Part shown: positions 1 to 64,000 of the stretch, in pieces
Numbering within the stretch: position 1 is the stretch's first letter
How the letters are laid out: every line of letters begins with the position of its first letter
Assembly: GCA_964188305.1 (NCBI GenBank)
Contig: OZ076885.1
From: Podarcis bocagei
Lineage: Eukaryota
Length of the DNA stretch: 64,000 bases
Reading direction: 5' to 3' (one strand)
Translations under genes and position numbers: made by a program
Notes under the pieces: model-generated
The model's database searches: none
Seen by the model: only the letters and a program-made list of their open reading frames with translations
Told to the model about the DNA's origin: nothing

Positions 1-819
1 GCAAGTAAAAAAAAAACCTAACATACCAAGGGGGAAAGTCCTAGCTCAGCCCTTTGCCCCCTATTTTAGTTTTCATCTCGCAGGTAGCTTTATTAGTGCA
101 AAGAAACATTTTAAAATGTGATCCTTTACCTGCAGGTTGAAGTATTGGAGGCACTCTGCTGCCTGAGAACACCACAGTCTGCTGCATGATTATATCACAC
201 CAGAAAATGCTACTGAAAGATTGTTTGAGGAATAGTGTTTGTTTAGCCAACACCATGCTTTTAAAAGCTTGATCCTTAGAAGCTTGTCATGACTTTACAA
301 AATGATGTCATTCATCTTACAAGAAGGAGAAGCTGTAGCAGTACCCTTATACTTTATTCCTCAGCTGCAGATATTACAGTTCTTTACAAGAGAGCCATTT
401 ACACTTTTTAATCTGCTTCATGTCCCAATAGTGGTTCTTTAAGATTCTCAGTCCTGAAAAAGATTGCACTGGAGTCTTTGAAAAGAATGTGGAACGAGAG
501 CTAGATGAATATGCCAGCTAGACTCCATCAAGTGGCATCTTTTGTTGAGAATTTGGAGTCCTGGCTAACATTCACTTTTCCTCTCGGCTCCAAAAATGTC
601 CTCAACATCTTTCTCTGAAAGGTCACTTGACATTTGCAGAGACGATTCAAATGCCATGAGGTATGCTTCCGCACCCCACTCGCACCCACTTCATCCCTGC
701 TAATATAGTCCTAGTTCTTGTCTTACAGAAGTAGCTATTGTTGCCCACTGCTCTTCCTCACCTCCTTCAACAACAAGTTGAAATGCTTCAGGGTATATGC
801 ACGCCTGCAGTGAAACGGA

Positions 820-965
820 AGAGCATAAGATGAGACTTCTGAATCAGGCCAATGGCCCATGTTAATCTAGCATCCTGTTCTCAGAAGGGCCAAACAGATG
901 CCTGTGGGATTTGGCCACTCTGCCCACCTGTGATTGCCAGCCATCAGCATCCAGAGGCATCCCAC
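820..965 (-). mobile_element. CR1 LINE 3' end (degraded)
   Basis: gagcataaga...ggccaatggccc...ctagcatcctgttctcag...cagatgcctgtggg is the reverse CR1-type 3' UTR motif also seen at 14873 and 54622. Confidence 0.6.
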
Positions 966-1514
966 CACTGGCCTGCCTGTGCAAGCTCCTGTCTTCATTT
1001 TTCCCCAGTGAACCTTTCTTTGCTACATCACTCACTGCATTCCGCCACCATGTCTCCTTTCAATATGACATTTAGCAATGATTACTGCCTGTTCAGCAGC
1101 CCACATGGTGCCATCATATTTGTTAGCCTGGGGGGATAACGAAAGATGGAATTGGAGCATCTGTTGGTACAGGGGAACTTCTGTTTTCCCCTTCAGCACA
1201 GGCTGATGGACGGGGCTGATCAGAGCATGGGAACTGGGCAGCACTGTTCAGGGAGGGTGCACCTGAGATCTAAGATACCTAGCGCTTCTGTAAAGATGAC
1301 TCCGAGTTTTCAGCAAAGATTTAGAATTACGTAACGTGTGTTTGTGGGAATAAGTAGCCTGATCTGCTGTTTAAAAGGACCCTGTCTGACAACATCAGAC
1401 CCAACAGGAACACCAGTGCAAAAGGCACTCCATTCTGTTGTGAAGCATTGCTATAAACGGTAAAACTGGCAGTGAAAACTGTTGTGAGTCGTATACCTCA
1501 CTCCCAAATGAACT

Positions 1515-1588
1515 GGATTCCTGCATTGCAGGGGATTGGACTAGATGGCCCTCAGGGTCCCTTCTGACTCTACAATTCTACGATTTTG
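1515..1588 (+). mobile_element. CR1-type 3' tail (CR1 or CR1-tailed SINE fragment)
   Basis: ggattcctgcattgcagggg..ggactagatg..cccttc..actctacaattctacgatt; the same tail occurs at 21765, 50054 and 59778. Confidence 0.65.
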
Positions 1589-1609
1589 TGGAAGATTGCG
1601 ATTGTGAGT

Positions 1610-2300
1610 AGTAGCCATTGGTAGCCTTGTCCTCCATGAATTATCCTAAGCCTCTTATAAAGTCATCCAAATTGGTGGCCATCACTGCCTCCTATGGGAG
1701 CCAGCTCCATAATTCAACTATGGACTACAGGACGAAAAACCTTTTTTTTTAAAGCTGTCTGAATTTTCCAGCATTCAGCCTCGTTGCAGTTCTAGTGTTA
1801 ATGCATAGTTTTATAAACTTCTGTCATGTCACTTCTTAATTGCCTTGACTCTGACCGAAAAAGCTGCAGCTTTTCCTCATCCAGCCCCTTGGCCTTTTTG
1901 GTTGCCCTTTTCTGAACCTTTTCCACCTCTGTAATATATACATTTCAAAGTGAGGCAACCAGAATTTCACACGGTATTCCAGATGTGGTCACGATTTAGA
2001 TTTGTCTAGTGGCATTGTGATATCAGCAGTTCTTATTTTCAATTCATTTCCTAATGATCCTTAGCATGGCGTTCTTCATAGCTGCATCACACTGGGTTGA
2101 CAGCTTCTTTGAGCTATCTATGACTACTATGACTCCAATATTTTGTTCCTGGTCAGACACTTATGAGCGTATATGTGAAATTAAGATCCCGCCCCCAACA
2201 TGCACTTGTTTACACTGAATTGCATTCACCATTTTCCCATTGCCCATTCAGTCAGTTTGGAGAGGTCCTTTCAGAGGTCTTCACAATCTCTCTGTGTTAT
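1610..2300 (-). mobile_element. CR1 LINE ORF2 C-terminal fragment (degraded)
   Basis: Homologous to the CR1 copy at 54622-55431 (agccattg..tcctccatgaatt.., ggttgcccttttctgaacctt); boundaries approximate. Confidence 0.7.
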
Positions 2301-2819
2301 GTCAGAAGTAGGTTGTAAGCAGATACTGTCCCTGAAATGGCTGGAAATCACGAGTCTGAAACAAACTTGGAAGTCAGGTCAGCTTGCAAACCCTTTAGAT
2401 CTGTAAAGAAAGATTCTGCTGCATTCAAAATGTTATTATGGAAACAGCTCCTAGGAGAAAGTGTGAGCAGGTGCTACTTCCGTCAAAATGATCACCTCCT
2501 TCAGATCGTGGTGCACAGTTCAAGCCTTCTTCTGCCTAGATATTCTGTTTGTTCTCTCTATTATCTTGCCAAGCATACTGTGTGCCAACCCTCTAGTGAA
2601 AACTTTCCTTCTACTGAACAGGCATCATTTGATGACACATGACTAGGAGCCAATTTGGATTTCAAGCATCAAAGTCTTGTTCAGCTAAGCAAAAAAGAAC
2701 CTTCCAGTGCATTTGGAAGAATGTGGTTAAATCAACGCTATATGGCAGTTTCAGAGGAAGGAACTGTTAACAATGGAAAATGCTGAGCAAAACAAATACC
2801 CTACCGATGCTGCTAAATG

Positions 2820-2820
2820 C

Positions 2821-2855
<35 letters not shown>

Positions 2856-3382
2856 ATTTATACCCCGCCCTGGGTGGCTTACAACATATCTGAAAACATA
2901 ATAAAAACATCAATCCTTTAAATTTCCCAAAAGAGAGCTGCCTTCAGATGCCTTTTAAAAGTCAGATAGTTGTTTATTTCCTTGACATCTGAAGAGAGGG
3001 CATTCCACAGGGAGAGTGCCACCACCAAAAAGGCCCTCTGCTTGCTTCCCTGTAATTTCATTTCTTGCAGTGACGGAACCAGCAGAAGACCCTTTGAGGA
3101 GGACCTCAGTGTTCCAGCTGAGCGATGGGGGGTGGAGATGCTCCTTCAGGTATACTGGCCTTTAAAGGTCAGCATCAACACTTTGAATTGGGCAAAGAAA
3201 CGTACTGAGAGCCAGTGAAGATCCTTTAGGGCCAGTGTTATATGGTCCCAGCAGCCACTCCCAGTCACCAGTCTAGCTGCTGCATTCTGGATTAGTTGTA
3301 GTTTCCAATTCACCTTCAAAGGTAGCCACACGTAGAGTGCATTGCAGTAGTCCAAGCAGGGGATAAGCAGGGCATCCACTCT
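2820..3382 (-). mobile_element. L2 LINE 3' end with (TTG)n tail
   Basis: Minus ORF LDYCNALYVWLPLKVNWKLQLIQNAAARLVTG..HITLALKDLHWL is the L2 ORF2 C-terminus; near-identical to 43971-44675. Confidence 0.9.
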
Positions 3383-4327
3383 TTGATTCTTTGGGGAAGT
3401 CATGTGAATAAATGTATGGTGTGTATGCAGCCTGATACTAGGGAGGAAGAATTTGGCAGGCAGAACTACCCCCTGAATTGGCTGTAAGTATGAAGGCAGG
3501 GAGGTGAGGGCTGGCTGAGGACAGACTGAGGTTGGTGGAGAAGCGCTCCATTTGCACTAAAGAACCAGTTTCCACTGAAGGAGGTGGGTGGCCTGGAGGA
3601 AATAGAGAGCAGGAGTTGCGACTGCCTCTTTTCCTTCTTCCAAGAGACTGGCTGCTCCCATGTGCTTCTCCCCAAATGCAAGTATTTCCCAGCATGATTT
3701 TAAAAGAATGTTTATTCATACTTTAAAGACAGCACGTGGTCCAGAATTCCAGGAACAACTCAGTGCTTGCAAGATTTCCTGTATTATGGGTGGGATAGAA
3801 ATTTGAAGGGGGGGGGGGGGAATCCAACTAAAAAGTTAAAGAGTAAAATACGTTGTCATTCATTCCCTGCTTTCTTGCATGAAGCATTGGGTACAATATG
3901 TAGAAAGCTTGCTCTTGCTTGTCTCATGGGTTAGTCTAGCCAGATGTTCCTTTCTTTTTAGGTTGGAGGCTGGGCTGGATGGCCTTTTGACTCTTTTAAA
4001 CCCTTATTCAGTTCCATTTATACCCAGCAGCGCTCGCCCACAGAGAGCACAATAGACACAAAATGAATAGATGGAAAAGATACAAGGGTAATAAAAATGA
4101 GCTGCCAGTCATTTGGATTTTTGTTGCCGATTAGGTGAGGGAATATTTTTCTTTCTTCTTCTGGCCAGGAAACTAGAATGTAATGGGTGGCGGGGGGTGT
4201 GTGCTTCTCAACACACCACCTTCTTTGCAACCACCTAGATAGGAAAATGAATATAGGTGCCAGTGAAGTCCCCTGACAGCACCTTTCAGTTTGCATGTAC
4301 TGCTCTAAGCTCATGCACACACTTCTA

Positions 4328-4527
4328 CAGTGGTACCTCAGGTTACAGATGCTTCAGGTTCCAGACTCCACTAACCCAGAAATAGTACCTCAGGTTAAGA
4401 ACTTTGCTTCAGGATGAGAACAGAAATTGTGCAGCGGCAGCAGCAGGAGGCCCCATTAGCTAAAGTGGTGCTTCAGGTTAAGAACAGACCTCAGAACGAA
4501 TTAAGTTCTTAACCCGAGGTACCACTG
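4328..4527. mobile_element. Tc1/pogo (Tigger-like) MITE, family A
   Basis: TIRs CAGTGGTACCTC / GAGGTACCACTG flanked by TA on both sides; copies at 15250, 40785 and 63204. Confidence 0.9.
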
Positions 4528-5039
4528 TACATTGAGTTGAGATGAAGTACAGAATGTCCTATATTCTGCTTACAAGGCAGGGACCTCCTTGCACATGCCT
4601 GATGGATACAGAGCAAAGCTTAGCATCCTTTATGCCTAGATGTGATCATGTGATCATGTGAGAGTAAGGGAGTACTGATACTGGCAACTTGCAAAAGCAC
4701 ATTAAGTCGGCAAAGCACCAGGGACCAGGGACTAAGACCTGGAACAGGAAACACTATTCTTTGTTCTCAAGCTTTTTTAAAAAAGGGGAAAGCCCATTGC
4801 ACCAGCAAGAATATGCATGAACAAGTCATACAACCCCATATTCAGGGCAAGGGCCTGCCATGGCCAACAACTGTCACCATTTGCTTGACCAGGGTGACTG
4901 AAGGAATTCAAAATCATCTGTCTTGCATTTTTTCATGAGCCTCGGAGTGTCTTTGTCATATCTTTGTGCTGCTGCAATATGGCAATGAAATTGAACTGCC
5001 ATAGCCGTATACATCAGGGATGTCTTCCCAGTCTTCTCT

Positions 5040-5306
5040 ATCTCCTCAAATGCAACCCTGTCAGACCACTTTCCTCACCAGCTTTGCTTAGCATTTTTGC
5101 CTGGCTGGAATGTGTCCTTAAGCTCTGGTGATGCTTCTTCCTTGCCAGGATGGAGGATGGGGGGGGGAGTTACGGAGTAGCCTGCTGTACAAAGGTAAAA
5201 TTCACATCCATTGCCCTGAGGCTCTGCTCACCACTAGCATATAGCCCTTGGGATGTTGACCTGACGGGGATGCAGCCATTGAGCTGGAAAAGGCCCCCCA
5301 CACCTG
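5040..5306. mobile_element. Non-autonomous DNA transposon (probably hAT-like), degraded
   Basis: Shares sequence in reverse orientation with 18170-18432 and 42865-43060 (gcctggctggaatgtgtcc vs ggacacagtccagctag and gcacatttcagccaggc). Confidence 0.45.
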
Positions 5307-7092
5307 GTACACACAATCTGTCTCTTAGGAATCCACATCCTTTGGTCCTCTGCACTAAACTTCTAATGTGTCATGCATAAAATGAAAACGGATCATTATG
5401 AATTTTGCAAGAAAGCGCCATCATGTTAATTGCAGCTGCAACAGCTTAACTGCAAGTCTAGCCGCTTGGTATGCAGAAACCCCAAGTTCCTTGTACAATC
5501 AGACAGCCAATACACGGAGTGAAATCCAAGATTCTCATTGAAAACTACCCCACAAGCTGTTCATTAAACAAAGTAAGGGGACTATAAACTCAGTTTATTA
5601 GAAATCGTATGTACCTTGATGTGATTAAGGGGATTTGTAAAGCATGGAAAGAAACGGGCACTTTGTCTCACCTGAAGATGTGTCAAAAGCTATAATAAAG
5701 TTTGGTATGCTCCCAAAAATTTACTATATTGATTTTGGAGCTTAGTCTGCATGTACTTCTCTATAAAAGTAAAGACATTTGCAATGCAAGCCATTTATAA
5801 ACCAACTGAAATGTTTGGTTTAAGATTAGGAATGGGCAACAATGCAGGCGCAACACAGTCCATATACAATGCAGTGCCCATGTGCAGAAGATTTTCGCAA
5901 TGTTCAACAAAGCCCTGCTCCTTTCCATGATTATATATGCCTATGCGCTGGCAACACAAAGCACCATTGCAGGGAATGTCAAGGACTGTGCATGTCTCTT
6001 CCAACCTTTCTTTTGTGTGCCATGCAAGTTACTTGCACCTCCAGGGGCAGTTTTCGGTTTGGCTGCACTGGGCACCGCTCTGCAAGGCGCACCACAACAA
6101 TGCTGTAGAATGGAGTGTGAGAGGCACCGAATGTTAGCGTCACACAGGACACCACTGAAATTTGAGAGATTTGAATTTTGAGAGCCCAAAGTCCGCTACT
6201 GCTTGTACTCCAGTGCATGAATTAACCTGCATCACAGAGAGAAACAGAGCTGGGGGAACTCAATGCAGGCTTCCTGTTCTTCCAGACTCACAGAACCTTC
6301 AATACAGTTTTAGCCCCTGTGATGGGTAGGTGATTTTGATTCAGTCTATGCCTTGATCAGCATCCAGCAACAATGCAAAGTGTCGGTACTATACGCCCAG
6401 ATTCAGTTTGGCACAAAGCTGTTTTGATTCTACGTCAAAGAAAAGTGATGCTTTGGAACAATCTTATGTGTTCCCAGTGGACAAGGTGAGTCAGAGGCAT
6501 GTCAAGATGCTCATCCAGCCCTGAGAGAACTGAGGTGACTTTTGATGCAAACCATGTGCAAGAGACAGAGTCAGACCAGCACCTCTACTTTGGGAGTGGG
6601 CATGATGAGTGGGTGCGAGGGAGAAGAGAGCTGGTGAGTGGAACTCTCTAACCTGCCAATCAAGTTTGACAGGCTTTCAACAAGTAGAGATATGAATGCT
6701 GCCTCCCGGATGGAGGCAGTATTGTTCAGATTTGGGTTGGGTTTTTTGTTACATGAAGTCCTTTCAAGACTTAAGGAAACCATTATTATGCACGCTATAT
6801 ACCAACAGAGATGGGCAAACCCTTCTGCCCAACATTGTATTGGCTTGAAAGTAAGCCACGCAAATCCTCCAAAACCAGGAAATAAAGTAGCTTATTTTTG
6901 TGCCAGTCTGAATCCGATTTCCCACCAGGGACCTGAACTCCTTCCCCATTCTTTAAATCTAATTGTGGGTCAGTCAGCACTCAGGCATCAGCAGGCTTCT
7001 GAGTCAGGACGGGTTCTCCCCTCTAGTGGCCTGGCAAAGTTAGCTTTACCCAGGGGCACAAGCAGCCTTGAGACACTGTAGCTCAGCATACT

Positions 7093-7361
7093 ATGTACTC
7101 AAACGCCAAAAACACGGAAGTAAGTGTTCCGGTTTTCAAACATTTTTCGGAAGCCGAACGTTCGATGCAGCTGTCGGCTATTGTTTCTGGAGCATCCGGA
7201 CCAATCAGAAGCTGTGCCTTGGTTTTCAAACATTTTGGAAGTCAAACGGACTTCTGGAACAGATTAAGTTTGGCACTTTTGTTTTTTCTATTTATTTTGC
7301 ATTTTTGTTTTTGAGGCTTTTGGGGTTAATTTGTTTTTGTGAGTGTGGAACCCAGTTCAGC

Positions 7362-7395
<34 letters not shown>

Positions 7396-7715
7396 GTGGC
7401 TGCAGAAATGGGTAAAAGCCAAACAATGGCTATCATCAGTGCAGGTAAGAAATATTTTTTTTAAAAAAAAATTATCATCTATAACACTATCTTATTTTAT
7501 AGTACAGTACATTGCTTTCATTTTATGGATCAATGGTCTCATTAGATAGCAAAATTCATGTTAAATTGCTGTTTTAGAGGTTGTTTTTAAAAGTCTGGAA
7601 TGGATTAATCCATTTTGCATTACTTTCTATGGGAAAGCGCACCTTGGTTTTGGAACACTTTGGTTTTGGAACGGACTTCCAGAACGGATTAAGTTTGAAA
7701 ACCAAGGTACCACTG
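7093..7715. mobile_element. Tc1/pogo MITE family B, long variant, left end missing
   Basis: Right TIR AACCAAGGTACCACTG + TA; internal ccaatcagaagctg is shared with 10886 and 57980; contains (ATTG)n at 7363-7394. Confidence 0.8.
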
Positions 7716-8010
7716 TACTACCAAAGGGAGGAGAATCTTCTCTTTCCCCCTCATAGTGGTTTACTATCATTGGAGCTCTAGTACTTCAGTTTGTGACATT
7801 TAAAATATTGGGAGATTGGAATTGGGGGATCGGAGTTGGAATGAAGTTTTGGAGGCTCAAATGGAGGGAGACATTAGAGGTGGGTTATTTTATGGTTTGC
7901 TTTAAAACTAGAGCCAAAGAAAACTCTGAGGTTCCTCATGTTTGAAGCAGGCATTATGATACATCAGAACATTTAGTCCAGACCCTAGGCTTGCGAATTT
8001 CATTGGCATC

Positions 8011-8080
8011 TCTTCTTCTTCTTCTTCTTCTTCTTCTTCTTCTTCTTCTTCTTCTTCTTCTTCTTCTTCTTCTTCTTCTT
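8011..8080. repeat. (TCT)~23 microsatellite
   Basis: Perfect trinucleotide run. Confidence 0.97.
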
Positions 8081-9574
8081 GCAATGTCTGGCAAAACAAG
8101 CCCATCCCTTCTGGTTTGGTGTCTCCTATATGCATTGAAATGATATGCAGATTGCAGTTATGCAACCATAAATATGCCAATCAACTGCAACCTTCCATCG
8201 CGATAGATTTCAAAAGTGCTGAACAAGTTGCCTATCCTTTCACATTCTCCATTTCTCATACATAGATAAAAACTTAGCTAATGCACAACAAAAGATAGAT
8301 GTGTGCCTATGGCTGGTAAAACTAATGTAAATTTAATCTTCCATTTCTTGGTGGAAATGAATTATTGCTGATGCATTTGATCACTGACCACTCAGTCTCA
8401 GGATTGAATTGGTGAATCACATTCCTGCCAGTATTTTCTGAAAAATTAGGCTCTGTGGGTGGGTTTTTTTTTAAGGTGATGTTTTTTTTCAAACCAATAA
8501 AAAATGATATCTTCATCCTACCTTAGACCCTGAAGATGGATTATTTTGTCCTAAAACTAATATCTACAGCTTAATGGAATTCTACCATTCTTCAGCAGTG
8601 CTGTATGTTGATAAATTATGCTGACTTTGCATTGAGAGCTAACAAGCTGGATTTGACTGAAAATAAAATAAAATCTGAGGACTAAATGAAAGGATTTCTT
8701 GGTCCACAATGTACTTGATACTTTTCACATTTATTTCAGTAGATTTAAGCTTATGTGTTCACACACATCTACTTTAGTTATTTAATTCTGCGTAATTTTT
8801 CTGTTCAAATCAATGGGGGGCACAAGTGCTTGACTTTAAAAGGATTGGGTCCTTTACTTTTAAAATCTCAGTGGGTAAATAATAATTAAATAAATAAATA
8901 GCAAAATACTGCATTTTAAGTCATCTAATAGCATTTAACAATCCCGGCTGTTAAAGATGAAATGTTCTTTCAGTCAAAGTCAATGCAAACTTCGCTAATT
9001 AATTAAATGACTGGAATTGGGATAGACCAAATACACAGACTGAGGCTAATATCCATTTAAAACAGAGGATTAAGATGGCCTGGATCCAAATGCAATGCTC
9101 TCTGAATCAGCAAGTATGTAATCAAAGCGAGCATAAAGATTGCCCCCCAAATCAATGACCAAATAGAATGGAGTAACCTTCAAAATCTAATCATAGAAAC
9201 ATTTACATAGCATCTTTTAAGTGTTCAAAAACATTCCCATCTGCTACCTTACTGATCTAGAGATAGTTGCAAGGGTTACAGCAGGGGTGGGGGATGTTTT
9301 CTGGCCACTGAACCAGATCACTCTCCCAAACCCCTGGCCAGCCTTATTTGACAGGTGGGCAGGGTAGGAACTTCAGAGCACAGCTACCTTCCTATTTGCT
9401 GTTTCCCCGCTTGTCTAGGCACAGGTCTCAGTGGTTTTGCCTTTGCTCTGCCTCTTTCCGCCAGTAAACCCACTTTTTAGCAATAAATCAGGGCAAACGG
9501 CAATCCCAATTGCCATTTGCTCCAATTCAGTGCTAAATTGCAGGTCTTTCCAGGGGAAAGCAAAGGGGCACACA

Positions 9575-9640
9575 GAAGAAGAAGAAGAAGAAGAAGAAGA
9601 AGAAGAAGAAGAAGAAGAAGAAGAAGAAGAAGAAGAAGAA
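9575..9640. repeat. (GAA)22 microsatellite
   Basis: Perfect trinucleotide run. Confidence 0.97.
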
Positions 9641-10389
9641 GATACCCACTCCTCTGGAAACAGTGGGCCTAACATTCCGGATGGTTTCATATATTTTAAT
9701 AGTTGCATATAATTATAATTGTATGCATTTGCTTGGAAGTAACTCTGAAATATACTCAAGATATCCTTACGCATACTGGGATCATTTTCGTGTTTGCATT
9801 CGGCAAAACTTGTCCTTCCTGCAGGTTGTTGTTTTTCTCTCTCACGCAGCACACTGTGGCAGATGACATAGCCACATGCTGTTCCTTCCCTCTTAGTAAG
9901 TGCTTTTGCTATGCCACAGTGTTAATATCGCATGTCTCAAACATATTACAGAGCTCTCAGTGGCATGCCTCACTCCAATGAAGGGTTTCATTTAGCAAAT
10001 TTTGGCTGCAGTCCTGGAACAACTTCCTTTCATCAAGTCCCACTGAGTCCGATTCAATAACTAACTCATAAATATGATTTTGAATAGTATCAGTGCTACT
10101 GTTGGTGGGAGAGAAAATGAGCATTATTTAAGGCTTGCGAATAAGATCGCCAGGTCTCCAGCATCCTCAAGCCTGACATTCTTAGTGTGGGGTGGAGTGA
10201 CCTTGTGGGGTGGGATCTTGTGGGGGCTATGGGGAAGAGTCTTGCTATGTCATGCACCTGCAAAATCTTAACTGGCAGGAACCTAACACCCTAAAGGAAG
10301 CGAGAGATGCAGTGGCCCCAAAGGTGTGAATAGGAAAATCCAGATCAATATTGACCCAAAAAGGAGGGAACTTATGCAATGTTTGGCTT

Positions 10390-10588
10390 TTTCCGGTGGC
10401 CCATTCGCAACATGAAAAGCCTGCAACCTGAAGTGCCGTATCTGTGCAGGTGCACAGCGTGATTTAACGCTTTCGCGCTTGCGCGAGCGGCGAAACCCAG
10501 AAGTAACCCTTTCCGGTACTTCCAGGTCACCACAGGACACAACCTGAAAAAACATATCATGAAGCAAACGTAACATGAGGTATGACTG
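10390..10588. mobile_element. Tc1/pogo MITE fragment (right end), CpG-rich
   Basis: Ends in GAGGTATGACTG + TA, the same TIR type as 57980-58209; left TIR not found, so the start is approximate. Confidence 0.6.
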
Positions 10589-10885
10589 TACTGTTTTGTA
10601 ATCATATTGTTACAGCCAGTTTCACTGCTACAAAACCCTGGACCCAGGATTATCTGATGAGCTTGAAATATTTTGTAAACAGTTAAATAAGTTAAATAAA
10701 CAGCAAGAAAATGAATCTCAGAGCCAACTCCCAAGACCAGGGACCCCTAGGTAGAGGAGGTACAGGTATAAGCCCTAGGCTGTGTACATACTCCCATTTG
10801 CTGTGCATCCAGTGGGCTCCCACACTGTTAGTTGGTTCACACATTAGCCACAATTTCTATCTACCTTGTCACTTCCTATGAAATA

Positions 10886-11124
10886 CAGTGGTACTTTGGT
10901 TGTCAAACCTAATCCATTCCGGGAGTCCGTCTGACTCCCAGCAAACATTCGAAAACCAAGGCGCAGCTTCTGATTGGCTGCAGGAGTTTCCTGCACTCAA
11001 GTGGAAGCCACAGAAGTGGCATCAGACATTGGCTTCCCAAAAAAAAACACTTACTTCCGGGTTTGCAGCGTTCGGGAGCTGATTTGTTCTGGAGCCAAGC
11101 CGTTCGACAACCAAGGTACCACTG
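10886..11124. mobile_element. Tc1/pogo MITE family B
   Basis: TIRs CAGTGGTACTTTGGTTGTC / GACAACCAAGGTACCACTG with TA TSD. Confidence 0.9.
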
Positions 11125-12262
11125 TACTGAATATTGATCCATTTCTCCCCTGAAACCAGCTTTGAACAGGGGGAAAGAATGGCCTAGCTGTGTTTCATAC
11201 CACTGAAGCACACACAGCCAAATACTCACTTCCTAAAATGTGTTGACTCAACGCATGGAGGATTGCATCCAAAGGCTTGCCCAGTCTTCCAACCTCCTAC
11301 ATATAGCTGAAAGTATGTAAACAGAACTTCATGTCTGTTCATCTGTATGTACTCTGGGCATGTGCAATTGGGACTCCAGATTGTGCAGGCTTCCCAACTG
11401 CACATCCAAACCTAACCTGTGTATAGTTGCAAGTGCAAATATTTCCCCCATTCACACTTTGTGCTGCTGGTGCAGCAGCCAGGTTTGGTGCACTCTTATT
11501 TCTAAGAGAGAGATAAACTTAAAAGTTACATTCACTGAGGGTAAACTGCCTTGAGAATTATATAAATAAAGAAATTAAAGAGACCTCGTTTTCTCTCAAG
11601 CACTGAATCAGGAGCATAGAAAATTCATGTGTATAAATACAACCAATTCTCTCTGTTCCAAGTGTTTGCTGAATTACAACCTCGTTCAATATCCAAATTG
11701 TAAATTAGCAATAAACTGTGATGGGGTGGCCTATTTCTTTTTTTCTGATAAGCCACAGTAATTACATGCAAGTCCATTCTGGATTATCAATACCAGTTTG
11801 ATTTTCTCAAGTTCATCTGAATAACCCATATAGATATTAATGTTCCTCAAAATATGCAGCACTTGAGTTTTATTGCTGTCAGCATGAACTGAGCATTAAA
11901 ATTGCAGGTGCCTGCAATTTTTCTATGCAGTGTACAGCCCAACACTAAATATTTGTTAATGGCTGCCTAGACAACCGGAAATAGCCCCTAAAATTATACT
12001 GTCTTTGTATTGTTTTCTAACCAACCACACTTTTTTGTGTGCGTTACTGATGCCAAAACCATTTACATAAGAGCAAGGAGCCTTAAATTAAAGCAGGTGG
12101 GTGTAAGCAAATTACCAGTATGCTCTACTCATTATCTGAAATGCTGTATCGCAAGGATAGCACAAAACGTTTCCTATGTACGGGAAACTGAAATCTGAAA
12201 GGGAGTGTCAAGATCCCAGAGTGAAGGAATGAGTAGGTGCTGCCTGGGGCCAACCCTAGATT

Positions 12263-12265
<3 letters not shown>

Positions 12266-12296
<31 letters not shown>
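12266..12296. repeat. (CA)n microsatellite
   Basis: Perfect dinucleotide run. Confidence 0.95.
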
Positions 12297-12299
<3 letters not shown>

Positions 12300-12949
12300 G
12301 TATTCCTTTTATAATTACATACTTTTTTTCTCTTTGGGGAAAGTGGGACACGGTAGATGTAATTTTCTTGTTTGGGCAAGTTCTGGCCATCTGCTTGAAG
12401 GCTCCATCTCCTTTATCTGATGTACACACACCCTAGTGTTTCCCTAATGCAGCATGAGTTGTGTAGGACTTTTCCAATGGCAGACTTCCAGGCTCATATA
12501 TAATGTAAACAAAATAGTCTCATTATGCAACTCTCTCCCACTCACAGTGCAAATTCTTTAAAATTCAGAGGAGCTGCTTAGGGTTTCGTGGACTAGACAA
12601 TGGCCAAGTTATTTCTGAAGCACACTCAAGACGTAGGAAGGAGAGCAAACTATGAATGAGAAAGCATCAGCCCTGTCACATACCTTCAAATGAGATCTCG
12701 GCAGCCACAAGAACTCAGCACATTTTTGGGTGCCACACAAGATCTTGCCCTGGGAAAAGCACTTTTTTCAGGGTGAGAGCGTGGTACAGGTCATGTGGCT
12801 CTCTTGGGAGTGTGTCCCAGAAGACGCACATCCTGGTTTGGGGTTGAAAAAAGTTTGACAGTATTCAGTCATGGGCTTCACTGCTCACCTACTGTAGCAT
12901 GTAGGATTGGCCCAAAGGGTCTAGTCCTGGACCAAAAGGGACAGCTGGC

Positions 12950-13620
12950 ATTTATTGAAACAATTTATATACCACTTAACTCAATGTTGCCATACGCCTG
13001 GAACTTCCTGGATTCAGTCATTTTGGCGAAAATCGCTTAAATGTCCGGGAAAATCCCTACATATGTCAAAAAAAAAAAAAGCTCAGCAACTTTTGTGTCC
13101 AGGTTTTCACTTTTTGAAATATGACAGCCCTACTTAACCACAATAGTCCCTAAGCAGTTCACAAATATACAATACAAAAATTAAAAGTCAGTTAGACTTA
13201 TAAAATCAAGCATCAGTTAAAATGTCTGATGGATCTAAAAAAAATAAAAAAATAAAAAGTCTTCAGTAGGTTCCAGACGTTCAGTAGGGAAGATGCCTGT
13301 CTGACCTCAATTAGAAGGGAGCTGTGTAAAATTGGGCCCACAATGCTAAATGCATTGCTCCTGGTGGATCTGAGCCATGGAGGGACCATTAACAGTGACT
13401 CCATTGAAGACCTAAGAGATTGGGTGGACCCAAATTGTTAAGGGCCTTGTGAAGTAATACAAAAAAACGAACAAACCATGAACCTGGCCCAGTAGCATAT
13501 GAGCATCCAGTACAGACTTCTGAGCACTAGAGTTATGTGCTGGCAATAGTTTGTCCCCAACAAGAGTCTAGTCACAGCATTTTGCACCAGCTGCCACCTC
13601 TGGAGCAGGCCCAAGGGCAG
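12950..13620 (-). mobile_element. Old L2 LINE 3' end, interrupted by a hAT MITE
   Basis: Minus ORF 13213-13404 (LLMVPPWLRSTRSNAFSIVGPILHSSL) resembles the L2 C-terminus; tail tttattgaaacaatttatatacc. Confidence 0.6.
12982..13132. mobile_element. hAT-like MITE (TAGGGTTGCCA family)
   Basis: Degenerate TIRs (gttgccata / atatgacagcccta), cttaac duplicated on both flanks; homologous to 24218-24430. Confidence 0.7.
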
Positions 13621-14872
13621 CTGGTATCTTCACCTCAACTGCAGCACTTATCCCCCTTCTTCTCTCACTCATCAGTCTCTGCAGTAGCCATCATAATATG
13701 CTGCCTAGGAACTTGCTGTGGCGTCTGAGAAGTTCCAGATTTACATAGCATTGAAAGAGTAGACAAATCAAGAGGATGAATCTTGGAGTAGCCCATACTA
13801 GTCAGGAAAACAAAGCAGGCTTCTTCAGGCAGAATATTTGGAACAAGGAGTAGATGAAGGTAGGAACATTTAAAATGTTGCACCTACCTGCTCTCAGGGG
13901 TGCTGGTTTGTTTGTTTGTTTGTTTGTTTGGGGGGGGTGAACTGGGAATTTCCCCTATATATCTTAGAGTAGTTTACATAGGGTGGTTTTCATTTTTAAA
14001 AAAATTGTGTGATGCCCTAGAGAGCGATCTAATTTAGCATATTTATTTTTCTTGTATTTAGTAAACAACCCTTAAACACACTGAAACTGCCAAGCTTGCC
14101 TAATATTTATCTGTCCCTGGCATCCATTTATTTTTACTAATGAACTTGTGAAATGGAAAGTTTTCGGGGGGGGCGGAATGAAGCCCTCGAAAACTTTCCA
14201 CTCCTGCTCTAGAGGAAAGAAGCCCATTATCCACAATGTAATATCAATGGGAATGTCACTGGTATTTTTTGTAGTTATTAATTATATTATTCCTAACTCC
14301 AAATAGAATGCCCACAGAAATTTTCCTTCCAGCTCATTTAGTAGAGGAATGCACCTTCCCACCCCCTCAAAAAAAATTCAGTGCCTCAATATTTTATTCG
14401 TTATTTATTAATTTTTCATGGATCTAACCAACTGCAGCTTGACTGGAAATCTTTAGTTGTGCAATTTGAACAGATGAAAAGCCACTATCGGCAACTGCAA
14501 TCTTTTGACATCTCCTGCTGGGAGGTGGGGTGGAGAAGAGAGAATTTGAATGCAACAAGAGCCTGCCCCTCTCAGGGACTAACTGTTGAATGTGTGCAGT
14601 GGTTGGAAGAATTCAGTAAAAAAAGAAATCTTTAGGAGAGAAGTTTTTGGACCAGAGTTTGGTAAAGTGCTCTAGGCCACCTGAGGATGCAAATTATCAC
14701 AAGGCTCTCACTTTTGCAAATGGGGTGTGTGAATGTGTTTGTGAGCGTGAGAGACATTACTAGTTATTGACTTGTTTCCTTTGAGTCATAGCCATGTGGC
14801 TAAGTTAAAAACAGAAGTCTTGATTGAATATTTAACAGATCGTTGGGTTGTTTTCGTCTCCCCCAAGGCAAG

Positions 14873-14990
14873 GAACATAAGAACATAAGAACTGTTCTGT
14901 CAGATTAGACCAAGGTCTTTCCGGTCCGGTGTTATGTTTCCAAGAGGAACCAGACAGATGCCTCTGGAAGCTCACAAGCAGCCAACAATG
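14873..14990 (-). mobile_element. CR1 LINE 3' end
   Basis: gaacataagaacataagaa tail followed by cagatgcctctggaagctcacaagcag. Confidence 0.65.
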
Positions 14991-15249
14991 GTGGTGCTGG
15001 ACCTCCATTTGTCCCTAGCATTTAGGCCAAATAAAATGAGCCAGAAACAAACATGTTATCTTGGATATAAACATCATCAAAGCAGTATTTTATGCCTGCA
15101 GAGGATTTTTATGGCTTGGGTTCTGTTATCTAGGTAGTCTAGTTCTGTGCATGTTTACTTAGAAGTCAGCCCTACTATTCAGTGGTGCTTGCTTCCAGAA
15201 AAGTAGGCACTGAATTGTACCCATAATTAATTTCTTTTTCAAGCATATA

Positions 15250-15474
15250 AAGTGGTACCTCGGGTTAAGTACTTAATTCGTTCCAGAGGTCCGTTCTTAA
15301 CCTGAAACTGTCCTTAACCTGAAGCACCACTTTAGCTAATGGGGCCTCCTGCTGCCGCTGCTCTGCTGCTGCACGATTTCTGTTCCCATCCTGAAGCAAA
15401 GTTCTTAACCGAGGTACTATTTCTGGGTTAGTGGAGTCTGTAACCTGAAGCGTATGTAGCCCAAGGTACCACTG
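15250..15474. mobile_element. Tc1/pogo MITE family A
   Basis: TIRs (a)AGTGGTACCTCGGGTTA / CCAAGGTACCACTG with TA TSD; opposite orientation to 4328. Confidence 0.9.
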
Positions 15475-15848
15475 TATATTCAAACTGAAACCAGCAGCAT
15501 TTGCATCAAGTGAACATTTCTGATTTGAATATTGTCAATATAAAGATCCCTGCCCAAGTTTCTATAAATAAAAAAAGAAAAACTTTACAGTGCAGGCAAA
15601 CTACACAGCATGTCTCCAACTGTCGCTCTTCCTAAAGACAATACTTCCAAAAATAATCCTACGTATGGAAGGGGCGGTATTGTAATTTGTAACCAACACA
15701 TTTTCACAGTTGCGTTTCCACTTCGTTGGCATAAATGCAATCTATAGCTGTTTCCAGGTGACCTGTTTATTCTGCATTCATCTTAAGTTGTTGGCTATTT
15801 AATCTGCATTCATTCTTAATTGTTTGTCGGGAGGTAGATGATATTGCA

Positions 15849-16216
15849 GGGACGCGGGTGGCGCTGTGGGTAAAACCACAGTGCCTAGGACTTGCCGATC
15901 GTATGGTCGGTGGTTCGAATCCCCGTGGCGGGGAGAGCTCCCGTCTTTCGGTCCCAGCTCCTGCCCACCTAGCAGTTCGAAAGCACCCTTAAAGTGCAAG
16001 TAGATAAATAGGTACTGCTTTATAGCGGGAAGGTAAACGGCGTTCCGTGTGCTGCGCTGGTACAGGCTCGCCAGAGCAGTGATGTCACACTGGCCATGTG
16101 ACCCAGAAGTGTCTGCGGACAGCGCCGGCTCCCGGCCTCTAGAGTGAGATGAGCGCACAACCCTAGAGTCTGTCAAGACTGGCCCGTACGGGCAGGGGTA
16201 CCTTTACCTTTACCTT
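15849..16216 (+). mobile_element. Sauria (Squam1-type) SINE, full length
   Basis: tRNA-like head with A box (GGTGGCGCTGTGGG) and B box (GGTTCGAATCC), (ACCTTT)n tail, 14-bp TSD TAGATGATATTGCA at 15835 and 16217. Confidence 0.95.
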
Positions 16217-17541
16217 TAGATGATATTGCATCAAAGCAAGTGTTATCCCACACTTTCCAATAGTTTCCTTTCACTTTCCTTCTTGCAAAAAGAAGGAGGT
16301 TTGTTGTGCAAGAGCTCCCAATCAAGCATAGCTGTACAACTTGAATTTGCTAGTGTGTGATTGAACCGCACCCCAAATTAGCAACAGACTTGAAGCACCC
16401 TGTATGTCGGTGGTGAAGATGTTATTGCCCCTTTCCACCCTTTTCAATGGCCCTTGCTGCCATCGTGTATTGTTTGTTTTGTGCCTATAAAAAGGTTGCA
16501 TGATGGCAAAGAAAGGTGCAAAATGCATGGTGCAAAGTCCCATGGATCAAATCATGTGTTGGTTGAGACTAGCGGTCTAGATTGTCTTTATTATGTCTCA
16601 CTAACACAAGAATATAATTATGTGTTCCTTAGGGCTATACTTAAGGCAACAAGGTCATATAGAGGTGAATAGATATTGTTGGCAATGCAATTTAACTCAT
16701 AAGTAAAGGATAATGAAAGGATGTGGTAGGTTGTTCTAGGAAGGAATTTAAATGGAAGTAGACGCTAACAATTGGGGTAATTTAGACATTACCTTTTTGT
16801 GAATGTTGGAATTACTGCAATTTCTCTACACAAGGAATCTTAATATACACATTGGTATCTAGCAAGCCTGAATTTTTGATAGCCCTTGAAATCCAGAACC
16901 ACCCAAATGCACCTTCAGCCATTTTTTCATAGTACCCATATCAAAATGGTCATTCGTTTTGGAAATGTCTTAATTCTGCATTATGCCGTTGTGTCACTGA
17001 TACCCTGAAGAATATGGCATCTCAGTGATTGTGTAGATAAATCTGGTTTTATTTACTCCTGTTCAGGAGCGTGGTATTATTTCTCATCACTTAACATAAA
17101 ACTGGTGATATCTAATTGCCTTCTAGACCCTTATGATATTTACAAGATAAACTGGTGCTATTATTGTTGTTCTTTATTAAAGTTGCAAACTGCCCTTCAT
17201 CCAAAGATCACAGGGAGGTTCTCAACATAGAAATAAAAAGGAGAAAATAAAAAACAGAATAAAGACAGCAAGAACAACAACAACAACAACAACAAAACAA
17301 CCCCCAGAACTCTGCAGTCATTGACTATTTGACTGCAATTCTATTCTTACGTTGCCAAGGCCAAACTCCATTGAATTTAGAAGGATTTACTTATGAGTAA
17401 GCATACATAGCAATAGGCTTTTGGACAGCTCCTGCCATCCCTTGACTATGCTGGCTGGAGAGCTGAAGAGAGTTGGAGTTCAACATCTACAGTAAAGGGG
17501 GCAGGTTGGCCAACACTGATGCAAATGTACGCTTGCCAGAT

Positions 17542-17568
17542 TCACACACACACACACACACACACACA
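17542..17568. repeat. (CA)n microsatellite
   Basis: Dinucleotide run. Confidence 0.9.
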
Positions 17569-18169
17569 AAATAAGACTGGGGTTCATCTTCTTTTTTACC
17601 ATATTCCTTTGTAAAGAAAATACCCCTATATTCCAAAAGCATTACTTATTTTTGTATTAAATAAGAGTGGAAGTAATTAAGGGGAGAAAACATTGATAGG
17701 TTGGTCTGCTCCCTACGGAAGCCGCAGAAAATATAAATCATCATAAATGGGCGACTGGCTGGCTCTGGGGATTCATAATGGAATATGATGCGTTTTAAAA
17801 TCCTGTGTTTTCATTTCTGAACAAAATAAAATCTCATGTTTTCATTTCTGAATGCTGCCTTGTGAATACCAAACCTCCCCTTGTAACCTGACAGAGCATG
17901 CTATCATTTTCAACGTGGAGCCAATGAATGGATTCGATCAAAAGATTTAAAACGTTTTGATCAAAGGTGCTGCCTACCGTACCGAATCATTTTAAATACA
18001 AGGACTTGCTTACACAGGCTGTGGGTGGCGAGAAGATTCTTAGAACAGGCATAAGACTGTGTCAATTGCAGAAACCCCCTTCTCCAATCATGTTAGCTGT
18101 AGTACGTATCCATAATCTAGAAGAAGGATGAGGAACTCTCTCCCCATCTTTTTCCACCTATGTTGCCTT

Positions 18170-18432
18170 CCAAGGGCCGAATGTCTGCTGTGAGTGGGGC
18201 CGGAAGGAGAAGTGGGCAGTGCAATGGATGTGACTGTCCATTCCATCCCACCTACACAGAAGGCAGGGCTTCCTATACCCACTCCCACATGCACACAACT
18301 CTCCACCAAAGCAGAGCAAGGGCCATTGTCACAATCCAAGGACACAGTCCAGCTAGACAGAAGGAAAGTGTGGGCATCTGAAGGACATGGCCATACAGTA
18401 TTCAGCCCCCAGGCCTGAAGGTCCCCACCTCT
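18170..18432. mobile_element. Non-autonomous DNA transposon (probably hAT-like), degraded
   Basis: Ends in ggcctgaaggtccccacctctg; homologous to the 5040 and 42865 copies. Confidence 0.45.
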
Positions 18433-18764
18433 GGGGAGACTGGATTTGGGGGTTCATAGTTAACAGAGCTTAAAAACAAACCTTCTGAATTATTATGATT
18501 ATAATGATTTATTATTATTCACAAACAATTGCAAATGGACATACTGACCAAAAGGTCCTTTTAACTGGTTGTCATCCATTCTTGTTTATGTGCCACGTTC
18601 ATTATTTCTTCTCTTTTCCTGGATGGCTCCATTAAGATCCTCTCCCTCAGTTGTCACCTAGCGGCAGCCTTTCCATCAGGTGACAGCAAAGGGAGAGGTG
18701 GGTATGAAGGGCCATTCCATCAGCTCTGCTGAGGGACCATCCTCATCAGCCTCCTTCCTCAGTC

Positions 18765-18875
18765 AGGCTGGGGGAGACCCCTATCTGAAATCCTGGAGAG
18801 CCACTACCAGTCAGTGTTGGCAATTCTGTGCTAGATAGACCAGCAACCTGACTCAGCAACTTCCTATGTTTCCAT
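18765..18875 (+). mobile_element. Squam2-type SINE 3' part
   Basis: ctgaaatcctggagagccactaccagtcagtgt..ctagatagacc..caacttcctatgtt matches the other copies (41160, 55455, 61365). Confidence 0.65.
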
Positions 18876-20894
18876 GTACTTTCATAATAGCAACATTGGT
18901 AACAACCACCCTTTTCTTTTCGTCAGCCTGCGGCAAACCATTCCATGTGAACTCCGTTCTCCGATCAACTCAGCTGCTTCCACACACATAGACACAAAGA
19001 ATGAACTACTTTCACAGCCTGACTATAATTCTGAGGAATGAAGCAGTAAGATACATTGCCAAAAAAGCAATCTTTTCTGCAGCTATGCTTGTTATAAAGA
19101 CCATAGATTATTTTGGATGAACAGAACCCTCTATGATGAAGTAATAACATCATTTAAGCAGAAACACAATAGACAATCTCATAATGTCTCTGGTCTTTTG
19201 GGACTTGGCATCATAATCTGAAAATAAGCTGCAAAGCCATGATTTTGAGCCAATAATTGTCACCCGATCAACCAACTTTGGCTAAAGTTTCTTTTCAGAA
19301 TTTCTAGACAATGGATATATATATATATATATAGGCAAGAAGTTAATATCTAGCCCAGAAATACAAATGCCCAGCCATTTGTAAACACATTGCTGTTTAC
19401 TCTAGCTCCACGGTGCTCTCATAGCCGGCTTCTGAATCTGTGTACACATGTTACCCCTCGATGCAGAGTCGTAGCCTTGAGAAATGCTGGCATCAGGAAA
19501 ACTTAATCCACGTTCACTTTGCAGTTAATCTGAGAGGTGTGTGTGTTTGAGACAGCCATTGAGCATGCATGGATAATGGCACATGCACAGATTATAGCTT
19601 CATTAATAGGTTGCATGTGCAGGGGAACCAAACAGGTAATGCATGTCAGGCGAAGACTTCTCCACCTGCTCTCTGGTGTATGCAACAGCATGTGACTTGG
19701 AATGTACTGGGGGAGGGCACTCATTGCATTTTAAGACACTCGTGTGTACATAGCCTTAGTCACTCTTAAGGAATAAGCATCCAGGTAGCTAGGAGTCCTA
19801 AAACACACAGTATTCATTTTAAGGTAATTTTGACTAGGGAGCTGATAGCATTCCAAAATGAAGTCTGCTTCCAGCAGTCTGTACAGTTTTTGACCACATG
19901 ATCAGCTAATGTCAACTAGCTAAACCAGACACGGAGAGCCTGTGGCCTTCCCAATGTTTGCCTGTGATGGCTGGGGCTGATAGGAGTTAGGAGTCCACTA
20001 TTGGGAGGGCCACGGGTTTCCTGTTCCTGAGCTGAAAGCTTGATAGCTTTTCCATAGCTAAACGCTATGACAGAAAAACAGACATGGCAGGCTCAGTACA
20101 GGTTGGCTTTTGCAGTCTCTGTTGCCCAAGGCTGAGCTGATTGTGAGAACATCTCTAAGAATTACTCAAACGGGGGGGGGGGGGAGAGAAGCTAGGCATA
20201 GAAGTCTGGAAAAGAATAAATAGATTCCTTTTATGATACCTGGAAGAATTCTGGAATTGCTGGTATAAAGAAAACATGTTTTTCTTCAATTGGCTTGCAG
20301 TATGAAGCTGTAAAATACAAAAAGAAGCTACAAATCTGAAAAGCAAGGCTTTATAAGCTATACTGTTTTAAAATGCAGCTGGTGCTTTTCCTGGAGCAGA
20401 AAGCCAGAGGTCTAAGGGCTGGAGAAGGGGGGGTGGAGAGAGAGAGGTTCAGGCCTCCAGGCTAAGGCTGTTAGATGTTATGAGCTGTGTACTGAAACTT
20501 AGGCACCTTGTTGCCTAAGGAAACATAACCCAAATTTGATGCAACAAATTTCTGTGCCACAGGCTGAAAGTAAGCATGAAGAGAGGGATATAAGAAAAAA
20601 GTAAGTTAGAGAGCTGAACAGGGATGAAATCTGAGTATGGAACATTGCAATCAAACATTAAGAGGGGCAAATGTATCCACACACACAATCTTACTAAACA
20701 TACTGTACCAAAATATTTCAAAAATTACTTTGTTGAGACCCAGGGAAGCAATTTTCTATCAATTAGAGTTCAGCACATCCATTATTTTAAAAAATGTAGA
20801 GTCAACAAGAAAGTGCTGCTCTTTTAAGTGGTATAATAGAGCACGACCTAGTTTTGCTCATCTGATTTTTCTAAATAGCTCTATTTTGACTCGC

Positions 20895-21815
20895 AAGTTA
20901 AGAAGGATATTGACAAACTGGAATGTGTGCAGAGGAGGGCAGCCAAGATAATCAAGGATCTGGAAACCAAGCCTTATGAGGAACAGTTGAGAGAGTAGAG
21001 TATGTTTAGCCTAGTAAAGAGGAGATAAGAGGAGATAAGACAGGCATCTTCAAATATCAATAGGGCTGCCACGTGGAAGATGTTTTCTCCTGCTCTGGAA
21101 GCTAGGACCCAAACCAATACATTCAAGTTACAAGAAAAGGTTTCCACTCCTCTTTAAATGCATGTTCTTCTTGCTCTCTTATTCTATATGTTAGACCTTA
21201 TTCTATAGGTTAGATTCTATATTCTATCTTCTTAAGTTGCCAGTCCTCCTTACAAGGGACCTCCAGCACTTTCCATTTTTGGGCTAACAAAATGCGAGCT
21301 GTTGTTGTTGCATATTTTTCTGGGAGTTATCTAGTCCAACCCCATGCAATGCAGAAATTTCAACTAGACAGATGGCCATTCAACCTCTGCTTAAAGACCT
21401 GTAAGGAAGGAGAGTCCACTACCTCTCATGGGAGTCTCTTCCACTGTTGAACAGCTCTAATGTTCAGAAACTTATTCCTGATGATTAGTCGGAATCTCCT
21501 TTGTGGAGTATATGGAAAATAATTGCACAGAGCTGAAAACGCTGGCAGCATTAAGATAAATTCAACAGGTTAATTAATACTCGAGTGTTGTATGATTGGA
21601 GAACTGACTAAAATGGTTATAGTGAAATATGCAAGTATAATAGATAAACACAATGAACCATGGAAGGGGAAGGAGGGAAGACATTGGTGATATGGTATTA
21701 TGTAAAATGAAAAATATTTTGAAATGTTAAACTGAAAATCCAATAAAAATATTTTTTTAAAAAATAGATAATCCTCAAGGGTTCCTTCCAACTCTAAAGT
21801 TCTATGATTCTATGA
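20895..21815 (+). mobile_element. CR1 LINE 3' end carrying a nested L1 and an internal inversion
   Basis: Plus frame KKDIDKLECVQRRAAKIIKDLETKPYEEQLRE..; its continuation lies inverted at about 21320-21502; (TTCTATGA)n tail at 21765-21815. Confidence 0.88.
21135..21764 (+). mobile_element. L1-clade LINE 3' end inserted in CR1 (5' part now on the minus strand at 21135-21320)
   Basis: Minus YATTTARILLAQKWK..REQEEHAFKEEWKPF joins plus VEYMENNCTELKTLAALR*; AATAAA and A-rich tail; degenerate TSD tagataa. Confidence 0.85.
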
Positions 21816-21963
21816 TTGTATGTAAACTGTTTAGAGATCATGATGATAAATCGACCAATAAATATTGCTAAATAAGAAATAAATAAATCCTTGACTATTG
21901 GCCGTGCTGATTGTTCGAATGGGAATTGGAGTCCTAGCAACATGAGTGGGGGGCAGGTGTTTG

Positions 21964-21996
21964 TGTATGTATGTATGTATGTATGTATGTATGTAT
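21964..21996. repeat. (GTAT)n microsatellite
   Basis: Tetranucleotide run. Confidence 0.9.
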
Positions 21997-22523
21997 ATGC
22001 CCTTTTCACTTTATTTTTAAGCTAAGCAGTCTTTCTGTCAGAAGCCAAAGTGAAACCAAGGCAGGTACACTTCAATCATGGAAGATCTTAGACTGCCTAG
22101 TTAGCTCATAACTAAGGTTGTCTGCACACTTCATGGCAATGTGCATCCACGGCTGGATGCAGGTACCGTTTTGGGATGCTGTAGCCATGACATCATCCCT
22201 TTGCCATCCCTGCCTCATGCTATTTGCCAATCTAAAGTGCCTTCTGCTGGAATGCTTATAAGGTGTGTACGAACTGAGTGATAAAGGGCATTCAGGGCTG
22301 TGTGCAGGCACCCTTGCAAGGCTTTGTACACATGATGTCATCCCTGCTCCACCCTATTGGTCAATCTGAAGCATCTTCTGCTGGGACGGTTACAATCCAC
22401 TTTGTGCTGGGAATGCACTTCTCATGTGCTTGCTTCCTACATCATACACAGAAAGCACTTTCTTAGGCCACCTCACACTGGGGCAGGCTGACTGACATGT
22501 CAGGGCTGTGCCACTGCCCTTCA

Positions 22524-22944
22524 CAGGGCTGTCTTAAGGATATCCGGTGCCATTGTGCAAAGATACCTCCAGCACCCCTCCCCTTTCCCAGAGTTCTCGA
22601 CCTTTCTTTAAGGCTGGAGGAAGAGGACAGCAGCTGGAGGGTGGCTCCTCCGGCGGGGAATAGGTGGAGGATGGACACGGCGCCTCCCGGCTCAGCTGGC
22701 CGCTTCGTGCTGCAGTGGCCACCAGGCAGCACACCGAGCAAGCAGGCTTGCACCGAGCAAGCGAGAATTCAGTGCCTGTAGGCTAAGAGGGGGGAAAACG
22801 AGTCGACACTCAGCAGGAGCAGCGCACACACCCTCGCTCACTCAGCATGCTTGTTCGGGGCTCCCTGGACTCTTGCCTGGCGCCCACCAGAATTTGGCGC
22901 CCTGGCACCCCACGCCACTAGCCTCTATGGGTAAGACGGGCCTG
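22524..22944. mobile_element. hAT non-autonomous element, GC/CpG-rich
   Basis: TIRs CAGGGCTGTCTTA / TAAGACGGGCCTG; 8-bp TSD gcccttca / ccccttca. Confidence 0.85.
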
Positions 22945-24217
22945 CCCCTTCACCATGTTTCACTTGCCTGTTAATGAAATCAGCAAACCAGGAAGCAGCA
23001 GAATAACTTAGCTGCCTCTGAATACATACAGACCAGTGTCCAGCCCTACTCTTTCAAAATATGGTGAAAAGAATTTGAAAAATTTGAAGACACACCCACT
23101 CGTGTGTGCAGACAACACTGCCAGGAGCTTCTGCTTGAGATGACGTCATTGTGCAAAGGTGTGTACAATTGCAACCTGCTATGGTCAGAAGCACACTATG
23201 AAAAAAACACAAGCCCTGTGTGTTTTAAAGGTTACATGCATACACAACCTACGTCTTGGTTAAATACCAGGGGTATGATGCTTTCCTAAGAGAGCCAGAA
23301 ACGTGGCAGACATGTGCAGGATCAAGCTGGTAATCTGTTTTTCTGCAACTGAGACAACCAGCAAATTCTCACTAAGCTGCCCACTCTGCAGTAGTCTGGT
23401 CTTATCAAGGACCTACTTAAGTCTCTAGGACTCTTCCCGAACACCCTGGAGCAACTGCTTGTAAACAGAATCCACCAAACAGCCTTTCTACTGTAGAAAC
23501 ATTAAGAACATTTTAAAAGAAAAACAGTATCAGAGGCTGTTGTATTTGTGACTCAGTAAAAATGGTAGCTTTTGATTTATCTCTGTAGCATGCATTGCTG
23601 CTGTAAAAATTGAATCGGCTGTAACAGCAGAAGTAAAGCATGGATGCCTGTCCCTTGAAGATTGATAATAGCACTGCCACCAACACAGCAAGGGCATTTT
23701 TTTTGTCAATGTGCATCTGAAGTTTGTAAATGATGACCCCGACAGACCAAACAAAAACAAAACTGTTGCCCGATTCCCAGTCCTCCTGACACTCCCACTG
23801 ACTCATTTAGAGCGTTGTTTCGATTAGGGAGTCATCAAGTGGAATAAAGATGCAGGGACTGCTGTAAACGGAGGCAGATGGGGCAGCCAAGCCCAAGAGA
23901 GGGGCAGCAAAGCATCCAAATTAAGGTATTTCCATCAGCCTGTCCACAGGCACTGCGTTGCCCATCTGCTGCAACCAGCTATGGGTGGATATCAGAGACA
24001 ACTGAGGCGTTTGAAAAAGCCACTCGATCAGTCAACACAATGGAGCTCATCACAAGTACCATGAAGCCTCATCATTACATTTTCTCCAATTCCCACACTT
24101 GGGCTACGTGCACACTTCAGCCTTTGAAGTGCTGTGGTTTGGAGTTTTCTTTTCTTTTTTGGTTTGGAGTTTTCTGAAAACGCTTTTTCAGACGTCGCTT
24201 TGCAAGTGTCCATATTC

Positions 24218-24430
24218 TAGGGTTGCCATGCGTCCAGAATTTCCTGGACATATCCAGAATACTGCATTTGGCAGCAGTGTCTGGGCAGAAATCAGCTGCA
24301 TGCCCAGGAAAATCCGGACATATGGCAGCTCATGTCAGCAGTGCCATTTTTGCAGATTTTCCATAAAAATAGTTCAAAAACAGCATTTTTTTCTATCCGG
24401 ATTTTCACTGTTTGAAATATGGCAACCCTA
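24218..24430. mobile_element. hAT-like MITE (TAGGGTTGCCA family)
   Basis: Perfect TIR TAGGGTTGCCAT / ATGGCAACCCTA; degenerate 8-bp TSD ccatattc / ccatacca. Confidence 0.85.
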
Positions 24431-24692
24431 CCATACCAGCACACTACGCAGACAGCATGAGCAGTTATTAAATCATTGCTATCTATACACAGGGAGGGTA
24501 TCTCCTCCTTAGCTACTATGCATTAAATTTTTTCCTCTGTCCCCTTTCAGTACCCACCACATTCCTTTAAAAAGAGAAAGGGAAATCTTGCAGGCTTATT
24601 AATATACCATAGTCCAGTAGCATAAAATACTCAGGCACAGTTAGTTATGTTTCACTCAGTGAATGCCCAGGCTAGGAGTCCTTCTCTTGCAG

Positions 24693-24827
24693 CAGTGCTA
24701 TTTTTCTAGAAAAAAGCGTGCCAGAACTCACCATGAATGCCTCTCTTGCTCTCTTATAATGCCAACAGCGCGCACCTGAGAGGTGCCAGAACTGAGTCCG
24801 GTGAGCTCCTGCTGACAAAAAGCCTTG
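24693..24827. mobile_element. hAT-like MITE
   Basis: cagtgctattttttctagaaaaaag..gtgccagaactca..aaaagccttg; reverse homolog at 32502-32598. Confidence 0.65.
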
Positions 24828-25978
24828 TCTTACACTCTCATTACATATCTCATTTCTTTTGGCAGGGAACTCTGAGTATGCTCAGAGGCTGCCTGCTATG
24901 GCACCATGCATGACTCATTACTCCCAGCAGTATCTATTTCATTGCAGGGCACTCGTGGTATGGTATGCTGAGAGTCTCTCTGCCCTGGCACTAGGAACAC
25001 TACGCAGTTTGATTTATTGAATGCAGAGGGTGAAAAAGGGCACTTCAGGCTTCTGATACTGTATATCTACTCCCTGTTATACCAATTAATTCCACTGGAG
25101 TCCTCGTGGTTTCTTAAAGGGCAACACACAAGCTGGATGCTCCTGACATCTGCCAAATTGCCACCACAAGGTATCAGATGACATGGTCCTTGTTGGGAAA
25201 AGTTTAAAGTTCTTGTTTTTATCTGTAAGCTGCATTAAGTCCAATCAGGGGAAAACATGGGATGCTGTTGTTGTTGTTGTTGTTGTTAGCACCTGGCACC
25301 CAAGGGTACCTCTCCCTTTTCTGCAATTTTTGGTCAAATGGGTCACAAAACGCTAGAGGAGGATTCCTTTTTTAGCTACCCCCAAATTGTAGCAGTTGCC
25401 CTTGTGGGGAAAACATTGAGGCTATCTTTCTGAAGTATGACAGGATTCATGCTCTTGGAATGGAATATATTGCCACCCTATTCTGCCCCTCTCCCACCAG
25501 ATTTATAAATATTTCCTTTTTATATAATAAAAAAAAAAATTGGAAGAAAGGAAGAAAAACATGCAGCACACTAAAAATTATCTCCCCTGTCTGCAAGTGT
25601 TAATGTGCTTTTTTTTATTAGCAACAACTCTTTCCCCAAATTTCCTAGCTAAACTATCTGCCATATAAATAAAAAATTAGTCAGATTTCATTTTGCCTCA
25701 GAGTAAGCCACGCTGCATCTGACAAGGCAAGACAAATGACATGGCAAGCAGCAACATTTCAGAACTTTAGAAGGTTGAGTCTCTTTCCCATCCGACAACA
25801 ATTGTCACTTTGGATAGGAAGTTGCTCACCTAAGTCTTAAAATATTAGTGACTAGCCAGTGCTTTGAGGGTGTTTTGTGGTGACACTACCCATGAACTGT
25901 CAGGATAACCTCTGTTCACTCTTCCAACTCCAGTCTCTCCCCACTTTCAAAGAAAAGTCTGGGTGCTAAGGATATTTA

Positions 25979-26238
25979 TTGGGTGGCCAAATGAAAAAAA
26001 AAAAACAGAAAAGGGTCCTTGCACCTTTAACAGTTGTGTAGAAGAGGGCATTTCATTCAGCAAGTGACTATTGATCTCATGCTCTGCTAGGGAGCTTCCC
26101 ATAGTGAGGATGCTGCACTAGATGGGTCAGAACTCTATTTAGATTCCTGAGCAACACCTTAAGATGAAATGTCCTCTTCTACACAACTGTCAAAGTGCAG
26201 AAGTCCTGTCCTTTTAACTACACCATTATGGTAGCCTA
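25979..26238. mobile_element. Palindromic MITE (hAT-like)
   Basis: Inverted arms acagttgtgtagaagagggcatttca / tgaaatgtcctcttctacacaactgt. Confidence 0.7.
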
Positions 26239-27367
26239 AACTGTCCCCTGACAGATTGTGGAATCTGATTGTGGCAAATTCCAGTATGAACTGGCCTGAC
26301 TCACACTTCCAGGATGAATGTGTGGGTCAGAACTCAGGGTACAATCCAAACCCCAGCTGGGCAACAGTAGGACTGTTGGAGGACCACTGGTAAATCTGCA
26401 TCCCTTTCAAGCACACCTGTTGGGTGTGAGTGAAAGGGATGCAGATAGCTCACTGCTATCACAGGCATCATGAGCTTGGGGTGAGAGAGAGGTGGAAGGA
26501 GTGAAGGAGGTAGTGCTCTTTTCCTTTTTTGCATATCATGTTTCTGATATGCTGTCACTGAACAATGATCATTGCTGGGAGACCTCTCACATTTGGATCT
26601 AAAATTTATACAACAGATGAAAATAAATGCTGCGTGCCATCCATAACTCACATTATTTACTCTCTTGACCCACTTAAATGCCATCATTAGTTGAACTTCA
26701 TCCATCATCAAGGGTTTCTGACCTATGGTGCTCAGGCCTTCATTTTCATGGTGAGGTGTCCACAGCAGCTTGCTTAGTTTGGGATATGCAAGCATATGAC
26801 CTAATGCACTGCAGCAAAATTCACAGTTGCAGGATCCGTTAATGTGGCAAGTGCTCAAGGGTTTAAAGTAGGATGGTTGAACTTGTCAAGATATTTTTAG
26901 ATTGCCTAGCAAAGCTGTTTGTTCTGGTTTAGAGGCTGCAGGGCGTCACAGTTGCTTTGAAGGAGGGGATGGCCAAGAAGACTCCCAGTGAATGACAGTG
27001 TCAGTAAACGAGTTTGTCAAGGATTCGTTTTCTGACTTGCGAAACATGAGAGAGTTTTGAAAGAATCCAAAGATACTTCATTCTGATTGGCAAGATTAAT
27101 CCTTGGTGGAATAATCTGTCATGACTTGCCATTGCCACTTAGCCTGTGATCCTAAGCATTGTTGCTCAGATGCTCCATTAAATAAAAGAAGACTACTTTC
27201 AAGTAAATACATATACATACATATACATACATACATACAAACCTTGTTATGTTGAGCTCGTATTTTGCACAATTTGTATACGGTGTCTGTTTGATAATGT
27301 GTGGTTTGCTATGCCTAATAAAGGATAACTATTTGACATATGTACATACATACATACATAATCTTAA

Positions 27368-27729
27368 AAAGGTAAAGGTAAAGGTACCCCTGCCCGTTCG
27401 GGCCAGTCTTGCCAGACTCTAGGGTTGTGCGCTCATCTCACTCTATAGGCCGGGAGCCAGTGCTGTCCGCAGACACTTCCGGGTCACGTGGCCAGCGTGA
27501 CAAGCTGCATCTGGCGAGCCAGCGCAGCACACGGAACGCCGTTTACCTTCCCGCTGGTAAGTGGTCCCTATTTATCTACTTGCACCCGGCAGTGCTTTCA
27601 AACTGCTAGGTTGGCAGGCGCTGGGACCGAACAACGGGAGCGCACCCCACCACGGGGATTCGAACCGCCGACCATGCGATCGGCAAGTCCTAGGCGCTGA
27701 GGTTTTACCCACAGCGCCACCCGCGTCCC
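27368..27729 (-). mobile_element. Sauria SINE, full length
   Basis: Reverse complement of the 15849 copy; (AAAGGT)n tail; ATAATCT duplicated on both flanks. Confidence 0.95.
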
Positions 27730-27982
27730 ATAATCTGTAGTTAATACTGAGTGGTTGAATTCCCGGGCCATTGTTTTGCTTTGTTTTTTGTTAATTATGT
27801 GGATTGCCAACAACTATTAAGATGGTGGATTCCAACACTAGTAGCTAAAGCAATCTTATAACTCTCAGCTTCCATCTAGTCCAGCATTTTGCTTCCTACT
27901 GTTACCAGCCAGGAAGCCTACAAGGAGCATGTGAAGGCTGGAGTCCTCCTAGTGCTATTGCTACGTAGCATGTAGTATTAAG

Positions 27983-28366
27983 AGGTAAAGGTAAAAGGTA
28001 AAGGAGCCCTGGACAGTTAAGTCCAGTCAAAGGCGACTATGGGGTTGTGGTGCTCATCTCACTTTCAGGCCAAGGGAACTGGTGTTTGTGCACAGACAGC
28101 TTTCCAGATCATGTGGCCAGCATAACTAAACTGCTTCTGGTGCAACGGAACACCGTGACAGAAACCAGAGCGCATGGAAACACCATTTACCTTCCCACTG
28201 CAGCAGTACCTATTTATCTACTTGCACTGGTATGCTTTTGAACTGCTAGGTTGGCAGGAGCTGGGACAGAGCAGAGGGAGCTCACTCCATCACAGGGATT
28301 CAAACTGCTGACCTTCCGATCAGCAAGCCCAAGAGGCTCAGTGGTTTAGACCACAGTGCCATCCGC
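27983..28366 (-). mobile_element. Sauria SINE, second subfamily, inserted in an old CR1 3' UTR
   Basis: (AAAGGT)n tail, ggacagttaagtccagtcaaaggcgactatggggttg; TSD agtatt(a/c)agaggta. Confidence 0.9.
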
Positions 28367-31299
28367 TCAACAAGTATTCAGAGGTATACTGTCTTTAAAC
28401 ATGAAGGTGAAATATTGCCAACATGGCTAATTGCCCATTTTGAACAGCAGAGGACTGTAGCAACAGCATCAAATTTTGGACACTTGCAATTTTATTATCC
28501 TCTCATTATCCTCTTCTTATCCAGTAACTTCTCCAGCAAGATAAACGTTCCTGAAGTCTTCCCAGTTGTAAAAACTGCAACCAGGGTCATGAAACGTTTC
28601 TGAGGTGTTATCATTTGAGGCAGGCTTTTTTAAAAAACAGGACCTTATTTAGAAGCCTGCCTGTTATCAATAATAATAATTTTTGTACTGTATGGTTCTT
28701 TGCAAGCATCGCTGAAACGGGCACTTTACAATTGTAATAATATTTTGTCTCCTTTGTTGTCAGCCTCTGACAATATATTGTTGTTACATTCCTGTGCCTT
28801 TCAGTACTTTTTTGTCATTGTTCTACAGAACTGTGTCCCTGCGTTTTATTTTGATTTTTGAATTGCCTATTTTGGCATGAAGTGGTATATAGAATACGGT
28901 AATTAAATAATAGTAGGGGTATTTCTCCATTAATTTATTTGATCTCCTACGAAAAGCATCTGAGCTTAGTGGCCACCATATCTTGTAGCAATGAATACCA
29001 TAAACGGATCATGTGATGTGAAGAAACGCTTCCTGAATATCTTCAGTTTAATTGGAGGACCCAATTATTAGGATTTGGATTATTCAAATATACTCTCTTG
29101 TCTTGAATTTTTGTGTGTTTGTTTTCCTGGGAACTCTCCACGGAACACATTTGTGCAAACATCAATCAAGGGACTCCCAAGTTGTCTGCAGCTTAAGCTC
29201 AGCCACCTTTGGAAGGTGACTTTACTGTGTATCTATGTACATGCTCTTCCTCTGCTGTAGCTTTGATGCCCAAAGCAAAGTCACTCTCAAAAGGAACTCT
29301 TAATTCCAGCCAGCTCAGCAGATTGCAAGAAGAAATGATCCTGGTGCTGATAGCCGTCTTTCAGAAAAGCTTGCACGTGCAACTCTGGTTCTTCTTCCTT
29401 TTCTCAACCATTGCAAAACACTTCCTCCTTAAATTGCAGGTCTTGGAGCCAACACGTCTGGCTTTAGCTGCTCTGTCATTCATAACCTTGTTATGCAAAT
29501 AAAGTAGTAGACAAACCGAGAAGCTCTCTAACTCAATCTAGACAAACATCAAAGGCTACAACAGACAGCAAACCCAAATCTGACACCCATCTGTCATTCA
29601 GCTGAAGAATGGTCACATGATGGTAGATATGCTTCCTTACAGGCTTTATTCTGTCATCCGTAGACAGAAAAATAATTGATTTAACAAAACCACTCAAATT
29701 TGTAAGAGCTGAACATTGCCTGTTTAATAAATAGGTTTGCCTTCTTCCTCAACCCCATTTATTTCATGACTACTCCCTTCTGCTTGGCATACCACAGTCA
29801 AATATGCCATATAGCTGGGAATCATAGAACTGTAGACTTGGAAGGGACCACACTGATCATCTGTGTGGAACATTATGGTTACACAGCACCCATAGGCTCT
29901 GCTGAATGGTAGCAAGATTTCAGTGGGTTCCAGGCACTCACCCAGAGCTGGGAAATCCATTGGGAAATCAAGGCACAGAGACCAATGTGTTTAAGAATGG
30001 TTTATTTTACACATGGAAGCCTTCATCCCTCGTTGCTGCCCTCATAGCTTCAGCAAGGTTGGGTCCATGGTCTTTCTGTGCAGCTTCCTCCAGCCAGTGG
30101 AAGTACTGGGGGAACTGCCGTATTAATAAATTAATACCACATGCAGACTGAGACAACCCCAACAATTCAACACAGGGGAATTAACAGCAGTCCAGAAAAT
30201 GCTTTGCATCCAGTCAAAACAACGGAAAAGTGAGGGGTTAGAGCATGGCATATCTCAGGTTTTCAGTGAGTACTGGTTGTTAATGTAGCGGAGACAACTC
30301 AGCCGTCCATTTTTCAAGAAACACTTCACAATTTTAATTAAAAACAGACAATGTTAATAAGGAAGAGATGTTTACCTGAAAATAAATGAGTAGAAGAAAA
30401 AATGACCGCCAAATGATTGTGCTGTTCGGCTGGAATGCTTATAACACCAGGCCTTGCCATCCCAATGCCCTCTGTGCTGGCTGGGGCCGATGGGAATTGT
30501 AGTTCTAACCACCTGAAGAGCACCAGGTTAGTGAAAGCTGCTGTACACACATACCTGAACTCAATGGGGCTTATTTCAGAGTAGTCATGCACAGGATTAT
30601 GCTGTTCATCCTCCTATCAAGCTATGAAATAGAAACTCTTTATTCTTGAAATTGGTGTACAAATACATGCACAGTTCTCACAGTAGGTTAGTATAGAAAA
30701 GCTACACGAGGAAGATTGTGTTGTAGCATCACAACTATTGCTGAGAACAGTCGCTGTGCTTATTCTGTATACAATTTTGCTTTGCACGGAAAAGTCACAA
30801 CCTTCAAATCTTGCATTTCCTGGCCTTTTGGCCCACAATTTACAGTTTCCCCCTCTGTGTACTTGCCAACTGAGGATAATACTTTATCATGTATCCAGTC
30901 CATAAAAGCAAATGCCAAGACCATAAAACTGTTAATCTTTAAGGTGCCACAAGGCTCTGTTGTCTTTAGCGACCATGGCGTATGCTGCTAAAAGCCCTTA
31001 GCAAAATATACTGGTAGACTCGTTTTGGGGACTTATAGGCATATGATTTCTGGAGTGTTTCTTTTCAACCCAGCAATCGGAAACAATAATCAAATGGTCA
31101 AAAAGTGAAAAGAGATATGGAAAGAGAGCCCAGATCTACAAGGTGAGAGAAAATGTGTTCATGTAAGTGCCACACAACTGCCTGCTAATATTTTGCTATA
31201 TCTCATCATACAGCATGCAGACACAGACGCTCTTTGCATACTTATCATCTGTTCTTGCCTCTGTAAGTCTCTTCATTGCCTTCTTTTGCTGGCACTGAA

Positions 31300-32294
31300 A
31301 CTGTCATTCCCCCATCTACATGAAACTGCTGAATGAAGTCATCCTGGAGTTTAGAAAGTGCTGTCACAAGTAAACTGATGATATGCAACTCCATTTCATC
31401 AAACTTAAGCAAGGCAGTGCGAAGTGCTACATCTACCAGGCTGTGATAATGGATGGCATGATGACCAATAAACCAAGGCTCAATTCAGTCAAGGTGGAGG
31501 CAATGTCCGAAGGTTTTTTCTTTCCAGGAAAGCGATGTTCAACCCGCTGTAGAAGAGGTTGCATTCCTGGTAAAGGATCAGGTTTGTAGCTTAGCAGTGC
31601 TTCCTGGCCCATCTTTGCCACTAGAAGCACAAAGGGCCAGCCTGGACAGAAATAACCCTGACTTCAACGATTACATGCCCAGGCAAACTCCCTTTTGGAT
31701 TGCTGTAAGATAGTCCAGAAACTTCAGCTGGAGCAGAATATGGCTGCACAACTGCAGGGATAGGGCATTAGGAACTGAGCATACTATGAAAATATTGTAT
31801 CATCTCTACTAGCTCCTAGTCATCTTTCAGGCTCAAGTGCTGCTTTTGACATTTAAATCTCTTTGTGGCTTGAAGCCTTGGCATCTTCATAGCTTGCAAA
31901 GATTACCTCTTCTCACGTGTACTGTCTGTGCCCAGAGATCATCAGCAAACACTCTTCTTTGAGTGCTCCCACAAGCATCATTTGTGATCATGACAAAAAA
32001 CAGCCTTTTCAACAGCGGTCCCTTAGTTTTAGAATAGCCTCTCCAGAGAGACTTGCCTGGTATCCATTGAGATGTCTTTTGAGCACTAGACATAGGTCTT
32101 CGTTTAATTTTCCCAGGCATTTAAAATGTTTTGATCTTCTACGTGCATTATGCTGTGGTATTCACATGGCTGTTTAGCTCTGCAAAATGTATCACTTTAG
32201 CTATCTTTAGTAAACTGATTATTGCCATGGTGTTTTAATCTCTAGGTCACTATGATCTGTTCTGGCATTTTGTGGTTTTGTTTGCTGCATTATT
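31300..32294 (+). mobile_element. Old degraded L2 LINE (RT domain to 3' end)
   Basis: YMKLLNEVI..HK*TDDMQLHF resembles the YADDTQLY motif; downstream KLQLEQNMAA and FQAQVLLLTFK resemble the L2 C-terminus. Confidence 0.7.
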
Positions 32295-32501
32295 NNNNNN
32301 NNNNNNNNNNNNNNNNNNNNNNNNNNNNNNNNNNNNNNNNNNNNNNNNNNNNNNNNNNNNNNNNNNNNNNNNNNNNNNNNNNNNNNNNNNNNNNNNNNNN
32401 NNNNNNNNNNNNNNNNNNNNNNNNNNNNNNNNNNNNNNNNNNNNNNNNNNNNNNNNNNNNNNNNNNNNNNNNNNNNNNNNNNNNNNNNNNNNNNNNNNNN
32501 N
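32295..32501. other. Assembly gap (207 N)
   Basis: Run of n. Confidence 1.
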
Positions 32502-32598
32502 TCATCAGAACTCAGTTCTGGCACCTCTCAGCTGGGCGCCATTGCCATTGTAAGAGAACAAGGGTGAGTTCATGCTAAGTTCTGGCACCTCTTTTTCT

Positions 32599-32830
32599 NN
32601 NNNNNNNNNNNNNNNNNNNNNNNNNNNNNNNNNNNNNNNNNNNNNNNNNNNNNNNNNNNNNNNNNNNNNNNNNNNNNNNNNNNNNNNNNNNNNNNNNNNN
32701 NNNNNNNNNNNNNNNNNNNNNNNNNNNNNNNNNNNNNNNNNNNNNNNNNNNNNNNNNNNNNNNNNNNNNNNNNNNNNNNNNNNNNNNNNNNNNNNNNNNN
32801 NNNNNNNNNNNNNNNNNNNNNNNNNNNNNN
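32599..32830. other. Assembly gap (232 N)
   Basis: Run of n. Confidence 1.
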
Positions 32831-34821
32831 TGTATCCCAGAGAACTTCTGTTACTTGGTGACAGTAACAATGGTATAAATTATTGGTATAAATAAATAAA
32901 TAAAAGTAAGTGATTGGCTTGTATACCTTTCCAGGGCTTGGTCAGAGAAACTGAGAGAACTCACATCCCCCTTCCCCCCAAGGCTGGGGGGGGTCTACAG
33001 TTTGACTGGGTTTGATCTACAGTTACTTGAAGCTTTAGCCTCCCTTTGTGGGGGTGTTTCCTCAGCTCTGTATGAAGAGCAATTAGTGTTCAGGGCTCAT
33101 GCAAAAAGTAGATGAAATGTTAAGTCAATATGACTCAGTGCAAGCCAGCATTATGAGTCAATTTAGAACACGGGGGCGGAGGGTAGATTTGCAATTCCTG
33201 ACCCAGTGCCAAATCAAGAAGAGGGCAATTTGCCCATCACTCTCCAATGCTCCATGCTTTGCTACTTTCAAAATGCATTCTGTGTGCATTTTGCATATTG
33301 CCTTTGCAGATCTGATTCGCTGTGCTATATCCTTCCCATCTCTCAACTTTTCATTTCAGATGCTGACACTTGCTTTATTCCTGTCACTTTTTTTAAGCCT
33401 CTAATGCTCTTTCAGTTTGTTTTTGTTTCTTTGTGTTTGCTTGTTGTTAGTTTTTTTTTCCGGGTTGTAACTGATTAATTATTCTTTTTATGATTTATCA
33501 AAGCTATATCTTCTTCTTCTTTTCTTAAAATGGCAAATTCATTTAAGGGTAATGTTTTATCCTTGGTACAATTCATTGGATGGGGATTGGTGGCAGGCTA
33601 AAAATTATGATGAAGATCATCATCATCATCATTAATTATTATAAGTTAACATGGAATTTTTCATTTTTACATACCTTATTCTCATCAATAAATTAAAAGA
33701 CTCCCATAAAAGTAGCAGATTAGGCAAGGTCAAGATTCGACCATTTGATTCCTCTGTTCCTCTGTTTTACACATTGACAGTAAAATTCATGTTTGCCACA
33801 TTTAAAATCAGTATATTTTAAAACATTTCATAGCATGATAGCTTGTTTGTCACTTCAGCACTCTAGCTACATTATCAGAGATCTATTTTTTTGTCATGGA
33901 AACCATACTAACCATGGAGTTCTTTGCATTTTTACTGTTAAATGTCTTGTGAAGTTTAGTAGTATTTAAGCCTAGTAAGTAGGCTTAAGATTTCAGTGCT
34001 TGTGTGCATATTTGTCCATTTATTTGTTTTTCTTTCTTTAGTGTTGTTTGAAAATTAAAACACCAAATTAATGTGCAATTCCAGGAAAAGCAAGTTCCAC
34101 GGATATTAACTTGTAGCTATTTAATATCTTACATAAGCTGATCTGTTTACATTTGGTTGTATCATAAATATGATTGGTGTTTTCCCCTATTGGGCATAAC
34201 TAGGCAGGTAATGCTTGCAGACACTTTCACAGCTGTTCAGCAAGAAATTAAAGAAGCTACTATTTCCATATCCAGCTGACTCATATTTAATTTTGAACCA
34301 ATGCAAAGCTTAATAATATCTTTTAAGTCACATGTAAAATGAGCTCTGGATTCTGATGTGTTGAATCAATGTGCTACAAACTCTTCTTTGACTTTGTTGT
34401 GTAAAATGACACTGCTCAATGGTCGCTAGTTCAGCAGAATACAAGCATTGCTTCCTTCACTGATGGTAAAAACAAATAGCACTTGATTCCCAAGGGGAAA
34501 TCGTAAAGTAAAGATAATAGGGATGTACAACAGCCCCAACACACTGCCGCCATGTTGTTTCACTGTTCAATGCTGGAATTTTTTTAATGTGACAGTACAG
34601 GACAGATGAAGATGAAGGCAACACAGTTCACTTCATCCTATTCATGTATGTATGGTTTAGTTCACACAAGATATGAATAGTATGTAAGAGAGGTGCAAGA
34701 ATAAACCCAAAATTTGGAGGCTGCAGGAGCGGGAGTATAAGGTTCCACAGCCTTAGCATGTCATTGCTATATATTCGCAATGATTCTGTTGTGTAAAGCA
34801 TACCATGCTTGAATGTAAAGA

Positions 34822-34960
34822 AGAGGGATGGGGAACCTGGGATTCTTCAGGTTTTGTTGGACTACAATTCCCATCATCCTTGACCATTGGGCATGCTGGA
34901 TAGGGCTGGTGGGAGATGGAACCCAACAATTTGTAGAGGGCTACAGATTCCCACCCCTGG
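34822..34960. mobile_element. Palindromic hAT-like MITE (ggactacaa(c/t)tcccatcatcc family)
   Basis: Arms gggatggggaacctg / cagattcccacccctg; related degraded copies near 17430, 19930, 21890, 30450, 43815, 46860, 49430 and 57086. Confidence 0.7.
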
Positions 34961-35189
34961 TGCAGCACATTTTGAAAGGCAGCATGAAGAGACAATGGTG
35001 AAAGCAAGAAAACCTGGAGCAAGCAGAAAGGGAAGCCTATTGCTTCAGAACCAGCTCTCCTACAACTATGTCCATCCTGCTTCTCGGGTGTTTGGTCACT
35101 GTTTGAGATGGTACAGTGGACCAGATGGATCCAGCATAAACCACTCCTGTGGCCTTGGAAAAGTGGCAGAGGTGGGGTATCTTACTGTT

Positions 35190-35228
35190 TGTTGGTTGGT
35201 TGGTTGGTTGGTTGGTTGGTTGGTTGGT
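35190..35228. repeat. (TTGG)n microsatellite
   Basis: Tetranucleotide run. Confidence 0.9.
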
Positions 35229-38200
35229 TTTTAGTTCCTTACATTTCTATTCCACTTTTCTTCCATTATGGAACCCAGAGTAGCAAACCTGTGATTCCCA
35301 GGTTGGACGTGCTTCCGGGCACTAAGCAGATCCAGACTAGTTCAGCTTCAGCAAGATGGTGGCCTCATTTGCCTTCACAGCCTGTAGTTGAGGTGATGCA
35401 TAACACCAGTTTCTGGACTGGGGTTCAGAAGCTTGTGGATATGGACAGTAAACTGGCCAAACCAAACTGCCCTATCTCACATTGTCCATAAATATTCTCA
35501 GCAACCATTTTGCCTGTCAATACTGCATTTCCTTACACCCTTGATACAGCGAAAAGTGTCCGTTATCTTCTCTCTCTTTTTGCATTTCTCATTCATTATA
35601 ACCCACAGGGTAAAACTTCAGGTATATAGTCTTGCTGTGCTGAAATTTTTTCCTCAAATCCATCCAGCCCACCTGGAACATTCTCCGCCAGTTAATGAGA
35701 AAAGAAATTGCACTCAAAATATATCTAAGAGGAAATAAAATGTCAGCGAAATGCTCATGGATGGTCTGTAGGGTTTCTGCTGTGCTTTTCTTATTTTTGG
35801 GAGTGACCTTTCTTTCCTTCCACAAAACATCTCCTAGAGGTCTACACTCTGCTGTCTTTCTGGGTGCCCGAGAAGGACACCCTGAAGTAATTCCTCCCAT
35901 GGTGGGTCCCACCCCCACTCCCCAGTCATGGAGGCTACAGAGTGCTAGAGAAGTTACCAGAAATAAAAGTGCGTGCACAACCCTTGGCCACCTCACAACA
36001 ACAGACGTTCAAAACCCAACACCTACAGAAATTCTAAAGACATTCTTAAGTGCCCTGAGAAAGAGGAAGGGGGAGGGGATGGAAGCCACTTTTGCCATGA
36101 AATAATGCTTTTGAGAAACTGGAAGAGATATTTTAGCACAGCAGTGCATCCAGTGCTCATTCATGTTTCATTGACTTCACAGAAGATGTTAATAACATGT
36201 AGGACGGGTGCAATAGCAGACCGGCAAACTCATTTCTAATTAGCAGTCTGATCAGCAAAATGTATTTTGACTGCTGTGGAGAAACTAAATAGAGTAGGAG
36301 TGTATTAAGTAGCACAGGACATGGTTATAAGGGGGGGAAATCTATGTATTTCTTTATCAAGAGTGATGCTTCTTAATTACTCAGCCATCAGAGTCTGCTT
36401 GCTTTTCAGCCCACATAATTGAGTCATATATTCCTTTCTGCAACTTAGAAACACATTTTCTGCACATTATATAATGTTTGTCAGCCTTTTATCTTAGGTC
36501 TTATCTTTTCCTTGGTCACTAAACTTTGGTAATTGAATACACTTGCAACAGGGTTTACACAAGTAAATTCACATCCATGATACTTTGAATTTATTACAGT
36601 TTTAACTGAATTCTTATAGTTTTAAAATAGGGGTGGGAAACTTGATCTGACCAGCAAGCTGGATCCAGATCTGGTCCACCTTTCACAGGCCACTTTTTAA
36701 CCTCAAGGTCCTTTGAAGTTTGATCCCTGGTGTCCTCACAAGCCTAGACTGCCAATTAAGTACCTAAGCAATTGAGTACACCGTGTCGCCATAATAGCTT
36801 AGCCAATCAGTGTCAATCAAAGCCTTCACTACCACAAGCTCAACTCAATACATATATGGAAGTTGATTTTCATATCAAATAACTAATTGACCCAATTACT
36901 CTGTTTCCACACCTGTGAAGACAGAGCAAGTTCCCCCATGGTGGATTGGTAAATTGATTGGAAATTTTACATTTCATCTGTATTTGGCATTATTGTTGGC
37001 ATCTGTCTATCTCAAGAGTTTGCCTCCTCTCTGAGAGCAAGCCTGGGCAGTACTCATTGATGTGAAAGGATAGCAATACATTTAGTTGCCAAAAGATTTA
37101 TAGCGACATGGTGAAAACCACCTAGTCAGTGGGGAGACTCATAGGAAATGAATTGCTTACCAATGTAACAGCCATGATTTGGCTTGACTGAAAGTAGCCT
37201 CTGTGTCTAATCTGACTTTTACTTGCACAGAATGTTGGGTATCAATATCAAAAAAAATATCCAGGGATATAAAGTAAAATTAGACATATTGCCAACCTCT
37301 CCTGTTGTTTGTGCTGCGAGTCTCCACATTCTTGTTGAGGAGCACATCCCCGTTTATCTTTAACTGAGACAGAGCCATAATCCTCTTTCTGCCAACCTGC
37401 TACTATCCGTAGGCACCCAGCCCACATGTAATTATGATCATCACACTTGAAATCTTGTCATAAAAGAAGCCTAAAATATTTCTGGGTGAGGCCATAATCC
37501 CGTGTTCGCATGATTAAGCAATATTATAAATTATTGGATGCATGCGTAGGAGTACAGCACCTACATGAACCTTTTCAGCCAGTTACTTTGTAGAGGTTGG
37601 TTCAAGTTGGAACGTTTGATCTGGCGTAGTGGTTAATCTGTGCTCATTCGTAGTTTTCATACAGGGTTTAAATTTGGGTCTGGAGGGCTCAGTAGATTTA
37701 CCTTGCTTTCTGCGCCAATCACCTGCTTGCATACTCTCCAACATTTCTCTGATGAAAATAGGGACATCCCAACATTTCTCCAATGAAAATAGGAATGTCC
37801 TATTGTGGACTGGAAACCTGATTCCAGGTACTTCCCTTTTCCTTTCTGCCCCTGAAGGGTCACTTCAAAAGCAACAGCATTTCCTTCTTATTGATGGGAA
37901 AGATCAGCTCTGCAGCACCTGCTAAGTGCTATTATTTCTTGATACACACTAAGGGTGAAAACCTTCTCTTTATAATCAATAGTGTTTACCCTACAAGACT
38001 GAGGTCAGTAAGAGGCGGCACGTGAGAGAGAGAATTAATCTACTTCCTTGTCAAAGATGTGTGTGTCAATAAAAAAAAAAAAATCAAAATCATGTGGAAC
38101 AGATATGATAACATTAAGTAACTAAATTCTCCCAGCTGTTCAAGTTAACCTCATAGATAGGGTTTGCAAAACATGGAATCCAAAAAGAATAGCTGGTTCC

Positions 38201-38833
38201 TTAGAGTGGTAGCAACAGTCGAACCAATATGCTAGTATCATATTCCGTGGTGTTTGCAGCCTTCCTCCGATTCCATCCCTTTAAGAGGCCTCTATTTTAA
38301 TACTGCTGCTCATTTTACAGTGATTAAGCACCACTAAAAACTGTCCGTGCAGCCCTGGTCTGCTTAGCCACAATTTTCCAGTCTGGGGGGTGGGGAGAGA
38401 TGAGGGAATTACAAGCAGTGACAGGGGAGATAGATGAATGTCAACACTCAGGTAGAGGAGAGGCATGGGAGTGCGAGGAATGGAGGAGGGGTGATAGTTT
38501 CAAGGAGTCTCAATTGGTGTGGATAAGAAAAGTAAGGGGAGATATGAAAGGAGCCTTCACATTTCCGACTGTGGAGCTTGTGCAGCATCTGCCCTCCTCA
38601 CATCATTGGATCGCAGCATTGATGCTCAGGGCTCTTCAGAGCACATGGGAGCAGCCAATGTGGTGGGGCAGAGCCGCAGAGACACCCTCGCAACGTCACC
38701 ATCACCATAGCTTACTGGGACAGGGCTGTGGCAATTAGGATGGGCTTTCATCAGTGCTAATCTGCACAGCTCTGAACTCGCCACTCCTCTGCCCCACCCA
38801 GGCCCTGTGCAAGTAAGCTGCAGTGGTGTCAGT

Positions 38834-39000
38834 GGCTGCGTACACACCTTACATTTAAGGCACATTTCCTCCAAAGAGTCCTGGGAATTGTAGTTTTCCC
38901 CCTACAGAACTATGATTTCCAGCATCCCTTAACAAACTACAGTTCCCAAGATTCTTTGGGGGGAAGTTGTGTGCTTTAAATGAATGGCGTGTAGGCAGCC
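38834..39000. mobile_element. PIF/Harbinger-like MITE
   Basis: TIRs GGCTGCGTACAC / GTGTAGGCAGCC with a 3-bp duplication AGT; related copies at about 39150-39402 and 39493-39660. Confidence 0.75.
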
Positions 39001-40327
39001 AGTGTCAGGAGGGGCACCCCACTGTTCTCCCCATTGCACTGGCCACTACTGCAAAGTATACAGTTGGCCAATTATGCAGGTGCCCCAAAGAGCAGGAGTA
39101 GAACCAACAGATAGGAATTTGAGGGAAGCAGATTCTGGTTAAACAACAGGACCATTTAAAGCAATATCGTACCACTTTCAGCAGTTGTGACTTCCCGCAA
39201 GGAATCCTGGGGAAATCCTAGAGTGGTTTAACAACCAATTCCTCTTTGCAGGGAATACTGCAAATTAGAGCTCTGTGGGCAAAATGGAGATCACCTAAGA
39301 ACTCTCGGCAGCGTTAACAAACTACACGTCCCATGATTCTTTGCGGGAAGCTATGACTGTTCAAAGTGATATGATACTGATTTAATTGTATTGTGTAGAT
39401 GGGTTACTTCGACGGTCCCTCTCGCTTATTTGATAGTTCCATGATTCTGTGAAGAATTAGGTTTTCTGGTTTCTCCCCCCAAAAATCACTAAGGTCACCT
39501 TCACACTGTACATTTAAAGCACATGGCTCCCCCCCCCCCAAATATATATATATATATCCTAGAAATTGTAGTTTGTCGCTCTTGTGGGTGGGTACATTTC
39601 AGTTCCCAGGGTTCTTTGGGAGAAGCCATGTGCTTTCAATGTATTGTGTGTACTCAGAGAAAGACCTTCCTTGTCCCAAACCCTTGTGCTCCTCAGACGT
39701 GGTCCTGCTCAAAGTAGTAAGTTGTGCAATAGTCCTGAGTAGTACTTAATCACATCAGGTTGAACAAATTGTACCAATTTAAGAGGAGAGCATTCTGTGT
39801 ATGTGTGTGTGTGTGCTGAGCAGAGGAAAGGGCATCCGTGATAGATTTCAGTCGAAGGTGCCTCTGAGACACATGCAGAATTGATAATCATGTTCTTTGA
39901 AGAGGGAACAGAACACTGTTGCTGCAAACCAAGGTCACAAGGGCAGATGCTACACATCAAAGTGCCTCAGCCATAAGCTATCTTTTCTCAGAGCAAAAGA
40001 ACGCACATAACATGTTTTGCAGAGGCATCGCTGCATGGCAGAGAGAGGTGATGGGAGTGTGTCCGTTGTTTGTCCTGGATGAACAGTGCTGCCTTTCTGC
40101 TCTTCTTCCGATTTGCTTTAGGGTAAGAGCCAGGATTCAAAGAGCTTCCTACAACTGAGATAAGCTCCAGGCTCTGCTCACTCCCTTTCCTACCTTTAGT
40201 TACTGTCATTGTGTTACACAAACACCCTGCCTCCTGTCCAGATGATGCCCAAGGCAGGTTCTCCACCCTAGTTACACTACTGACTGTGTTGGGTGCTTTT
40301 GTTTGGGGAAGGGCCGTACTCAGTAGA

Positions 40328-40397
<70 letters not shown>

Positions 40398-41157
40398 TGA
40401 CGCCCATCTGACATCTGACTGGGTTGCCCCAGCCATGCTGGGCAGCTCCCAACAGAATATTAAAAACAGGATAAAACATCAAACATTAAAAACCTCCCTA
40501 AACAGGACTGCCTTCAGATGTCTTCTGAAAGTCAGTTGTTTATTTCCTTGAAGCCTGATGGGAGGGCATTCCACAGGGAGGGCACCACTACCGAGAAGAT
40601 AGTAGCTTCATTTCTTCCAGGGAGGGAACAGCCAGAAGGCCCTCAGAGCTAGACCTCGGTGTCTGGGCTGGACGGTGAAGGTGAAGACGCTCCTTCAGGT
40701 ATACAGGATCAAGGCCATTTAGGGCTTTAAAGACCAGCATGCCAACACTTTGAATTGTGCTCAGAAACATACTGAGAGCCAGTAGAATGGCACCTCAGGT
40801 TACATACGCTTCAGGTTACATACGCTTCAGGTTACAGACTCCGCTAACCCAGAAATAGTACCTCAGGTTAAGAACTTTGCTTCAGGATGAGAACAGAAAT
40901 CGTGCTCTGGCGGTGCAGCAGCAGCAGCAGGAGGCCCCATTTGCTAAAGTGGTGCTTCAGGTTAAGAACAGTTTCAGGTTAAGAATGGACCTCCGGAACG
41001 AATTAAGTACTTAACCCGAGGTACCACTACATAGATCTTTTAGTACCAGTGTTATATGATCCCAGTCACCAGTCTAGCTGCAACATTCTGGATTCGTTGT
41101 AGTTTCCTAGTCACCTTCAAAGGTAGCTCCATGTAAAGTGAATTGCAGTAGTCCAAA
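40328..41157 (-). mobile_element. L2 LINE 3' end with (AAT)n tail, interrupted by a MITE
   Basis: Minus ORF VFKALNGLDPVYLKERLH..SSSEGLLAVPSL; reverse homolog of 43971-44675. Confidence 0.9.
40785..41029. mobile_element. Tc1/pogo MITE family A nested in L2
   Basis: Internal sequence matches the 4328 and 63204 copies; degenerate TIRs at a TA site. Confidence 0.88.
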
Positions 41158-41500
41158 TGCTTTGCATGCCAAGGGGCCCAGGTACAATTCCTGACCTCTC
41201 CAGGCAGGGCTAGAGAGGCACCTGTCTGAAAGCCTGGAGATATGACCAGTCAGGGTTGACAATACTGGACCGTGTCAGTATAGGGCAACTTCCTATGTTC
41301 ACTAACTCTCTTCACTTTCAAAGTAGCTTGACTTCTGCTGCTTGCTTGTTTGTTTATATTATTTTCTGTTCCCACTGTTCTTCCCAAAGGAGTTGAGGAC
41401 AGCAAGCATTAAAGTGGTAAAACAATACAATGAAGAGTTGTTGTTGTTTTAAAAAAAATATTTAAAACATTTTAAAAAATCTTTAAAAGAACATCTTGCA

Positions 41501-41912
41501 AAAAATGGAAAGAAGTAGAAATCCCAGCAAAGGAAGAATGGATACAAAATCTTACGGAATTTGCAGAAATGGAGAAACTTGCCAGACGAATAAGAACTCA
41601 AGATAACAAACTTTTTATAAAAGAATGGAAATGGCTTATTGAATATTTACAGATAAATTGCAAACAGATAAGAACATTGGCAGGGTGACTGTAATAACCT
41701 GCAGTTTTATAAGAGTATATATTTAAAGTAGATGAATAAATGAGCAAAGTAAGTTGATTTGGATATGCAGAAGATATTAAAAAATAAATTTAAGGAACTG
41801 CAGAAAGAGGGGCAAGGAAGTCAGAATTTGAAATGTTAAGATGATTGTAAAATTAGTGAAATGTATAAACCCGAAAAGCATAAATAAAATTAATAAAATA
41901 AATAAATAAAAT
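41501..41912 (+). mobile_element. L1-clade LINE 3' end
   Basis: KWKEVEIPAKEEWIQNLTEFAEMEKLARRIRTQDNKLFIKEWKWLIEYLQINCKQIRTLAG*, (AAAT)n tail, 11-bp TSD AACATCTTGCA at 41490 and 41913. Confidence 0.88.
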
Positions 41913-43116
41913 AACATCTTGCAGGGGGGTAGGACTAGACTACCCTTGGGTACTTCCCAGTTTTACAGTTATATGATTCTGTCTAAAGTATGAAAAAAGA
42001 AGTGGTACCAAAGAAGACATGTTAAGGAAATAAAAGCTTTAGGCATGTAGAGCTATATGTGTGGTTCTTTCAAAAAATAAAATGGAAATAATTACCTATT
42101 GCCCAAAAAATGCATCCAAATGGCAAAAGCAGGGGGGTGGGCTTGGATCAGGCAATTGCTCAAATGGTCTCCTTTGCTGCCCCCCTCCCCCATCAATAAA
42201 AATACATAGCTAACTGTGGTTCTCCACCCCCCCCCCTAACAAAAGGCCTGCCCCCCAAACAGAAATCCTGCAGTGACCTTTCAAAATATTGCTCTATCCC
42301 CTACTGCAAGCTATGACATGGGACACACTAGAACAACCACATCTGGATTTCCAAAGGACATGGTACATTAGATTTAAAAAATGTGATCCTCATGAAATGC
42401 TGCTGATTCAGGGAAACCCTTACAAGGAATTCAGAACAATCCAACTTTTGTGGTTCGCCTTTGCTGTCTTGCATATTTGACTCCCCCTTACAGTTAGGGC
42501 AGTGGGGGAGTTTTGTTGGTTTTTTTGTTTTACACGAAACTATCTGCACCTGCTGGCTTGCCTATAAAATGTGGTTTCAAATATGAAGCAATAAAATCCT
42601 GCAATTAAACTTAAGACACACGATTCCAGTTACGGTCTGAATTCACACAGTGGCAACAAGCCTTCCACAATGCCCGAGGTGATGGGTTGTGTGTTTCTTT
42701 ATAAAGTACATTTTGAATCAGGGAAATTACCCACCCTCCTCTCATTTAACCCTTTCCATGTAGTTTCATATAATTGTCACTTTAAGGAAGGGCAGGGAAT
42801 TGATTTCGGTCCAAGGACCAGATTCTGTGAAAGTTCCTACGCACATCTCTCTATCCTCCATCCAGGTAATGAAGAGGCATTACCACAGTTCAGTGGCACA
42901 TTTCAGCCAGGCAAAAACACTTGAGGAGGATGCAGTTCAGGGTTTGTGCAGGGCATGGCTTATTGGGGAAGGTGGTCTGGGAAAGAGTGATGAGGGAAAA
43001 GAAAAATAGGTGGGGGGGCATGTTCAGCCCCTGGGGCCTCAGGTTCCCACCCTTCACTGCCTTAGGTCTTTTGATGAAACATACTTATTTTGGCTACCTC
43101 AGCACAATTAACTTCC

Positions 43117-43154
<38 letters not shown>

Positions 43155-43410
43155 TATACTGCCCTTCAAACAAGGATCATAGGGCAGTTTACAATATAAA
43201 AACACAAAAATGCATAACATAGCTACAAACAACACCCACACCCACACACACACACACACACAAACACACACACTTTAAAAAGGCCATAGATTGGGAAAAG
43301 GCCTGGAGAAAGAGGAATGTTTTTGCTTGGCGCCTAAAGATATGTAACAAGGGCACCAAGAGTGAGCCTCCCTGGGTGCTTGCATTCCACAAGCAGGGAG
43401 CCACCTTAGA
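43117..43410 (-). mobile_element. L2-type 3' end with (ATT)n tail
   Basis: Minus ORF VAPCLWNA..IFRRQAKTFLFLQAF resembles the L2 terminus; tail motif tatactgcccttc..gggcagtttaca. Confidence 0.7.
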
Positions 43411-43970
43411 AACAGACAAAACCTTATTTGGAGAATGAGGCAAGGAAGTTTGCAAGCCAGCCCTGATCATTAGAATGTGTGAAGGTTTCTTTTCCTTTAA
43501 TAATGTATACCTGGAATCTCTGACTGAAATATTAAGAACGTTGAAGAGAGAATACAACTGCTGTGCCATGATCTCATCTCAAACATAATTCTGTCATTGT
43601 TTCATGAAGCGTGCTCTGCGACACGTAATCATATTCGCAAAGAGCAAGAACGTCAGTCTCTGTCAAAGGCACTGAAATAAGGCAACTTTCAACAGGCATC
43701 CTTTCGGACTACTGTCCCTCTGCTAAAGGCTCAGGAAGATGTGATCTCTTACTCATATCTTTAGCCCACCAGGTTTGCGATCTGAATCAAGCGGTACACC
43801 TGCTGTTCCATAGTAGAGGAAGTTGTGGTCCTCAACATTCTGTTGGACCCAAACTCCTGTCATCCTAACCCATTGGCCATGTTGGATGCAGCTGATGTGA
43901 GCTGGAGACCAACATCTGCAAAGCCACAGTTTCTCCAAACCCATGCAATTTGCAACCACAGCTTTCCTCC

Positions 43971-44590
43971 TAGTACGCAGGCTGAGACCCTACCTGTCTG
44001 TGGACTGTCTCGCCAGAGTAGTGCATGCTCTAGTTATCTCCCACTTGGACTACTGCAATGTGCTCTACATGGGGCTACCTTTGAAGGTGACCCGGAAACT
44101 ACAACTAATCCAGAATGCGGCAGCTAGACTGGTGACTGGGGGCGGCCACCGAAACCACATAACACCGGTCTTGAAAGACCTACATTGGCTCCCAGTACGT
44201 TTCCAAGCACAATTCAAAGTGTTGGGGTTGACCTTTAAAGCCCTAAACGGCCTCGGCCCAGTATACCTGAAGGAGCGTCTCCACCCCCATCGTTCTGCCT
44301 GGACGCTGAGGTCCAGCACCGAGGGCCTTCTGGTGGTTCCCTCATTGCGAGAAGCAAAGCTACAGGGAACCAGGCAGAGGGCCTTCTCAGTAGTGGCGCC
44401 CGCCCTGTGGAACGCCCTCCCATCAGATGTCAAAGCGATAAACAACTACCTGACATTCAGAAGACATCTTAAGCCAGCCCTGTTCAGGGAAGTTTTTAAT
44501 GTGTGACATTTTAGTGTATTTTTGGTCTCTGTGGAAGTCACCCAGAGTGGCTGAGGAAACCCAGCCAGATGGGCGGGGTATAAATAATAA

Positions 44591-44632
<42 letters not shown>

Positions 44633-44675
44633 ACTATTACTATTACTACTACTACTACTACTACTATTATTATTA
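43971..44675 (+). mobile_element. L2 LINE 3' end with an uninterrupted ORF2 C-terminus (ORF 43943-44506) and compound microsatellite tail
   Basis: VVHALVISHLDYCNVLYMGLP..LQLIQNAAARLV..HITPVLKDLHWLPV..RAFSVVAPALWNALP..FRRHLK; tail (TTG)n(TAC)n(TAT)n; possible TSD TCCTCC. Confidence 0.95.
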
Positions 44676-47600
44676 TCCTCCCACTGTGAACAGCACATGC
44701 ATGTGGCCCCAATTTGCTTCAGAACTCCAATGAGAGGAAATGTCCTCCTTATGCCATGCTCCTGATCCAACTCTGAGAGAACCATGAGCTATTGAGAAAA
44801 GAAATCAGCTACACAAAGATTAAAGTCTGTTGGCAAAAACAGAATGCTCTGGAGAAAGCAGCAGATGCCAGGAACATTAGAAGTTTTGAGAAGAAAGAAG
44901 ATCACCCCCAAAGGGGAAATACCAAAGTTATACCACTAAAATGCATCTGTGCACAAAGTGAGCACCTCCGTAAGTAAACTCCTGCTTACTTATGCAGTTT
45001 ACCTAATATTCCATTTCTTTGAGGCTCCTGAACTACGCAACTTTGTTGGCTCACATTAAGCCTTGAAATTTGATAGACTGAATCAAATACATTAATTTCA
45101 ATTAGTTGTATGTGCTTAAGTGTGTTGATGCCAACAGCATTGATCCTAGAATTGAACATCCCATGGAACAGAACAAAATAAGACGTGAGCTTCAGCAGGG
45201 AGGAGAGCAGGAAGCTAATGCAACTCGTCTTTTAAACCATTGACAGCATAAGGTCTACAGGAACCATCTTGTTTTTGTTATTTCTGGGGCAGCCCAATGG
45301 TCCAGCTTGGGAAGAGGCTGCTAAAACCAACAAAATATCAACAATTGTCACCAGGTTCCTATTAACTGCCAACAGCAAAAGAAAGAGCAAAATTATACAT
45401 CTTTAAGCAAGACACATCCCAGCACAGTGATCATAGCAATATCAGTTAGTAAGGAAGGTTCCCCCACATTTCCCATACATGAAAGGGGCCAATCAATGCA
45501 GAGTAATTGCAGAATGGCCACCTGGTGTTATGCTATACAACACAAATTCAGTACACAACCTGGCAAACACAGGGAGCGTGCAAATGTTGCCCCTTGGGAA
45601 AAAGTGGGACTGTGCTCCTCACATTCTCAATTAACACTTATTGTAGCCTTGCCCAACCTGATGCTTCCATCATTGCCAATGGCAGTGGTATTCCAAAGAA
45701 AGGTCTGGAGAAGATTGACTTGACCGCTCCTACAGACACCACCACACTATTCACTGTGCATTGCAGTGGTTCATGGGCCCATCAGCTGAAGCTTGCCAGC
45801 ATTCCTGCAGGAAAAAGGGAATAGCTCACAGGTAGACCATGTGCAGCAATGTGATCCCCCTTCTTGCCCTTTTGGGAAAGTGTGACCTACACCAGTTCAA
45901 CTATTAGGGGGAAAGGGAAACAGCTCACTTGCACACTACATCCCTTCCATGTCACAAAACAAATGCTAGGTATATAGCCATCCTTAGAGCAGAGATTCAC
46001 AACACATCCTAAAATGTTGTACTTGTATCACAATGCATGAATAATTCACATTTTAGGTTTTCTCCTGTTCTACTGAGTCACACCACCATAATCAAATATT
46101 TCCATAAATACAAAATGTGTCAACTTGATTTTTTCTGGCATTTCAGCCACAATAATTGTCCTTTCCCCCTTTCTCTCCCCAACCCCGGCTGCTCTTTTGC
46201 CATATTTCTTAGAAAACAGCAGCTGTGTTTATTCAAATAGCAACACTCTGATGATCTGATGATAGGGTAATCTGCTCCTATACCAAGCACAACTGTCCTG
46301 CAGGAACCTTTTGCTGGACTCTAGACATCATTGTTTGGGTGATAACAAGCCCTTCAACAGGCTCCCAAAGCTTCGTGTCCATCTGGTTAGTTTTCTCATT
46401 CTTTAAGCTGGTTAGTTTATTGAATTTCTTACTGCCTGTATCATATTTTCCCCCTTCAGTTCCTGCAGCATAATTTCCCCATGCATCATTGTCAAAAAGT
46501 AATTCCACAACATGAACAGTTTCACTCCAATAACTTCCAAGCAAAGGGACTTAAGCATTACTTTGAATTACAATAGGAACCAGCCTTTGCATTCATCTGG
46601 CTCTCAGGACAATAAATTCAGTGGGTCTGCCAGTGCTCCTTAGGAAACAATGTGAGCTCGAATGCCATAATAACTTAGCAGGCAGTTTACATATCTAATG
46701 ATCCAAGACAAAAGGAAACGTGAACAACTAAATTAACCGTCTGAATTTAAAGCAAAACTCCCAGCCTCCCAGACATATGTAAAAAAAAACCAACCACGTC
46801 TGTAGCAAAGGAGCCTTGCACTTTCTACACCGTGTATTTACCACAAAAAACTCTTTCTAGAGTAGGAGTGCAGAATTTTGGGGCCCCAGATGGTGCTGAA
46901 CTACAGCTCCCATTGGCAAGCGCTAATGGGAGTTGTAGGGCCAAAAGTTTCCCACACCTAGACCATCCAAAGGAGAAGGCAAAAACTGCTTAAATATGTA
47001 TTTATATGCAGCTTGGGTGCCTGCTGATTCCAAGATTGTAAAGCTCATGCATTGTTAATTAAGCAGGTTTTCCACTTTAGATTGCCCATACTTGTTTATG
47101 CAACATTTTTCTATAAACGTATTATGGCAAAAGTCCAACATCCAAAAGGATGAAACTATATAGGCAATTCAATATTTTTCATGTAGCCCCAGCCTTCTTC
47201 CTCAAAAGCCACAGCCATCACCAATGCACATGCAAACTCCTCAGTCCCACTGTTTCACTTCTGCTTTTTCCAGCCTCACCACAGCAGAATAAAATTCCCT
47301 GATCACACCCAAACCAGGGTCCATGTCCATTCTGACTCCCTAAGTACCTTCAAAGAGCAACTTCAGTTTTAAATTGTTCATTTTCTATACATGGGATCAT
47401 AAAAGACAGACCAAGGAAGTTCTTAGGGAAATGTACATTTTCCAAAAGCACACAAAGGGCATTTCCACATTTAGATTTCATATTTTTATTGTCACCGAAG
47501 ACATCTCTCAAAATACTATAAAAAGTGTGAAGTGCTAGCATGAAGGAATTTTAAGGACTAGTGTAGAAAAGGATTGTCAGGAATAATAGGAACCGTCGGA

Positions 47601-50053
47601 GGTGAGGGATGAATTAAGCTCCAAATCAGGCCGTTGTTGTGGTGGCAGCTACCCTCTGCAATTCCCTTCTATCAAATAAGAGGGGTACCATGTCTACTCT
47701 CTTTTTGGCGCTAACTGAATACCTCCCTCTTCCAACAGGTTTAAAGGGGTGGAGGGGTATGTGTGTTGCATCCCATTGGTGTAGCGGTGGCGGCACTTAC
47801 CCTGCTTCTGACAGGAAATGCTCTGACAGGAAACGACAACAGAAAATAGGGGTTGAGGAGAGTCAGTTGTGGGAGTGTGAGAAATGCCCCTATTTTCATC
47901 TGAGGAACGTTGGAGGGTATCAAACACCTGAACAAGGACTGGTCCCATCCCTGTGTATGCCCCTCTGAGGCAACTCCTTGCGCAAAACTCCATATACATC
48001 AGATGGCAACCTCTTTCTAGTAGTTGTTATCAGCAGCACATTCAAAGAACAGGGAAGGTTATGCAACGTATTTCAGATTTTCTCACCAAGGATAGGATTT
48101 TTATCATTACTTTTGCACTGCTTCCCTCCTCATTCCAATTATCAGCTAATCTTGGAGGGGTAGGGTGGTCCCCCCCCCCTTTATATATGTTTCTTATCAG
48201 GTGAAATCACAATGGCTTAGGACTGACTGTTTTGAAGGCACTGAAAAGGAGCTATGCTGCACATCTTCGCCATCAACCCATTCTTTCATACCTCTGCACT
48301 ACCTCCAGGAAGCACCACAGCAGCCATAAGTCATCGGCTAATTGTGGCAATGAAGTCCTTTGTAATAAAAGGTTTTTGCAAGGAAACGCTTACACAAATC
48401 GGCAGCATTTGTAAAATAATAATAATAATAATTTACTTGCAACCCTCTTGATTGCGATGATTAAGCTCATTTGTTTCCCTCAAGTGAATTGGGGTGGCGG
48501 GGAGCAGGGAGAGAAGTATACAAAAACAGTCACATCTACATTCCCCTTCCTTGTATCTGACTTCAGACAGCTATAATTTACTAACCAACCTACACGGCTC
48601 CATGAGACAAATTCTATGTCTATAGCTTTCCATTACCGCTTAGCTGAGAGAGTATCCTAGGTATGCCAAATGCGTATAGGTAGAGCAATCAATAGGGGGA
48701 ATGGGGGAGGGCAGAGGGGGAGGGGGCGGAACAACATAATCGAAAACTATGTAGCAGGGTACCTAGGAAGGAACTTGATTAAATATCCACCCATTGCCGC
48801 TATTTCTAATCTCGTGCTGTTCAGGTGTTTACAATCCCTTTTGTGTTAGCCTCATATAACCGGAGTCTGGTTTAATTGCTTAGCAAATGTAATTTTATTA
48901 AAGAGATAAAGATATAGCTAACGCTAATAAGCTGCCTTTGAAATATAGAGAGCCTTTCACGATTGGATTTTTAGTTAGCTTGCTCTTTCTTTAGAGACTA
49001 ATTGATTTTCTTGACATCTCTTTAGCCTGGCAAACTGCCTGCCTAAGTACTTTATCTGACCTTCAGGCAGCTTGCCAGCTATTGATCCGGTATCTACAAT
49101 GACTATGTTGTAGCAGCTCTTCCAACTTTGATAAGAGCTAATGTACCAGGGTCCTCAAGACAGGAAGTCAATGATCACAAAATTTCTATCAGGCTGCCTA
49201 TCTGTGCCGCCTAATTATTTAAGAATTTCAGGTTGTGTCGAAACAAGAGCTTTCAACAGTTGTACCAGTTTTTTGGTGTGTTTGTTTTGGGGTTTTTTTG
49301 CACTGGGGAAATAAAGGCAAAATTGGGGGGCGGAGTATATGTAAACATATGAAAACGTCCCATTTTTTGTTGCAGAAATGCAGACACACAAGACGGTTGT
49401 AGCTATCATATGATTCTATTCTATACGTCAAGTATGGGGAAGTCCTGCCCCACCCAGGTGTTGCTGAACTACAACTCCTATCTTTCCTAGCCATTGGCCA
49501 TTCTTGCTGGGGCTGATGGGAGTTGTAGTTTAGCAAAAGTTTCCCCACCCTTGATATAGGTATTTGGAATTTGTAGAGCTGCACAACTAGATCTGCATAT
49601 CTAGAGGGGCTTTAGGTTTGGTGTTTCCCAAGGGACAACTTCACCCACTTCCTGCTGCATTTTGATACAGAAGAGGTAATGTTGCAAGCTGTAATATGAC
49701 ATAGTGGCCTGTCATTGGGCATGCCTGGCATTTGGACTCTGACCATTGTTATATGCACTCAGAATTCCTAACAAGGGAGCTATCTGGGGAAGAGCTGAAA
49801 TTCAACATTAGAGCATCTGCTTTATATGCAGCAAAATCCCAAGTTCAATCATTTTAGTTGAGTTAAAAACATGATCTAGGAGGACTGGGAACGAATCTTC
49901 GTGAAGAGCTGCTGGAAGTTCAACTAGACATTACTCCAAGTTCAGAGGCAGCCCTGTTTGTGAACTTCCTGGAGACATCTGATTGGCCACTCTAGGAAGC
50001 AAGATGGGGGACTTAATGGACCTTTATGCTGGTCCAGCTTAGCTCTCCTTATT

Positions 50054-50179
50054 GAATCATAGAATTGTAGAGTTTTAAAGTGTCATCTAGGGCATCACCC
50101 TGCAACACAGGAATCTTTTGGCCAATGTGGGGCTCAGACCCACAACACTGAGAGTCTCATGCTCTGCAGGGAGAGCTAT
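50054..50179 (-). mobile_element. tRNA-Lys-headed, CR1-tailed SINE (degraded)
   Basis: Minus strand agagcatgagactct..gtgggtctgagccccacattgg followed by gattcctg..ctctacaattctatgattc. Confidence 0.7.
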
Positions 50180-51225
50180 TACTGGCCACAAGCTCACTTT
50201 TTAATATTCACCCTTCAGTGCTTTTGCTAAATGATTCACAAATTGCTAAGCCACTTTACTATGTGAGAGGTGGGGAAAAATAGAATCCATTCCCACCCTA
50301 AGAATTGCTTGTTGGTTTGTGTGTGTGTGTGTTTTAAAAAAATGCAAATCAAAAACTGAGATACTCTCAGCCATAAATTCCTGGTTTTCTGCTGTGTGAT
50401 GACGTAACTGACTGGAAAATAACTACTATGCTAGCAACATTTTTCACTGAACAATTGATTTTAAATGACTAATTACAGAGTACAACACAATGAACTGATG
50501 TGAAACCTACCCAAGTTCCTTATAATAAATGGGCACTTTTAGCTGGCATTTTCAAAAATGCTGTACTAGGTTCTGTAGCCACCAAAATGATACAAACATT
50601 ATTGGTACCACTCAGCATTTTTAGCAGATAAGAATGAGGAAGTTTGTCTCCTTTCAAAATGTGCTTCTTCAGTTATTTGGAAAACATATACATTTGCTTG
50701 AGATTCCATTGGCTGGAAAAACGCATTTTCATTCCAGTATCCAGGAGGCTTTTCTTTCTGTTTGAAGCATTTTTCAATTATTTGTATCTGAACCTTCACG
50801 TAGCCCCTTGGGAGAGTTTTACTGTGCAATCCTAGCTATGTCTACTCAGAGTTGACTTAATGGGGACTCACCCAGGTAAGAAGGGTTAGGATTGCAGCCT
50901 TAGAATGTGTCCAGTCCTGTGTTTATTGCAGCATCACGGTCTTGTTCAGAATTCCCTCCCCTTGCCAATACTTTGTGTTGGAAGGAAAACTCCCATTGTT
51001 GATGGTGGAATATTTTCTCCCATTGCAAACAGCAGTGATTGGAGGGGGTGGATTCTGATTGGAACTGTGGTGGGGGCAAAGGGTTAAAGCCTTTCCCGCT
51101 CAGCACCACAATCCTTATAGGGCTGTTTTTAAAAAAATCAAGCACACCAGATCAAACTATGTGTCAAATGTTACATTTAGTTTGGCTCATAGTCTTCCAG
51201 CCAGACAACTAACATGGCAGGGCAC

Positions 51226-51363
51226 CATGGGCATAGCCAGGATTTATGTTGGGGGGCAGACTTCATGGGGGGCATAACCTCAGTTATTTAAGTATTTTTT
51301 TGTTTTACTTGATTGGGGGAGGGGGCAGCTGCCCCCTGCCTCCCCCTCACAGCTATGCTCATG
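51226..51363. mobile_element. hAT-like MITE
   Basis: TIRs CATGGGCATAGC / GCTATGCTCATG; degenerate 8-bp TSD cagggcac / caagacac. Confidence 0.75.
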
Positions 51364-51381
51364 CAAGACACCAATGGCAAA

Positions 51382-51758
51382 AGGAGTACTAAGAGGAATG
51401 GGAGAGATTTAAAGACTATTTAGCTAAATATGTTAAGATAACTTAAATAGAATTACTTGCATGCATCAGATTGGCCTAGGATTTAAATAAGTGATGTTGT
51501 AGAATATTATGGTGTAAAAAAATGAAAAGAAAGAAAGATGTTAATTGACTAAGTAAATTTTATGTGGAAATAGTTTTGGAAAACTGCTACAATGATTTAC
51601 ATGGAAATTCAGCCAGGGGGATTCGAGGAAGTCACCCAACAATGTTAACAAAAGTGGAATTATTACAGCTAGGATAAATGTTTGTTTGTTTGTTGATGTT
51701 TTCTTTTTATTTGTTTGCTATAAATTTGGAAAACTAACAAAAAAAATTGGGAGGGGGG
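51382..51758 (+). mobile_element. L1-clade LINE 3' end
   Basis: EEWERFKDYLAKYVK* followed by a 3' UTR homologous to 57395-57817; TSD agacacca(a/c)tgg(c/t)aaa. Confidence 0.8.
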
Positions 51759-53582
51759 AGACACCACTGGTAAAGCTGCATTGTATGCCTAGAGATTGTC
51801 CCCTGTGCCTGACCAAGGGTTTTATGGCACCTGAGGGTAAGCAGCTTTTCGACGGTTTGAACTACGCAATCTCAAAAGGTGTAGAAAGGAAAGAAGCCAT
51901 AGCTTTCCAAGCAGTTTCATTAAAAATAAATAAATCTCAAAATAAGCAGGGATTGAATGCCTTGACTAGAGGAGGAACCGAGGTTGCATTGTATAGAAAA
52001 GAGCAGCGTTTCCATATGAATGTTTGTCCAACTTCACTTTGAGATGAAAGGAGGATCATGCAAGAATGCTGTGGTTCAGGGTAAAAAGTGCAAGTGTGCC
52101 GGCAGGTGGGCAGGCCCAAAAGCAGGCATGCACAATATTTTGGTGCAAATTTCTGCCTCTCAAACAAAACTAGATGTTATATTATCTCTGTGCAGCACTG
52201 TTACAAACAATACAAGGAGAAAAGACGGGCTCCTTCTTTTTGAAAGCGCTGGCAAACCCATTTATGCTTTCCTTTTCTGATCCCTGCATTCAAACACCAA
52301 CGCGACCTCACCTTCTGACTTTCTCTAAATGCTGCAATGTAAACTCTCTGTCTCTCATACACAGAGAGAGAGAAAAAAATATGCAGCTCCAAAGCGGGGG
52401 AACCGTTTTATGATCATAGGTTGTTTAGATTTAATATAGTCTGATCTGGATTAGCCTCCAATCGAAATGTCTTTGGCCTCGTTGAAATGCTGCAACAGTG
52501 CCCCAGACATAAGCAGAGATGCAAGACGCCTCCCAGACTATTTGGCACGGGCCCAGAAAACGATCAGCAAACAGACAGCCTTTGCAAAGCTTGCGCGGAA
52601 GCAAGGGAAGAGCTTTGATTTGACTAAGACTGGCTGTGGTCCTGGTTTATAAAATAAATGTATCTGACAGCAAAGTCATCAGCAGAGGTAAAAGGAAAGC
52701 TGAAGCATTGATGTGTAGTGGGGCTGGCATCTGTTCCTGAATACGCACACAATTCAAACTGAGGTCGATCCTCCTAGAATAATCCACTGTCTAAATTTCC
52801 CAAGTTCTGGGTGTGTGGTTATTATTATTTTTAAAAAAGAAGACTCTGCTTAAAGCATGGCTTCAAAATATTGTATTTATTTGTTTTCTTATTCATACTC
52901 ATAGCCTTCACTTCAGTGAATGGTCCCAGGGTGGGTTGCAAAAATGTCATGAAAGCAAGTACGAATTAGGTTGCAAGCAAACCACAAAACTAACCAAGAA
53001 GAAAGTTAACAGAGCAGCAGCCCAGAACCGCAATGGAGTGCCACCATGACTCCCCAATAAAACTTGGGAAGGCAGAACATTTAATCTGGCACACAAGTAA
53101 AAAGTTATGCAGTAGCTTGCAACACAGAGATGCTTCTGATCATTATCAACGAGCTGGAAACATTTATCATAAGGAATACAAGAAGGAGACAGGGAGCAGG
53201 TTCCATTAACTCTTGAAAGCCTATATCCATGTTTGGGTAAAACAGTGATTGAACTCAGCTTCAGGGAAAGGGCATATCTCGGTGGTAGATTTTGCATGCA
53301 GAAGGACCTAGGTTCAATTCCTGGCATCTTCAGGTAGCGCTGAAACTTGATAGGTTTTTATAAAAAGGTAAAGTACCCCTGGACGGTTATGTCCAGTCTA
53401 AGGCGACTATGGGGTTGCGGCACTCATCTCACTTTCAGGCCGAGGGAGCCGGCATTTGTCCACAGACAGCTTTCTGGGTGATGTGGCCAGCATGACTAAA
53501 CCACTTCTGGCGCAATGGAACACTGTGACGGAAGCCAGAGAGCAAGGAAACACTGTTTACCTTCATGCCACAGTGGTACCTA

Positions 53583-53842
53583 CTGTATTTTTCGCTCTAT
53601 AAGACGCACCAGACCATAAGACGCACCTAGTTTTTGGAGGAGGAAAACAAGAAAAAAAAATATTCTGAATACCAGAAGCCAAAACAGCAAGAGGGACCGC
53701 TGCGCAGCAAAAGTAGCGATCCCTCTTACTGTTCTGGCTTCTGGGATAGCTGCGCAGCTTGCATTCACTCCATAAGACGCACACACATTTCCCCTTACTT
53801 TTTAGGAGGGGAAAAGTGAGTCTTATAGAGGAAAAAATACGG
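53583..53842. mobile_element. Tc1/mariner-pogo MITE family C
   Basis: TIRs CTGTATTTTTCGCTCTATAAGAC / GTCTTATAGAGGAAAAAATACGG with TA TSD. Confidence 0.9.
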
Positions 53843-53852
53843 TATTTATCTA

Positions 53853-54250
53853 TCCCACAGAGGAACTTACGGTCTGCAAATAAAAACATCTTGAAGGTCC
53901 CAGGCCTCAGAGAGGTTAGGCTGGCCTCAACTAAAGCCAGGGCTTTCTCGGCTACGGTTCCAATCTGGTGGAACGCTCTGTCACAAGAGACCAGGGCCCT
54001 GCAGGACCTGACATCTTTCCGCAGGGCCTGCAAGACAGAGCTGTTCCACCAGGCCTTTGGTCAGGGCGCAGCCTGACTCCCTCCTCTGGCAATCTGCACA
54101 GAATTTTGCTTAACGGTTGCCATCAATTTGATTTTAATTAATTTTTAGAATGAGATGTTTTTAGAATGTTGGATTATTTGATTGTTGTTAGCCGCCCTGA
54201 GCCTGGCTTTGGCTGGGGAGGGCGGGATATAAATAAAATTTATTATTATT

Positions 54251-54283
<33 letters not shown>
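53853..54283 (+). mobile_element. L2 LINE 3' end (different subfamily)
   Basis: PQRNLRSANKNILKVP..ARAFSATVPIWWNAL..SFRRACKTELFHQAF; (ATT)n(GTT)n tail. Confidence 0.88.
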
Positions 54284-54466
54284 GCAATGACCAGCTTTGA
54301 ACTGCTAGGTTGGCAGGAGCAGGGACAGAGGAACAGGAGCTCATCTCATCATGGGGATTTGAACTGCTGACCTTCTGACTGGCAAGCCCAAGAGGCTCAG
54401 TTGTTTAGTCCACAGCGCCACCCACATCCCCGAAACTTGATAGAGCTATGGCTGGACAGTGTAGGC

Positions 54467-54603
54467 TAGGGCTTCCCTAACTTGGCTCTCCAGCTGTTTT
54501 TGGACTACAAATCCCATTAACCCTAGCTAGCAGGACCAGTGGTCAGGGATGGTGGGAACTGTAGTTCAAAAACAGCTGGAGACCCAAGTTTGGGAAACCC
54601 CAG
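54467..54603. mobile_element. Palindromic hAT MITE
   Basis: Arms agggcttccctaacttgg / ccaagtttgggaaaccc; approximately 8-bp TSD gtgtag(gc/at). Confidence 0.85.
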
Positions 54604-54621
54604 GTGTAGATAACCCTAAAC

Positions 54622-55431
54622 TAAGAATGTAAGAAGGGCTGCTGGATTGGACATATGGCGCATCTCGTCCAGCACCCTGATCTCACACTGGCCAACTAGA
54701 AGCATATGGGAAGCACTTAAGCAGGATTTAAGCTCAACAGCACCTTCCCTACTTGCAGTTCCCACCAACTGGCATTGAGAGGCATAATGCTTCCATCGGT
54801 GAACGTAAAAGTAGCGTGGCTAGAAGCCATTGGCTTCCTTTTCCTCTATGAATTTGTTTAATCCTCTTTTAAAGCCGGGATGCGGGTGGTGCTGTGGGTT
54901 AAACCACAGAGCCTAGGACTTGCCGATCAGAAGGTCGGCGGTTCGAATACCCACGACGGGGTGAGCTCCCGTTGCTCGGTCCCTGCTCCTGCCAACCTAG
55001 CAGTTCAAAAGCACGTCAAAGTGCAAGTAGATCAATAGGTACTGCTCCAGCGGAAAGGTAAACGGCGTTTCCGTGCGCTACTCTGGTCCGCCAGAAGCGG
55101 CTTAGTCATGCTGGCCACATGACCTGGAAAAACTGTCTGCGGACAAATGTCGGCTCTTACATAGAAGCAAATTTCCATACACTGTGTACGTTCTTTTGTC
55201 TGTCCTGAACCTCCCAACATCCAGCTTCATTGAATGTCCCTGAGTTCCAGTGTTATGAGAGAAACTTTCCCTGTCCGCTTTCTGCATCCCATAAATAATT
55301 TTATCCACCTCTGCCACGTTTCTTCTTACTCGCTTTTTCTCTAAACTAAAAAGTCCCAGATATTGGGATTTTTCCACATAGGGGAGTTGCTAAATCCCTG
55401 GTTGCCCTTTTCTAAACCTTCTCCAGCTCTA
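54622..55431 (-). mobile_element. CR1 LINE 3' end interrupted by a Sauria SINE
   Basis: Minus ORF LGLFSLEKKRVRR..TQGHSMKLDVGRFRTDKR is the CR1 ORF2 C-terminus; tail taagaatgtaagaag. Confidence 0.85.
54877..55156 (+). mobile_element. Sauria SINE, 3'-truncated
   Basis: gggatgcgggtggtgctgtggg..ggttcgaatacc..; lacks the (ACCTTT)n tail. Confidence 0.9.
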
Positions 55432-56929
55432 ACATGGACCAGTTGTCTGACTATAAGCTAGATGGATCCATGGTTCTGACTCGGTTAAGGAAGCTTCCTG
55501 TTTCTTAGGAGAAAATATAAATGTGGGCTTTCGTGGGAGTGACAGCTTTCCACAATTCATTGTTAGATTATGCTCATTTTGGGGGACCCTGGGAGATTTC
55601 TGGTGTAGCTTGCTTGCTACTGTGCTATGGTGAATATGTCCTAACAAACTGGAAAGAACTGAATGGAATAGACAAATTATGTAGCCTCATTCTGTAGCCC
55701 TTAATAGCTTCTGCAAAGAGGCAACCGTTCCTTCTTGAATGAACTAGATGAACTGTAGAGTTGGAAAGCATCTGAAAACCATCCTATCCCTTACACTATG
55801 GCAAAATTCTTCTGACCCAGCAGGCTATCCTGTATCATTTGAGCTATAAAGTGTCACAAGTAGAGAACAGAAACAAGCGAGGCATGCCCTCCCAGAGGAG
55901 TGTGTGGCAGAGGCAGAGGAGACTTTACTAAGTCCAAGGCACTCCTAGCTTCAGCATCTCATCTCCCAGCAAACCTGTGGGGCATATGTCACTCCTGGCT
56001 GGGATCCTAAGCATACTTGGTTAGGAAATAGAATGAAATAAATGAGACTTACTTCTGGATAAACATGGTTAGGGTTGCAGCCAGGAATAACATAGCCTAC
56101 TGGAGGCAGCTGCCTGCTCCCTATACTGCTGCTGGCTGGATGTTGATGCACCATAACTGAGTGGAGGAATGCTCTGCCTCCAGTTCCTCATCTTAAAAGA
56201 AAAAGAAGCTGACATATCCAGAGCGTGGAGACATCAGGTAGCTTGTTTACCTTGTCCAGCCATTAACTTTCCAGTCTCAAACTCAAGGCTGGTACCCATC
56301 CTTCACACATCAAAGTGATAGCATTGCAAGATACCTCTTAGTGGTATGACCTGCTCCAGATGACATCATAGTGATGTCAGGTGACACTGTGCTTTGAAAC
56401 CCTGGCTATTGGACTTCAGAGCACAGCATGAGGCTGCTTGAAAGCTCTTTTGCAAACAGCCCCAGGCTCTCTGAATCTCCAGAAGCTGGACATTTAAAGA
56501 GCAGGATGAGACTGTTTACAAAAGGGCTTTCTAACAGCCCTGACCATGCTTTGACTGCGCAGGTGATTTGCGGTAAATCAGCAAGAATTTCTGCCTTCCG
56601 GTTGTCTGACAATAGGAACAACTTTAAAGCTCTAAGTTTGGATTCCTAGAAAGAATGCTGGGCAGCATGGTGGAGAGAAAGGAACCAGGAGAGGGTTTGT
56701 ATGTGAAAGGACTTGTGAGTTTGTTCTGGTGCTGATTGCAAATCCCTGGGCTAGACATGTACTCAGAGGCACTCTGTTCCTTAGCGTTCCGAGCTGAGCT
56801 AGTAATTTACTCCAGGATGTGGTGGTTGGTGGAACTCAGGGTTCTTGTGAAAAACAAGCTTGAAGTCTATACACCCTTGGCTGAATGGGCAAATGGTCTA
56901 ACTTGGGTAAGGCAGCTTGTGATATACTC

Positions 56930-57065
56930 CAGTGATGGCCAAACTTGGCCCTCCAGCTGTTTTTGGACTACAACTCCCATCATCCCTAGCTAACAGGACC
57001 AGTGGTCAGGAATGATGGGAATTGTAGTCCCAAAACAGCTGGAGGGCCAAGTTTGGCCATCACTG
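56930..57065. mobile_element. Near-perfect palindromic hAT MITE
   Basis: Arms CAGTGATGGCCAAACTTGGCCCTCCAGCTGTTTT and its reverse complement; 8-bp TSD atatactc / atatactt. Confidence 0.93.
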
Positions 57066-57285
57066 ATATACTTCCTACAGCATAGGGCAGGTGTGGAGAA
57101 CCTTTGGCCTTCCAGATATTGCTAAAACTACAACTCCCATTATCCCTGGCCATTGGTTATTTTTTGGGGGGGGCTGATGGTAGCTGTGGTTCACCAACAA
57201 CTGGAGGGTCAAATGTTCCCCAGAACTGGTGCAAGGTCTGCCTACACACACACACATGACAACACAACGATAAGCCCCAGTATCC

Positions 57286-57296
57286 AGATGATGATG

Positions 57297-57359
<63 letters not shown>

Positions 57360-57394
57360 TCTTTATTGTCATTGCCCCTCTCGGGGACAACGAA
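57286..57394 (-). mobile_element. Very short LINE 3' terminus (Rex1/Babar-like) with (ATT)n tail
   Basis: Minus strand TTCGTTGTCCCCGAGAGGGGCAATGACAATAAAGAT(ATT)n: stem-loop, AATAAA and microsatellite tail. Confidence 0.6.
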
Positions 57395-57817
57395 ATGATG
57401 GAGTTTTTGGAGCTAGCCGACCTAACCGGAAGAGTCCAGAAGGAGGAGAAGTATCAGAAAGAATGGACAAAATTTAATGATTATTTAGTTAAATATGTAA
57501 AATTAAATTAATTGGAAATAGCTTGCAGATGTTTAATTGGCTTAGGATTTCATATAAGTTAAGTGATGAATCAATATGTTTAATTTTAAAATTAAAGGAT
57601 ATAAGGATGTTAATGTTTAAGTTAAATTTCATAAGAACTTTGATTTGGAAAACCATTAAAAGGAAGTGCATGGAAATTCAGCCAAGGGGAAGAGAGGAAG
57701 TCACTTAACAATGTTAATAAGTGTAATTTTAATAAGGTTATGATCCATGTTTGTTTGTTTATTTGTTTGTTTTGTTTATAATTTTGTGAAAATTAATTTA
57801 AAAATTATATAAAAAAA
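57395..57817 (+). mobile_element. L1-clade LINE 3' end
   Basis: MMEFLELADLTGRVQKEEKYQKEWTKFNDYLVKYVKLN*; A-rich tail; 17-bp TSD GATAAGCCCCAGTATCC. Confidence 0.85.
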
Positions 57818-57979
57818 GATAAGCCCCAGTATCCCTAAATAATTTTGCTGCTATGCTACATTGTTATAGCAATTGCATACCCAACATCACATGGGATGCA
57901 TTTGTTTTCTATTCTTTACTTGATAACATGATTTAAAATGACTTTATCGGAGCAGCTAGGGATTCAGATGACCAGAGTA

Positions 57980-58209
57980 CAGTCGTACCTTGGTTCTCGA
58001 ACGTAATCCGTTCTGGAAGTCCGGTCAACTTCCGAAATGTTCAAAACCAAGGTACGACTTCTGATTGGCTGCAGGAGCTTTCTGCACCCAAGCAGAAGCC
58101 ACATCGGATGTTCAGCTTCCGAAAAATGTTTGAAAACCGGAACACTTCTGGGTTTTCTGCATTCAGGAACCAAAAAGTACCAAGGCGTTCGAGAACCAAG
58201 GTATGACTG
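57980..58209. mobile_element. Tc1/pogo MITE family B
   Basis: TIRs CAGTCGTACCTTGGTTCTCGAACG / CGTTCGAGAACCAAGGTATGACTG with TA TSD. Confidence 0.92.
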
Positions 58210-59777
58210 TATTTTCCAAATTAGGCAAACGCTCTAATGGGTCAGGCTTTTGGAGAAGCTAGCTCAGCATTTGCCTGCACTGCAGCTGGCCCCGAAATCT
58301 TTTGCCAAGCTTGAAAGTCCCTCAGAAGGGATCTCCATCAATAAAAATGTCATTTTAATCACCATTATCTCAGTGATGCAAGTGTAATATCCATTTTAAA
58401 TGGTATGGGAAACTACCACGAAGCCATCTACAGACTACGAAGTCATTTTACTTTTAATTACACATTTCTCACATGCACACGCACATTTACAATCTCAGCT
58501 TGATAACTGCTTCAGAAATTACCGCGTGAAGATAATACAGCTGTAAAAGCACTTCACAACCTCTGCCAATGCTTTGGGTGGGTTCATAGAGCTGGCAGAG
58601 GGCTTTTTATAAAAAAGATACAACCGTACCAGAAATAAGTAATTTAACAGTGGTTCGGTGTAAAATTAGCTCAGGCTATGTAGTAAAAGGAGACGTCTGC
58701 AAAGTCTCAGTTTTCAAACCTACTTACTAACTATAGCCTGAGCTCGTTGACGGCGAGTGGAAGCACTCAGCCGCAAAACGCTTCAAGCACTGCAGCCTAG
58801 ATATAGGGTCAATGTTGTTGTTTTCCACCCTTGTCAACATTGTGCAGCCTCACAGTGAAGTGACCGTTGCTAGATGAGTTATAATTCACAGGGAACAAGC
58901 TAGCAGTTCACCATGGGCATCTAGTTTCATTAGCACATCCCAAAAGCCAGAGGAAGCCAGTGAGCAAGGGGATATCAGGTTTCTTTTCATCAAGCTATCC
59001 ACAGGGCCAAGTTCTGATCCTGGTCCTGTGCCTACTTGTGGGCATTCCATTCTTTAGGTTTGCACTAGGGAAACTGCCTCTCTGCAGCTTCATTACTTGG
59101 GTGCAGCAGCAGGCCAGCGGTGTGTTCAGCCTCAACTTGATACAGTTGTGTCTACCGCATCCCTGGGGAGTAATACTGACCTTTGTCAAGTGGGAAGCAG
59201 CTCTCTGGAGAATAATGAATCTATTCACAAAGTGAGATACCCAGGCTTCTCCTGCGCAGGAGAACTGACTTCCTATATTTGCTGTGCTTTGCAATTCTCC
59301 ACCGTGGTTTTGCTCCTCTCTTTGTTATTTGGATGTTGGTTGCTTTTACTTTATAGTTTCCATTGTACATTGTACTTACTTAAACTGTGATCTGTTTGCA
59401 ACCCACTCTGAGAACATTAAGCAAAGGGCAGTGTGTAAATACAAATAATGAATAAATACAAACACAAATAAATAATAAATACAAATAAAGGAAGTAATTC
59501 AGGAGAATGAACAATGAAGGCTGGATGTATCTGCCTTTGACTAGACAACCCATTTATTAAGCATTCATCCCAATTTGTTTGTGGGGAGGTTAGACGATGT
59601 TGCATCAAAGCCAATGCCAGTTGCTAAGCCACAGTTTCCAGCGCATTTTCCCATCACTTTCCTTATTGCAAAAAGTCCAGTCTTTGGGGAAGGGGGTTTG
59701 AGGTGTTAGACCTCTGAATCAACTATAATTGTGCCCCCGAATTTGCTGGAATGTGATTGAATCCCACCTAAAAAGTA

Positions 59778-59921
59778 GAATCATGGAATTATAGAATTGG
59801 AAAGGGTCACGAGGGTCGTCTAGTCCCAGTCCCTGCAATGCAGGAATCTTTTGACCAAAGTGGAGCTCCAAACAACAACCCTGAGACTAAGAGTCTCATC
59901 CTGTATTGTATGAGCTATCCC
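59778..59921 (-). mobile_element. tRNA-Lys-headed, CR1-tailed SINE
   Basis: Minus strand gatagctca..atgagactcttagtctcagggttg..gagctccactttgg resembles tRNA-Lys(CTT), followed by the CR1 tail gattcctgcattgcaggg..ttccatgattc. Confidence 0.78.
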
Positions 59922-60670
59922 AGGTCTGGAAGCCACCTAGGAGAGGCCTGGATTAAAATTCTTAGTAACTCATGAAGCTAAACACGATTTCTCTGCCTAA
60001 TCTGCTTGTGATGGAGGCACAAGCAGCACTTCTTGACGTAACTGTGGGATACATCAAAATGTACAAATTCCACACAAATAGGTGAAATATATGTTGCTTT
60101 AAAATCCTTAATGTTGGATTGATCTGACTTGAAGTGCTATTTTTGCAGGGGCAAAAGTGGTCAATTGCTTTCCTGTCCTGTATTTCAGACTATATTGCTC
60201 AAACTGTGTATCCCTGGCTTTTACAAGATATAAAAAAAATAACCACAGCCCTCTTCAAAGGTTTTTATAGTATCATCATCACATGCAATTTAATCTTGAA
60301 TATATTCAACATCAGGCACTTGAACCTTGCTGGAAACCTTAGAAGGCCTAAAAGGGAAGCCCTGGTTATGTCCTATTTGTGTATTAATTCAGCTTCACAA
60401 GGTGAACAATATGCACTTCAGATTTCAGGGTAAGTAATATAAAACAGCAGCGAGGAACCTCTGACCCAGACTTTCTCATTCGGCCCATGGTGTGACCTGT
60501 CCAATTCCACCCACCTGTCCAATACTTGACATCACATGATGTCAGGCATGGGACATGTAAATATGTGGGGCCTATTTGAAAAGGAGGAGTCAGGCGTACA
60601 ATCTAATTCCAAATCAAAATAGCAAAAAACAAAGGAAAAAATGACCAGCAGTTGCAGCTCTTCATCAGCA

Positions 60671-60745
60671 AGGGAAGAGCTTCAGGTCAGTGGTAGAGCA
60701 TCCATTTTGCGTGCAAAAGTTCCCTGATCCAGTCCCTGGTGTCTT
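60671..60745 (+). mobile_element. Squam2-type SINE head fragment
   Basis: gggaagagc..tcagtggtagagcatc..ttgcgtgcaaaag. Confidence 0.55.
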
Positions 60746-61364
60746 GGCTTTCACTAGACAAAATAATCACACTCTGATTACATTTCAATCCGAAACCTTT
60801 GATGTTCAAATTAGCATATAAGCAAGGTGAGGTCCAAAGGCACTCCACATGCATAGCATAGCTAAGTGTGCTAAGATGTTGATCCAGAGGGTAACCCACA
60901 CTGTGAGCTCCCATTATAAAAGAGCAAGTATGCGTGATTTTAGTGCAACAAGTGAGGTGTTTCTTTGGACTGGGCAAGCAGATGGGAACTTCTTCTGGTG
61001 GGCTGGGTCTGAGCTGTCTGTTTGCACTGGCATCTCTGTGTCCTAGCTGACAGAGGAGGTGACTGGGTCTCTGTCGCCTCCTTGGTGGGCGGAACTGACA
61101 GAGGGTTAGGCTCTGGTGGCATGAGAAGCAATGGCAGAGTTGGCATGGTGTGACTTGGTGCTGGGACTGCGTGTGAGTTCTAACATAGGGTGATGGGTTC
61201 ACACCCTGCTGGATGCTTTCCCTGGTAAGGATTACTCACCTGTGGTATCTCCCTTGGACAGCTCTGGTGCTTCCTGGGGCCCTGACATGGTCCTTCCCCA
61301 GAATCATTACCCTGCAACCCTCAAGCTGTTCTCACCCCTTCATGATTGTCATTGAGGCTCATGA

Positions 61365-61898
61365 TACCTGACATCTCCAGGTAGGTTTGGGAACATGCCT
61401 GTCTGGTACTCTGGAGAACCATGGCTAGTCAGTGCTAACAGTATTGAGCGAGATGGACCAATGGGACACAGGTGGCACTGTGGTCTAAACCACCAAGCCT
61501 CTTGGGCTTGCCAATCTGAAGGTCGGTGGTTTGAATCCCCATGACGGAATGAGCTCCCGTTGCTCTGTCTCAGCTCCTGCCAACCTAGCATTTTGAAAGC
61601 CCACCAGTGCAAGTAGATAAATAGGTACTGCTGCGGCAGGGAAGTAAACGCCATTTCCGGGTGCTCTGGTTTCCATCATGGTGTCCTGTTGCACCAGAAG
61701 CAGTTAAGTCATGCTGGCCACATGACCCAGAAAACTGTTTGTGGACAAACACTGACTCCCTCGGCCTGAAAGTGAGATGAGCGCCACAACCCCATAGTCG
61801 CCTTTGACTGGACTTAACCATCCAGGGGTCCTTGACCTTGGCCTTTTTTTACCTAGATGGACCAGTCTTCTGACTAAGGTATAAGGCCTCTTCCTATA
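61365..61898 (+). mobile_element. Squam2-type SINE body and tail, split by a Sauria SINE
   Basis: catctccaggtagg..agtcagtg..agatggacca [SINE] agatggacca..ggtataaggcctcttcctat. Confidence 0.7.
61463..61854 (+). mobile_element. Sauria SINE (second subfamily)
   Basis: A/B boxes, gagcgccacaaccccatagtcgcctttgactggac; TSD AGATGGACCA at 61451 and 61855. Confidence 0.92.
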
Positions 61899-63203
61899 TA
61901 TTGTCCAAGCAGGGCTGTCACCAAATCCTATAGTACCTCACTTGGTAGAAACCAGGTGTAGAATTGTGCCTTTGCATCTGGGGAAAGCAGAGGGCTAATA
62001 AATGCCTAACGCTTGAGTAAGAAAATGAAAATCAATACCCATAACATACTATTTTCTCATCTGCTGTCTTTACATACCAGACGGTTTACTGTTATTTTAC
62101 AAGTCAGTAAATATATACATTGTCTGCCAAGGAAAAGAAAGCAGTCTTTTCCAAGTCCTCCTTCTCTTCTCTGCCAGGGCTTTTTTTTATACAACTGGCA
62201 ATGCAAATTCAGGTGAAACTTCAGTCTGTCGTTTTAAGGTTCTCATGGGCGGAGGGTGGGGGGTGGAGAAACTTGCCATCATCTTTTCCAGTATCTCTGT
62301 GCTTACATTTCCTCATCAAGAAGACACTCTCAGGGAGACGACATACATATTTAAACGATGGGAAGCAAGCACGAGATCTCATGGGGCCTAATGAGAGCGA
62401 CTTCTGAAATTATCACAATTATCATTCCATTATTGCAAGACAAACAACCTCATTTATTATGCTGGGCTGCTGCTAAGCTCTGGATTCCTTCCTGCTCAGT
62501 TACACAGCTGGTAACTTAAGTACGCCACACAAGCAGCATTTGCATTGAGTACTTCATTAATTTTTATTTTTAAAAAAATTACAGAGCTCTGGAACTTGGG
62601 CAGATCCCCAGTAAAAGGGCAGCCGTCCAGCATCAATTCACCAGAAATAAATGTAGTTTGACATTTTCAACCACAGGGACATGGTGTTTGTTTAAAACAA
62701 ACCAAAAAAATGGACTCTTTTGGAGGAGGAGGAGGAGGAGGAGGAGACCATCTTAATTGGTTAAAAAAACCCACTTCATCTTAAAAAGAAGGTGACTACA
62801 ATGCAGCTGTATGAGTTGAGGATAATGCAGTTGTTTAGCACACAAATTTGATCGAAATGGACTCAGGATCTGTAGACACTCCCATTTACACTGCATCCAG
62901 GTACTCCTATCACAGGTCTAGGAAGCAGTATACACACAACGTTAGCCACGATTCATTTCTTACCTGTAACTATCCTGTGGTTTATTATGAAATCAGGCCT
63001 TTTGATCTGTTCGTTCCCAAACCAGATTCAATCGGAATTGAGAAAAGCAACAACTTAGCTGCGTTTCAATCCAGTAATGTGTACACACAGCCAAGAACAA
63101 ATGGACTTGTTACAATTGGTACTTGTAGGACAGCAGTAATCCCAGTAAACATCCAGACTTGGTATTTATGTAAAGTATATATCACTGACTTAAAATACAG
63201 ATA

Positions 63204-63445
63204 CAGTGGTACCTCTGGTTATGTACTTAATTCGTTTCGGAGGTCTGTTCTTAATCTGAAACTGTTCTTAACCTGAAGCACCACTTTAGCTAATGGGGCC
63301 TCCCGCTGCTGGTGCACCACCAGAGCATGATTTCTGTTCTTATCCTGAAGCAAAGTTCTTAACCCAAGGTACTATTTCTGGGTTAGCGGAGTCTGTAACC
63401 TGAAGCGTCTGTAACCTGAAGTGTATGTAACCCGAGGTACCACTG
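63204..63445. mobile_element. Tc1/pogo MITE family A
   Basis: TIRs CAGTGGTACCTC / GAGGTACCACTG with TA TSD. Confidence 0.92.
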
Positions 63446-63479
63446 TAGGTTGTTCTTTCACTCAGCTTCAGATCCAAGT

Positions 63480-63612
63480 GGGGGGTGCAGGGGGGGCCGG
63501 CCGCACTGGGCGCAACATCTGGGGGTTAGGGTTAGGAGGCACAAATCCATGGGTTAGGGGGTGCAAATTACTTGGCTTGCCCCGGGTGCTGACAACCCAT
63601 GCTACGCCACTG
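63480..63612. mobile_element. hAT-like MITE, left end degenerate
   Basis: Right end GCTACGCCACTG; 8-bp flank duplication atccaagt / atccaagc. Confidence 0.65.
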
Positions 63613-64000
63613 ATCCAAGCTGGTTGGGTGAGGGGAGAGAAAAATCAAAACCCAGAGCACTTCGAAGGAGGAGAAGTGGGGGAGGTAGGGTGCAAAATCA
63701 CAACCCAGACACATGTACAAGTCCCCCCCCCCCCGCCCACTGGTGTGGACAGCAAGTGGCAGAACAGTAACCAACAGCCACGACACAGAAACATAATGTT
63801 TCCTGTGGCAGTTTATTTCCCGGGGGGTAAAATCCCAACAACTTCAATCCTTGGTCAATCCTTGACCTTGGTCAGCTCTCATGCATGTTCACTTCATCAA
63901 ATCTGGCCCTCTTTGAAAAAAGTTTGGGCACCCTTGCAGTATACCCTATAGAATAGTTAGCTTTAAAGGGGGGGAGTGGTAAAGAGAAAGATTAAGAAGG

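Follow-up and report, generated by a model that had tools for sequence, protein, structure and literature searches.

Positions 20898-21822 of the window (the whole stretch of Podarcis bocagei DNA that was analysed, 64,000 nucleotides) hold the remains of two retrotransposons, a CR1 element and, inserted into it, an A-tailed element of L1 type. The locus opens on the plus strand with CR1 part A (20898-21134), a 5'-truncated ORF2 C-terminal region (KKDIDKLECVQRR...TFKLQ) interrupted by frameshifts and stops, which was assigned by alignment to the CR1-derived bird proteins P0005 and P0017. Its left edge is where read depth rises to repeat level and where the loose ends of other copies begin, at 20898. 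As an earlier note on this DNA had reported, the plus-strand CR1 frame ends in ...ttcaagttacaag at 21134 and an L1-type C-terminus begins at 21503; both are seen in the sequence. Within part A, the 10-bp motif aggagataag occurs twice in tandem (21018-21038). A short-read contig from organism B (X16) is 10 letters shorter over 20962-21186, and this organism probably does not carry the duplication.

Between the two plus-strand pieces lies a 368-bp block (21135-21502) that reads on the minus strand. Its breakpoints are ambiguous by 3 nt, giving a minimum extent of 21138-21499, and both of its junctions are bridged by contigs. Read along the minus strand, the block consists of CR1 ORF2 (21502 to 21334), the heptamer tagataa (21333-21327) and the 5' part of the A-tailed element (21326 to 21135). 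The first of these, CR1 part B (21334-21502), continues ORF2 (ERRFRLIIRNKFLNIRAVQQWKRLP, a stop, EVVDSPSLQVFKQRLNGHL...) as far as the left arm of the CR1 3' hairpin. The heptamer, which appears on the plus strand as ttatcta, the reverse complement of tagataa, is the 5' copy of the target site duplication (TSD). The L1-type 5' part (21135-21326) comprises 192 bp of ORF2 C-terminal coding sequence, with its 5'-truncation point at 21326 and the breakpoint at 21135. A 19-bp near-tandem repeat (cttattctatatgttaga / cttattctataggttaga, 94% identity) is found within it at 21178-21214.

To the right of the block, the plus strand carries the 262-bp L1-type 3' part (21503-21764). It contains the last 18 ORF2 codons (VEYMENNCTELKTLAALR) with the stop codon at 21557-21559, then a 3' UTR and finally an A-rich tail up to 21764. 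It is followed by the 3' TSD copy tagataa (21765-21771), and the TSD named in the earlier note is thus present at 21327-21333 (minus) and 21765-21771 (plus). CR1 part C (21772-21822, plus) closes the locus. It holds the right arm of the 3' hairpin region and, at 21799-21822, the three octamers gttctatg attctatg attgtatg. The arms ggttggac...tccaac stand before the octamers, and the hairpin that they would form is putative. The octamers match the CR1 microsatellite motif ATTCTRTG (PMC8665684), and part C has no poly(A) tail, as a CR1 3' end should look. The right edge again lies at repeat-level depth, and other copies in the short-read contigs stop at about 21815-21817. The earlier note had placed the L1 insertion in the CR1 3' UTR. 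The part of this claim that stands is the position in the hairpin region at the CR1 3' terminus, with the octamers ~30 nt downstream; a strictly 3' UTR location is putative. Past the CR1 end, in the 3' flank at 21844-21931, there is no or almost no contig depth in X12 and X13 (organisms C and D), while X15 and X16 are covered; an indel or divergence may account for the low depth in organisms C and D.

The A-tailed element has the marks of an L1-clade insertion, namely an A-rich tail running to 21764, a 7-bp TSD and a 454-bp 5'-truncated body. Its EN and RT parts are absent owing to the 5' truncation. The ORF2 C-terminal pieces are short and gave no Pfam hit, no PDB-sequence hit and weak ESM Atlas scores. 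By Pfam, no longer L1 or CR1 copy was found among the longest open reading frames of the window. The L1 label, taken from the earlier note, fits the general look of L1 ORF2 C-termini. A probable assignment to L1 is based on three features: the tail, the TSD and the presence of a sister copy at 41501-41912. This copy is the only relative of the element within the window and has an A-rich tail and an 11-bp TSD, aacatcttgca (41490-41500 and 41913-41923). The sister copy also sits inside the 3' end of a CR1-like element. In an alignment of 57% identity (region 41490-41995), its insertion point falls ~40 alignment columns upstream of the point homologous to the first insertion. Both L1-type insertions in the window (2/2) therefore lie in CR1-type 3' ends, which may reflect chance or a target preference.

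Coding continuity across the junctions

The earlier note held that reverse-complementing 21135-21502 repairs two broken reading frames at once, and a script that re-inverted the block reproduced this at either end. At the left junction, part A runs in one frame from ...RTQTNTFKLQ directly into ERRFRLIIRNKFLNIRAVQQWKRLP, a stop and EVVDSPSLQVFKQRL.... At the right junction, ...REQEEHAFKEEWKPF is followed in one frame by VEYMENNCTELKTLAALR and the stop codon.

The right junction can be compared with the sister copy within the window. The claimed colinearity with the L1-type copy at 41501 holds: the alignment to this copy (41501-41912) crosses the junction and reaches the stop codon with no gap, the nearest indel being ~70 nt upstream of the junction. 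The two copies share 46% amino acid identity over 35 aa and 54% nucleotide identity, and belong to different subfamilies. When the re-inverted locus was compared with the window by nucleotide BLAST, no further copy crossing either junction appeared; within the window, copies that cross the junctions were detected by translated searches only.

For the left junction, no second copy of the same CR1 subfamily was found in the window. A CR1-like copy at 55192-55389 is colinear across the junction, weakly (E = 1.2), and external proteins took its place as evidence. These were collected with a 66-residue CR1-like peptide taken from the 55192-55389 copy (minus strand), which was searched by HMMER against 1.84 billion representative proteins and gave 42 hits; a word-indexed protein search with the same 66-aa piece yielded no candidate. 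The best-matching hits that were looked up are wood stork and turtle gene models containing CR1 fragments. The re-inverted CR1 peptide, with an X at each stop, was then aligned to the hit proteins. It shows 48% identity to P0005 over 134 residues (E = 1.2e-31) and 48% identity to P0017 over 124 residues (E = 4.7e-29). The left junction is spanned by 20 of the 32 HSPs, and around the split codon there are no gaps within +-15 aa against P0005, P0017, P0011 and P0002. In a control reading of the present arrangement, with no re-inversion, the best alignments end at residues 83-85, exactly at the junction. Identity to the CR1-derived segments is 48% for the wood stork proteins and 37% for the turtle gene model. 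The protein records are not themselves named CR1, and we take the label from the CR1 C-terminal motif. The in-window source of the query extends over 55192-55440 (minus). It is the C-terminal part of a CR1-like ORF2 from another clade (LGLFSLEKKR...GHSMKLDVGRFRTDKR) and ends abruptly after RFRTDKR; its relatives include turtle BBS7 and stork ATPase gene models with absorbed CR1 pieces.

Short-read contigs extend the comparison to further copies. Several contigs at single-copy depth join minus-strand 21141-21151 to plus-strand 21506-21534 (for example, the joint 21141/21506). These are un-inverted paralogous copies, in which the L1-type family runs straight through the breakpoint. Other contigs join 21329 or 21324 (minus) to 21779 or 21784 (plus), and the joints 21329/21779 and 21324/21784 are CR1 copies without the L1-type insertion, i.e. 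the empty site. Overall, the rearrangement behaves as a pure (balanced) inversion: frame and colinearity return at both junctions and no bases are lost or gained, an exactness that is resolved by protein and paralogue alignment and not by an orthologous ancestral allele.

The arrangement in independent read data

Contigs from public short-read runs (4 runs from 4 studies with 4 organism labels) were mapped on 20700-22000. The left junction is crossed by contigs from all four runs: X15 over 20962-21180, X16 over 20962-21186, and X12 and X13 both over 21089-21171 with 0 mismatches. The right junction is crossed by X15 over 21408-21558 with 0 mismatches and by X16 over 21418-21535. Among the contigs listed for organisms C and D, no right-junction contig with at least 31 nt on both sides was found. 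The junction contigs have depths of 70-107, 13-19, 11 and 21, against unique-flank depths of 111, 16, 8 and 22. The inverted arrangement thus exists independently of the assembly, at the left junction in four runs and at the right junction in two. An assembly error, which the earlier note had named as a possible refutation, is not the explanation, as the junctions stand in independent contigs at single-copy depth. Further, no assembly gap was found near the locus; N runs occur only at 32295-32830, with none within 10 kb.

The contigs do not simply repeat the haplotype of the window. In X15, 9 nt (CTATTTTGA) are inserted after 20880 and duplicate in tandem the sequence that borders the CR1 element on its upstream side (20872-20889), and X16 differs from the window by ~2% divergence and a 10-nt indel. 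Both therefore represent different haplotypes from that of the window. The inverted form is the only or the homozygous form seen and looks fixed in the samples examined, with the proviso that contigs show presence and not absence, so that a rare un-inverted allele could drop out. Since it stands at single-copy depth in all four, the inverted form is old enough to be common to the four samples. Just right of the right junction, at 21504-21505, X16 (organism B) shows T>C and G>C, and X13 (organism D) shows T>C. These differences could reflect normal CpG-type substitution or clustered changes left by repair next to the breakpoint.

Order of events and competing explanations

The locus is very probably a real germline micro-inversion that followed two nested retrotransposon insertions. 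The order put forward in the earlier note (CR1, then L1, then inversion) is supported by the anatomy, in which the L1-type element interrupts the CR1 element and the inversion interrupts both. So is the clean nature of the inversion, since the two L1-type halves abut to the base and the CR1 parts likewise. Within the inverted segment, the truncated 5' end of the L1-type element still adjoins the TSD copy and the CR1 sequence, sense to sense, which is a normal 5' junction. Because this junction between 5' end, TSD and CR1 is intact, the insertion had been completed canonically.

The reconstructed history would begin with the insertion of a 5'-truncated CR1 element (20898-21822 in ancestral order). 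A 454-bp, 5'-truncated, A-tailed L1-type element would then have entered the CR1 3' hairpin region and generated the 7-bp TSD tagataa. Finally, a 368-bp piece would have been excised or bypassed and rejoined in reverse with 0 bases lost or gained. This piece would comprise the last 176 bp of the upstream CR1, including the 5' TSD copy, and the first 192 bp of the L1-type element. While these steps and their order can be read from the present arrangement, we infer the molecular route of the last one, and the L1-type insertion and the inversion would presumably be separated by a gap in time. In one route, two double-strand breaks ~365 bp apart would be repaired by end joining, possibly via the 3-nt AAA/TTT match. 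In the other, two replicative template switches of the FoSTeS/MMBIR type would occur at the same AAA/TTT microhomologies. The sequence cannot separate the two; given an in-register inverted match of no more than 3 nt, we lean slightly towards breakage and end joining.

This match arises as the block begins with aaa and ends with ttt, for which reason the breakpoints are ambiguous by 3 bases (21135-21502 down to 21138-21499). The AAAGG/CCTTT pair described in the earlier note is indeed present at the breakpoints, one base out of register. Simulation with random 368-nt segments of the window gave P = 0.013 for a 5-nt inverted match at the ends, with a tolerance of +-1 nt, and P = 0.059 for a 3-nt in-register one. 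The microhomology is a hint, weak and post hoc. An exchange strictly within AAAGG/CCTTT was rejected, as it predicts caagAAAGGtttcc at the left junction, where caagAAAAGGtttcc is observed, with one A more than predicted. An origin of both breaks in L1 endonuclease activity was also considered and discarded; T-rich motifs occur at both sites, and nothing was found in its support. The longest inverted match nearby (16/18 nt, 20888-20905 vs 21228-21245) lies away from the breakpoints. It ties the CR1 5' junction to the inverted L1-type part, would have formed direct repeats before the inversion and is probably due to chance.

Among other accounts of the locus, the one with some appeal compresses insertion and inversion into a single mutation. 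A break during target-primed reverse transcription would have released the upstream (reciprocal) DNA end together with the 5' part of the nascent L1, which were flipped and religated. Consistent with this, the host DNA that was inverted coincides exactly with the reciprocal end of the insertion, the un-inverted intermediate is seen in 0 of the 4 samples, and a few insertions with an inversion of genomic DNA at the reciprocal end have been recovered upon L1 expression in cultured cells (PMC11702581). However, the junction between TSD and L1 5' end within the block is finished, canonical and sense to sense, the two L1-type halves meet exactly, neither overlapping nor losing a base, and the left breakpoint is 176 bp from the integration site. 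A single event would also need both of the double-strand breaks that a later inversion needs, together with a coincidence in timing, and no feature of the breakpoints requires L1 enzymes. We consider it improbable; if true, it would provide a natural, germline-fixed case of an outcome so far known only as rare products in cultured human cells. Classical twin priming, in which the inverted 5' part would stem from a second reverse transcription primed at the upstream target end, has hardly any probability. The L1-type 5' part is inverted relative to the 3' part, and CR1 part A is directly followed by antisense L1 from the inner breakpoint, just as a twin-primed cDNA would give. In twin priming, however, the TSDs are direct and surround the whole insertion, and no host DNA is inverted (PMC11702581); nor does anything separate the inverted 5' part from the 3' part. 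At the locus, the L1-type parts are separated by 176 bp of host CR1 that contain the 5' TSD copy and are inverted as well, and the TSD abuts the 5'-truncated end of the L1-type element instead of its inner end. The argument of the earlier note against twin priming is thereby upheld: one TSD copy and 169 bp of further CR1 are inverted between the L1-type parts, and the mechanism is excluded because it would leave TSD and host DNA uninverted and the TSD adjoining the inner end.

A block misoriented by the assembler, or a chimeric read, is a general possibility for any such structure, and the run that holds the junctions best may be related to the source sample. Against this stand the single-copy depth of the junctions in short-read contigs across 4 runs and 4 studies, the different haplotypes of X15 and X16, and the 10 kb free of N runs, all of which make an artefact very unlikely. 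It could also be supposed that the minus-strand CR1 and L1-type pieces are separate elements that were inserted independently between the plus-strand ones, given that CR1 is present in thousands of copies (judged from depth ratios) and that nested or adjacent fragments are common. This reading can be given next to no credence: both junctions are colinear with their partners to the base, the minus-strand L1-type part has no tail of its own, and the minus-strand TSD copy matches the plus-strand copy. Further, if the L1 is taken out, CR1 part B runs on into part C (joints 21329/21779).

Comparison with known inversions and meaning

An inversion that followed two completed insertions, as preferred here, can be set beside several known systems. 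In a set of 45 polymorphic human inversions (83 bp to 415 kb), 47% are non-homologous, and 18 of 21 human non-homologous inversions have small indels at their breakpoints (PMC6748972). The locus resembles this non-homologous group in being devoid of long inverted repeats, in a size within the 83 bp-415 kb range, in looking like a single unique event shared by descent, and in its proposed origin by end joining or FoSTeS/MMBIR. It differs from the 18 of 21 in that both junctions are perfectly clean, which is the minority outcome. It also differs in the source of the ancestral state, which comes from the split transposons and not from an outgroup or a second allele.

The pure microinversions described between human and chimpanzee are 17-33 nt long, with flanking inverted repeats down to 3 nt (PMC8755829). 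The locus shares with them the exact reverse complement and, at its edges, a 3-nt inverted repeat, which is the shortest class in that study. Unlike these 17-33 nt events, it measures 368 nt and is >10x longer. DNA of 368 nt can physically form a loop, and for this length the single-break MMBIR model of PMC8755829 is less compelling.

L1-associated inversions offer a further comparison. As in L1 twin priming and reciprocal-end inversions (PMC11702581, citing Ostertag and Kazazian 2001), the L1-type 5' part is inverted relative to the 3' part, and as in the reciprocal-end cases, the host DNA that is inverted is that on the reciprocal side of the insertion. Unlike both (PMC11702581), the locus keeps a canonical junction between TSD and L1 5' end inside the block, has host DNA between the L1-type parts and places one breakpoint 176 bp outside the insertion. 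In the retrotransposon recombination-mediated inversions of PMC2603318, which involve inverted L1 or Alu pairs, the breakpoints also lie in retrotransposons. In contrast to those cases, the breakpoints here lie in unrelated CR1 and L1-type elements that share only 3-5 nt, and recombination between inverted copies therefore cannot be the cause. Homologous recombination between repeats was rejected on the same grounds and because no long inverted repeats of the kind used in NAHR were found at the breakpoints.

The event belongs to a known mutation class and is a clean, mid-sized, non-homologous inversion in a squamate. No function is expected of it because all of its parts are dead transposon fragments, and the locus alone changes no biological view, its parts being non-functional and the mutation class well known. 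Its value lies in the two nested dead transposons, which act as a built-in ruler and allow a small inversion to be reconstructed to the base without an outgroup. Such inversions are rare genomic changes with little homoplasy, and this one could serve as a clade marker among the related lizards that share it. If split transposons were read in this way across whole genomes, the rate and the breakpoint spectrum of small inversions in squamates could be measured.
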